Part shown: piece after piece, positions 1-12,316 of the stretch
Layout of the letters: the number at the start of each line of letters is the position of its first letter
How positions within the stretch are numbered: position 1 is the first letter of the stretch
Origin: a virus
Lineage: Duplodnaviria > Heunggongvirae > Uroviricota > Caudoviricetes
Length of the DNA: 12,316 nt
IMG/VR virus record: IMGVR_UViG_2563366829_000021
Location: 1-12,316 of that record
Reading direction: 5' to 3' (one strand)
The notes under the pieces: generated by a model
What the model saw: only the letters and a program-made list of their open reading frames with translations
Told to the model about the DNA's origin: nothing
Databases searched by the model: none
Position numbers and translations under genes: made by a program

Positions 1-585
1 AAGCAGAAAAAGCTTATTATGCTTCCATCGGAAACGATGATCTGGCAGCCTGAGTTCACAGATAAAACACTCTCCAGGAAACCCGGGGCGGTTCACGTCG
101 ACGTGCTTACCAATCAGTTCGAGGTTCTTCACCTTGTCAGGCCATTTAATTTTTTTGAGGATTGTCTCTATCGAATCCTCGTTCATGTTCATGATGGTCG
201 ATGACAGATCAAAGCCGCTAAGCGTAGTGCGCCAGATTTTCGGCCACTCGCGGATTGGCTTAAGGCTCCCATCGTCGTTGAGGATGTCGATCACGTCCAT
301 CTGGTCGATCTCCACCAGGCGCATGAGAACGTAATCAGCACTGACGCGCATTCGTTTGTTGCGCTCCTCCATCAACTCGGCAATCCGTTTCTGAATGCGT
401 TCATCGCGCATCATGACACTGGCTTTAACTGCCGCTGTATTTGGGGAGAATCCTGCGTTAATCGCAGCCTGAGTCTGATTTTCAGGCGTTTTGATGTATG
501 ACTGGCAATAAGCCTCCTGCATTGCTGTTAGTGGCTTAAATTGCGTTGATTTGCGTTTATAGGTTTTAGGTTCAGCAGGCATCAT
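1..585 (-). CDS. Phage terminase small subunit (Terminase_2-like), partial: C-terminal end lies beyond the window start
   Basis: Manual minus-strand translation from the ATG at 585..583 runs with no stop to position 1 (MMPAEPKTYKRKSTQFKPLTAMQEAYCQSYIKTPENQTQAAINAGFSPNTAAVKASVMMRDERIQKRIAELMEERNKRMRVSADYVLMRLVEIDQ...). The Q-A-Y-C-Q-x-Y ... TQAAIxAG(F/Y)S ... RIQxRIAELxEER pattern matches terminase small subunit N-terminal HTH domains from memory. Absent from the ORF track because no stop lies in the window. GGTGG SD-like element 5-9 nt upstream. Confidence 0.7.
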   Translation of the reverse strand, partial: MMPAEPKTYKRKSTQFKPLTAMQEAYCQSYIKTPENQTQAAINAGFSPNTAAVKASVMMRDERIQKRIAELMEERNKRMRVSADYVLMRLVEIDQMDVIDILNDDGSLKPIREWPKIWRTTLSGFDLSSTIMNMNEDSIETILKKIKWPDKVKNLELIGKHVDVNRPGFPGECFICELRLPDHRFRWKHNKLFLL

Positions 586-592
586 AACCACC

Positions 593-624
593 GTGGTAAT
601 AGTTACCGTTGTGGTAATAGTACC
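593..624. repeat. Two direct copies of GTGGTAATAGT(T)ACC (593-607 and 611-624) in the leader of the terminase small-subunit gene
   Basis: Read directly from the sequence. Each copy is itself a near-palindrome (GGTAA-TAG-TTACC) and uses the same GGTAA/TTACC half-sites as the operator palindrome, but in inverted order. Confidence 0.45.
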
Positions 625-628
625 ATGC

Positions 629-654
629 AAAATAAAGCCGCCATAGTTGGCGGC
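629..654 (-). terminator. Rho-independent terminator for leftward (minus-strand) transcription, downstream of CDS 660..872
   Basis: Stem GCCGCC (637-642) / GGCGGC (649-654) with a 6-nt loop; on the minus-strand RNA it is followed by UUUAUUUUG. No U-tract in the plus orientation. Confidence 0.55.
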
Positions 655-659
655 AGTAT

Positions 660-872
660 TCAAAGTCCATCAAATTCATCGTAAAAACTCTCGTCAAGAT
701 ACCCTTTCCATTTACCGCGAATGAAAATTACATCCTCGCCGCAAGGGTGCTGACTGTCGATAACTATATCCCTCCTGGCGCAACCATACTTATGCATGAG
801 AAATTTAACCTCTTTCGGAAAATTAGCTGAGTTATCTCTCATATCTTCAAGGTCGTAGCGTATTTTTGGCAT
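660..872 (-). CDS. Hypothetical phage protein (70 aa)
   Basis: ORF-track ORF 660..893. Start placed at the internal ATG 872 (MPKIRYDLEDMRDN...) because a GAAGGTG SD-like sequence lies 5-10 nt upstream and the upstream gene stops at 890. Same strand as the operon. Confidence 0.5.
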   Translation of the reverse strand: MPKIRYDLEDMRDNSANFPKEVKFLMHKYGCARRDIVIDSQHPCGEDVIFIRGKWKGYLDESFYDEFDGL

Positions 873-889
873 AACACCTTCGTGACATG

Positions 890-1231
890 TCACACTATTA
901 ATTTCGTTTCATGCCAGCCTTTGGTCACCCAGCATTGCGAGTCACCATTACACGGGCATGAATTAACTGGAACTCTCTCGCCGCACTTACCGCAACGTTT
1001 TCTGCTGATCGATTTTATACGCCCGCGCACCCGGGCATCATCCTGGCGGATCAGCAGCGCGATGTACTCGGCCATTTCATAGGGATCTCGACCAGGGCGC
1101 CGGGCGGCGCAGTTCCGCTCCAGCATTTCAATTTCCTGAGCATCAAGCACAATCTCCAGCTTACGCACACCAGATGCAGCTTGTCTGGCTCTCTGAGCGG
1201 CTTTGCGCTCTGCTGCTGATTTAGCCATCAA
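890..1231 (-). CDS. Hypothetical small basic protein with C-terminal Cys cluster (CGKCG...CPCNG), possible zinc-binding
   Basis: 113-aa ORF, tandem ATG start at 1231/1228 with AGGT 8 nt upstream; overlaps the stop of the upstream gene (1221-1223). No family recognised. Confidence 0.5.
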   Translation of the reverse strand: MMAKSAAERKAAQRARQAASGVRKLEIVLDAQEIEMLERNCAARRPGRDPYEMAEYIALLIRQDDARVRGRIKSISRKRCGKCGERVPVNSCPCNGDSQCWVTKGWHETKLIV

Positions 1232-1502
1232 TATTTACCTTTATCGCGTATACCTTTACCGGTTTATCGCCGAAGTGGGGATGTGTGATTGTCTTGATTT
1301 CATATCCGTCATACGGGACGTCAATTCTACGACTGGAGTCGTCGCGCTTCGGATATCCCTTTGTGATAATCAGTCGGTCATAATCCCTGAACATAATTCG
1401 CTTATTCCAGTAGTCATTACACAGGCGATACTCTTCCGTTTTCTCTCCGCGAATGATGGCATCGAAGTATTCACCTTTAACGGCTAGTTGCAGGTTAGCC
1501 AC
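1221..1502 (-). CDS. ASCH/PUA-like domain phage protein (93 aa from a GTG start)
   Basis: Motif VKGEYFDAIIRGEKTEEYR resembles the ASCH-domain signature as I recall it. GTG start at 1502..1500 preceded by AGGAGG (1513-1508) with a 5-nt spacer. The longer ORF-track version (start 1631) would overlap the upstream gene by more than 100 nt. Confidence 0.5.
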   Translation of the reverse strand: MANLQLAVKGEYFDAIIRGEKTEEYRLCNDYWNKRIMFRDYDRLIITKGYPKRDDSSRRIDVPYDGYEIKTITHPHFGDKPVKVYAIKVNIDG

Positions 1503-2022
1503 GATTAACCTCCTGCTGCGGTGCTGCTGGCAGTGGCATCCAGTGGGTAATACTACCTGGATATAAACTCTTTGCTGGCCCCCAGTAGCCATCTGTATTA
1601 ACACGCATAACCTCACAGCCATCAAAACCATCAGTTACAAGAACGTATTCATAAGGTTCCGGCATCCTTTCGCTTACCGGAATCCAACCATCCGGAGTTG
1701 CCGGAGAGTTGCCATTTATATCGAAGTTTGGCTCTGCGTCCTGAACCAGGAGGATGTAACCATTCTTGGCAGTATCAAGTTCTAACGCCTCGGTGACGGT
1801 ACCGAAATAGCGATTACCTAAATCAGCATCACAAGTGCTTACATCAATGGAAACTTCCATCCCTTCGATTAATTCTGGCAAGTTGTAAGTTTGGCTTACA
1901 GGCTCTGCTTCCAGTGATGCCAGTGCAATTCGTGCCAGTTCCATTTGTTCGCCACGAGTAAGTCCGTTATCAAGCGGATTTTTAATGAATAATTCGATAC
2001 GTTCTTTGGTTATAGCGCTCAT
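1495..2022 (-). CDS. DUF551-family phage protein (175 aa)
   Basis: C-terminal W-I-P-V-S-E-R-M-P ... H-W-M-P-L-P pattern is typical of DUF551 as I recall it. ATG at 2022 with GGAGAG SD 8 nt upstream, 1 nt after the stop of the Ead-like gene. Confidence 0.6.
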   Translation of the reverse strand: MSAITKERIELFIKNPLDNGLTRGEQMELARIALASLEAEPVSQTYNLPELIEGMEVSIDVSTCDADLGNRYFGTVTEALELDTAKNGYILLVQDAEPNFDINGNSPATPDGWIPVSERMPEPYEYVLVTDGFDGCEVMRVNTDGYWGPAKSLYPGSITHWMPLPAAPQQEVNRG

Positions 2023-2023
2023 A

Positions 2024-2752
2024 TCACTCTCCTTTGATGCGAATGCCAGCGACGCGTGGCACATTAACTTCCACGATGCGCACAGTTGGTTTGTACATCT
2101 CAATCGCTGTCAGCCAGTCAGCGCCAGTCATGCGCTTTTCTGCATCGCCATTAGTCCACTTAACCGGTACACCAATAGCCTTCATCGCGATTTCTATTTC
2201 CCCGGCAATGGCGCTTTTTCCGCAACCAGTAAAACCAGAAACAACGACAAGAACTTCGCCTTTGGCTGGTTTTATTTCCCGCGCTTCCAGTTCTGCTATG
2301 CGCTTCTCTGATGCTTCAAGTAACGCCTGCTTATCGCGTAGCGCTTCTTCCAGTTCAGCAACATGGCACTCACTATCAATAAGGTTGTTCTCTGCGGCTT
2401 CCAGCTCAACACGCAGCTTCCCTACCGTTAGCGCAATATCCTCGTTCTCCTGATCGCGGCTTTTGATGTATTGCAGGTTTCTTTCCCGTTCATCCAGCAG
2501 TGCCAGCACGGTAGCTGGATTGGCTGCGGCGATGAATTCAGCATTGGCCTGCTGCTCCATTTGGAAATCTTCATAGAAACGGCTTTCTGGATGCGCTCCT
2601 TCAATTCTGCAAATGGGAATATATCCAGCAACTTCACGATGAATTAGTGCATCATCACCATCAAATCGGCCATCTCCATATTCGAGCGACCACTCGCCAC
2701 ACGTTGCTTTCTCTGCCGCCTCACGCAGTGCCTGATAGTCAATCTTGCTCAC
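2024..2752 (-). CDS. Ead/Ea22-like family protein (coiled-coil-rich, 242 aa)
   Basis: N-terminus MSKIDYQALREAAEKAT...GEW and a long Glu/Leu/Ala-rich coiled-coil segment resemble Ea22-like proteins of lambdoid prophages. GTG start at 2752 with AGGAGG 6 nt upstream; GTGA overlap with the upstream stop. Confidence 0.6.
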   Translation of the reverse strand: MSKIDYQALREAAEKATCGEWSLEYGDGRFDGDDALIHREVAGYIPICRIEGAHPESRFYEDFQMEQQANAEFIAAANPATVLALLDERERNLQYIKSRDQENEDIALTVGKLRVELEAAENNLIDSECHVAELEEALRDKQALLEASEKRIAELEAREIKPAKGEVLVVVSGFTGCGKSAIAGEIEIAMKAIGVPVKWTNGDAEKRMTGADWLTAIEMYKPTVRIVEVNVPRVAGIRIKGE

Positions 2753-3261
2753 TGGTTGCCTCCTTTGCGAAGCTGGGCGGCGATATCTTCGAGAACGCCA
2801 TCAGAGAATGAGCGGTCAAAATCGCCTTCCGGCGCATTAGCCATAAACTCAGTAGAGGTAAGAATCATCCGGGCAATATCCGCGGCGTTCTTCGCAGTAT
2901 CATCAATAAAACCAGCTTCCCAGGCAGCCAGCATTCTGTTCGCCACAAAGTAAGCGCCCTCCTTGCGTGCTTCAGTCTTCACTTCAGCCAGGAAAGCGTC
3001 GGTGGCTGGGGTTTCCGTGAAGTTGTCCTCCCAACCGTAGTACTCCTGACGACAGAAGTTATTAAATTCCTTCTCCGACTGTTTAAGCCCCGCATTCTCC
3101 GCCGCCAGCGCATTAGCACGCACCAGTTGCACTTCCAGTTGCGTTGCCAAATCGCTGATCAGCTTTGCCACACTGCGCATATCAACGGCACCACATTCTG
3201 CTTTCAGTTCCGAAGCCATCTCATGCCCGGCGGAAACTAACCCTTTGATATTACTTTCCAT
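2749..3261 (-). CDS. Hypothetical phage protein (170 aa)
   Basis: ORF with ATG at 3261 and AGGG SD 5 nt upstream; stop overlaps the start of the next gene. No family recognised. Confidence 0.55.
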   Translation of the reverse strand: MESNIKGLVSAGHEMASELKAECGAVDMRSVAKLISDLATQLEVQLVRANALAAENAGLKQSEKEFNNFCRQEYYGWEDNFTETPATDAFLAEVKTEARKEGAYFVANRMLAAWEAGFIDDTAKNAADIARMILTSTEFMANAPEGDFDRSFSDGVLEDIAAQLRKGGNQ

Positions 3262-3322
3262 CTTTACCCTCGCTTATCCACATAACTTATTGATTACATT
3301 GATAACTAAAAAGATCGTCGAT

Positions 3323-3667
3323 TTAGAACTCTTCGATGTTCCAGCCACCACCTGCTTTCTTTGGCTTAACCGTTACCCCGATGATTCGGAACGGATACTG
3401 ATCTGCGGCGACTTTGGTTTTCACCCTGGCGTCGTCGGTCCAGAAACCTTTCACTTCGTGCAGTTCCATCTCGCCGGTGGCGAGCATCACAGCGAAATCT
3501 GGCGTATAAAACGTGTTATCAGCTAACCGCAGCTTGATACCCTCGAACCGATACCAGGCGATTTCCCCTGCACGTTTACGCTGCTCAAGGTGCTGGCAAT
3601 ACGCAGATTCTGTTTTGTTCATCTGGCCTGTTTTGAGTCGACCAAGAGCCTGTATCTGTTTTCTCAT
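3323..3667 (-). CDS. DUF1064-like phage protein, possibly PD-(D/E)XK-fold nuclease
   Basis: 114-aa ORF; motif YTPDF...ELHEVKG...DDARVK is consistent with a D...E-x-K nuclease-like core and my recollection of DUF1064. ATG at 3667 sits directly downstream of a promoter-like element. Confidence 0.55.
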   Translation of the reverse strand: MRKQIQALGRLKTGQMNKTESAYCQHLEQRKRAGEIAWYRFEGIKLRLADNTFYTPDFAVMLATGEMELHEVKGFWTDDARVKTKVAADQYPFRIIGVTVKPKKAGGGWNIEEF

Positions 3668-3669
3668 GA

Positions 3670-3748
3670 TTTACCCCTGAGGTAATTAAAAACCACATAA
3701 GACACTAAATCAATAGATTTTAGAATATTTTATTACCCAGTAGGTAAT
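3670..3748 (-). promoter_or_regulatory. Internal promoter with two operator palindromes: ATTACC-CAGTA-GGTAAT (3732-3748) and TTTACC-CCTGA-GGTAAT (3670-3686) flanking a -35 TTGATT (plus 3708-3713) / 17 bp / -10 TTTAAT (plus 3685-3690), reading toward 3667
   Basis: Read from the minus strand: ATTACCTACTGGGTAAT-(18 nt)-TTGATT-(17 nt)-TTTAAT overlapping ATTACCTCAGGGGTAAA, then ATG. Same geometry as the PL-like promoter at 6768-6846. Confidence 0.5.
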
Positions 3749-3758
3749 CATCGAGACG

Positions 3759-3781
3759 TAAAAAAATGCGCTATCGCGCTG
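3759..3781 (-). terminator. Weak terminator-like element downstream of the P-like gene
   Basis: Short GC palindrome GCGC-GATA-GCGC on the minus-strand RNA followed by seven U. The stem is only 4-5 bp, so low confidence. Confidence 0.3.
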
Positions 3782-3784
3782 GTA

Positions 3785-4567
3785 TTACTTGATAAATCCT
3801 GCCGCCTTTCCCCGCCTGTATTCCTCCATCAGCCACTGCGCCGGTGTTATTCCCCCAAGGGTGGCGGCGTTAGGCATGCACCCGAAACTTCGCCCTGGTG
3901 GATGGTAAACGTCTCTCCCTGTGTCCGGAGGTGTACTCATGGGTTCTGGCTTTGCCTGTATGCTGATCACCGGATCGGGTATCTGCTGTCCGGAAGCCAC
4001 CTTTTTCGCCCAATCATCGAGCAGCCTGCGCGCGTGTTTCTCAACCTCAATCTCGCTAAGCTGGCGCTGATACATTGCACGGCGGGTATCACATACGACC
4101 CAGTACATAACCGGATGTCGCCACGGGAATCTTTCGGGACCACCAGGATATAAACTTTTTTCCTTGCTGTACCGGTGAAACTCCGCCATCACATCGTCAA
4201 TGGTGACGCCAAGAACCATCTTGCTGTCTTTGCACCACTTGATGAATTGCCCAGGCGACGGCCAGAACGGAGATTCACTGGCGCGGGCGTGGCGCATACC
4301 AGCGTTAACCTGTTCCATTGTTGTGATCCCATTCTCCAGAAACGCAAGCATCCATTGTTTTCGAAATTCGTTTAGCTTTCCTTGCTCGCTGATAGCAGCG
4401 ATGCTGCCTGGAAATGCAGCCTGTAACTGGACAAACATTTCGTTGAAAATTCTTGCAACCTGCTCCTTCTTTGCCCTTTCATCGTCAGCAGAAGCAACCG
4501 CCGTCGAGTGGTCATGCCCACCACGAAAGCGATCGTACTCATTAAGAAGTTCTGGAGTTGATTTCAT
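3785..4567 (-). CDS. Replication protein P-like (lambda P family, DnaB helicase loader)
   Basis: WMLAFLENGITTMEQVNAGMRHARASESPFWPSPGQFIKWC aligns almost residue-for-residue with the lambda P segment WVLAFRENGITTMEQVNAGMRVARRQNRPFLPSPGQFVAWC as I recall it. Start chosen at ATG 4567 (MKSTPELLNEYD, compare lambda MKNIAAQMVNFD) with GAGGTG SD upstream; overlaps the 3' end of the O-like gene. Confidence 0.8.
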   Translation of the reverse strand: MKSTPELLNEYDRFRGGHDHSTAVASADDERAKKEQVARIFNEMFVQLQAAFPGSIAAISEQGKLNEFRKQWMLAFLENGITTMEQVNAGMRHARASESPFWPSPGQFIKWCKDSKMVLGVTIDDVMAEFHRYSKEKSLYPGGPERFPWRHPVMYWVVCDTRRAMYQRQLSEIEVEKHARRLLDDWAKKVASGQQIPDPVISIQAKPEPMSTPPDTGRDVYHPPGRSFGCMPNAATLGGITPAQWLMEEYRRGKAAGFIK

Positions 4568-5375
4568 CCCACACCTCATCTATCCAGTCAGTGTTATGCC
4601 AGTCAAGGCTCTTTCTGACTTCACCTGATTTCTGTCTACAGAACTGGATGCGCCTTGCCAGCTTCTGCTCCCACTGTGCCTGATGGTATGCCTTACCCTC
4701 AGCCATCCAGTAAATTCTGAACTCTGCAAGTTCCTGTGCCGTTGGCAGACTGTCCAGGTAGATTCCCTGCAATGAGCTTTTCCGAAGAAAGTCATCTGAT
4801 GGCTGCCATTGTTCATGCATGACAAATTTACCTAATTGCCCTGGCCCACCAGGAGGAACAAAGTTATTCATCACGGCGTTGTTTGCGACGGGGTCATGAG
4901 GCACAGAATCCCCGGTTTTTGTCCTGCTCTCCCTCTCTTGGTTAAATGACTGGTTATATGACTGGTTCTGGATCCCGTTTTTGGGATCATTCAACATCCC
5001 GTTTTTGGGATCATTCAACATCCCGTTTTTGGGTATATTCCCGTTTTCGGTAACATTACCGTTTTCGGGTTCATTGCCCCCCTCCCGGTTGCCTTTAATG
5101 TTCCCGTTTTTGGTTATATTAAGAGAGAAAACCCGCACTCTTTTTGTCGCTCCCTTTCTCTCTCCGGTATCTGAAATAAGCCCCATTTTCATGAGCGATA
5201 TAAGCCCGGCCTGCACGGTTTTTTTATTCAGGCAAGTGTCTTTAACGAGGCGTTCTATGCTGGGGTAGCAGAGGTTATATTCATCGGCTCTGTCAGCCAT
5301 CGAGAGCAGTATGAGCTTTAATGATGAGCTACCTGGATCTGTCTCCCAGGCCCAATCTGTTGCATGTCTGCTCAT
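4542..5375 (-). CDS. Replication initiator, lambda-O-like: N-terminal winged-HTH DNA-binding domain, Asn/Gly-rich repeat linker, C-terminal domain
   Basis: 277-aa ORF directly upstream of the P-like gene. N-terminal LKLILLSMADRADEYNLCYPSIERLVKDTCLNKKTVQAGLISLMKMGLIS looks like a replication-initiator HTH. The central low-complexity linker is encoded by the tandem DNA repeats at 4973-5120. GGAG SD upstream of ATG 5375. Confidence 0.7.
   Translation of the reverse strand: MSRHATDWAWETDPGSSSLKLILLSMADRADEYNLCYPSIERLVKDTCLNKKTVQAGLISLMKMGLISDTGERKGATKRVRVFSLNITKNGNIKGNREGGNEPENGNVTENGNIPKNGMLNDPKNGMLNDPKNGIQNQSYNQSFNQERESRTKTGDSVPHDPVANNAVMNNFVPPGGPGQLGKFVMHEQWQPSDDFLRKSSLQGIYLDSLPTAQELAEFRIYWMAEGKAYHQAQWEQKLARRIQFCRQKSGEVRKSLDWHNTDWIDEVWDEINSRTS
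4973..5120. repeat. Iteron-like tandem repeat array inside the O-like gene (candidate origin of replication)
   Basis: Two exact 24-bp copies TCCCGTTTTTGGGATCATTCAACA (4973-4996, 4997-5020), then degenerate 18-bp units TCCCGTTTTTGGGTATAT, TCCCGTTTTCGGTAACAT, TACCGTTTTCGGGTTCAT and a further TTCCCGTTTTTGGTTATATT at 5101-5120. Each unit has a CCCG-T4/5-GGG dyad core. Confidence 0.6.
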
Positions 5376-5390
5376 GATTAATCTCCGCTA

Positions 5391-5591
5391 TCAGCTTGAG
5401 TGTTGTGGGGAGGAATTAATCATGATCTGCTTAATCTCTGCCCTGATGCGACGGTTTGATTCCATGGTGCACTCAGCACAGTGTCCGTTGTAAACCCAGC
5501 GTTCACTGTCATGTCCATGCTTACATGGTTTTCCGGTGTAGTAGCGTTTAAGTCCGCGCTTTGCGGCATCAATACGTGTAATGATTTCCAT
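5391..5591 (-). CDS. Small Cys/His-rich protein (C-K-H-G-H ... C-A-E-C), possible zinc-ribbon regulator at the cII-equivalent position
   Basis: ORF-track ORF 5391..5654; start uncertain (ATG at 5591 with AGGG 8 nt upstream preferred; 5627 and 5654 are alternatives that would run into the terminator region). No homolog recognised. Confidence 0.4.
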   Translation of the reverse strand: MEIITRIDAAKRGLKRYYTGKPCKHGHDSERWVYNGHCAECTMESNRRIRAEIKQIMINSSPQHSS

Positions 5592-5700
5592 GGTAAGCCC
5601 TGTTATTAGTATTGGGATTACGGTCATTTTGTGCTGACACAAAAAAAAGATCAACCAGATTTGGTTTTTTGTTACCTTTTAGGTGCGAATAGATATGAAA

Positions 5701-5720
5701 AGACCGCCGGATGGCGGTCT
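5701..5720 (-). terminator. Hairpin terminator immediately downstream of the Cro-like gene (tR1-like position)
   Basis: Perfect 8-bp stem AGACCGCC / GGCGGTCT with a 4-nt loop; minus-strand RNA continues UUUCAUAUCUAUU (interrupted U-tract). Confidence 0.5.
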
Positions 5721-5741
5721 ACAGAGGGTTGTGGCTGGATA

Positions 5742-5972
5742 TCATGAGTAGAAGAAGTATGCCAGTTCTGCTTTTGAGCGCAGCCATTGTCTTGTTTTAC
5801 AGGCTTTAAAAAGCCCATTCATCAATACCTTACCTGGCATTTTGCGCTTACCTGTTAAGTGAGTCTGGATATAGTGACTCGTCGTTCCGGCTTCCTGTGC
5901 GAAGGCTTCACGCTCATCCGGAGTAAGTGCAAGCCAGTGCTTTTTGAAATCGAAATGTCCGTTATCGCTCAT
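5742..5972 (-). CDS. Cro-like small DNA-binding regulator (76 aa)
   Basis: Divergent from the repressor across an operator-rich intergenic region; sequence LTPDEREAFAQEAGTTSHYIQTHLTGKRKMPGKVL looks like a short HTH protein. Position and orientation match cro. Confidence 0.55.
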   Translation of the reverse strand: MSDNGHFDFKKHWLALTPDEREAFAQEAGTTSHYIQTHLTGKRKMPGKVLMNGLFKACKTRQWLRSKAELAYFFYS

Positions 5973-6126
5973 AGCTATTGCCTGATATTTATTTCAGATA
6001 ATAAATATTCACCCATAAGGTAACAAAAATCAAGGATAGTTACCTATGGGGTGCATTTACCTGTTGGGTAATATTGCTTTAAATTGAATCATCTACTGAT
6101 TCATATATGAGGCGATTTTCCAGAAA
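5973..6126. promoter_or_regulatory. OR-like divergent promoter/operator region between the Cro-like and repressor genes
   Basis: Strong palindrome TTTACC-TGTTG-GGTAAT at 6056-6072; two degenerate mirror-image copies TCACC-CATAA-GGTAAC (6009-6024) and TTACC-TATGG-GGTGC (6040-6054) flanking a -35-like TTGATT (minus, plus coords 6028-6033). Candidate leftward -10 TATTAT (plus 5998-6003). Individual promoter hexamers are tentative. Confidence 0.6.
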
Positions 6127-6711
6127 ATGAAAAGTATCCAGGACGTCCGCAGGCAAAATCTCAACGACTTGATCGACCGTGAATTCAATGGTGTTCAGAC
6201 GCGGATGGCAGAAAAACTTGGAACTCAGGCAAATCTGGTAAACCGCTGGGCTCTTGGCAAGAAGGTTATCGGCGACCAGGTTGCGCGAAAAATTGAAGCT
6301 GCCGCCAATAAACCCCGTAACTGGCTTGATATCGATCGCTCGCTTTCTCAGGAAGGTTTTCAGCCTGTCGGCCCAAGCGACATTGGTCAGCTGGCGGCTC
6401 ACAACCTGGAACGCTGGATGAGCGAAAGCCGCGACCTTTCAACGCAGGGAAAACTTCACCGCGCATCCGGCGTCGCCCAGGTGACAATCAGTCGCCTGTT
6501 AAACAATGAGGTCAGCGTTTCCATTTCCACCCTGGAGAATGTTGCATCCGCATTCGGGCGTCACGGATATGAACTACTGATTCACCCGCACGACCCTGCG
6601 ACTATCAACTATGACCGCTCACGCTACGCATTGTTACCCGAAACCGAGAAAGCAAAGATCGAAAGTTACATTGAATTTGTCATCAACCAGAACGAAAAAA
6701 GCAAACAATAA
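6127..6711 (+). CDS. Prophage repressor (CI-equivalent) with two tandem XRE-type HTH domains and no recognisable S24 peptidase domain
   Basis: 194 aa. HTH-like segment 1 around residues 10-70 (NLNDLIDREFNGVQTRMAEKLGTQANLVNRWALGKKVIGDQVARKIEAAANKPRNWL); HTH-like segment 2 around residues 95-150 (LSTQGKLHRASGVAQVTISRLLNNEVSVSISTLENVASAFG). The C-terminus shows no LexA-type Ala-Gly/Ser/Lys pattern. Followed by a strong terminator. Confidence 0.7.
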   Translation: MKSIQDVRRQNLNDLIDREFNGVQTRMAEKLGTQANLVNRWALGKKVIGDQVARKIEAAANKPRNWLDIDRSLSQEGFQPVGPSDIGQLAAHNLERWMSESRDLSTQGKLHRASGVAQVTISRLLNNEVSVSISTLENVASAFGRHGYELLIHPHDPATINYDRSRYALLPETEKAKIESYIEFVINQNEKSKQ

Positions 6712-6731
6712 AACTATAGTTTTCAGTAAGT

Positions 6732-6757
6732 AAGCCGCCTCATGGCGGCTTTTTTAT
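6732..6757 (+). terminator. Rho-independent terminator after the repressor gene
   Basis: Stem AAGCCGCC (6732-6739) / GGCGGCTT (6744-6751) with loop TCAT, followed by TTTTTATT. No U-tract in the opposite orientation. Confidence 0.7.
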
Positions 6758-6767
6758 TGCCAGATAG

Positions 6768-6846
6768 ATTACCTTACGGGTAATTTTTTTAACTCATATC
6801 TATTGACACCAAACCAAATAAGCATAATTATTACCCCAACGGTAAC
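6768..6846 (+). promoter_or_regulatory. PL-like early promoter with two operator palindromes: ATTACC-TTACG-GGTAAT (6768-6784) and ATTACC-CCAAC-GGTAAC (6830-6846); -35 TTGACA (6803-6808), 17-bp spacer, -10 AATTAT (6826-6831)
   Basis: Consensus -35 hexamer; upstream operator centred about 30 bp upstream of the -35; downstream operator overlaps the last 2 nt of the -10 and the predicted start site. Confidence 0.6.
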
Positions 6847-6864
6847 AGACCGAGGTAACAAGTT

Positions 6865-7017
6865 ATGCAGTGGAAAATCATCAACGGTTGGTACTGCGTT
6901 ACTGCATGCGGATTCATGAGCTGGAAGTTCCGCACCTTACAGGAAGGCATTAAGTGGGCTTTCGTCAGCAAAGAAGCTCGCGATGTAGCCAACGATAACG
7001 AGATATGGGAGGGCTGA
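6865..7017 (+). CDS. Small hypothetical protein (50 aa), first ORF of the rightward early operon
   Basis: Not in the ORF track (under 60 aa). ATG 6865 with GAGG 9 nt upstream; translation MQWKIINGWYCVTACGFMSWKFRTLQEGIKWAFVSKEARDVANDNEIWEG; stop 2 nt before the next ATG. Not Arg-rich, so not obviously N-like. Confidence 0.4.
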   Translation: MQWKIINGWYCVTACGFMSWKFRTLQEGIKWAFVSKEARDVANDNEIWEG

Positions 7018-7019
7018 TA

Positions 7020-7319
7020 ATGAACGTTAATCAGCAGAAAAATCTTCAAAAAATCATGCTGGCATTCGACAAGGACTACCGCCTGTCAGAACAGCTATAT
7101 GACCGACAAGTTGAACTGATTGAGAGCATCCGACTTCATCAACTGTCCTCAACTTTCGACGTTGTAACAGGCAAAGGCGTTCGTCAGGAAGTGCTGGAGG
7201 CTGCTAAAGACAGCCCTGAGTTCGAAGAACTGATGGATGCCTACCGGCGCGAGGCAATGGCAATTATAGCGCGCTGGGATCTGGCGGATCAGCTTGATGG
7301 ACAGAGGGACGCGGCATGA
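7020..7319 (+). CDS. Hypothetical early protein (99 aa)
   Basis: Internal ATG 7020 preceded by GGGAGGG; ATGA stop/start overlap with the exonuclease gene. No family recognised. Confidence 0.55.
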   Translation: MNVNQQKNLQKIMLAFDKDYRLSEQLYDRQVELIESIRLHQLSSTFDVVTGKGVRQEVLEAAKDSPEFEELMDAYRREAMAIIARWDLADQLDGQRDAA

Positions 7320-8137
7320 AACCGGGAATTTATTTCGACATCAGCAACGAAGACTACCACGCCGGTGACGGCGTGAGTAAGTCGCAACTGGACATGGTTG
7401 CCAAGAATCCGGCGCTTCTTAAATGGGTTCAGGCAGCACCAGAAGACGAAGAGAAAAAGTCTGCACTGGATATGGGAACCGCATTGCACTGTCTGCTTCT
7501 GGAGCCTGGAGAATTCGACAAACGCTTCATTGTTTCACCGAAGTTCGATCGTCGGACGAAACAAGGTAAAGCTGACGAAGAAGCATTTCTTCGTGATGTA
7601 GCGGATATGGGGATTACGGTACTTGATGCCGAGCAGTGGCGGAAACTGGAGCTGATGCGTGATAGCGCAATGGCTCACCCGGCGGCACGCTGGATGCTGG
7701 AAGCACCTGGTTACTGCGAAGCATCAATGTACTGGAACGATGAAGAGACGGGTGAGTTGTGCCGAATTCGTCCAGACAAATGGCTGAACGAGCACAACGT
7801 GATCGTCGACGTGAAAAAGGTTGCAGATATGGACCGTTTTGCACGTCACATCGAGGAATTCCGCTACCACGTGCAGGACGCAATGTACCGCGAAGGCGCA
7901 ATGAGGGTTACTGGTCAGCCGCATGGTTTTTTCTTTCTTGCCGTGAGCGAAAGCATTGATTGTGGTCGGTATCCGGTACGCGTGTTCGGGCTGGATGCGC
8001 CGGATGTCGATGCCGGGCACGCTCTGTTCCGCCGGGATCTGAATACCTATCACGAATGCCGCATCAGCGATGAATGGGGCGGCGTGGAAATTATTAAACG
8101 CCCTGAGTGGGCACGCAAACAGGATATGTACGTATGA
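7316..8137 (+). CDS. PD-(D/E)XK-family exonuclease (RecB/Cas4-like core), recombination partner of RecT
   Basis: 273 aa. Motifs RIRPD ... IVDVKKV (D/E-x-K) and YHVQDAMY (QxxxY) are typical of RecB-family nuclease cores. Sits immediately upstream of, and translationally coupled (ATGA) to, a RecT/Bet gene. Confidence 0.7.
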   Translation: MKPGIYFDISNEDYHAGDGVSKSQLDMVAKNPALLKWVQAAPEDEEKKSALDMGTALHCLLLEPGEFDKRFIVSPKFDRRTKQGKADEEAFLRDVADMGITVLDAEQWRKLELMRDSAMAHPAARWMLEAPGYCEASMYWNDEETGELCRIRPDKWLNEHNVIVDVKKVADMDRFARHIEEFRYHVQDAMYREGAMRVTGQPHGFFFLAVSESIDCGRYPVRVFGLDAPDVDAGHALFRRDLNTYHECRISDEWGGVEIIKRPEWARKQDMYV

Positions 8138-9051
8138 GCAACGAAATTGCAATCACCAATGATGTGTTGGCTATTCGGGGAATCGATGAAGTTACATGGA
8201 GCGCTCTGAAAAACAGTATTTACCCTGGGGCAAAAGATGAATCGGTAATGATGGCAGTCGATTACTGCCGGGCGCGTCAACTCGATCCTCTTCTTAAGCC
8301 GGTACACCTGGTACCAATGAGTGTTAAAGACTCGAAGAGTGGAAAGAATGAATGGCGCGACGTGGTCATGCCTGGCATTGGACTTTATCGCATTCAGGCC
8401 TACCGTTCCGGCGATTACGCAGGCGCTAATGAACCTGAGTTCGGTCCAGATGTAACACAAACGCTTTCAGGCGTGGAGGTTACCTTCCCTCAGTGGTGTA
8501 AGTACACCGTCAGCAAGCGAATGGCAAGCGGGGAAATCGTAGAGTTTAGCGCCAAAGAATACTGGATTGAGAACTATGCAACTGGGGGGCGTGACACATC
8601 GGCACCAAATGCCATGTGGAAAAAGCGCCCTTATGCGCAGTTGGCAAAATGCGCAGAGGCACAGGCATTACGTAAAGCATGGCCGGAGATTGGTCAACAA
8701 GCCACAGCTGAGGAAATGGAAGGTAAATATATCGACTCACCTGACATTATTGAACGTGACGTAACTCCAAGAAGTCAGGCAAAGCACGGCACAGCATCCA
8801 GCATGAACAGTCTGATCAACGCTAAACCAGTGAAAAAGCATGATGAGCAAACGCGTAAAGCGGATAGCCGTGATCCAGAAGAAATGCTGATGGCCTTTAC
8901 CAGCGCAGCGATGAATTACAGCACTGTCTCCGAACTGGATAAGGCTTACAAATACATTGCACAAAAACTTTCAGATGATGACGAACTGCTGGCAAAAGCC
9001 ACCGACGTTTACAGCGTTCGTCGGGAAGAATTAAACGAAACATCTATGTAA
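8134..9051 (+). CDS. RecT/Bet-family single-strand annealing protein
   Basis: 305 aa from ATG 8134. Layout and segments (ALKNSIYPGAKDESVMMAVDYCRARQLDPLLKPVHLVP; WKKRPYAQLAKCAEAQALRKAWPE) parallel lambda Bet / RecT as I recall them. Confidence 0.8.
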   Translation: MSNEIAITNDVLAIRGIDEVTWSALKNSIYPGAKDESVMMAVDYCRARQLDPLLKPVHLVPMSVKDSKSGKNEWRDVVMPGIGLYRIQAYRSGDYAGANEPEFGPDVTQTLSGVEVTFPQWCKYTVSKRMASGEIVEFSAKEYWIENYATGGRDTSAPNAMWKKRPYAQLAKCAEAQALRKAWPEIGQQATAEEMEGKYIDSPDIIERDVTPRSQAKHGTASSMNSLINAKPVKKHDEQTRKADSRDPEEMLMAFTSAAMNYSTVSELDKAYKYIAQKLSDDDELLAKATDVYSVRREELNETSM

Positions 9052-9100
9052 CCACCACCGCGGCGCCACGCGCGCCGCACTGCAACCAAGAGAGGTATTT

Positions 9101-9349
9101 ATGAAAGGTGCATTAGGTAAGAAGGAACTCCTGGCGGTGGTGCCACTGTCATGGAGCACTATCGACCGTATGGAGCGCGCAGGGGAATTTCCTAAACGCT
9201 GGTATATCACCGATAAACGCTGCGCATGGAACCGTGACGAAGTTGAGCGTTGGCTTGATGAACGTCAGGCAGCAAGCCCGGCAGAGTTCCAGGGTAAAAA
9301 GCCTCCTGTTCAGCAACGTGTATATCGTCCTGTGAGCAACGCTGCATGA
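9101..9349 (+). CDS. AlpA-family phage transcriptional regulator / excisionase (Xis-like)
   Basis: 82 aa; LSWSTIDRMERAGEFPKRWYITDKRCAWNRDEVERWLDER matches the AlpA-type HTH pattern (STI-R...GEFPK...W...EVE.WL.ER). GAGG SD 5 nt upstream of the ATG. Confidence 0.75.
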   Translation: MKGALGKKELLAVVPLSWSTIDRMERAGEFPKRWYITDKRCAWNRDEVERWLDERQAASPAEFQGKKPPVQQRVYRPVSNAA

Positions 9350-9374
9350 GTGCGCTGCTAAGGCACTGGAGCAA

Positions 9375-9458
9375 ATGGTCAGGATGGTACTTATTCCTGG
9401 CCTCTGTTTCAGCATGGCTTTATCTGCTGGCATTAATTTTCAGAGAGGGTTGGATTAA
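9375..9458 (+). CDS. Possible 27-aa hydrophobic micro-peptide (MVRMVLIPGLCFSMALSAGINFQRGLD)
   Basis: Short ORF not in the track; GGAG 3-4 nt upstream of the ATG (short spacing); ends exactly where the next ORF starts. Speculative. Confidence 0.2.
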   Translation: MVRMVLIPGLCFSMALSAGINFQRGLD

Positions 9459-9758
9459 GTGAGAAAGTTAAGCCGACTTGAAAAATATCACATGAATAAG
9501 GTTTCAATGCGCAGTCCGTCAAAGATTGTCGCCGTTACTCCTGCGGCGATAGAGATCGAAAAACGCGCGATTGAAAGAGAGAAAAAAGGGCAATTCCGCA
9601 TTGCCGCTCACCTTTGGCTTCAGTGTATGGATGTTGCTTCTGGTGATGTTGAACGTGCAAGGATCGCGGTTCGCAGGGACCAATGTATCACAAAAGGTAA
9701 CGGCCTTCGCCGTGGCGACTATAGCGGCATAGGATGTTGTGGGGTGGTTTATGACTAA
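9459..9758 (+). CDS. Hypothetical protein (99 aa, GTG start)
   Basis: ORF co-oriented with the operon; GAGGG about 10 nt upstream of GTG 9459; 3' end overlaps the methyltransferase start by 8 nt. No family recognised. Confidence 0.4.
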   Translation: MRKLSRLEKYHMNKVSMRSPSKIVAVTPAAIEIEKRAIEREKKGQFRIAAHLWLQCMDVASGDVERARIAVRRDQCITKGNGLRRGDYSGIGCCGVVYD

Positions 9759-10401
9759 GAAATACACACTAATCTATGCAGATCCACCCTGGGTATACCG
9801 GGACAAAGCCGCAGATGGTAATCGCGGTGCCGGTTTTAAATATCCAGTTATGAGTGTGCTGGATATCTGCCGCCTTCCTGTGTGGGATTTTACCGCTGAA
9901 AACTGTCTGTTGGCCATGTGGTGGGTGCCAACACAACCACTCGAAGCACTAAAAGTTGTTGAAGCCTGGGTATTTCGTCTGATGACGATGAAGGGCTTCA
10001 CGTGGATAAAATGTGGTAGTCGACAACCAGATAAACTGGTTATGGGTATGGGACACATGACTCGCGCCAATAGTGAAGATTGCCTGTTTGCGGTAAAGGG
10101 AAAACTACCTACGCGCATTAATGCAGGGATCGTTCAGTCATTTACCGCACCGCGGCTTGAGCACTCAAGAAAACCAGATATCGTTCGTGAAAAACTTGTG
10201 CAATTGTTAGGCGATGTTTCTCGCATTGAACTGTTCGCCCGCCAGACGTCTCATGGCTTCGATGTTTGGGGTAATCAGTGCGAAGACCCGGCAGTGCAAC
10301 TACACCCTGGATACGCGTTGGATATTGGCGGATTAACAAATGCATTCAGCAATGCTCAGGTGTCACCAATAGACAACCAGGGGCGGGAGCGTGCAGCATG
10401 A
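9751..10401 (+). CDS. MT-A70-family DNA N6-adenine methyltransferase (DPPW motif), orphan
   Basis: N-terminal [14 protein letters not shown] contains the catalytic DPPW tetrad. Start at ATG 9751 (GTG 9739 is an in-frame alternative). Stop overlaps the phosphatase start (ATGA). No restriction endonuclease partner seen in the window. Confidence 0.8.
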
Positions 10402-11057
10402 ACCTATATCAACGCATCAATGGCGCTGACTGGTGCAATATCTTCGTCGTCGGCGATCTGCATGGGTGCTACACGCTGCTGATGAACGAACTCGACAAAG
10501 TTTCATTCGACCCGGCGCGCGATTTACTTATTTCCGTTGGTGACCTTGTTGACCGCGGCGCTGAAAACGTCGAATGCCTGGATTTGATTACTATGCCGTG
10601 GTTCCGAGCTGTTCGTGGCAACCATGAGCAGATGATGCTGGATGCACTGGTCAACGGCGGAAGTTTCGGACATTGGATGTCAAACGGCGGTGGATGGTGG
10701 CACCAACTTGATTCTGAGCAGGATGTGCAACTCAAATACCTTCTGCCAAAGATTACCAACCTCCCGATGATTATCGAACTGGTTACCGGCAATAAGAAGG
10801 TCGTCATCTGTCACGCAGACTACCCGCACAACGAATACGCATTCGATAAGCCAGTACCAGAAGAAATGGTGATATGGAATCGTGAGCGGGTTAGCGACGC
10901 GCAGGACGGTATTGTCTCGGAGATAACCGGTGCCGATTTGTTCATCTTCGGTCATACGCCAGCACATCACCCACTGGTGTATGCAAACCAGATGTACATC
11001 GACACCGGCGCAGTGTTCTGCGGAAATCTGACGCTTACCAAAGTCCAGGAAGGATAG
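10398..11057 (+). CDS. Ser/Thr protein phosphatase, lambda-PPase-like (calcineurin-like metallophosphoesterase)
   Basis: 219 aa from ATG 10398 with PPP-family motifs GDLHG, GDLVDRG, GNHE and a C-terminal GH. The ORF-track version carries an upstream extension that I reject. Confidence 0.85.
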
Positions 11058-11059
11058 AA

Positions 11060-12316
11060 TTATTTATTACTGTCTTCCATCCACCTCTCAAACTTCGACG
11101 GGGAGAACGGAATCAGATCCGTATGCTCCCCGTCAATCCATGAATCAATCATATCGGCCCACTGCTGCAACATGTAGGCGCGCTGTCTGGCGTATTCCGC
11201 TTTGTTATATACGGCGCGCACACCTTTCTGCTCATGTGCCAGAGCCTTTTCAATCCAGTCTGAAGGATAACCAGCCTCATGCAACAACGTACTGGCTGTA
11301 CGGCGCATATCGTGTACGGTGAAGCCCTGAATATGCTCACCATCTTCATTTATTATTTTCACCGTTCTGTCGATCAGAGAGTTCAGCGCGGCATTAGATA
11401 ATGGCTTCCGGAAATTGTAACGACCAGGAACCAGATATTCACTTCCACCAGCGCACATCTGCAACCCAACCAATATATCCTGTGCCTGTTTAGGCAGGTA
11501 AATAACGTGCGCCCGGCTTCCCTTCATGCGGTCTGAAGGAATTGTCCATGTCCATTTTTTAAAATCTATTTCATCCCACGTTGCATTGGTGAATTCGCCT
11601 TTACGAACCATAGTGATAAGCACCAGCTTTAAAGCCATTTTCATAGTGCCCATAGCACCAATGGCATCCAGCGTGCGGAAGAACAGGCCAATTTCTTCTG
11701 GTGTCAGTGTTCGCTCTCGTGGTTTAAATATGGCGATAGACGAAGGTTTAATGTCAGCCGCAGGATTAAACAAACCATGACCACGGTCATTGGCGTGACG
11801 GTATACGCTGCTGATGCTCTCCCTGGCCTGTACTGCTGTTGCCCGACCACCGCGTTCGACAATCCGGTCACACAAATCACGAACCATCGATGTGGTAATT
11901 TCAGCCATCATTTTGTTACCAAGAACAGGAAGTATGTCACGGTCGATCACCGCCTGCTTCATTGCGCGGGTACTGTCAGCCAGGATGACGTGTTTCATAT
12001 AACTGTCGGTATGTACCGCAAACGTCTCGGCACCACGAATCTTTTTGATACCGTCACGTTTAGCCGCAGCCGGTGACTGGCCTGCTTTAAGCAGCTTCTT
12101 TGCAGCAATCAGTTCTTCTCGCGCTTCTGCCAGGCTGATACCGTCACGCCCATACTGCCCGATTACCAGTGTTTCGCGGCGACCGTTGATACGGTAGTCA
12201 TAGCGAAACGAGACCGTGCCTGACGTAAGCACAGCTACATACAGCCCGTCACGATCGGAGACCTTGTACAGTTTGTCCTGCGGCTTGAGGTTTTTTAATT
12301 TTGTATCGGTAAGCAC
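11060..12316 (-). CDS. Tyrosine recombinase / phage integrase, P4-like family with N-terminal DUF4102 arm-binding domain; first codon (GTG) sits at the window edge
   Basis: 418 aa. N-terminal LTDTKLKNLKPQDKLYKVSDRDGLYVAVLTSG is typical of P4-like integrases; C-terminal catalytic region includes HDMRRT and LAHEQKGVRAVY (candidate catalytic Tyr). Convergent with the phosphatase gene with a 2-nt gap. Confidence 0.9.
   Translation of the reverse strand: MLTDTKLKNLKPQDKLYKVSDRDGLYVAVLTSGTVSFRYDYRINGRRETLVIGQYGRDGISLAEAREELIAAKKLLKAGQSPAAAKRDGIKKIRGAETFAVHTDSYMKHVILADSTRAMKQAVIDRDILPVLGNKMMAEITTSMVRDLCDRIVERGGRATAVQARESISSVYRHANDRGHGLFNPAADIKPSSIAIFKPRERTLTPEEIGLFFRTLDAIGAMGTMKMALKLVLITMVRKGEFTNATWDEIDFKKWTWTIPSDRMKGSRAHVIYLPKQAQDILVGLQMCAGGSEYLVPGRYNFRKPLSNAALNSLIDRTVKIINEDGEHIQGFTVHDMRRTASTLLHEAGYPSDWIEKALAHEQKGVRAVYNKAEYARQRAYMLQQWADMIDSWIDGEHTDLIPFSPSKFERWMEDSNK

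Follow-up and report, generated by a model that had tools for sequence, protein, structure and literature searches.

Introduction

In bacteriophages lambda and P22, the Q antiterminator, PR', tR' and the lysis cassette are located upstream of the terminase. The C1 operators of P1, the conserved inverted repeats of phiC31 and the stoperators of L5 represent systems in which one repressor serves many dispersed intergenic sites; the stoperators of L5 are asymmetric and act in an orientation-dependent manner. Staphylococcal phages rely on an activator and place a RinA-controlled late promoter upstream of terS, the gene encoding the terminase small subunit (PMC3152322). For Uetakevirus, the annotated genome of epsilon15 (NC_004775.2) lists a 16-bp 'protein_bind: repressor' feature at 12..27, immediately preceding terS, and the hairpin in front of this site is recorded as a rho-independent terminator (39646..39672). 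Four more repressor sites are annotated in epsilon15, where they flank the repressor gene on its PL side and follow the replication genes, and all five conform to ATTACC-N5-GGTAAT. Our literature search, beyond the primary epsilon15 genome paper and the papers on Rep/Ant of SPC32H, a phage of the same genus, returned nothing on Uetakevirus operators, late promoters or genome ends.

What separates early from late genes when the terminase follows directly upon the early operon? Are the repeats found in such a terminase leader a packaging signal, the target of a late activator, or operators of the prophage repressor? We addressed these questions in a stretch of 12,316 nucleotides (IMG/VR record IMGVR_UViG_2563366829_000021, hereafter referred to as the window), and compared its terS leader with those of related phages and prophages.

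Results

Early genes adjoin terS in a Uetakevirus prophage

Judged by sequence comparison, the window is a segment of a phiV10/epsilon15-type (Uetakevirus) prophage, and not of a lambda/P22-type lambdoid element. At the nucleotide level it is ~97% identical, over 70–80% of its length, to vB_EcoP_PAS61, phiV10, phiv142-3 and TL-2011b, and ~80% identical to epsilon15-like Salmonella and Enterobacter phages. SPC32H matches the 5' region of terS from just after the terminator onward, and its Rep has a homologue in the window. The gene order is that of Uetakevirus: int, early-left genes, rep, cro, replication genes, accessory genes, a gp49-like gene, and then terS-terL. The gene for the prophage repressor Rep (6127..6711) is encoded on the plus strand, the genes within 1–6000 on the minus strand. 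The latter comprise a cro-like gene (5972–5742), DnaT-like and lambda-P-like replication genes followed by DUF1064, Ea22-like, DUF551 and ASCH genes, a 112-aa gene (890..1228) homologous to phiV10 p55 and epsilon15 gp49, which is the last conserved early gene, and a 70-aa accessory gene (660..872, ATG at 872, TGA at 660–662), so that the early-right genes end at 660. Next comes terS (96..582, minus strand), truncated at its 3' end by the terminal part of an IS3-family insertion sequence (1..95). This insertion is context and lies outside the regulatory element described below. Window 1–96 matches, with 99% identity, the end of an IS3-family element that is annotated at another place in E. coli MS 196-1, and the identity of TerS to its relatives breaks off at residue 165. 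E. coli MS 196-1 carries the same prophage at guaA with terS intact, 100% identical over window 91–3000.

The original prediction held that the early operon runs into the terminase gene with neither Q nor a lysis module in between. Both parts of this claim stand. Only a terminator and repeats separate the early operon from terS, and searches against Pfam, PHROGs and NCBIfam revealed no Q or lysis family among the ORFs from cro to terS. Lysis genes were expected elsewhere, and in phiV10 and epsilon15 holin, endolysin and Rz/Rz1 indeed follow the tail-fibre and O-antigen genes, next to attP-int; as the window breaks off within terS, their location in the present element is inferred from such relatives, among them the MS 196-1 prophage. 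The arrangement had also been taken for a departure from the canonical order. It is instead the norm for Uetakevirus, and the element is not lambdoid. The succession p55/gp49, terminator, terS, terL is found in phiV10 and epsilon15, and the same order recurs in Salmonella PAT1, Enterobacter BUCT554 and two Klebsiella phages. In epsilon15, the gp49-like gene is likewise followed by the terminator, the operator and terS, which is read from its ATG.

Unlike epsilon15, the window has the 70-aa gene in front of the terminator. This gene belongs to phrog_1541 (PHROGs, E=3e-39), is complete in roughly one third of the 80 close relatives compared and has shrunk to the remnant MHDEFDGF* in phiV10 and PAS61. 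Its slot is variable, with other genes occupying it in Enterobacter and Klebsiella phages.

The terminator itself was predicted to follow the accessory gene (660..872), and both features are present on the minus strand. This intrinsic terminator (629..654), which ends the early-right operon, consists of a stem at 654–637 with 7 pairs (6 of them G-C) and a loop of 4, followed by a U-run at 636–629 (TTTATTTT). The hairpin also appears in the RNA fold. For comparison we retrieved 291 related loci from IMG/VR with four TerS queries, which yielded 89 distinct leaders from Escherichia, Salmonella, Enterobacter and Klebsiella phages; 52 of these 89 contain the same hairpin.

The repeats in the terS leader match the immunity operators

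Between the terminator and terS, the 11-mer GTGGTAATAGT occurs exactly at 593–603 and 611–621, 18 nt apart; by our estimate, such a repetition within 141 nt is expected ~0.002 times. On the minus strand the repeat copies read GGTACTATTACCAC and GGTAACTATTACCAC, with a 1-nt indel between them. A 14-bp direct repeat had been described here (593–624). The repeat is present, 11 nt of it exact, but the conserved unit is a pair of adjacent 15-bp palindromes, and close relatives differ in the outermost GGTA of the first copy (GGTAC, GTTAC, GATAC, GGTAT).

The distal palindrome, O1 (603..617, minus strand, TTACC-ACAAC-GGTAA), is a perfect match to TTACC-N5-GGTAA, and the proximal, operator-like palindrome, O2 (585..599, minus strand, TTACC-ACGGT-GGTTA), deviates by one mismatch. 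O2 covers the Shine-Dalgarno sequence of terS (GGTGG, 588..592, minus strand, as read from the sequence) and ends on the A of the first ATG (585–583). Head to tail, the minus strand of the leader reads GGTAC-TA-[TTACC ACAAC GGTAA]-CTA-[TTACC ACGGT GGTTA]-TGATG. The direct repeat results from the similarity between O1 and O2 in their left halves and flanks. The leader repeats are thus, by prediction, two abutting operators of the prophage repressor. O1 is homologous to the repressor site annotated upstream of terS in epsilon15 (ATTACCAAAACGGTAA in epsilon15, ATTACCACAACGGTAA in the window), whereas the second, imperfect operator over the Shine-Dalgarno sequence is not annotated in the epsilon15 record.

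The repeats had been proposed to share their GGTAA/TTACC half-sites with the operators, and TTACC-N5-GGTAA does flank the repressor gene as well. Six exact copies are present in the window (603–617, 3671–3685, 3733–3747, 6057–6071, 6769–6783 and 6831–6845) against ~0.01 expected by estimate. Allowing up to one mismatch adds 585–599 and 6009–6023, for 8 copies against 0.15 expected, a number that 0 of 200 shuffles reach. The PR/PRM operators (6009..6071) lie between the cro-like gene and rep; the one-mismatch copy at 6009–6023 is located in the spacer of PR (TTGTTA-17-TATTAT), and the copy at 6057–6071 is exact. The PL operators (6769..6845), at 6769–6783 and 6831–6845, are 62 bp apart, and the tool-called PL (TTGACA-17-AATTAT) stops on the first T of 6831–6845. 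As copies of the motif overlap both PL and PR, we regard them as immunity operators.

A third operator pair (3671..3747; 3671–3685 and 3733–3747) follows the P-gene terminator and abuts the start of the DUF1064 gene, forming a parallel module. Here, the two operators are 62 bp apart and have TTGATT-17-TTTAAT between them, which runs directly into TACC; the proximal operator comes to within 3 nt of the ATG. One repressor site is annotated at the homologous position of epsilon15 (35906..35922). The whole genome of phiV10 contains 8 exact and 6 one-mismatch sites (0.05 and 1.26 expected, respectively), all of them intergenic and several directly after terminators, namely those following cro, P, p55 and terL. 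The recurring module consists of a gene, a terminator, one or more operators, and the next gene. The presence of the motif at PL and PR and at ~14 intergenic positions in phiV10 points to the prophage repressor as its ligand, possibly shared with Cro.

O1 is retained in all related leaders

It had been considered that the repeat might be absent from related prophages. This is not so: O1 is exact in all 89 distinct leaders, while its 5-nt spacer occurs in 14 forms. Information per column is maximal at the ten half-site positions of O1 and low in the spacer, and the half-sites show no compensatory changes. Invariant half-sites, a free spacer and the lack of compensatory changes argue for recognition of DNA by a protein, and not for an RNA stem. 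O2 is found in ~70 of the 89 leaders, always with exactly one mismatch (TTACT..GGTAA or TTACC..GGTTA). It is missing from ~18 Klebsiella-type leaders, and one leader (L058) has an extra mismatch and falls below the one-mismatch cut-off. Among 79 near-identical E. coli loci, a manual count gave 1 variable site in the 20 half-site positions versus ~8 in the rest. Hardly any variation is seen among the 89 leaders in columns -10 to -5 ahead of the ATG.

The cognate repressor gene is present in the window. Its product (6127–6711) carries an HTH_3 domain and is homologous to SPC32H Rep (PDB 5D50; E=3.5e-42 over residues 1–190), which is described as a DNA-binding tetramer (PMC9638917). At PR of the Salmonella and Klebsiella relatives, operators are likewise arranged in tandem, 17 bp apart, a spacing that fits a Rep oligomer on two adjacent palindromes. 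Cro may equally use the leader operators, perhaps during lytic growth. A motif search of the window found no LexA box. We found no heteroimmune relative: every relative examined, down to ~68% DNA identity in terS, has the same half-sites.

A candidate promoter fused to the operators

What could operators achieve at this position? We think it probable that 585–654 is a cassette marking the boundary between the early-right and late operons, gated by Rep on O1/O2. The terminator (654–629) would halt early-right transcription, and in the lysogen a Rep oligomer on O1 (617–603) and O2 (599–585) would bar RNA polymerase from terS-terL. Rep might do so by occluding a weak promoter, with a -35 element RTGnTA just upstream of O1, O1 itself as the spacer and a -10 element AAnnAT fused to O2, or it might act as a roadblock and stop transcripts coming from upstream. 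Inactivation of Rep would open the gate.

In the window, the putative -10 element is AACTAT (599..604, minus strand), fused to O2, and the putative, weak -35 element is ATGGTA (621..626, minus strand), 16 nt from it. Other leader types read AATTAT, AATAAT, AACAAT or TAAAAT in the -10 register, with A2 and T6 always kept. Upstream, all 89 leaders share T at -8, G at -7, T at -5 and A at -4, counted from O1. Such a promoter would yield a near-leaderless terS mRNA.

Alternatively, the leader may have no promoter at all and serve as a pure, stoperator-like roadblock, in which Rep at O1/O2 backs up the terminator against read-through. A consensus promoter scan of 300–1400 called none, which agrees with this alternative, as does the presence of operators after the terminators that follow cro and P. 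In addition, the terminator is missing from 37 of the 89 leader types. In the Enterobacter and some Klebsiella types, no terminator lies between terS and the upstream gene, and that gene is preceded by a promoter (TTGACT-17-TATACT) overlapped by a near-consensus LexA box; O1, together with O2 in the Enterobacter type (the Klebsiella type lacks O2), would hence be the only barrier there. However, the conservation of O1 is independent of the upstream context. In 86 of 89 leaders, the unchanging TG.TA block and the AAnnAT hexamer stand at sigma-70 spacing, and the best sigma-70-like pair occupies one register there, with the -35 element ending 3 nt before O1 and a spacer of 16–18 nt. These pairs score 6–9 of 12, with 6 for the window and up to 9 for Enterobacter-type leaders. 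Moreover, the bona fide PL shows the same fusion, its AATTAT being joined to TACC exactly as proposed for the leader, and a -10 element followed by TACC occurs at the DUF1064 module and in all leader types. We judge the promoterless roadblock unlikely and favor a gate in which Rep would occlude a weak leader promoter, block read-through, or do both. Rep alone offers no obvious delay between early and late transcription, so another factor may be needed.

An RNA hairpin in the leader

Could the leader act as RNA instead? Transcripts entering from the upstream flank might fold into a long hairpin that hides the Shine-Dalgarno sequence and AUG of terS. The segment 572–630 folds at -20.7 kcal/mol (z = -3.6) with the Shine-Dalgarno sequence and both AUGs paired, comparable folds are obtained for most leader types, and in Klebsiella types that lack O2 the outer stem comprises 9 bp (GGCAUGGUA/UACCAUGCC). 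Yet two tandem palindromes make a fold unavoidable, and some leader types fold no better than shuffled sequences (z of about -0.3 to -0.8). Across 28 aligned leaders and 20 pairs, one pair covaries, from A-U to G-C, but this is the only pair with both sides changed; 10 of the 20 never vary, and at least as many doubly-changed cells as observed arise in 15 of 500 shuffles. A scan of 300–1300 against Rfam gave no match at E<=1. Identical half-sites at PL and PR, in both orientations, again speak for recognition of DNA. With a single covarying pair, we retain control by an RNA hairpin as a minor and rather improbable rival to repression by Rep; as a secondary layer on top of it, a hairpin is possible.

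A packaging signal or an activator site?

The original prediction had offered a late activator or the terminase small subunit as ligands of the repeats. Both proposals are disfavored by the occurrence of the identical motif at PL, at PR and at ~14 intergenic positions in phiV10. In their repetition and their place directly upstream of terS, the leader repeats resemble the R sites of lambda cosB, as a pac or cosB-like site recognized by TerS might. A packaging signal, however, should be unique and not recur genome-wide at immunity promoters, and public Uetakevirus records start at differing, arbitrary points, none of them reporting an end at the leader. We consider a TerS site highly improbable.

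The same low probability applies to a late-activator site, for instance one bound by the 112-aa protein encoded just upstream. The gene for this protein is the last conserved early gene, PHROGs labels its family as 'transcriptional regulator' (phrog_536, E=6e-55), and the leader promoter would be weak, as activator-dependent promoters are. Against this, the half-sites are those of the immunity operators, and a separate conserved 12-bp palindrome, GTGACATGTCAC (882..893), is a better candidate for the site of another factor. This palindrome overlaps the stop codon of the upstream gene and occurs 2–3 times per genome, between the gene stop and the terminator in the cases inspected.

The 112-aa protein remains a candidate regulator in its own right. 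It is 75–95% identical across 24 aligned Enterobacteriaceae homologues, with Cys 80, 83, 92, 94 and 100 invariant; it has no Pfam or PDB match and no detectable relation to Q, and its AF2 model is of low confidence (pLDDT 64). A ribbon-helix-helix reading of this protein comes from a sub-threshold NCBIfam match (E=0.055) and from the helix pattern.

The start codon of terS

The conserved start of terS is the ATG at 582–580, which aligns with the epsilon15 start; an alternative ATG is located at 585–583, and in one relative (leader L121) ATT replaces this first ATG. Several records, namely phiV10, PAS61 and RefSeq genomes of E. coli, instead annotate TerS from a TTG at 663 (225 aa), and in the E. 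coli type no stop interrupts this frame. We consider such a coding N-terminal extension extremely improbable. Within terS, 47 of the 49 sites that vary among 79 close loci fall on third codon positions, compared with 7 of 10 non-synonymous changes in the 81-nt extension. An in-frame stop lies 6–84 nt upstream of the ATG in 43 of 89 leader types, the extension would include the terminator hairpin, epsilon15 terS begins at its ATG, and the Pfam domain (Terminase_2, E=1.2e-28) begins at residue 19 of the short TerS. On the substitution pattern and the in-frame stops we reject the extended protein, and the 225-aa TerS of RefSeq is probably a start-codon mis-call. In the 225-aa TerS annotated for phiV10, PAS61 and many RefSeq prophages of E. 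coli, 27 codons are most likely non-coding and run across the terminator and the two operators.

Discussion

The operator and terminator upstream of terS are homologous to features annotated in epsilon15, and the gene order is the norm for the genus. The core of our finding was therefore already known, as a prediction. Our analysis adds the second operator over the ribosome-binding site and a likely start mis-annotation; it also shows that O1 is universally conserved and that the terminator-operator module recurs, and it proposes a weak promoter. Direct repression at the terminase leader, and not lambda-style control through Q, is the probable means by which a widespread group of enterobacterial prophages silences its late genes. 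Those who engineer reporter phages from phiV10 or SPC32H should treat the 45 bp before terS as regulatory. Three elements now frame the timing of late transcription, namely the putative promoter in the leader, the GTGACATGTCAC palindrome and the 112-aa protein.

How might these elements work together? Tentatively, and as a reading more likely wrong than right, we suggest that Uetakeviruses lack an antitermination cascade. Each early or late unit would end in a terminator and transcription would restart from a weak, near-leaderless promoter fused to Rep operators, such that Rep directly gates the terminase and head-tail operons. The Cys-rich 112-aa protein and the GTGACATGTCAC palindromes before the terminators might then set the early-to-late timing, with the protein serving as an activator or as a new kind of antiterminator.

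The comparison with described systems reveals both shared and distinct traits. As in lambda and P22, early genes and late operon are set apart by a terminator, and the early genes close with a small conserved gene that resembles a regulator. In contrast to lambda and P22, no Q-family protein was detected among the early-right ORFs of the window, the lysis genes of the relatives are found at the far end of the late operon, and operators of the repressor lie directly on the late-operon leader. The layout resembles that of RinA-controlled staphylococcal phages in that a packaging/late control region immediately precedes terS, after the last early gene; RinA is an activator, however, whereas the motif found here is that of the immunity repressor. 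The likeness to P1, phiC31 and L5 lies in the use of one repressor with scattered sites, 14 of them in phiV10, by which several units would be silenced directly. Unlike the sites of those phages, the operators described here are symmetric 15-bp palindromes, often paired at distances of 17–18, 48 or 62 bp, and belong to a repressor of a different family.

The terminase gene and its leader

Where does the small subunit gene of the terminase (terS) begin? Public records annotate TerS as a 225-residue protein read from an in-frame TTG, a frame that crosses the terminator (window 629-654) as well as both operators of the leader (O1, 603-617; O2, 585-599), the predicted repressor sites. Annotations of this kind are found in phiV10 (TerS at 41..715), PAS61 and NZ_CP146681 (TerS at 1390478..1391152); the stretch concerned is window 583-663 on the minus strand. 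Both the pattern of substitutions and the stop codons that relatives carry in frame point to the ATG at 582 or 585 as the true start. The gene is also interrupted: an IS3-family element has inserted after approximately codon 163, and its terminus makes up the left end of the window (1-95). Since terS is broken by this element, the prophage copy in the window is probably unable to package DNA. E. coli MS 196-1 carries the same prophage with an intact terS and is 100% identical over window 91-3000.

Genes and sites upstream of terS

The last conserved early gene ahead of terS is always the one encoding a 112-residue protein (window 890-1228, minus strand). Aligned homologues from across Enterobacteriaceae, 24 in all, are 75–95% identical and share five invariant cysteines (positions 80, 83, 92, 94 and 100), all in the C-terminal third, while the N-terminus is basic. 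The protein is without a match in Pfam or PDB, and its AF2 model is of low confidence. Across the stop codon of this gene lies a perfect 12-bp palindrome, GTGACATGTCAC (window 882-893), found in two to three copies per genome, where we estimate a chance expectation of ~0.005. Copies are located in phiV10 at 2262 and 19493, and in related phages at 22108, 24559 and 38537 (L324), 14178 (L008), and 11660 and 23404 (L009). Wherever its setting was inspected, in phiV10, epsilon15, PAT1 and the window itself, the palindrome has a gene stop on one side and an intrinsic terminator on the other. GTGACATGTCAC may be a site for the cysteine-rich 112-residue protein.

The slot between this gene and terS is variable. 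In the window it holds a gene for 70 residues (660-872, minus strand; phrog_1541), of which about one third of 80 close relatives keep an intact copy; in phiV10 and PAS61 it has shrunk to an 8-codon remnant, MHDEFDGF*. Enterobacter and Klebsiella relatives harbor a different small gene of 86–109 codons, the 109-residue version of which is labelled UmuD-like in one record. Its promoter, TTGACT-17-TATACT (TGTACT in one relative), is overlapped by a LexA box, TACTGTTTAAAT(A/G)TACAGTA (L008 11583-11660, L009 11664-11738, L325 13585-13660). Two of these phages have no terminator between the slot gene and the terS operators.

Operator spacing and associated repeats

Operator pairs recur exactly 62 bp apart, centre to centre, and enclose a promoter (window 3671-3747 and 6769-6845; epsilon15 32554/32616). 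This constant distance, about six helical turns with the promoter bracketed, suggests that one repressor oligomer loops or bridges the two sites. phiV10 also has three copies of a further motif, (C/T)(A/T)TATGTGGTT (3311, 20924 and 35119), each of them intergenic and on the plus strand, ~45 nt past an operator and directly ahead of another GGTAA/TTACC half-site. These copies precede the portal cluster, the tail fibre gene and the DUF1064 gene; the window has the motif at ~3690-3697.

Within the DnaT-like replication gene (4542-5375), TGGGATCATTCAACATCCCGTTTTTGGG is repeated in tandem, its two copies (window 4982-5025) having a period of 24 bp. By analogy with lambda, whose ori resides inside gene O, these repeats may be origin iterons.

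What the first reader, a model, noticed from the sequence alone, without database searches (positions are those of the whole stretch)
3670..6846. A 17-bp palindrome (ATTACC-N5-GGTAAT) recurs at three promoter regions: candidate operator set of the prophage repressor
Copies read directly from the sequence: 6768-6784 ATTACC-TTACG-GGTAAT (perfect), 3732-3748 ATTACC-CAGTA-GGTAAT (perfect), 6830-6846 ATTACC-CCAAC-GGTAAC, 6056-6072 TTTACC-TGTTG-GGTAAT, 3670-3686 TTTACC-CCTGA-GGTAAT, plus degenerate mirror-image copies at 6009-6024 and 6040-6054. A specified 12-position palindrome is expected far less than once per 12 kb by chance (my rough estimate, well below 0.01), so five strong copies all sitting in intergenic promoter regions is not random. 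Two of the three regions share one geometry: an operator centred about 30 bp upstream of the -35, and a second operator overlapping the last 2 nt of the -10 and the start site. This looks like a compact immunity regulon whose operator sequence can be defined from this window alone.
Basis: seen in the sequence. Interest (0 to 1): 0.65.

Follow-up and report, generated by a model that had tools for sequence, protein, structure and literature searches.

The report
Repressor operators of a phiV10/epsilon15-like prophage
The repeated 17-bp palindrome is real and is best read as the binding site of this E. coli prophage's repressor, but the same motif is already annotated as the repressor site in the related Salmonella phage epsilon15, so this is a correct re-discovery.

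Summary
ATTACC-N5-GGTAAT occurs 8 times at 2 mismatches or fewer in the window, against 0.28 expected.

The window is a phiV10/epsilon15-like (Uetakevirus) prophage of E. coli beside guaA. The 6127-6711 protein is a full-length homologue of the phage SPC32H repressor Rep, PDB 5D50.

The epsilon15 GenBank record marks eight 'repressor' binding features (seven full 17-mers, one annotated a base short).

What I add:
Two tandem sites at 584-618 lie just upstream of the true terS start.
- At two promoters the operator pair flanks the promoter with a 62-bp centre-to-centre spacing. That spacing holds in six phages from four host genera.
- The same prophage has six more intergenic sites outside the window. 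A 59-kb host sample has none.
- A Pseudomonas phage cI with a Rep-like DNA-binding domain is flanked by ATTACC-N4-GGTAAT sites.

Direct Rep binding is inferred, not shown. I could not obtain the three primary papers.

The parts
6127..6711 (+). Rep, the prophage repressor (194 aa). It has an N-terminal HTH DNA-binding domain, a middle HTH-like dimerisation domain and a C-terminal tetramerisation/antirepressor-binding domain. It has no S24 peptidase domain.
   Evidence: Full-length match to SPC32H Rep, PDB 5D50 (E 3.5e-42). Pfam gives HTH_3 at 106-147 and a weak YdaS-type HTH at 21-61, with no peptidase domain. It is 99.5% identical to the phiV10 and ZX5 repressors. Overexpressing the ZX5 repressor cut lysis-gene transcripts by 99.97-99.99% (PMC9782041).
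5742..5972 (-). Cro-like small HTH protein (76 aa), divergent from rep. First gene of the replication-side early operon.
   Evidence: 57-84% identical across five phages, with an invariant AGTTSHYIQ.HLT segment (A2). No Pfam hit. The Cro role is inferred from position.
6056..6072 (.). OR1, TTTACCTGTTGGGTAAT (1 mismatch). The strongest operator between rep and the cro-like gene.
   Evidence: TTACC and GGTAAT are invariant in six phages.
6039..6055 (.). OR2, GTTACCTATGGGGTGCA (4 mismatches). It abuts OR1 with a 17-bp centre spacing.
   Evidence: Aligned with the SPC32H, epsilon15 and Klebsiella sites ATTACCATTATGGTAAT, ATTACCGTTATGGTAAC and GTTACCTTTTTGGTAAG.
6008..6024 (.). OR3, TTCACCCATAAGGTAAC (3 mismatches). 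It lies inside the core of the leftward promoter for the cro-like gene.
   Evidence: The invariant AAAAATCAA at 6025-6033 reads TTGATT on the minus strand, a candidate -35. A sigma-70-like match TTGTTA-17-TATTAT lies at 6026-5998 on the minus strand.
6768..6784 (.). OL-up, ATTACCTTACGGGTAAT (perfect), centred about 59 bp upstream of the predicted start of the recombination-side early promoter.
6803..6831 (+). Early promoter PL: TTGACA, 17 nt, AATTAT.
   Evidence: 10 of 12 consensus match. The -35 context CTATTGAC is conserved in six phages.
6830..6846 (.). OL-down, ATTACCCCAACGGTAAC (1 mismatch). It overlaps the last 2 nt of the -10 and the predicted start site, 62 bp from OL-up.
3732..3748 (.). 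Pmid upstream operator, ATTACCCAGTAGGTAAT (perfect), just downstream of the P-gene stop and terminator.
   Evidence: phiV10 annotates a terminator at the equivalent place.
3685..3713 (-). Internal promoter Pmid on the minus strand: TTGATT (3713-3708), 17 nt, TTTAAT (3690-3685). It drives the DUF1064 gene and the genes after it.
   Evidence: Read from the sequence. Same layout as PL in six phages. The consensus scanner missed it because position 2 of the -10 is T.
3670..3686 (.). Pmid downstream operator, TTTACCCCTGAGGTAAT (1 mismatch), 62 bp from its partner. It overlaps the -10 end, the start site and the ribosome-binding site of the DUF1064 gene (ATG at 3667).
602..618 (.). terS operator 1 (minus strand ATTACCACAACGGTAAC, 1 mismatch). 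It starts at the last 2 nt of a candidate extended -10, TGgTACTAT (625-617).
   Evidence: TGnTAYTAT followed by the operator is conserved in all six phages examined (this prophage, phiV10, epsilon15, SPC32H, Tyrion, Klebsiella BUCT711). epsilon15 annotates the orthologous site 12-27 as a repressor site.
584..600 (.). terS operator 2 (minus strand ATTACCACGGTGGTTAT, 1 mismatch). Centre 18 bp from operator 1; it ends at the terS start codons (ATG 585-583 and ATG 582-580).
637..654 (-). Intrinsic terminator upstream of the terS promoter and operators. Together with terminators at 6732-6751 (+) and 5720-5701 (-), it shows that transcription units are insulated and each restarts at a Rep-controlled promoter.

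Best explanation
The palindromes are the operators of Rep, the 194-aa repressor encoded at 6127-6711 in a phiV10/epsilon15-like (Uetakevirus) prophage.

Site recognition (inferred). The informative core is TTACC-N5-GGTAA, with the outermost A/T less constrained. The half-site centres are about 11 bp apart, which is one helical turn. That is the usual arrangement for two HTH domains reading successive major grooves.

Oligomer (from papers on the homologue). SPC32H Rep is reported to bind DNA as a tetramer, with each DNA-binding pair formed across its two dimers. One tetramer could therefore occupy two palindromes.

Site layout (shown in the sequence). The sites come mostly in pairs:
- 62 bp apart, about six helical turns, flanking the promoter at PL (6768/6830) and Pmid (3732/3670). 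The downstream site covers the end of the -10 and the start site.
- Abutting, 17-18 bp apart, at OR (6056/6039, plus 6008 inside the cro-side promoter) and in front of terS (602/584).

Repression (inferred). Bound Rep blocks RNA polymerase at each of these terminator-insulated promoters. The prophage is thus silenced unit by unit, rather than through a lambda-style cascade from two promoters.

Induction (inferred from homology). Rep is not cleaved. The same prophage encodes an 85-aa protein 88% identical to the SPC32H antirepressor Ant, behind a LexA box. DNA damage would derepress ant, and Ant would then remove Rep from DNA.
For: - Enrichment: 8 sites against 0.28 expected. None at 1 mismatch or fewer in 59 kb of host DNA. 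Six more sites at 1 mismatch or fewer in the rest of the prophage, all intergenic.
- Rep is a full-length homologue of SPC32H Rep, PDB 5D50, and has no S24 domain.
- The epsilon15 record annotates eight 'repressor' protein_bind features (seven full ATTACC-N5-GGTAAT 17-mers, one annotated a base short), including the syntenic PL, Pmid and terS positions.
- Each complete genome examined has 9-12 sites at 1 mismatch or fewer per roughly 39 kb.
- The operator-promoter layout and its 62-bp spacing (63 in one case) are conserved at PL and Pmid in six phages of E. coli, Enterobacter, Salmonella and Klebsiella.
- The three-site OR is conserved and so is the terS pair.
- The Rep N-terminal segment ANLVNRW is invariant although overall identity falls to 43%.
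- In a scan of 185,579 species genomes for the 62-bp pair, all six Enterobacterales hits with enough sequence have a Rep homologue beside the module.
- Pseudomonas phage PseuP_224 cI has a Rep-like N-terminal domain (39% identity, E 1e-12) fused to a different C-terminal domain. It is flanked by three upstream and two downstream ATTACC-N4-GGTAAT sites. Its cro-like ORF shows no BLASTP similarity to the one here.
- Overexpressing the 99.5%-identical ZX5 repressor abolished lysis-gene transcription (PMC9782041).
- Tetramer binding to palindromic sites and a looping-type tetramerisation domain are reported for SPC32H Rep (PMC9638917; PMC9986798).
- An Ant homologue and a LexA box are present in the same prophage.
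Against: - No result here shows Rep touching these sequences. The epsilon15 annotation may itself be only a prediction.
- I could not read the three primary papers.
- The Cro-like protein is at least as conserved as Rep. Conservation within the genus therefore cannot tell the two apart.
- The promoters are consensus matches only. Pmid and the terS extended -10 were read by eye, and the scanner did not call them. No convincing rep promoter was found.
- Bridging of the 62-bp pair by one tetramer is inferred from spacing alone.
- OR2 and OR3 in this prophage are poor matches (4 and 3 mismatches) and may bind weakly or not at all.
Confidence: 0.87

Rival explanations
1. The palindromes are mainly the sites of the Cro-like protein (5742-5972, minus strand) and Rep binds elsewhere. 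A weaker and more likely form is that both proteins share them, as CI and Cro do in lambda.
For: The Cro-like protein has a strongly conserved HTH-like segment, AGTTSHYIQ.HLT, invariant in five phages. It co-occurs with the motif in every Enterobacterales locus examined. No other conserved palindrome is visible in the rep-cro intergenic alignment, so Cro would need sites there.
Against: In Pseudomonas phage PseuP_224 the same half-sites accompany a Rep-like DNA-binding domain, while the cro-like ORF there has no detectable similarity to this one. Sites lie at about 13 promoters across the prophage, including late and accessory genes. That suits a maintenance repressor better than a lytic-phase Cro. 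The epsilon15 annotators assigned them to the repressor.
Confidence: 0.06
2. The motif is the site of a host-encoded regulator common to enterobacteria, which the phage uses to sense host state.
For: The same sequence is used by phages of four host genera, which could share a host factor. Four unrelated metagenome-assembled contigs carry similar paired palindromes with no Rep homologue nearby, so other proteins may read similar sequences.
Against: There are no sites at 1 mismatch or fewer in 59 kb of host chromosome. Only about 11 are expected by chance in a whole genome. The paired module occurs at about chance frequency across 596 Gb of genomes, except beside Rep homologues. I know of no E. 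coli regulator with this consensus (my own knowledge). The Pseudomonas case links the half-site to a phage protein domain.
Confidence: 0.03
3. The copies are chance or compositional by-products of AT-rich promoter DNA with no binding function.
For: Two of the claimed copies are weak (3 and 4 mismatches). One 2-mismatch hit at 8414 lies inside a gene and is probably chance.
Against: No shuffle out of 200 reached the observed count. The sites keep exact positions and spacing across phages whose surrounding DNA is about 78% identical or does not align at all.
Confidence: 0.01

Closest known systems
Salmonella phage epsilon15 repressor gp38 and its annotated binding sites (GenBank AY150271.2)
   Same: The palindrome ATTACC-N5-GGTAAT is the same. 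The sites lie in the same places: downstream of the repressor gene ahead of the recombination operon, after the replication genes, and in front of terS. The gene order is the same.
   Different: The repressor here is only 43% identical. Spacers here are less AT-rich (0.63 against 0.85). PL has two sites here and three in epsilon15. The OR sites are more degenerate here. epsilon15 annotates no OR sites, although matching sequences exist there.
Salmonella phage SPC32H Rep-Ant switch (PDB 5D50 and 5D4Z; Kim and Ryu 2013; Kim et al. 2016)
   Same: Rep is homologous over its full length. The SPC32H genome carries 12 sites of the same motif at syntenic places. The prophage here has an Ant homologue 88% identical, behind a LexA box. 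It lacks a self-cleavage domain.
   Different: About 43% identity by tblastn. I could not read these papers, so I do not know which operators were tested experimentally. [quoted passage not shown]
Lambda CI/Cro with OR1-3 and OL1-3
   Same: 17-bp two-fold symmetric operators. Three sites lie between divergent repressor and cro-like genes. More sites lie at the opposite early promoter. Cooperative binding by a repressor oligomer is likely.
   Different: There is no RecA-stimulated cleavage domain, and induction is by an antirepressor. Operators are not confined to two early promoters: they also sit at an internal promoter, in front of terS, and at late and accessory promoters. The pair geometry is 62 bp flanking the promoter, not 23-24 bp tandem sites (my own knowledge for lambda).
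Pseudomonas phage PseuP_224 cI (OP795451.1)
   Same: [quoted passage not shown] The half-sites ATTACC/GGTAAT are the same, clustered on both sides of the repressor gene.
   Different: The spacer is 4 bp, not 5. The C-terminal part is of the LexA/S24 self-cleaving kind (judged from the sequence by eye; not run against Pfam). It is a different phage type and host.

Membership tests
Uetakevirus (epsilon15/SPC32H-type) Rep-operator-Ant immunity system | Repressor homologous over its full length to SPC32H Rep (DNA-binding, middle dimerisation and C-terminal tetramerisation/Ant-binding domains) | tested here: met
   phmmer against PDB: 5D50 chain A, E 3.5e-42, residues 1-190 aligned to 2-197. C-terminal invariant residues are shared by five phages.
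Uetakevirus (epsilon15/SPC32H-type) Rep-operator-Ant immunity system | Operator palindrome ATTACC-N5-GGTAAT as annotated for epsilon15 | tested here: met
   The epsilon15 protein_bind 'repressor' features read ATTACC-N5-GGTAAT. The window has 2 perfect and 5 one-mismatch copies.
Uetakevirus (epsilon15/SPC32H-type) Rep-operator-Ant immunity system | Sites at syntenic regulatory positions (PL, OR, after the replication genes, upstream of terS) | tested here: met
Uetakevirus (epsilon15/SPC32H-type) Rep-operator-Ant immunity system | Small antirepressor Ant under LexA control in the same phage | tested here: met
   This lies outside the window in the same prophage. L037 13632-13889 (minus strand) is 88% identical to SPC32H Ant. 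CTGTATGTTTATACAG lies upstream of it.
Uetakevirus (epsilon15/SPC32H-type) Rep-operator-Ant immunity system | Rep physically binds these palindromes and represses the adjacent promoters | not testable with these tools
   Indirect only: overexpressing the 99.5%-identical ZX5 repressor cut lysis-gene transcripts by more than 99.9%.
Lambda-type CI repressor switch | C-terminal S24/LexA-like self-cleavage domain | tested here: not met
   Pfam finds only HTH families in the 194-aa protein.
Lambda-type CI repressor switch | Operators confined to the two divergent early promoters flanking the immunity region | tested here: not met
   Additional sites lie at 3670-3748 and 584-618 in the window, and at six further intergenic places in the prophage.
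Lambda-type CI repressor switch | Tripartite operator between divergent repressor and cro genes | tested here: met
   Three aligned sites at 6008, 6039 and 6056, conserved in six phages. Two of them are weak in this prophage.

The most novel reading that the evidence does not exclude
A single Rep tetramer clamps the two operators set 62 bp apart, at about -59 and +3, and encloses the whole promoter in a six-turn micro-loop. The near-invariant 62-bp spacing at two different promoters in phages of four host genera would be the signature of that requirement.

A corollary follows from the shared half-site and the invariant recognition helix. All Uetakeviruses of E. coli, Salmonella, Klebsiella and Enterobacter could belong to one immunity group despite 43% repressor identity, unlike the many immunity types of lambdoid phages.

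Neither point may be in the literature, but I could not read the SPC32H papers to check.
Probability: 0.3. Interest if true: 0.4.

Novelty: already known. Interest (0 to 1): 0.2.

Why it matters
This tells annotators that phiV10-type E. coli prophages use the epsilon15 operator. These prophages are present in about a tenth of complete E. coli genomes: 565 of 5426 match this region. The phiV10 GenBank record and the RefSeq annotation examined here mark no operators.

It gives a ready list of Rep-controlled promoters. That is useful because phiV10 and its relatives are being engineered as reporter and biocontrol phages.

It also shows a repression layout that differs from lambda: many insulated promoters are each switched off directly. 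The fixed 62-bp operator pair offers a simple test of how a tetrameric repressor with four DNA-binding domains engages DNA. The basic identification is not new.

Tried and rejected
- I tried to read Kropinski et al. 2007 (by DOI, PMC2698709 and PMID), Kim and Ryu 2013 (PMC3807360) and Kim et al. 2016 (PMC4983836). None is held. Whether binding to this palindrome has been shown experimentally therefore remains unverified.
- Text searches for the motif together with epsilon15 or Uetakevirus found no paper that defines the operator. The ZX5 paper speculates about a PL operator without giving a sequence.
- I looked for a convincing sigma-70 promoter for rep between 6073 and 6126. There are only weak candidates, so I left it unassigned.
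- The consensus scanner did not call Pmid or the terS promoter. Those rest on reading the aligned sequences.
- I tried to separate Rep from the Cro-like protein by covariation within the genus. Both have invariant HTH segments, so this was uninformative. The Pseudomonas phage comparison did better.
- I considered that 584-618 lay inside the terS coding sequence, as RefSeq and phiV10 annotate it. I rejected this because epsilon15, SPC32H and Tyrion start terS at MPAEPK, and a terminator hairpin lies inside the supposed N-terminal extension.
- I rejected 8414-8430 as an operator. It has 2 mismatches, lies in a gene and has no partner.

Full report
**What the window is**

The region 3300-7100 is 100% identical to the chromosome of E. 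coli MS 196-1. It is 97-98% identical to phage phiV10 and its relatives. The RefSeq annotation places the window in a prophage beside guaA, running from inside terS to the start of the integrase gene. The phage belongs to the genus Uetakevirus, whose type member is Salmonella phage epsilon15.

On the minus strand the gene order is:
- a cro-like gene (5742-5972);
- a small ORF;
- a DnaT/O-like replication gene with iterons (4542-5375);
- a lambda-P-like gene (3785-4579);
- a DUF1064 gene (3323-3667), followed by accessory genes and then terS.

On the plus strand it is:
- the two-HTH repressor (6127-6711);
- two small ORFs;
- an exonuclease and Bet, then regulators and a methylase.

**Checking the observation**

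At 2 mismatches or fewer the pattern occurs 8 times, against 0.28 expected from dinucleotide-preserving shuffles. None of 200 shuffles reached 8.

Three of the eight were not in the finding:
- 584-600 and 602-618, one mismatch each;
- 8414-8430, two mismatches, inside bet and probably chance.

I sampled 59 kb of non-prophage chromosome from the same strain. It held no site at 1 mismatch or fewer and four at exactly 2 mismatches, with 2.2 expected. The rest of the same prophage held six more sites at 1 mismatch or fewer. All six lie between genes.

**It is already annotated**

The epsilon15 GenBank record carries eight 'protein_bind, repressor, lysogeny' features. Read out, each is ATTACC-N5-GGTAAT, though two features begin at the second base. 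They lie:
- ahead of the recombination operon (three sites);
- after the replication genes;
- immediately upstream of terS;
- upstream of the portal operon;
- between the gp19 gene and the tailspike gene.

The window's repressor is a full-length homologue of Rep of the epsilon15-like phage SPC32H, whose crystal structures are 5D50 and 5D4Z.

I could not obtain the primary papers. I therefore cannot say whether binding to this sequence has been shown directly. Secondary accounts report the following:
- Rep binds palindromic sites as a tetramer, and each DNA-binding pair is formed across the two dimers (PMC9638917).
- Its C-terminal domain has a p53-like tetramerisation fold associated with DNA looping.

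For the E. coli lineage, overexpression of the 99.5%-identical ZX5 repressor reduced endolysin and holin transcripts by 99.97-99.99%. That paper defines no operator.

**Anatomy in the window**

There are four regulatory regions, not three.

*PL (6768-6846, plus strand).* The rep terminator (6732-6751) comes first, then a perfect operator. Sixteen nucleotides further is CTATTGACA, then a 17-nt spacer and AATTAT. The final AT of that hexamer is the first two bases of the second operator.

*Pmid (3748-3670, minus strand).* The layout is the same, read after the P-gene stop. phiV10 annotates a terminator at that place. A perfect operator is followed by 16 nt, CTATTGATT, a 17-nt spacer and TTTAAT, whose AT begins the second operator. 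The spacer and right half of that operator also supply the ribosome-binding site of the DUF1064 gene.

In both regions the operator centres are 62 bp apart.

*OR (6008-6072).* Three sites lie at centre spacings of 31 and 17 bp. Only 6056-6072 is a good match here. The alignment with SPC32H, epsilon15 and a Klebsiella phage shows all three positions are orthologous to better sites. The invariant AAAAATCAA between OR3 and OR2 reads TTGATT on the minus strand. That puts OR3 inside the core of the cro-side promoter. I could not place the rep promoter with any confidence.

*terS (584-618).* A terminator (654-637) is followed by TGgTACTAT and then two abutting operators that run up to the ATG. The same string (terminator, TGnTAYTAT, operators, ATG) is present in all six phages: this prophage, phiV10, epsilon15, SPC32H, Tyrion and Klebsiella BUCT711. 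I read TGnTAYTAT as an extended -10 promoter. That is an inference from the sequence, and the scanner did not call it.

The annotated TTG start of terS at 663 would place the terminator and both operators inside the gene. epsilon15, SPC32H and Tyrion all begin at MPAEPK, which corresponds to the ATG at 582. The long form is therefore probably an over-extension.

**Comparative evidence**

I compared six phages from four host genera. Their Rep proteins range from 43% to 99.5% identity to the one here.
- The PL and Pmid modules keep the same parts in the same order. The spacing is 62 bp in eleven of twelve cases and 63 bp in the other.
- Each complete genome has 9-12 sites at 1 mismatch or fewer.
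- Mismatches fall mainly on the outermost base pair, so the informative core is TTACC-N5-GGTAA. The central base is A or T in 90% of sites. These frequencies come from sites chosen by match, so they overstate conservation.
- The Rep N-terminal domain keeps an invariant ANLVNRW, the likely recognition helix.
- The Cro-like protein is equally conserved. The genus alone therefore cannot tell which protein reads the sites.

Two wider searches helped.

First, I scanned one genome from each of 185,579 species for a full operator followed 45 nt later by ATTACC. This gave 25 stretches, where about 17 are expected by chance. Six of the seven Enterobacterales stretches (from five contigs) have a Rep homologue (38-61% identity) next to the module; a Cro-like homologue was detected in five of them. 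Most of the other hits are a lone site with nothing else.

Second, Pseudomonas phage PseuP_224 encodes a cI whose first 70 residues resemble the Rep N-terminus (39% identity, E 1e-12), while the rest is a different domain. Three ATTACC-N4-GGTAAT-like sites lie just upstream of that gene and two just downstream. The divergent cro-like ORF there shows no BLASTP similarity to the one in this window. The half-site therefore follows the Rep DNA-binding domain.

**How it most likely works**

*Shown.* The sites exist, are highly enriched, sit at promoters and are conserved with the Rep family. Rep has no cleavage domain. The prophage carries an Ant homologue (88% identical to SPC32H Ant) behind a LexA box.

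*Inferred.*
- Two Rep N-terminal domains read the two half-sites one helical turn apart.
- A tetramer, with four such domains, fills two operators at once. These are either an abutting pair (OR, terS) or a pair 62 bp apart that brackets the promoter (PL, Pmid). The downstream site occludes the -10 and the start site.
- Every transcription unit begins after a terminator and has its own operator. Rep therefore silences the prophage promoter by promoter.
- On DNA damage LexA leaves the ant promoter, and Ant pulls Rep off the DNA.

**Verdict**

The finding is already known for the genus through the epsilon15 record, and this window holds orthologous copies. Its interest is low for a specialist.

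Three modest points may be new:
- the fixed 62-bp bracket geometry;
- the likelihood that the whole genus shares one operator specificity;
- the N4 variant in a Pseudomonas phage.

I could not check these against the papers I was unable to read.

Noticed in passing
window 580-663 (minus strand): The RefSeq and phiV10 terS start (TTG at 663) is probably about 27 codons too far upstream. The extension would contain a terminator hairpin (654-637) and two operator sites. epsilon15, SPC32H and Tyrion start at MPAEPK, which is the ATG at 582 here.
   Followed up: yes
window 4939-5124: Six iteron-like repeats of about 18-24 bp (core TCCCGTTTTTGGGAT, two of them identical 24-mers) plus a 12-bp doublet lie inside the DnaT/O-like replication gene (4542-5375, minus strand). 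This is probably the phage replication origin, as in lambda O.
   Followed up: partly
L037 4897-6110 and 17753-18981 (same prophage, outside the window): Two IS3-family insertions, truncated structural genes and a split holin gene suggest this prophage copy is defective, although its immunity region is intact.
   Followed up: partly
L037 8606, 8699, 10286, 11428, 13965; L002 96: Six more operator copies (1 mismatch or fewer) lie between genes elsewhere in the prophage. Several are in front of accessory genes (ORF6N, DUF2335, YafO-type toxin region), one is between ant and the tailspike gene, and one is ahead of the portal operon.
   Followed up: partly
L037 13909-13928: A LexA-box-like sequence, ACTGTATGTTTATACAGTA, lies upstream of an 85-aa ORF 88% identical to the SPC32H antirepressor Ant. 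Induction is therefore probably LexA to Ant to Rep.
   Followed up: yes
L039 2921-2975 and 3796-3837 (Pseudomonas phage PseuP_224): ATTACC-N4-GGTAAT palindromes flank a cI whose N-terminal domain resembles Rep. An unannotated 76-aa cro-like ORF lies at 2661-2891 (minus strand).
   Followed up: partly
L015 6726-6804, L022 2088-2166, L030 6179-6257, L032 4407-4518: Contigs binned to a spirochaete, a Terriglobia, an acholeplasma and a Desulfocucumaceae MAG each carry full ATTACC-N5-GGTAAT pairs 62 bp apart. No Rep or Cro homologue is detectable in the stretch held. This is more than chance predicts and is unexplained; it could be convergent operators or mis-binned DNA.
   Followed up: partly
L002 15059-15075; L001 12220; L005 13178; L006 12619: A conserved variant, TATACC-N5-GGTAAT, lies between the integrase gene and the lysis genes (the attP/int promoter region) in four phages. 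It could be a weak Rep site or an integrase arm site. It lies just outside the window.
   Followed up: no
window 6841-6858: A third GGTAAC half-site lies 12 bp after the PL downstream operator and coincides with the ribosome-binding site (GAGGT) of the 6865 ORF. At Pmid and terS the operators also overlap ribosome-binding sites.
   Followed up: no

Follow-up and report, generated by a model that had tools for sequence, protein, structure and literature searches.

Multivalent repressors that bind two phased operators placed around a promoter or on its flanks are known from gal (OE/OI), from lac (O1/O3) and from lambda CI (5-6 turns). Lambda CI is not known to have operators inside the early right operon. 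Mycobacteriophage L5 carries about 30 asymmetric "stoperators" for its repressor gp71, which are oriented with transcription and block elongation. Among the described systems closest to the one treated here is the Rep/Ant switch of phage SPC32H, reportedly the subject of Kim and Ryu (2013) and Kim et al. (2016) and represented by PDB entries 5D50 and 5D4Z.

SPC32H Rep is a tetramer that binds palindromic DNA, from which a tetrameric antirepressor releases it (PMC9638917). The repressor's two domain pairs are ~100 angstroms apart, and its C-terminal tetramerisation domain resembles that of Rco, a DNA-looping repressor of Bacillus plasmid pLS20; the later paper that makes this comparison describes the mechanism of repression as not extensively characterised (PMC9986798). 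Rco is a tetramer as well; it has a homologous HTH domain and a tetramerisation domain of the SPC32H Rep type, a partner protein relieves its action, and it draws two operators spaced by 75 bp, at the Pc and Pr promoters, into a short promoter-enclosing DNA loop (PMC9986798). The Rco operators are direct-repeat arrays occupied by several tetramers, whereas the locus described below has two single palindromes.

A site of the kind we describe is already annotated in ε15, a sister phage, whose RefSeq record (NC_004775.2) carries the feature "protein_bind, repressor, lysogeny" at 35906-35922, between gp42 and gp43, and marks further repressor sites at OL and ahead of terS, gp3 and the tail fibre gene. 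Here we analyse a stretch of viral DNA of 12,316 nucleotides (the window) that has the same palindrome at the same position, between a replication gene and a resolvase gene, and as part of a similarly dispersed set. The ε15 record marks only the distal copy in this gap, with no promoter; the second copy (35969, 62 bp away) and the -35 and -10 elements of ε15 were found in the present analysis. The gap element of the window is a further case of a Rep-controlled control element of an ε15-type phage, with its site annotated in a sister phage, and we consider it probable that it forms a third Rep-controlled sigma-70 promoter, built on the plan of the PL-like promoter and placed behind a putative weak terminator.

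Phage type and operator clusters

By sequence comparison, the window is a Uetakevirus prophage of the ε15/phiV10-like, temperate podophage type, with 94-98% identity to Escherichia phages phiV10, ZX5, TL-2011b and their relatives. The stretch around the gap (window positions 3560-3900) is present in 531 of 5,426 complete E. coli genomes (~10%), nearly always as a single, chromosomal copy; UMNK88 (NC_017641.1) is one of the carriers, and strain GN02050 has it at 100% identity, in a prophage that adjoins guaA.

The early right operon lies on the minus strand and runs from a cro-like gene (5742-5972) through a DnaT/O-like gene (4542-5375), a lambda-P-family gene (P-like, 3785-4579) and a DUF1064 gene (3323-3667; Pfam PF06356; PHROG 190 at 6e-43, annotated as Holliday junction resolvase) to Eae- and Ea22-like genes and small genes, a gp49-like regulator (890-1231) and a 77-aa ORF (660-893). 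The gp49-like regulator matches PHROG 536 ("transcriptional regulator"), and searches of Pfam, NCBIfam and PDB returned no matches for it. A strong terminator on the same strand (654-637, -14.5 kcal/mol) precedes the small terminase gene terS (minus strand, ATG at 582). On the plus strand, the repressor gene rep (6127-6711) encodes a protein of 194 aa with two HTH regions, classified as Pfam HTH_3 and free of a peptidase domain, that matches the SPC32H repressor over its full length (PDB 5D50, E = 3.5e-42, residues 1-190); by this homology, the window's Rep would likewise be a multivalent tetramer. Two further features were seen in the operon: a perfect DnaA box (TTATCCACA, plus strand, 3274-3282) in the short gap between the DUF1064 and Eae-like genes, and two tandem, origin-iteron-like copies of TGGGATCATTCAACATCCCGTTTTTGGG at 4982-5025, inside the DnaT/O-like gene, which the terminator scanner had flagged.

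The palindrome TTACC-N5-GGTAA matches the window eight times at no more than one mismatch, against 0.15 matches expected, and none of 200 shuffles held eight such matches. The sites fall into four clusters (starting at 585/603, 3671/3733, 6009/6040/6057 and 6769/6831). Nearest to the packaging genes is a tandem pair (585-599 and 603-617, starts 18 bp apart) that abuts the terS ATG. The motif scan also gave an OR-like cluster between the cro-like gene and rep (6009-6023, 6040-6054 with two mismatches, and 6057-6071), whose three-site layout is found in ε15 too, where the record annotates none of the three. The PL-like (OL) cassette on the plus strand (6769-6845) is made up of an operator (6769-6783), a -35 TTGACA (6803-6808), a -10 AATTAT (6826-6831) and a second operator (6831-6845). 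Finally, both sites in the gap between the P-like and DUF1064 genes, at 3671 and 3733, are exact copies of the motif, identical in palindrome to the sites between rep and the cro-like gene. The copies in the rep/cro and PL-like regions, where the repressor must act, support reading the gap palindromes as operators of the Uetakevirus (ε15/SPC32H-type) Rep, which would be expected to bind them as well. Within the OR-like cluster, the operator centres are spaced 31 and 17 bp apart, unlike the even spacing of lambda, and the cro-proximal operator sits within the spacer of a PR-like promoter (TTGTTA-17-TATTAT).

Genome-wide, the same scan yields 15 sites in ε15 and 14 in phiV10, where ~1.2 are expected; on this sequence evidence, dispersed Rep sites are the rule in the ε15/phiV10 group. 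The first-pass annotation had set the gap operators against lambda, which has no repressor operator at the equivalent position. That statement is true, but lambda is the wrong baseline, since ε15/phiV10-type phages scatter their operators and the ε15 record itself marks a site in the gap. L5 also has many immunity-repressor sites beyond the main switch that keep lytic genes silent in the lysogen. The sites described here differ from those of L5 in being palindromic, in numbering ~14-15 per genome and in lying at operon starts and, in the gap, around a promoter; being palindromic and at operon starts, the gap sites were rejected as L5-type stoperators.

The terS pair overlaps the terS ribosome-binding site directly after the strong terminator, and it is conserved in ZX5, BUCT554, ε15 and phiV10, with one of its copies annotated as a repressor site in ε15. 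With a pair that abuts the start codon behind a strong terminator, the packaging genes appear to be under their own Rep control. The earlier suggestion that they might be driven from the gap promoter finds no support in this arrangement, in which both the terminator (654-637) and the operator pair (617-585) stand before the terS ATG. A possible extended -10 (TGgTACTAT) lies near the pair, at ~625-617.

One further operator-like site lies between the cro terminator and the next gene, where 5657-5690 (plus strand) reads as a degenerate "-10 plus proximal operator" module (AGATTTGGTTTTTTGTTACCTTTTAGGTGC) that points antisense. Its operator has two mismatches in the window and one in phiV10, ZX5 and Tyrion, and the module may be a relic because a -35 was not found there.

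The gap cassette and its PL-like counterpart

From the P-like stop (3785) to the DUF1064 ATG (3667), the gap measures 117 bp, and it contains the elements that the first-pass annotation had placed there: a weak terminator-like element, TTGATT and TTTAAT 17 bp apart on the minus strand, and two perfect operators. Read on the minus strand, it begins with a putative weak intrinsic terminator (3779-3760) consisting of a GCGC-GATA-GCGC stem-loop (3779-3768), one A and a T7 run (3766-3760). The fold has an energy of -8.4 kcal/mol (z = -2.3) and a stem of only 4 GC pairs, and the terminator is unlisted by the terminator scanner, which requires 5 pairs. Neither the stem nor the T7 run varies among 63 unique gap cassettes, and the phiV10 record annotates a putative terminator at this position.

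Next comes the distal operator (TTACCTACTGGGTAA, TTACC-TACTG-GGTAA; 3747-3733 in the minus-strand reading), at about -69 to -55 of the predicted promoter, and adjoining it an A/T block, AAAATAT (3731-3725, about -54 to -48), which has high information content across the 63 cassettes and is possibly an UP-element or a bend; the OL cassette has a T-run at the matching offset. The -35 hexamer TTGATT (3713-3708, four of six consensus matches) lies within a conserved CTATTGA (3716-3710) and is followed by a spacer of 17 bp that includes the box TTATGTGGTTT (3700-3690). The last T of the -10 hexamer TTTAAT (3690-3685) is the first T of the proximal operator (TTACCTCAGGGGTAA, TTACC-TCAGG-GGTAA; 3685-3671 in the minus-strand reading, about -7 to +8). 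Promoter geometry places the predicted transcription start at an A at 3678, 7 nt past the -10. The observation that this operator abuts the ATG of the DUF1064 gene is confirmed, with 3 nt between them; the very short leader that this implied would measure ~11 nt from the predicted start and would begin at the ribosome-binding purines (AGGGG) that the operator includes. Across relatives, the centre of the proximal operator keeps these purines (agaGG), while that of the distal operator varies freely.

The distance between operator starts is exactly 62 bp both in the gap and in the PL-like pair (6769 and 6831), in line with the equal spacing noted in the first reading of the locus. The order in the gap is operator, 19 nt, TTGATT, 17 nt, TTTAAT overlapping the operator, 3 nt and ATG; the order on the plus strand of the PL-like cassette is operator, 19 nt, TTGACA, 17 nt, AATTAT and operator. 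As the offsets of the elements are equal base for base, the two cassettes have identical geometry, sharing CTATTGA at the same offset in their -35 regions, the register of the -10 and a proximal operator that covers the edge of the -10 and the predicted start. They differ in that the PL-like cassette has a consensus -35 (TTGACA), a -10 with an A at -11 and a leader of ~27 nt, whereas the gap cassette has a weaker -35, a -10 that is non-canonical in this clade, an additional TGTGG box and a ribosome-binding site within the operator. The DUF1064 gene (3323-3667, minus strand) would be the first gene of the gated unit.

The palindromes might also work as RNA hairpins in read-through mRNA, with the proximal hairpin hiding the ribosome-binding site of the DUF1064 gene. 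The proximal palindrome does carry the ribosome-binding purines in its loop and 3' arm, and for the distal palindrome a fold energy of -5.6 kcal/mol (z = -2.1) was calculated. We nevertheless hold this explanation to be very improbable, given that shuffled sequences fold as well as the proximal region does (z = 0.12), that the palindrome is found on both strands and in the untranscribed divergent OR regions, and that its arms are invariant and never covary, as protein contacts would predict; an Rfam scan of the whole window gave no matches. Operators for Rep are the reading that we carry forward.

The T.TGG of the spacer box is at least 90% conserved in gap cassettes and is missing from OL cassettes. 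In the form (C)ATATGTGGTTT, which occupies 3690-3700 of the gap spacer (minus strand) and is likewise missing from the PL-like cassette, the box is found at positions 3309, 20922, 24740 and 35117 of phiV10 and at 2989, 24752 and 35954 of ε15. In both phages it recurs ~45-60 nt past a single Rep operator, before the head (gp3/gp6), tail-fibre and lysis operons, and a phage or host factor common to these promoters may bind it. A DnaA box was rejected as an interpretation of the TGTGG box, TGTGGTTTT being three mismatches from the consensus. An IHF site at ATCAATAG was rejected too: the TTR part is missing, and the PL-like copy reads GTCAATAG.

Conservation and turnover among relatives

Both gap operators are present, 62 bp apart, in all eight named phages compared (the window's phage, phiV10, ZX5, Tyrion, BUCT554, Klebsiella ST512-KPC3phi13.3, SPN1S and ε15). 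SPC32H, whose Rep is homologous to that of the window over its full length, carries the gap cassette as well and has it in common with SPN1S. A pattern scan of IMG/VR for perfect half-sites at any spacing between 52 and 75 bp found 122 pairs at 62 bp and 20 at 63 bp, with no other spacing in that range seen more than twice; in 156 of 161 operator pairs, TTGA stood at the -35 offset in one orientation but not in the other. Because the scan had required perfect half-sites, we repeated the comparison on loci retrieved through the Rep protein alone. There were 80 Rep matches in IMG/VR, all at least 99% identical, and 78 of the loci had enough flank; the operator pair is present in 77 of these, with perfect half-sites in 74 and one mismatch in 3. 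A comparison with related prophages was one of the checks proposed in the first-pass annotation, and it finds both operator copies kept.

The 63 unique gap cassettes conserve the GCGC-N4-GCGC-A-T7 terminator, both operators, AAAATAT (about -54 to -48), CTATTGA, the T.TGG spacer box, an xxxAAT block and the distance to the ATG; 61 unique homologous PL-like cassettes served as the OL comparison set. The cassette is also kept where the neighbouring genes are exchanged: several relatives, ε15 and Tyrion among them, have a RuvC-like resolvase downstream in place of DUF1064, and SPN1S and ε15 have a different replication gene upstream. The gap cassette itself is real and strongly conserved, and it is probably functional.

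Architecture can nonetheless turn over. In a prophage of Pseudescherichia vulneris (locus L130, 4343-4375), the gap terminator is kept and the 62-bp bracket is replaced by tandem operators 18 bp apart, in the order TTGCAA, 17 bp holding one operator, AATTAT and a second operator abutting the ATG. This layout suggests that a terminator followed by a Rep-gated restart has been kept at the gap in P. vulneris despite the turnover of its architecture. In one IMG/VR locus (L178, 2513-2545), tandem operators 18 bp apart lie to the left of rep in place of the 62-bp pair. There may be two interchangeable architectures of Rep promoter, the 62-bp bracket and a tandem pair such as that before terS. Identities of Rep are 41-78% among the named phages, 59-61% for two genome-contig matches and at least 99% for the 80 IMG/VR matches, and all Rep homologues examined, down to 41% identity, use TTACC/GGTAA; no relative was found whose Rep recognises another palindrome.

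Predicted promoter activity and proposed mechanism

The pair of hexamers is by itself weak evidence for a promoter: when the AT-rich DNA between the operators is shuffled, 22% of the shuffles hold a 9/12 match somewhere on the strand. In the PL-equivalent register, such a match arises in only 0.6%. A consensus promoter scanner leaves the minus-strand promoter of the gap unlisted because TTTAAT carries T, rather than A, at the second hexamer position. Its sole promoter-like match in the gap is on the plus strand, where AAGACA (3699-3704), 16 bp and TAGAAT (3721-3726) would set a start inside the distal operator, so that the operator would cover it, and, as with lambda oop, would yield an antisense RNA, here to the P-like gene. 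ZX5 even has a perfect TATAAT at this place. The plus-strand promoter is, however, not conserved outside the E. coli clade, its hexamers being missing in Tyrion, BUCT554, the Klebsiella phage and SPN1S, and within the clade its -10 varies (TAGAAT, AAGAAT, TATAAT, TAGAAC). Its register is 6 bp off the PL-like cassette, and the conserved blocks match the minus-strand reading. We judge it improbable, and keep to a promoter that reads toward the DUF1064 gene.

An A at -11 is near-invariant in sigma-70 -10 elements. The window and its E. coli clade have T at this position whether the -10 is read as TTTAAT (17-bp register) or as TTAATT (18-bp register); 36 of 63 relatives have TAAATT or TATATT in the 18-bp register, with A at -11, and the PL-like -10 always keeps this A. 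With the -11 A missing in the window's clade, the gap promoter may be weak, attenuated or factor-dependent. Read-through past the gap terminator is likely because the terminator is weak, and read-through from the cro-side promoter probably contributes to downstream expression. In the searchable literature, start-site or reporter data were found for no member of the group; the ZX5 paper gives four predicted promoters, without positions or operators. What had first been described as a repressor-gated promoter reading toward 3667 therefore stands firmly in its conservation and its paralogy with the PL-like cassette, and it stays a prediction as a promoter, since its start is a predicted one, the -11 A is missing and the leader is ~11 nt.

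The same features could be accommodated by genuine operators around a promoter that does not work, at least in the E. coli clade, the pair acting as a roadblock to cro-side read-through or as an anchor for long-range Rep bridges to OR or OL. In this clade the -10 is without the -11 A in all registers, the upstream terminator (4-bp stem) makes read-through likely, and Rep would by homology be a tetramer with two DNA-binding ends; the terS pair, too, is apparently downstream of any start, judging from the possible extended -10 at ~625-617. A roadblock or an anchor has no need, however, of conserved -35, spacer and -10 blocks, and CTATTGA at the PL-type offset, the 17-bp spacer and xxxAAT are conserved in the 63 cassettes far above the operator centres. 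Relatives have a canonical TAAATT or TATAAA, moreover, and the Pseudescherichia variant has rebuilt a promoter (TTGCAA-17-AATTAT) at the same place. We regard a non-working promoter as unlikely on balance, and prefer a working promoter under Rep control.

Such a promoter would operate as follows. Transcripts from the cro-side promoter would meet the weak terminator past the P-like gene, and a second start at ~3678 (minus strand) would drive the DUF1064 gene and the accessory genes as far as the gp49-like regulator and the terminator at 654-637. In a lysogen, tetrameric Rep would occupy both gap operators. On the proximal operator it would cover the edge of the -10, the start and the ribosome-binding site, and it would exclude RNA polymerase because this operator spans about -7 to +8. 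The distal operator would present the same helical face 62 bp (~5.9 turns) upstream, beside the A/T block. The two operators would probably be bound cooperatively, and possibly by one tetramer that holds the promoter in a small loop. Removal of Rep by an antirepressor would let the gap promoter fire together with the PL-like and PR-like promoters.

The operators flank the promoter at a fixed, helically phased distance, as a short repression loop requires, and the strict 62-bp phasing in both cassettes suggests cooperative occupancy, plausibly by one tetramer; it is from this fixed phasing that we infer looping. The predicted loop, with 47 bp between the sites, would be much shorter than those of gal (~113 bp) and lac (92 bp). 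At ~160 angstroms, these 47 bp would correspond to about a half-circle across a protein of 100 angstroms, the separation of the domain pairs of SPC32H Rep (PMC9986798).

Should the promoter be active, immunity in phages of the ε15/phiV10 type would bear directly on a number of separate transcription units, an account limited to the two switch promoters and read-through would be incomplete, and models of induction timing and leaky expression would change accordingly. Phages of this type are used as O157 reporters and as an engineering chassis. The gap cassette would offer a compact, repressor-switchable promoter module and marks a conserved joint between exchangeable gene modules, and its fixed 62-bp bracket makes a clean, testable system for very short loops formed by a structurally known tetramer. 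We put forward, more tentatively, a joint reading in which each genome has at least five Rep-associated promoters (PR, PL, the gap, terS and the head, tail-fibre and lysis operons) that replace a lambda-style read-through cascade. It would combine 62-bp micro-loops, in which a single antirepressor-sensitive tetramer clamps the promoters and which would be among the shortest phased repression loops proposed, with a hypervariable operator centre.

The variability concerns the distal gap operator together with the 8 nt upstream of it (3733-3755), which form a hypervariable patch in the 77 loci whose Rep proteins are at least 99% identical. The half-sites of the distal operator are invariant in these loci, and its central 5 bp occur as 32 different 5-mers. 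Averaged over pairs of loci, the difference per site is 0.34 in the patch of 14 nt, compared with 0.03 in the 388 nt around it and 0.057 at third codon positions of rep. Such a level in the non-contacted centre, ~10 times the local background, could stem from continuing adjustment of operator strength or from local hypermutation of DNA that is always bound by protein. The distal OL operator (6760-6783) shows weaker hypervariability, and the centres of the OR operators are not variable.

Follow-up and report, generated by a model that had tools for sequence, protein, structure and literature searches.

With good probability, the repeat array described here acts in cis as the origin of replication for a temperate phage of the phiV10/epsilon15 type that is inserted beside guaA in Escherichia coli. 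The array is nested within the stretch of the initiator gene that codes for the linker, just as ori-lambda is nested within gene O. An initial annotation of the window (the whole stretch of DNA that we analyzed, 12,316 nucleotides) had proposed an iteron array and a probable prophage origin at this place. The proposal gains support from the conservation of the repeats at the DNA level in relatives and from the presence of a lambda-P-like gene; binding, bending, unwinding, helicase recruitment and the origin activity itself are what we infer from these comparisons. Because iterons inside the initiator gene are the classical origin design of lambda and other lambdoid phages, the kind of element is already known. 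In the present case, it would occur in an unstudied initiator family, and its most novel aspect is a family-wide element of GAAYC-type 12/13-mers that adjoins the iterons.

Positions 91-12316 of the window match, at 100%, a prophage in E. coli MS 196-1 that is bounded by guaA and an integrase gene at one end and by terminase genes at the other. The early region of this prophage is of the phiV10/epsilon15-like (Uetakevirus) type, with the gene order repressor, cro-like gene, small ORF, initiator, P; the small ORF and the cro-like gene lie upstream of the initiator gene on the same strand, whereas the two-HTH repressor is divergent. The P-like gene named in the initial annotation is indeed a member of the lambda P family (Table 1), and it follows the initiator gene directly, overlapping the initiator stop codon. 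Near-identical initiator genes are present in phiV10, phiv142-3, PAS61 and EC.W1-9, and the initiator module was detected in 424 of 5426 complete E. coli genomes. Two circular records of 41 kb that are labelled as plasmids are whole phage genomes with the module, and plasmid replicon typing of these returned none. No origin is annotated in the phiV10 record, the one record that we inspected in this respect.

The initiator belongs to the PHROG family phrog_1032, 'replication initiation protein' (E=2e-102), and combines all three traits of phage initiators of this type, namely HTH_36 at the N-terminus, a C-terminal domain like that of DnaT, and a P-like gene as partner. Its RefSeq label is 'DnaT-like ssDNA-binding domain-containing protein'; the database names 'primosomal protein' and 'DnaT' that are attached to this gene describe one domain only. 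In 65 genomes from other species, the HTH_36 domain is conserved with an identity of 36-87%, and the N-terminal domain family comprises 3,775 clusters at 50% identity in public data. The designation "O-like", given in the initial annotation, is apt for the role of the protein but not for its membership by Pfam: the protein consists of HTH_36 and DnaT domains and had no match to Phage_rep_O (PF04492), the family that lambda O hit with 5.7e-36 in the same kind of Pfam scan. Aligned by hhalign with lambda O, the N-domain profile, which is thin, gave a probability of 4%, and a PDB sequence search with this profile returned nothing significant; a Rep_3-type domain was likewise without a Pfam match in the initiator. 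The AlphaFold2 model, built from a shallow alignment, is poor as a whole (pLDDT 33.7), and the linker is poorly predicted. The C-terminal tail of the initiator exists in two versions, of which that of the window appears to travel together with the start of its P gene because this stretch matches other phages than the rest of the gene does. Such co-travel is consistent with a contact between the two partners.

The core CCCGTTTTYGG, with at most one mismatch, occurs six times in the 12.3 kb of the window, always within 4974-5114; the number expected by chance is 0.47, and none of 200 shuffled sequences reached six. Coordinates are given on the plus strand, the initiator gene being on the minus strand. 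The 24-bp unit ATCCCGTTTTTGGGATCATTCAAC is present in two exact copies (4972-4995 and 4996-5019), just as had been annotated, and in a partial third that extends to 5033 (TRF, 2.6 copies, 100% match). The accompanying description of at least four degenerate 18-bp units has to be modified: three units at 18-bp spacing begin at 5020, 5038 and 5056, and the fourth, at 5101-5124, is separated from them rather than consecutive. The translation of ORF 4542-5375 on the minus strand bears out that the array is inside a coding sequence and encodes the Asn/Gly-rich linker, NGNIKGNREGGNEPENGNVTENGNIPKNGMLNDPKNGMLNDPKNG, between the HTH_36 and DnaT coding regions. On the gene strand, the unit reads AAY-N3-(C/A)CC(A/G)AAAACGG(G/T), and the best units form the dyad ATCCC-AAAAAC-GGGAT; the structure of a head (AAY), 3 nt and a 12-nt core is taken from the family profile. 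Single-strand folding of the array is no better than that of shuffles (z = -1.3), so a hairpin-based origin is not supported. No DnaA boxes were found near the array, the only matches in the window being those at 3274 and 8615, at chance level.

Table 1. Coordinates of the candidate origin, the genes that carry and adjoin it, and nearby sites (window positions, plus-strand numbering; repeat sequences of the iterons, 12-mers and purine-rich tract are written on the gene strand).
Feature	Position	Strand	Basis
Iteron 1, isolated: AATATA-ACCAAAAACGGG	5103..5120	-	repeat search, core count
Iteron 2: AATGAA-CCCGAAAACGGT	5058..5075	-	repeat search, core count
Iteron 3: AATGTT-ACCGAAAACGGG	5040..5057	-	repeat search, core count
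Iteron 4: AATATA-CCCAAAAACGGG	5022..5039	-	repeat search, core count
Iteron 5: AATGAT-CCCAAAAACGGG, dyad ATCCC-N6-GGGAT, in exact 24-bp repeat	4998..5015	-	TRF, core count; 0 variable sites among 53 distinct relatives
Iteron 6, last: AATGAT-CCCAAAAACGGG	4974..4991	-	TRF, core count; 0 variable sites among 53 distinct relatives
GAAYC-type 12-mer triple: CAGAACCAGTCAT-ATAACCAGTCAT-TTAACC, directly after last iteron	4940..4970	-	TRF 12-bp period; family pattern
Purine-rich tract AAGAGAGGGAGAGCAGGACAAAAA, in position of A-rich tract of relatives and lambda	4916..4939	-	sequence; G-containing, not AT-rich
9-bp inverted repeat AGAGAGAAA / TTTCTCTCT, 24-nt spacer	5122-5130 / 5155-5163	.	exact in window
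Replication initiator gene, 277 aa: HTH_36 N-domain, repeat-encoded linker, DnaT-like C-domain	4542..5375	-	ORF/translation, Pfam, PHROG, PDB
HTH_36 winged-helix domain coding region (aa 18-67), presumed iteron reader	5175..5324	-	Pfam E=2e-10
DnaT-like C-terminal domain coding region (aa 184-250)	4626..4826	-	Pfam DnaT E=1e-14; PDB DnaT C-domain chains 6aep, 4ou6, 9zbt, E=3e-19
Lambda-P-like helicase-loader gene	3785..4567	-	Pfam Phage_lambda_P E=4e-53; phrog_109 'P-like helicase loader' E=1e-87; RefSeq 'replication protein P'
Promoter-like site	6026-5998		
Terminator-like site	5720-5701		

Distant homologues were collected by tblastn of the N-domain against phage genomes and by a scan of one genome per species. 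The resulting sample of about 80 loci, with N-domains 28-87% identical, covers several proteobacterial classes, with Enterobacterales, Vibrio, Pseudoalteromonas, Marinomonas, Acinetobacter, Burkholderia, sphingomonads and Desulfovibrionaceae represented. Because the family statistics take in many related Acinetobacter loci, these are not independent of each other. In almost all of these loci, a repeat array with the related core CCCAAAWWYGGG is found at the same gene position (nt ~270-460). The phage homologues that we examined, with N-domains 43-58% identical, all possess this array and core: Edwardsiella GF-2, Vibrio Her, Acinetobacter AB1 and AP22, PPompW and Burkholderia Bcep176.

The iterons are adjoined by a second repeated element. 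The direct repeat ATGACTGGTT, which had been annotated as a flank of the array, is present twice (4946-4955 and 4958-4967; TRF 12-bp period, 2.4 copies, 4939-4967), but it is not simply a flank and belongs to a GAAYC 12/13-mer element that recurs across the family. The strict pattern RAAYC-N7/8-RAAYC-N7/8-DAAYC occurs at the expected gene position in 46 of 72 homologous loci compared to a single match in 430 kb elsewhere, and a looser anchor places a GAAYC element in 55 loci. The start of the element is at +6 from the last core in 32 of 50 loci, which is the exact position of the AAY head of a further iteron. With a usual distance of 25 nt between them, the first and the third unit fall in different reading frames, and in Vibrio phage Her, one and the same 11-mer, GAACCAGTCAT, is translated once as QNQS and once as EPVI. 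Furthermore, the element is retained in lineages whose iterons differ entirely, and it persists whatever the C-terminal domain and whatever the neighbouring loader or helicase gene. A DnaT domain could be detected in just two of the proteins, that of the window and that of PPompW. The DnaT domain as the sole reader of the GAAYC repeats was considered and rejected, most homologues with the element being without a detectable DnaT domain.

Across the 55 anchored homologues, a set dominated by low-GC Acinetobacter, the GC content dips to 0.27 and the fraction of A rises up to 0.5 at +20 to +50, immediately beyond the GAAYC element. Beside the iterons of the window itself, the GC content is 0.375-0.475 (in 40-nt intervals), that is, a weak dip with no strongly AT-rich segment. 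In our interpretation, the GAAYC element is probably the segment of the origin at which DNA is unwound or the helicase is loaded.

The lack of a clear AT-rich unwinding region beside the array of the window is compatible with a different use of the same repeats, namely that the initiator binds them chiefly for regulatory purposes (autorepression or a roadblock to transcription within the operon, handcuffing copy control, or titration and exclusion of related phages), with replication starting elsewhere in the prophage. In iteron plasmids, the same sites serve both control and initiation, and the repeats of the window are located inside a transcribed gene. However, the array agrees with ori-lambda in arrangement, polarity and position within the gene, a conserved element invariably comes after it in a constant register, the dip in GC content is family-wide, and the window contains just two further TRF arrays, both short (19-23 bp). 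We therefore regard a mainly regulatory role as unlikely.

In the window, the six units are all read in the same frame, and their translation is a repetitive Asn/Gly-rich peptide; from the window alone, selection on the DNA and selection on the protein therefore cannot be told apart. The same is expected of a slippage-prone tandem repeat that has no function in cis and encodes a flexible linker, and the variation in copy number among near-identical relatives, which is as free as in any tandem repeat, points in the same direction. More than 100 E. coli homologues at >90% identity have lengths between 263 and 311 aa. If the alternative C-terminal tail is set aside, the differences in length correspond to whole repeat units, with two to eight copies of the 24-bp unit, one to three of the 18-bp unit and two or three of the 12-bp unit in ten aligned length variants. 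In a set of viral contigs, the 24-bp unit is present in one to six copies. The scan of viral contigs yielded near-identical loci only and is informative on polymorphism, not on diversity. The linker variants that were counted by eye have at least five cores each.

Among 53 distinct alleles of the same length, 84 of 740 nt are variable, mostly synonymously in the two folded domains, but a segment of 83 nt (4950-5032), which spans iterons 4-6 together with the first 12-mer, contains none of these sites. Among the close relatives, the spacer GNREGG (5076-5089), which separates iteron 1 from iteron 2, forms a hot spot of amino-acid change. Because concerted evolution of tandem repeats could contribute to the invariance of the repeats among close relatives, we consider this invariance to be supportive only.

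Among the distant homologues, 41 of 123 core spacings are not multiples of 3 (17, 22, 25 and 38 nt are common), and two or three reading frames are used in 19 of the 33 loci that have three or more cores. Translation of the core gives PKNG, (T/S)QKR or VPKTE, and the same mixture is seen in the linkers of the family representatives. Because the same core is read in different frames, it is the DNA that is conserved and not the peptide. The initial annotation had named, as the observation that would speak against an origin, a linker preserved by other codons without conservation of the DNA repeat; we observed the opposite, a DNA core that is kept while the peptide changes. In 71 distant loci, the density of the core is 8.8 per kb at gene nt 241-520 and 0.33 per kb elsewhere, a 26-fold enrichment. 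Moreover, 57% and 65% of the units have complementary bases at the two positions on either side of the core, compared to 31% and 42% in shuffled sequences (z ~7, which overstates the significance because the units are not phylogenetically independent); such covariation of the flanks as a dyad is what a site for a symmetric dimer would predict. Although the poor AlphaFold2 prediction of the linker, in a model that is poor throughout, would be in keeping with a flexible peptide, a repeat maintained for its coding capacity alone appears very unlikely in view of the use of all three frames with different peptides, the covarying arms, the enrichment at one gene position and the constant register with the GAAYC element downstream, as well as the distinct repeat that each diverged initiator lineage has at this spot.

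Initiators that are about 30% identical have wholly different repeats at the same place, namely GGGGCAGGAGCTGCCCC in Stx2a_F403, seven copies of CACCCCCGCAGGAAATG in Pseudomonas phi2 and CCCCGCAGATTCTGCAC in Aeromonas 51, and further initiators at this level of identity also have repeats of their own there, GGTAGTGGCAnAnAGCAACC in mEp021 and CCTGTGCC...CACAGG in ZF40. These lineage-specific repeats fit a lineage-specific recognition of iterons by their initiators. Although A-tract repeats attract nucleoid-associated proteins, the repeat sequence changes along with the divergence of HTH_36 across lineages and hosts while the neighbouring genes differ, which makes binding by something else than the initiator that the repeats help to encode, for example a nucleoid protein of the host or a different early protein of the phage, the least probable of the explanations considered here.

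Taking into account both repeated elements, we tentatively suggest a two-part origin in HTH_36 initiator genes, a generalization that we consider possible but still rather doubtful. Under this model, lineage-specific iterons would set the specificity, and a constant series of at least three GAAYC 12/13-mers, in exact register after the last iteron, would represent an undescribed sequence-specific unwinding or helicase-loading site that is shared by E. coli, Pseudomonas, Aeromonas, Acinetobacter, Burkholderia, sphingomonads and Desulfovibrio independently of the iteron, C-domain or loader. By analogy, one strand of the element might be engaged by an oligomer of the initiator, as plasmid Rep proteins engage 13-mers, or else the element might be recognised by a conserved host replication factor.

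A sequence of events for the proposed origin can be outlined, with all its steps modelled on lambda O/P and plasmid Rep proteins. Upon derepression, early transcription of the rightward type (from the minus strand here) would produce the initiator and the P-like loader. Dimers of the HTH_36 N-domain would then bind the six dyad A-tract iterons (AAY-N3-CCC-A5C-GGG) over about 150 bp and form a bent nucleoprotein complex, and this complex would open the adjoining triple of GAAYC 12-mers and the purine-rich tract (4916-4970). The DnaT-like C-domain, together with the partner-specific tail, would bring P-DnaB and may hold the single-stranded DNA, resulting in the loading of the host helicase.

The 9-bp inverted repeat, which had also been annotated as a flank of the array, is exact in the window but is not kept beyond the closest homologue, and in 3 of 53 close relatives one of its arms has changed with no compensating change in the other. 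The arms encode the conserved GERK and VFSL of the wing of the winged helix. Inverted repeats of 9 bp with loops of 3-40 nt are not rare in the window, which contains 8 of these compared to about 1.9 in mononucleotide shuffles (with a maximum of 9 in the shuffles). Thus, we rejected the inverted repeat as a functional part of the origin, and it is probably a coding coincidence.

The literature, searched by topic and by the literal repeat sequences, yielded no description of an origin for an initiator of the phiV10 type or the HTH_36 type and no replication experiment on this origin or on a homologous one. The initiator module is common, and its N-domain family includes replication types of Stx phages. 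For a gene that databases call "primosomal protein/DnaT", recognition of an origin would provide a concrete site for studies of marker frequency, incompatibility and exclusion in phiV10-type phages, and it would also explain the length polymorphism of the protein. The GAAYC element offers a testable handle on the opening of DNA by a winged-helix initiator without a classical AT-rich tract.

The closest known counterpart is ori-lambda, located in gene O, where four iterons and an AT-rich region support formation of the O-some and P-dependent recruitment of DnaB. We used lambda as a control and found its annotated iterons at the same relative gene position and in the same polarity, followed on the sense strand by an A-rich tract. 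The lambda ori arrangement that the initial annotation had recognised is thereby confirmed in relative position, polarity and the P-family gene downstream: in both cases, the iterons occupy the middle of the initiator gene, where the linker is encoded, and the loader gene is next. The iterons themselves are clearly related in form, each being a dyad with an A-tract at its center (ATCCCTCAAAACGAGGGA in lambda and ATCCCAAAAACGGGAT in the window). Nevertheless, the units differ, as had been noted, the TCCC...GGGA arms being 3 bp closer together in the window; because the arms are 3 bp further apart in lambda, the specificity of the iterons appears to be distinct from that of lambda. In addition, the window has six iterons whereas lambda has four, and in place of the plain AT-rich tract of lambda it has three GAAYC 12-mers and a G-containing purine tract. 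The initiators differ as well, that of the window having an HTH_36 rather than a Phage_rep_O N-domain and a DnaT-like C-domain.

Origins inside O-type genes are also those of P22 (gene 18), phi80 and 82, and of the Stx phages, which have six iterons. With these lambdoid origins, the window shares the general design, the sequence and number of the iterons being specific to each lineage. The lambdoid origins that have been studied experimentally have initiators of the lambda O type, in contrast to the HTH_36 group to which the initiator of the window belongs. For Stx phages, O-ori complexes are described in a published report (PMC7466680).

Similarities extend to iteron plasmids and to DnaT. The window resembles the plasmids in the combination of a winged-helix initiator, direct repeats and adjacent short tandem 12/13-mers, but it is without a Rep_3-type domain and without a nearby DnaA box, and its origin would be inside the initiator ORF. 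In the plasmid origins (RK2, F, pPS10), Rep binds the double-stranded iterons and one strand of a 13-mer unwinding element. The C-terminal domain of the initiator matches the ssDNA-binding domain of E. coli DnaT (E=3e-19), whereas its N-terminal half is an HTH_36 DNA-binding domain and not the DnaT N-domain. Binding of Rep to single-stranded DNA of the unwinding element is described in a further source (PMC10602881).

Finally, DopC/DopE is a bacterial gene pair domesticated from the O/P genes of lambdoid phages (Brezellec et al. 2017, PMC5509034), with which the window shares HTH_36, a C-terminal DnaT motif and a P-like protein that follows. A link between the N-terminus of O and HTH_36, detected by HHpred, has been reported in the same study (PMC5509034), so that a remote homology of the initiator to lambda O is possible. 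For dopC, no iteron-like sequences were reported, and it was concluded that the gene is no longer an origin (PMC5509034). Unlike dopC, the gene in the window has a full iteron array and resides in a prophage, and the comparison suggests that the helicase-handling pair DopC/DopE of bacteria derives from such phages after loss of the iterons.

Among E. coli homologues of the initiator that are otherwise >90% identical, the final ~30 aa come in two unrelated versions. In the window, this tail and the start of the gene for the lambda-P-like helicase loader (window 4542-4640) match phages of the TL-2011b/ZX5/HEMP4 type, and the remainder of the initiator gene matches phiV10-type phages. The boundary is a mosaic joint, located where the DnaT-like domain ends, and suggests a partner-specific contact with the P-like loader.

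The family defined by the N-terminal domain of the initiator is large: clustering at 50% identity, a threshold of E<=1e-3 gives 3,775 clusters and the stricter threshold of E<=1e-10 gives 567. In many representative proteins of this family, the linker mixes the motifs PKNG, QKR(N/D) and VPKTE, a pattern that is the footprint, at the protein level, of a single DNA core read in three frames. Iterons 1 and 2 are separated by a spacer (window 5076-5089, encoding the peptide GNREGG) that is a hot spot for nonsynonymous polymorphism among near-identical relatives (R/L, E/D and G/C/S/V/D/R/W); the adjoining iteron cores are invariant in these relatives.

Two terminator-like sites were detected on the strand antisense to the initiator gene (see table). 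In both, the hairpin is formed by GGGAT and ATCCC arms contributed by neighbouring iterons and is followed by GTTTTT. These sites probably arise as a side effect of the iteron dyads, but they could stop antisense transcription. The perfect DnaA box located ~1.7 kb away from the iterons is at the chance level, given that the window contains 2 relaxed DnaA-box matches vs 1.2 expected.

Short sequence elements in the window and their context
Element	Position	Strand	Context	Source
Perfect DnaA box TTATCCACA	3274-3282	+	Short gap between DUF1064 gene and next ORF	
Short tandem repeat GCCAGTCATGC x2.2	2113-2135		Overlap of ead/Ea22-like and DUF551 coding regions	
Terminator-like hairpin + T-run	4982-5001	+	Antisense to initiator gene	Terminator scan
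Terminator-like hairpin + T-run	5006-5025	+	Antisense to initiator gene	Terminator scan

The replication module of the window type is also present in two circular records of 41,027 bp each, NZ_CP079771.1 (pHL15EC-2) and NZ_CP079768.1, which are labelled as plasmids. Each is an entire phiV10-like phage genome that includes integrase, terminase and lysis genes. Plasmid replicon typing of these two records yielded no type. Both probably represent phage DNA in an excised or episomal state.

The gene pair of the window (3785-5375), which encodes an HTH_36-DnaT_C protein and a lambda-P-like protein, shares its design with the bacterial DopC/DopE pair, for which iterons have been reported to be absent (PMC5509034). 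Phages of the window type, rather than lambda itself, may have been the source from which DopC/DopE was domesticated. Edwardsiella phage GF-2 combines the HTH_36 N-terminal domain, CCCAAAATTGGG iterons and the GAAYC element, a set of three GAAYC-headed 12/13-mers, with the downstream stretch GAGAATTCTGACGAATCCTCAGAC (gene nt ~425-450), which is nearly equal to the right arm of ori-lambda, GAGAATTCTGGCGAATCCTCTGAC (lambda 666-690). This near-match suggests modular recombination inside the phage origin.

Follow-up and report, generated by a model that had tools for sequence, protein, structure and literature searches.

The locus at positions 6127..6711 (+ strand) of the window, i.e., the whole 12,316-nucleotide stretch of DNA analyzed here, raises the question of how an immunity repressor that carries two helix-turn-helix (HTH)-like regions and no LexA-like autocleavage domain recognizes its operators, and how it is removed from them upon induction. 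An earlier note on this sequence had proposed that a single chain could read both halves of one operator with its two HTH heads, and that induction would need another mechanism, such as an antirepressor or a protease adaptor.

Identity of the repressor and organization of its operators

The window comprises the early region and the integrase gene of a temperate podophage of the phiV10/epsilon15 type (genus Uetakevirus). Positions 91–12316 are 100% identical to a prophage located beside guaA in E. coli MS 196-1, positions 1–96 are the end of an IS, and positions 5300–7400 share 98% identity with phiV10. The gene at 6127..6711, rep, is an ORF of 194 aa with an ATG start and a TAA stop, and its product, Rep, is assigned to the SPC32H-Rep family. 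Rep is 100% identical to the repressor of phage HEMP4 and 99.5% identical to each of the repressors of phiV10 (p40) and vB_EcoP_ZX5 (ORF21). In a sequence search, residues 1–190 match PDB 5d50_A, named 'Repressor', with an E value of 3.5e-42, and residues 89–190 match 5d4z_A, which is fragment 92–198 of SPC32H Rep, with an E value of 3.6e-20. PDB 5D50 is a Rep–Ant complex and 5D4Z a Rep fragment, both from the Salmonella temperate phage SPC32H. The SPC32H Rep/Ant system, to which these structures belong, is reported in Kim & Ryu (2013, J Virol) and Kim et al. (2016, PNAS). The same two entries are the top matches when Foldseek is run with the AlphaFold2 (AF2) model of Rep, and they are followed by ordinary XRE-type HTH proteins. 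The global identity between Rep and SPC32H Rep is 43.8%. The phiV10 record credits the orthologue of Rep with 'two helix-turn-helix motifs (PF01381)' and notes its similarity to the epsilon15 repressor. Neither Rep nor Ant has a curated family in NCBIfam, the sole matches (RstR, HigA, and TreR) being weak and below the cut-off.

Experimental data are available for the ZX5 protein: overexpression of ORF21 resulted in no free phage and decreased the transcripts of endolysin by 99.99% and those of holin by 99.97% (PMC9782041). By its sequence relationships, Rep is an SPC32H-family immunity repressor of a phiV10/epsilon15-type prophage. It is also already known: repressor function has been annotated and tested in near-identical proteins, and the mechanism of an orthologue from a phage of the same genus has been worked out.

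The rep gene is divergent from a cro-like gene (5742..5972, − strand), an ORF matching phrog_35, 'transcriptional repressor', with an E value of 5.6e-13. A search of the whole window for TTACC-N5-GGTAA with up to one mismatch yielded 8 sites against 0.15 expected, as did 0 of 200 shuffles. The full 17-bp operators, ATTACC-N5-GGTAAT, are true palindromes with half-site centers 10–11 bp apart. Three sites, to which no strand is assigned, lie between rep and the cro-like gene and constitute an OR region: site 1, TCACCCATAAGGTAA (6009..6023), found by the motif search within a PR-like promoter; site 2, TTACCTATGGGGTGC (6040..6054), which has an equivalent position in SPC32H, Klebsiella BUCT711, and Tyrion; and site 3, TTACCTGTTGGGTAA (6057..6071), a perfect site found by the motif search and the comparison of four phages. 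With centers at 6016, 6047, and 6064, these sites are spaced by 31 and 17 bp. Just downstream of rep, there are two further sites without strand. OL site 1, TTACCTTACGGGTAA (6769..6783), is located 5′ of the −35 hexamer of a PL-like promoter, and OL site 2, TTACCCCAACGGTAA (6831..6845), adjoins its −10 hexamer, so that the pair, with centers 62 bp apart, brackets the promoter.

Both promoters are predicted from their match to the consensus. The PR-like promoter (TTGTTA-17-TATTAT; 5998..6026, − strand) would drive transcription of the cro-like gene as well as the replication genes, and the PL-like promoter (TTGACA-17-AATTAT; 6803..6831, + strand) that of an early-left operon that extends from 6865 onward and includes two small ORFs, an exonuclease, RecT, and so on. 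An intrinsic terminator follows rep (6732..6751, + strand), and the phiV10 record also has a terminator at this position. The three-site OR (30–31 + 17 bp) and the OL pair (62–63 bp) are kept in the E. coli phage, SPC32H, Klebsiella BUCT711, and Enterobacter Tyrion. An operator with a spacing of 6 between TACC and GGTA was also considered and rejected, as none of its seven one-mismatch matches falls in OR or OL; the right spacing is 5.

The designation of this protein as an immunity repressor in the earlier note is borne out by the divergent cro-like gene across three operators, by the full-length homology to SPC32H Rep, and by the ZX5 overexpression data. The 17-bp operator with half-site centers about 11 bp apart, described in the same note, likewise holds, both in the number of sites and in the distance between the centers.

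Domain organization of Rep and recognition of the operator

Rep can be divided into three domains and a linker. The N-terminal domain (residues 1–71; 6127..6339, + strand) is an HTH domain that, from homology, would read the operator; in the AF2 model, its helices have high pLDDT values, with helix 2 at residues 24–31 and the recognition helix (NLVNRW) at 35–43. It is followed by a variable, acidic, and disordered linker (residues 72–86; 6340..6384, + strand), with pLDDT values below 50 at residues 73–83, a mean majority-residue frequency of 0.43, and a net charge of approximately −3. The middle domain (residues 87–152; 6385..6582, + strand) has an XRE/HTH_3 fold and, from its Pfam and 5d4z matches, is the counterpart of the SPC32H Rep domain termed MDD. 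The C-terminal domain (residues 153–194; 6583..6708, + strand) is aligned at 50% identity with the SPC32H domain termed CAD ('TetDloop'). The corresponding identities are 53.5% for the N-terminal domain and 33% for the middle domain, with 26% over its helix-turn-helix. The AF2 model, a single chain predicted with 22 homologues as input (mean pLDDT 78.8), comprises two helical bundles (residues 4–59 and 83–151) separated by the disordered stretch 73–83, and then two helices (164–168 and 172–193).

A Pfam search with the whole protein detected HTH_3 (PF01381) with an E value of 1.2e-9 and 38.5 bits against a gathering threshold of 23, in two matched stretches of which the best covers residues 106–147, as well as a YdaS/DUF739-type HTH at residues 20–61. 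When searched alone, the middle piece (residues 84–156) exceeds the gathering thresholds of both HTH_3 (27 bits against 23) and HTH_26 (26.4 against 22), and the N-terminal piece (residues 1–75) gives weak matches below the cut-off, with 20.6 bits for YdaS and 16.1 bits for HTH_3. The N-terminal HTH is thus recognized mainly through its fold and its YdaS/DUF739-type similarity. The last 41 residues, scanned as a separate piece, have no Pfam match. These matches and the two helical bundles of the model agree with the two XRE-type HTH-like regions seen earlier in this protein.

An internal duplication was considered as the source of the two HTH domains and rejected: BLASTP of the N-terminal against the middle domain gives no alignment at E ≤ 100, and each domain has separate relatives. 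The earlier statement that a LexA-like autocleavage domain is missing is correct; Rep has none, and a Pfam search with a cut-off as loose as E ≤ 10 does not detect Peptidase_S24 (PF00717). A cryptic RecA-dependent cleavage site was also set aside, as there is no S24 fold.

Several residues of the N-terminal domain (Q24, R26, E29, N36, R40, W41, and K46) are invariant among 22 homologues, and its net charge is +5 (family mean +4.3), whereas that of the middle domain is approximately 0. All four phages with the TTACC half-site (the E. coli phage, SPC32H, BUCT711, and Tyrion) have the same recognition helix, NLVNRW. SPC32H Rep is described in two papers that cite the primary work (PMC9638917 and PMC9986798), and PMC9986798 distinguishes an N-terminal DNA-binding domain (DBD), a dimerization domain (MDD), and a CAD responsible for tetramerization and Ant binding. 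According to these papers, the tetramer interface is hydrophobic and involves F187 and F190. These two residues align with Y181 and F184 of Rep, and F184 is invariant in the 22 homologues. By analogy, the middle domain of Rep is probably a dimerization domain despite its XRE/HTH_3 fold, and the C-terminal residues, about 40 in number, would tetramerize and dock the antirepressor. A single HTH with a dimerization domain, the arrangement that the earlier note set against its own proposal, may therefore describe Rep in function, but it does not describe it in fold.

Homologues of Rep were searched for among 1.84 billion representative proteins, and those that match one part of Rep are informative about both domains. 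Four proteins matching only residues 1–80 (P0131, P0158, P0164, and P0177) share ~46% identity over ~80 aa with the N-terminal domain and have Peptidase_S24 C-termini (55–76 bits). At the P0177 locus, three operators are present between the divergent genes (1634, ~1666, and 1684; spacings of 32 and 18 bp), and two more are found downstream (3047 and 3072). At the P0131 locus, two operators were found against none expected by chance. Since the same operators occur with S24-type relatives, the N-terminal domain is associated with this operator system even where the middle domain is absent.

Proteins matching only residues ~85–190 are 93–173 aa long, and their sole HTH is of the middle-domain type. 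One of them occupies a cI position, divergent from a small gene, beside CII-like and primase genes and with an integrase at the other end; another is in a cI position with lambda-P/DUF1376 genes on one side and ERF and SSB on the other. The intergenic regions of these single-HTH relatives contain repeats unrelated to TTACC, a comparison that is uninformative on the reading of TTACC. As judged from these sequences, Rep looks like a cI-type DNA head fused onto a complete small repressor of the 'HTH + oligomerization' kind.

How, then, is the operator read? A single polypeptide with two different HTH heads, one for each half of a single 17-bp operator, is suggested by the XRE-type HTH fold of both domains and by half-site centers about one helical turn apart. 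However, TTACC and GGTAA are inverted copies of one sequence, and a palindromic operator of this kind needs one and the same head twice. No similarity is detectable between the N-terminal and middle domains of Rep, and their recognition helices differ (NLVNRW and VTISRL). Moreover, the middle helix changes among phages with identical half-sites (Q118 to P, V119 to A, and S122 to N), whereas the N-terminal helix is conserved, and the S24-type relatives have the same operators in the absence of a middle domain. In addition, PMC9638917 and PMC9986798 state that SPC32H Rep binds DNA as a tetramer, that the dimer binds weakly, and that the pair of N-terminal domains on each palindrome is proposed to come from different dimers. 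Reading of both half-sites by one chain, as put forward previously, is not supported by this evidence, and we consider it extremely improbable. By analogy with SPC32H, the N-terminal domain is the likely operator reader, acting as pairs of N-terminal domains.

The middle domain might instead dimerize and also keep a role in DNA binding, either to a second motif or non-specifically, so that the tetramer would have two classes of DNA-contacting unit. Its HTH_3 and HTH_26 scores above the Pfam gathering thresholds, the invariance of Q107, Q118, and R123 in close homologues, and the occurrence of the middle and C-terminal module as a stand-alone protein of 93–173 aa, whose only HTH it provides at the cI position of prophage-like loci, are in favor of this role. 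Because Rep resembles a cI-type head fused to a complete small HTH repressor, some residual DNA binding by the middle domain would be conceivable. Yet, this domain is called a dimerization domain in PMC9986798, which cites the structure paper, and it lacks the positive charge of the N-terminal domain. Q107 and Q118 are replaced by E and P in SPC32H Rep, and inspection by eye of the OR regions of the four phages reveals no second common motif. A DNA-binding role for the middle domain is accordingly judged improbable, less so than the reading by two heads. For annotation, the preferred assignment of operator reading to the N-terminal domain would mean that the strongest 'HTH' of Rep in profile searches (residues 106–147) is not the operator reader.

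The probable antirepressor and the proposed release of Rep

No antirepressor is identifiable in the window, in line with the earlier note: tblastn with Ant gives nothing significant, and PHROGs searches of nine other window ORFs detect no anti-repressor family. A search of the window for LexA boxes gives only one-mismatch matches, at chance level (3 against 3.7 expected). A candidate is present elsewhere in the phage. The phiV10 protein p24 (85 aa), annotated as a 'hypothetical protein', matches 5d50_E, 'Anti-repressor protein', with an E value of 2.9e-46. In the MS 196-1 prophage (locus L003), the corresponding gene, ant, is located at 1563–1820, and its product shares 98% identity with Ant of phiV10 and 88% with that of SPC32H. 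A perfect LexA box, TACTGTATAAACATACAGT (1524–1542), is found 20 nt upstream of the ant start codon and is the sole perfect LexA box within the 49-kb locus.

The ant gene of this prophage is ~23 kb from rep and oriented divergently to the tailspike gene; phiV10, the MS 196-1 prophage, and SPC32H, the three genomes considered, all have ant beside the tailspike/tail-fiber gene. The control region of ant is conserved between this prophage and SPC32H, in which the gene carries the annotation ant. According to Kim & Ryu (2013), LexA is said to repress ant, and a point mutation in the LexA box is said to make SPC32N induce constitutively. The presence of ant in the source genome of the window itself is assumed from the MS 196-1 prophage, given the 100% identity over 91–12316. 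The search of the prophage beyond the window that the earlier note had called for thus located an Ant homologue in the matching prophage, and together with the LexA box it agrees with the predicted induction via an antirepressor.

Induction might instead proceed mainly through a Bro-N protein encoded just downstream of ant, with the SPC32H-type Ant of little role. The Bro-N gene is next after ant in phiV10 and the MS 196-1 prophage, and the ZX5 study ascribes antirepressor activity to its Bro-N protein, and not to the Ant homologue: overexpression of ORF4, the Bro-N protein of ZX5, decreased the prophage counts from 10^9 to 10^6 and the repressor transcripts by 75% (PMC9782041). The Bro-N proteins of ZX5 and phiV10 are only 39% identical, however, which indicates that Bro-N is a variable accessory gene, and there is no annotated Bro-N gene at that position in SPC32H. 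Ant, in contrast, is 88–98% conserved, matches the crystallized partner of Rep, and has a conserved LexA box. A main role for Bro-N is thus very improbable, about as much so as the reading of one operator by two heads, although the protein may be an additional player. The antirepressor of phiV10-type E. coli prophages would then really be the unannotated 85-aa 'hypothetical protein' encoded behind a LexA box beside the tailspike/tail-fiber gene.

Taken together, it is highly probable that Rep belongs to an antirepressor-controlled switch of the SPC32H type, in which the N-terminal domain reads the operator, the middle domain dimerizes, the C-terminus tetramerizes and docks Ant, and a LexA-controlled Ant releases the repressor. 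In such a switch, the HTH domains of residues 1–71 would read the ATTACC-N5-GGTAAT palindromes in pairs, the middle domain of residues 87–152 would dimerize Rep, and the last ~40 residues would provide both the tetramer contacts and the docking site of the antirepressor. The Rep tetramer would thereby present two DNA-reading pairs and occupy the three OR and two OL sites that overlap the PR-like and PL-like promoters. Upon DNA damage, LexA would become inactive, and the 85-aa Ant, encoded far outside the window beside the tailspike gene and behind a LexA box, would be made, bind Rep, and take it off the DNA. For SPC32H, PMC9638917 and PMC9986798 report that an Ant tetramer, bound to two Rep dimers, breaks up the tetramer of Rep. 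Binding as a tetramer, non-cleavage, and Ant-driven release are inferred for Rep from this homologue, which is only 44% identical overall and 33% identical in the middle domain.

The operator palindrome also recurs between genes throughout the phage genome, and its positions are syntenic in three phages. Of the 17 operator sites in locus L003, for which 0.9 would be expected in total, 16 fall within the MS 196-1 prophage, and in SPC32H, where 94% of the genome is coding, all 11 perfect operator sites are intergenic. Some of the dispersed sites precede terS, the head operon, and int, and others lie between the replication genes and the nin-like genes or among accessory genes; operator-like sites are also present on both sides of ant. 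From the positions of these sites, Rep could be a prophage-wide silencer, more than a two-promoter switch, a possibility that we put forward tentatively and regard as rather doubtful. If true, a Rep tetramer with two reading pairs could bridge dispersed sites, repress or obstruct a large number of transcription units, and gate the gene of its own antirepressor. The literature searched, which for epsilon15 and SPC32H was secondary, contains no relevant report on dispersed operators in phiV10, epsilon15, or SPC32H.

Comparison with known systems

The closest known system is that of SPC32H, which belongs to the same genus. The two phages share the position of the rep gene, the three-part layout and full-length homology of the repressor, the aromatic interface residues, the TTACC-N5-GGTAA operators, and the OR spacing, as well as an Ant that is 88% identical, encoded at the same place beside the tailspike/tail-fiber gene, with the same LexA box. 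They differ in the central 5 bp of the operators, which are G+C-richer in the window phage, and in the number of OL sites (three in SPC32H and two in the window). The known picture of the SPC32H-type switch is unchanged by the present findings. For the orthologues of the window Rep, the experimental data are those of the ZX5 overexpression work, whereas the data on mechanism come from SPC32H. The records of phiV10 (p40), ZX5 (ORF21), and epsilon15 (gp38) and the ZX5 paper make no link to the SPC32H Rep–Ant system, and the Ant homologue is annotated there as a 'hypothetical protein'.

The logic of Rep and Ant is the same as that of the repressors GfoR, GtgR, and GfhR of Gifsy-1/-2/-3 with the LexA-controlled GfoA, GftA, and GfhA, and as that of CI and Tum of coliphage 186. 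SPC32H Ant is reportedly distinct in structure from the Gifsy/186-type antirepressors, according to Kim & Ryu. In the Gifsy and 186 systems, a small antirepressor, encoded outside the immunity region and repressed by LexA, inactivates a repressor that is not cleavable (PMC3121763; PMC7380047), and for the Gifsy pairs, an interaction as dimers has been proposed (PMC3121763). Rco of the Bacillus plasmid pLS20, relieved by the anti-repressor protein Rap, resembles Rep in having an N-terminal HTH and a C-terminal TetDloop (p53-like) tetramer domain, and the Rco authors identify the C-terminal domain of SPC32H Rep as a TetDloop (PMC9986798). [quoted passage not shown]

Repressors of the lambda CI/LexA type (HTH and Peptidase_S24) are related to Rep through its N-terminal domain, which is shared by P0131, P0158, P0164, and P0177. 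The two S24-type loci that were read (P0131 and P0177) have the same operator motif as the rep locus, and that of P0177 has the same three-site OR layout. Rep has the middle and C-terminal module in place of the S24 autocleavage domain, so that the SOS signal would arrive via Ant and not through RecA-stimulated self-cleavage. These proteins thus appear to represent a natural module swap, in which one head and its operator system are joined either to a LexA-like self-cleavage module or to an antirepressor-sensing oligomerization module, and which would illustrate how temperate phages rewire the SOS input while the immunity specificity is unchanged.

Operator-like palindromes across the prophage

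A motif search of the window, the Escherichia coli MS 196-1 locus (L003), phage phiV10 (L002), and the whole genome of Salmonella phage SPC32H (L005) revealed that palindromes of the form TTACC-N5-GGTAA, which resemble the operators of the immunity repressor Rep, are scattered genome-wide and are nearly always intergenic. In the window, motif matches are located at 585–599, 603–617, 3671–3685, 3733–3747, and 5672–5686. The MS 196-1 locus contains 17 such sites, against 0.9 expected; 16 of them fall within the prophage (span 1472–30783), and the flanking chromosome holds just one, with a mismatch. For SPC32H, whose genome is 94% coding, all 11 perfect sites are intergenic. The positions are syntenic among SPC32H, phiV10, and the MS 196-1 prophage: 5′ of int, of the head operon, and of the small terminase gene terS; in the interval that separates the replication genes from the nin-like ones; and amid the accessory genes.

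The annotation of terS bears on the placement of two of these sites. In phiV10-type records, the start of this gene (window 583–663, minus strand) is probably annotated about 26 codons too far upstream: the SPC32H version is 27 residues shorter, and in-frame ATG codons (Met-Met-Pro-Ala-Glu-Pro-Lys) lie directly downstream of the two operator-like sites. With such a downstream start, both sites would belong to the 5′ untranslated region rather than to the coding sequence.

Insertion element, recombination genes, and inverted repeat

The first ~96 bases of the window (1–96) show a 99% match to the end of an IS3-family element (L003 10503–10598). As this IS end directly adjoins the minus-strand coding sequence of terS, this gene appears to be interrupted in the source genome of the window. 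Alignment of the window with the MS 196-1 prophage starts from base 91, where the IS end meets terS, and the MS 196-1 copy carries the same kind of IS at another place, within the structural genes. If terS is interrupted, DNA packaging by the prophage would probably be impossible, which would affect any induction test.

At 7316–9051, an exonuclease of the YqaJ/PD-(D/E)XK type and a RecT/Bet recombinase are encoded by separate, overlapping ORFs, as in MS 196-1, whereas the phiV10 record shows one fused RecE-RecT protein across the corresponding region.

Between the cro-like gene and site 1 of the operator region OR, an inverted repeat rich in A+T, ATATTTATT-N6-AATAAATAT (5988–6011), covers the PR-like promoter's −10 region (hexamer at 5998–6003). 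Among the OR regions compared, the repeat is kept in Enterobacter phage Tyrion but is absent from those of SPC32H and the Klebsiella phage. A further regulator, for instance the Cro-like protein, might bind there.

The antirepressor gene as a possible target of Rep

The antirepressor gene ant (L003 1563–1820; L002 20543–20800; L005 19676–19936) is also accompanied by operator-like motif matches. One site (L003 1472–1486; L002 20877–20891; L005 20013–20027) lies ~38 bp upstream of the ant LexA box and is kept in all three phages; a second is found immediately 3′ of ant in the MS 196-1 prophage (L003 1852–1866) and phiV10 (L002 20497–20511). These flanking sites suggest that Rep may also regulate the gene of its own antirepressor, e.g., via a ~380-bp loop.

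Ant is much better conserved than its target Rep: the proteins of the E. coli prophage and of SPC32H share 88% identity for Ant and 44% for Rep. Thus, the Ant of one phage might trigger induction of related prophages residing in one cell with it; such cross-induction has been described for the Gifsy phages. Ant is labeled merely “hypothetical protein” in the phiV10 record and in RefSeq E. coli genomes, its family, PHROG 450, is entered as of unknown function, and NCBIfam contains no model for it.

Comparison with cleavable repressors and other multi-site systems

The metagenomic relatives P0177 and P0131 are cleavable-type repressors that combine the N-terminal domain with Peptidase_S24, whereas the Rep phages carry the Ant-responsive dimerization and tetramerization module (MDD-CAD) instead. 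The operator motif is the same in both groups (P0177, L015 1634–1698 and 3047–3086; P0131, L014 204–269), and the three-site OR layout of the P0177 locus matches that of the Rep phages. This constitutes a natural exchange of the module that senses induction, S24 autocleavage in one case and Ant-responsive MDD-CAD in the other, with one DNA-reading head and operator system common to both. As for the dispersed Rep operator-like sites, they are similar to the “stoperators” of mycobacteriophages; alternatively, their scatter resembles multi-site looping by a tetramer.

Follow-up and report, generated by a model that had tools for sequence, protein, structure and literature searches.

Phages of the epsilon15/phiV10 type (Uetakevirus) carry a run of genes next to int whose order is kept throughout the genus: an AlpA gene, a 38-codon gene, a PerC gene, a methyltransferase gene, one short variable gene and then int itself, which is convergent with the others. 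Some members of the genus have additional genes between PerC and the methyltransferase. The closest methyltransferase to have been characterised is M.EcoPA8orf6770P of Stx phages, reported to be a partner-dependent 16S rRNA methyltransferase that is weak on DNA when alone (Gong et al., NAR 2024, PMC10810198). The enzyme forms a 1:1 complex with PNB-2, to which the rRNA targeting is ascribed and in which it prefers 30S/16S rRNA; its C-terminal tail is proposed to matter in PNB-2 binding, and it raises spontaneous induction (PMC10810198). The study did not at any point map which base of the rRNA is modified (PMC10810198). The Stx-phage homologue is reported to be transcribed in lysogens, from a stationary-phase promoter (PMC10810198). 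M.EcoGV, a close relative, is listed as a GATC enzyme (PMC6602927), and GATC specificity has been reported upon overproduction (PMC10810198; PMC6602927). A second relevant system is the NinI phosphatase of lambda, whose gene sits in the nin region (ninE to ninG) and is non-essential (PMC10695390).

The window analysed here, a stretch of 12,316 nucleotides, is by sequence comparison 100% identical to a prophage that adjoins guaA in E. coli MS 196-1, and on this basis is part of an epsilon15/phiV10-type temperate phage integrated by guaA in E. coli. Phages PAS61 (vB_EcoP_PAS61) and BP9 match the window at 98.6% identity with the same gene annotation, and the five genes that precede int are also present in a 38.7-kb circular episome, 'pNADC1036guaAphage'. 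The early-left regions of phiV10 (NC_007804, genes p36-p31) and epsilon15 (gp33-gp27) agree with that of the window in gene order and in their 4-nt overlaps. The differences lie at particular positions. Where the window has a gene for a 219-aa phosphatase, phiV10 has a 64-aa DUF1382 gene; 5' of the methyltransferase, epsilon15 has a short remnant ORF and Tyrion a DUF1317 gene and a winged-helix gene, unlike the window; and the last operon genes of epsilon15 and Tyrion also differ from that of the window. All of the window's operon genes have existing annotations (RefSeq genomes; phages phiV10 and PAS61) and all come from described families, so that the region matters little as a discovery and is ordinary apart from the phosphatase in its last slot.

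We consider it highly probable that the region is the promoter-distal end of a single early-left operon (about 6.83-11.06 kb), containing an orphan methyltransferase and a swapped-in phosphatase. Directly 3' of the repressor gene (6127-6711) lies an intrinsic-terminator-like hairpin (6732-6751, + strand), with an 8-bp stem containing 6 GC pairs followed by a TTTTTATT T-run; phiV10 has an annotated terminator at the equivalent position, and the hairpin would set repressor transcription apart from the downstream operon. The control region that follows (6768-6846, + strand) has a sigma-70-like promoter, TTGACA-17-AATTAT, at 6803-6831, flanked by palindromes of the ATTACC-N5-GGTAAT type at 6768-6784 and 6830-6846. 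These palindromes match the annotated repressor operators of epsilon15, and the layout is alike. In a scan with simple consensus patterns, which is blind to weak or sigma-S promoters and which found fewer promoter-like sites than in shuffled sequence, this is the sole promoter-like site on the + strand in 6000-12316, and neither a promoter-like nor a terminator-like site was detected on the + strand in 6831-11057.

Transcription of the operon most likely starts at 6803-6831, between the two operator-like palindromes. The transcript would pass two small genes, an exonuclease gene and a RecT gene before reaching five coupled genes, which encode an AlpA-type excisionase, a 38-aa membrane peptide, a PerC-family protein, an MT-A70 methyltransferase and a NinI-type phosphatase. 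The operon would then end tail-to-tail with int (11060-12316, - strand), which encodes a P4-type tyrosine integrase (Pfam Arm-DNA-bind_3, Phage_int_M and Phage_integrase) and whose stop lies 2 nt from that of the phosphatase. Considering the position of the promoter, the operon genes would be off in a stable lysogen and expressed early upon infection or induction. Lacking promoter-like and terminator-like sites of their own, and with the sole promoter-like site located between operator-like palindromes, they look like early lytic genes rather than autonomous morons. In view of the stationary-phase promoter reported for the Stx-phage homologue (PMC10810198), the window may nevertheless have an internal promoter. 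An Rfam scan of the window gave no family that reaches threshold, and one candidate for a structured RNA, a GC hairpin at 9060-9078, was discarded since its stability does not exceed that of shuffled sequence (z -1.6).

How far upstream does the coupled block extend? The preliminary description placed four closely packed genes downstream of the AlpA-type gene, beginning with a 27-aa micro-ORF at 9375-9458. The packing holds at 9751-9758, where the overlap is ATGACTAA, and at 10398-10401, where it is ATGA. The micro-ORF, however, is in the wrong frame, and the real small gene is 9346-9462 (+ strand), encoding a single-pass membrane peptide of 38 aa with a hydrophobic stretch at residues 14-32. 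This peptide is matched in full (residues 1-38 of 38) by phrog_17484, 'membrane protein' (E 2.6e-27), and has orthologues of equal length in epsilon15 (gp32) and Tyrion (gp33). Substitutions between the window and either phage favour third codon positions in its frame (9-10/14). In the frame of the micro-ORF, by comparison, substitutions between phages fall on the first codon position and give 1-2 synonymous versus 8-10 non-synonymous codon changes; its ATG is a GTG in Tyrion, its stop is lost in epsilon15, and it matches no family in profile searches. The 38-aa gene shares nucleotides with both neighbours: its start with the stop of the AlpA gene (ATGA, 9346-9349), its stop with the GTG start of the next, PerC-family gene (GTGA, 9459-9462). 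With overlaps on both sides of this gene, the coupled block comprises five genes (9101-11057) and not four from 9375. The overlaps along the block thus read ATGA, GTGA, ATGACTAA and ATGA, with GA/GG-rich stretches 5' of the starts, and ATGA-type overlaps occur at matching junctions in epsilon15, Tyrion and phiV10; the five genes would therefore be expected to be translationally coupled. The first of them (9101-9349, + strand) encodes an AlpA-family excisionase/regulator of 82 aa, which scores 24.2 bits against Pfam Phage_AlpA (cut-off 21) and matches phrog_66, 'excisionase and transcriptional regulator', at E 2e-16.

The third gene (9459-9758, + strand, GTG start) encodes a 99-aa protein that had been described as having no recognised family. 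A profile search places it in the PerC family (PF06069), at 30.1 bits against a gathering score of 22.6 and over profile positions 5-50 of 90 only, while phrog_868 matches residues 1-99 of 99 with an E of 5.7e-62. The reading frame itself stands: an alignment of 41 sequences is conserved over the whole 99 aa, and epsilon15 and Tyrion have an ATG at the exact position of the window's GTG, with N-terminal residues in common. In view of that ATG and of the 41-sequence conservation, the 83-aa version called by PGAP in MS 196-1 is probably too short. What the comparison contributes at this end of the block is a corrected frame for the small gene and a restored start for the PerC-family gene, which automatic annotation has shortened or omitted. 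An AF2 model of the 99-aa protein has 4 helices (pLDDT 73) and no recognisable DNA-binding fold; in Foldseek against the PDB the best hits of this model were MIT/TPR-like three-helix bundles at an E of only 0.28, so that the fold gives no lead on function. The PerC/Pch family (PF06069) of EPEC and EHEC consists of small activators, and the window protein is likewise small and, in the model, helical; PerC/Pch-type activation of LEE1/ler is nevertheless an unlikely role for it in a phage operon. A match to the NCBIfam ANR family was sub-threshold (23.6 versus 32 bits).

The methyltransferase gene (9751-10401, + strand, 216 aa) was correctly recognised in the preliminary description as an orphan of the MT-A70 family. 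The protein scores 73.6 bits against Pfam MT-A70 (PF05063; cut-off 23.9), with residues 5-176 covering profile positions 1-172 of 172, and its motif YADPPWVY has DPPW at residues 11-14, aligned with the DPPW of Tetrahymena MTA1. MTA1 and METTL3 are its nearest solved structures. No nuclease partner is annotated in the flanks, the gene being bordered by those of the PerC-family protein and the phosphatase; the enzyme is thus an orphan and not a type II restriction-modification system. Judging from these features, it would be a catalytically intact, nuclease-less N6-adenine enzyme. A relationship to the non-specific adenine methyltransferase M.EcoGII was rejected, since M.EcoGII is a 349-aa DPPY enzyme of the beta class and not MT-A70 (PMC5778455).

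The substrate of the enzyme is likely to be either GATC in DNA, as for Dam, or ribosomal RNA. Over residues 1-187 it is 82% identical to enzymes of the M.EcoPA8orf6770P type (those of ArgO145 and of the Stx2a phage), and the Stx-phage locus is also near int, at the end of the early operon, with a methyltransferase start that overlaps the upstream gene. DUF1382 follows the methyltransferase in Stx phages, as it does in phiV10. Perhaps the window's enzyme acts mainly on 16S rRNA, tuning translation and spontaneous prophage induction by analogy with the Stx-phage enzyme, whose core it shares with DPPW intact and whose effects on induction and preference for 30S/16S rRNA in the presence of PNB-2 are described above. 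We regard this as possible, though on the unlikely side. The rRNA targeting is ascribed to PNB-2, a 143-aa winged-helix protein encoded immediately upstream in Stx phages, whereas the upstream gene in the window is of the PerC family; a tblastn search of the window with PNB-2 found nothing, and the PerC-family protein, considered as a PNB-2 analogue, has no BLAST similarity to it. Moreover, the tail of the window's enzyme (residues 188-216) is unrelated to that of the Stx-phage enzyme, and this is the region proposed for PNB-2 binding (PMC10810198). The argument by analogy is also weakened by the lack of a mapped rRNA base in the Stx-phage work. The number of GATC sites in the window (41, observed/expected 0.64) says nothing on Dam-like specificity. 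Of the complete E. coli genomes about 10% carry the methyltransferase, and the comparison links it to an enzyme with a disputed substrate, rRNA or GATC.

The last gene of the operon (10398-11057, + strand, 219 aa) encodes a Ser/Thr protein phosphatase of the lambda NinI type (PPP family), as had been supposed from its sequence. Its alignment with lambda-PP (PDB 1G5B) is ungapped over residues 1-217, with 67% identity and an E of 9e-100. All nine active-site residues checked against lambda-PP are kept (D20, H22, D49, R53, N75, H76, H139, R162 and H186), the GDxHG, GDxVDRG and GNHE motifs and the distal His ligands are present, and the protein matches Pfam Metallophos (58.7 bits) and phrog_246. 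It would accordingly be expected to act as an intact Mn-type phospho-Ser/Thr/Tyr hydrolase. Residues 81-136 are only 45% identical to lambda-PP and to a lambdoid NinI, while those two share 70% there. With the ORFs of the PerC-family protein and the methyltransferase, this is one of three larger genes in the preliminary description that exist as described and are also annotated in RefSeq and phage records.

The position of the phosphatase gene differs from that of lambda ninI: instead of the nin region it occupies the end of the early-left operon next to int, after the methyltransferase gene. The difference is one of location and leaves the family assignment by sequence untouched. Among relatives from nine other species (at most 79% identity), seven have NinE and/or NinG as a neighbour; for two relatives, L017 and L020, no nin neighbour was detected in 3-kb flanks. 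The arrangement in the nin regions of the relatives is YbcN-NinE-phosphatase-NinG. The gene is best explained as having come from a lambdoid nin region. A chromosomal prpA copy was considered as well and rejected, the 78.8% DNA match in K-12 lab strains being a lambdoid ninI in its nin region.

The arrival of this gene is seen most clearly by comparison with phiV10. In blastn the two are 98.6% identical up to 10403 and from 11077 on, with no homology between, so that a 673-bp cassette (10404-11076) replaces 203 bp of phiV10 that include DUF1382. The cassette starts right after an ATGAAC that both phages have and reaches 17 nt into the 3' end of int; the two integrases are 98.8% identical save for their last few residues. 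A phosphatase gene from a nin region would thus appear to have recombined into the last operon slot, displacing DUF1382. Among 5426 complete E. coli genomes, 537 have the methyltransferase, 373 of them with the DUF1382 allele at the ATGAAC junction and about 143-146 with the phosphatase allele. The phosphatase allele of PAS61 and BP9 is identical to that of the window. These natural alleles, one with the phosphatase and one with DUF1382, already provide an isogenic comparison in which to study the role of a lambda-type phosphatase in a phage.

A different view of the last two genes is that they are a counter-defence cargo or moron pair, in which the methyltransferase protects phage DNA against restriction, kinase-based defence signalling of the host is undone by the phosphatase, and the ATGA overlap ensures their stoichiometric co-expression. 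Early expression would fit such a role, and the methyltransferase, which has no nuclease partner, matches the PADLOC model for type II methyltransferases (MTase_II, E 3e-76). It is, however, the only one of the five proteins scanned with a PADLOC match, and to generic type II methyltransferase models; the phosphatase has none, and literature searches on NinI-type phosphatases in counter-defence found no paper linking them to defence evasion. The inference of a functional pair from the overlap does not survive the genome counts: in about 69% of sister prophages it is DUF1382 that is joined to the methyltransferase at this junction, which makes the pairing of methyltransferase and phosphatase incidental. 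Generic anti-restriction is likewise not the best-supported role for the methyltransferase. Considering that the closest studied enzyme is reported to act on 16S rRNA with a partner, and is otherwise weak on DNA or specific for GATC, an activity that host Dam already supplies (PMC10810198; PMC6602927), broad anti-restriction should not be assumed by default, and the enzyme is an unlikely source of a new restriction-blocking motif. The suggestion of a moron or defence hotspot next to int can be kept in part. The slot before int does vary among related phages (in epsilon15 it holds a gene annotated as serotype-conversion), and the phosphatase resembles a moron in being an accessory gene in a variable slot adjoining int. 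It differs from the classical moron in that promoter-like and terminator-like sites of its own are absent, that it begins inside the upstream gene and that it ends 2 nt away from the int stop. On balance we find the counter-defence pair unlikely, while an anti-kinase role of the phosphatase taken by itself is neither favoured nor disfavoured by the results; the phosphatase is better explained as an exchangeable accessory gene, which would be a neighbour of the methyltransferase by cassette exchange and not its partner.

A role for the phosphatase in lysogenic conversion, in which the prophage would express it and host phospho-signalling would be altered as by the chromosomal PrpA and PrpB, is improbable: the allele is intact at an identity of at least 99% in 138 genome records, and its scores come near the PrpA and PrpB equivalog cut-offs (NCBIfam NF008516, 266 versus 326 bits; NF007425, 221.6 versus 332 bits), but both fall below them, no promoter-like site was found upstream, the gene begins within the one before it, the promoter of the operon has operator-like palindromes on both sides, and the nearest relatives are nin-region genes of phages and not chromosomal prpA or prpB.

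Finally, the early-left operon may leave room for a long shot concerning the fourth gene of its coupled block, namely that the MT-A70 methyltransferase is a bare catalytic core whose target is set by the small protein encoded just upstream, overlapping its start. The upstream protein is PNB-2 (winged helix) in Stx phages, a winged-helix protein in Tyrion, a DndB-family protein in 21 E. coli prophages and a PerC-family protein in the window and phiV10. If this were true, the PerC-family protein would be a specificity subunit of the methyltransferase and not a transcription activator, and the window's enzyme might act on something that is neither GATC nor 16S rRNA. An obligate pair is argued against by epsilon15 and Tyrion, in which PerC stays after the 38-aa gene even when separated from the methyltransferase. 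The PerC subfamily found in the window is confined to Uetakevirus-like phages and prophages of Enterobacterales.

Over 9050-11100 the sequence matches the E. coli MS 196-1 chromosome at 100% identity and Escherichia phages vB_EcoP_PAS61 and BP9 at 98.6%. In MS 196-1 the element adjoins guaA, and its genes include those for portal, terminase, replication, repressor, recombination and integrase functions; the relatives phiV10, epsilon15 and Tyrion belong to the genus Uetakevirus. Moreover, in one E. coli assembly the same element is a 38.7-kb circular replicon, pNADC1036guaAphage (NZ_CP076267.1), which carries the same gene block of AlpA, PerC, methyltransferase, phosphatase and int; its assembly as a free circle suggests that the phage with the phosphatase allele excises. 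Sequence identity, gene content, named relatives and the circular replicon together establish the window as a known temperate phage, with the gene block at its integrase end. Public records already annotate every part, and each falls in a described family. The end of the early operon of a Uetakevirus-type prophage is probably the right explanation of identity and organization; confidence is lower for substrates.

A preliminary description had proposed a four-ORF cargo operon, and the ORFs at 9459-9758 (99 aa, GTG start), 9751-10401 (216 aa) and 10398-11057 (219 aa) are indeed present, with the junctions as described, ATGACTAA at 9751-9758 and ATGA at 10398-10401. The remaining one, a 27-aa micro-ORF at 9375-9458, is not supported. 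Family searches with it matched nothing, its start is GTG in Tyrion, its stop is gone in epsilon15, and substitutions from phage to phage hit the first position of its codons and are nearly all non-synonymous. It lies in the wrong frame relative to a conserved 38-aa gene at 9346-9462, which aligns from end to end with phrog_17484 ('membrane protein', E 2.6e-27), is equally long in epsilon15 and Tyrion, shows substitutions that favor the third codon position, and encodes hydrophobic residues at 14-32. The start of this gene overlaps the stop of the AlpA-type excisionase/regulator gene (9101-9349, assigned from profile matches) in ATGA, and its own stop shares GTGA with the start that follows, so that five genes, 9101-11057, are chained by overlaps. 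The RefSeq annotation of MS 196-1, where the sequence is identical (12300-12458 of that locus, L001, corresponds to window 9346-9506), is missing the 38-aa gene and shortens the PerC-family gene by 16 codons at its start, to 83 aa; the full 99 aa are annotated in other records.

Crude scans of the + strand from 6000 to 12316 found one promoter-like site, TTGACA-17-AATTAT at 6803-6831, directly after a strong terminator-like hairpin 3' of the repressor gene, and no terminator-like site on that strand from there to the end of the phosphatase gene. This early-left promoter is flanked by the palindromes ATTACCTTACGGGTAAT (6768-6784) and ATTACCCCAACGGTAAC (6830-6846), the same layout as that of the annotated operators of epsilon15. 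Both these and a third palindrome at 6056-6072, which lies in the divergent control region ahead of the repressor gene, are of the ATTACC-N5-GGTAAT type and match the epsilon15 repressor operators. Between 6865 and 11057 the only break in a run of overlapping or abutting genes is a 49-nt gap before alpA, and 2 nt separate the phosphatase stop from that of the convergent int. The whole block would be expressed from a single repressor-controlled early transcript with coupled translation. The recT-alpA gap, the sole intergenic gap of the operon, contains a 7-bp all-GC hairpin (GCGGCGC-N5-GCGCCGC, 9060-9078), and in epsilon15 a stem-loop at the matching position is annotated as a transcriptional pause; the window hairpin has no T-run and a stability not above that of shuffled sequence (z -1.6).

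The 99-aa protein, for which no family had been recognized, belongs to the PerC family by profile search (PF06069, 30.1 bits versus a cut-off of 22.6) and matches phrog_868 over its full length, with close homologs confined to Enterobacterales phages and prophages of the Uetakevirus-like kind. Its structure model has four helices and gave no significant match to solved folds. Comparison with relatives supports its GTG start at 9459: epsilon15 and Tyrion both begin with ATG there, the residues after it are conserved, and a 41-sequence alignment shows conservation along the whole protein.

The methyltransferase (9751-10401) matches the full MT-A70 profile (73.6 bits), with DPPW at residues 11-14, and its ATG at 9751 is consistent with orthologs. 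It was correctly called an orphan, because it has no nuclease neighbor. Among solved structures it comes closest to the ciliate DNA methyltransferase MTA1 and human METTL3. By tblastn, its residues 1-187 share 82% identity with an MT-A70 enzyme carried by Stx-converting phages, from which it differs in the C-terminal tail (188-216); these phages include PA2, in which the gene is interrupted by IS629. The Stx-phage MT-A70 enzyme studied by Gong, Chakraborty and Koudelka, M.EcoPA8orf6770P, is weakly active on DNA by itself and forms a 1:1 complex with the upstream gene product, PNB-2, that prefers 16S rRNA in 30S subunits; its effect on virulence requires an intact DPPW motif, and it increases spontaneous prophage induction (PMC10810198). 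Its close relative M.EcoGV methylates GATC in vivo when overproduced (PMC10810198) and is listed as a Dam homolog with GATC specificity (PMC6602927). The most that can be said is that the window enzyme is intact and that the known activities of its family are Dam-like GATC methylation or rRNA methylation. An rRNA methyltransferase is a possible reading, but the window holds no homolog of the partner PNB-2, and the upstream protein, PerC, is not similar to it.

The phosphatase (10398-11057) aligns ungapped with lambda phosphatase (1G5B) over residues 1-217 (67% identity, E 9e-100), all nine active-site residues checked are conserved, and ATG 10398 agrees with orthologs and with residue 1 of the lambda protein. 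The relatives nearest to it in other species, none above 79% identity, sit between ninE and ninG in lambdoid nin regions, so the gene is a relocated ninI; lambda ninI is non-essential and without known role (PMC10695390). The flanks of the protein are ~90% identical to one lambdoid NinI, and the center, residues 81-136 (window 10638-10805), is only 45% identical to lambda-PP and to this lambdoid NinI, which share 70% identity with each other there. The segment is either mosaic in origin or a surface that evolves fast and may take part in substrate recognition.

The last slot before int is subject to allele replacement. The window shows ~98.6% homology to phiV10 up to 10403, resuming at 11077, and its intervening 673 bp stand in place of 203 bp encoding a DUF1382 protein in phiV10. 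Both alleles have an identical ATGAAC start overlapping the methyltransferase stop, and the swap extends 17 nt into int, altering the last int residues. Among 5426 complete E. coli genomes, 537 have the methyltransferase, 373 the DUF1382 allele and about 143-146 the phosphatase allele. Epsilon15 and Tyrion have other short genes in this slot, that of epsilon15 being annotated as a serotype-conversion function. The phosphatase might itself serve lysogenic conversion, but the scan found no promoter-like site of its own. The proposal that methyltransferase and phosphatase act together as a counter-defense pair is weakened, since the methyltransferase is usually coupled to DUF1382 rather than to the phosphatase, the promoter and terminator scans found no autonomous regulatory signals, what is known of the closest methyltransferase's activity does not amount to broad anti-restriction, and a literature search gave nothing connecting NinI-type phosphatases with defense evasion. 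A new motif with broad restriction protection would not be the best-supported expectation for the methyltransferase.

The PerC/methyltransferase junction is a second variable point, empty in the window and phiV10. A remnant ORF occupies it in epsilon15, and a DUF1317 gene plus a winged-helix gene in Tyrion; in 21 of the 5426 genomes, a 355-aa DndB-family (DGQHR) gene lies between the PerC and MT-A70 genes of the same prophage, its stop overlapping the methyltransferase start (for example, 2934-4645 of the E. coli FDAARGOS_1285 locus, equivalent to window 9751-9758). Stx phages have the winged-helix gene for PNB-2 directly upstream of the methyltransferase, and Tyrion another, gp30; given these and the DndB-family gene, the gene at this position is often that of a nucleic-acid-binding protein. 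The methyltransferase start ATGACTAA aligns exactly with the ATGACTAA starts of the DUF1317 gene in Tyrion and the remnant gp30 in epsilon15 (compared at L004 4699 and L005 4708, the loci of these two relatives), and a deletion between two ATGAC start contexts appears to have removed the intervening genes from the E. coli lineage, with the PerC overlap retained. It is very improbable that the MT-A70 core takes its target from the overlapping gene upstream, here PerC, because PerC stays in place even where further genes lie between it and the methyltransferase.

The whole window (1-12316) contains a single CTAG where 8.5 would be expected, enterobacterial DNA being usually CTAG-depleted, and GGCC occurs at 0.47 of expectation.
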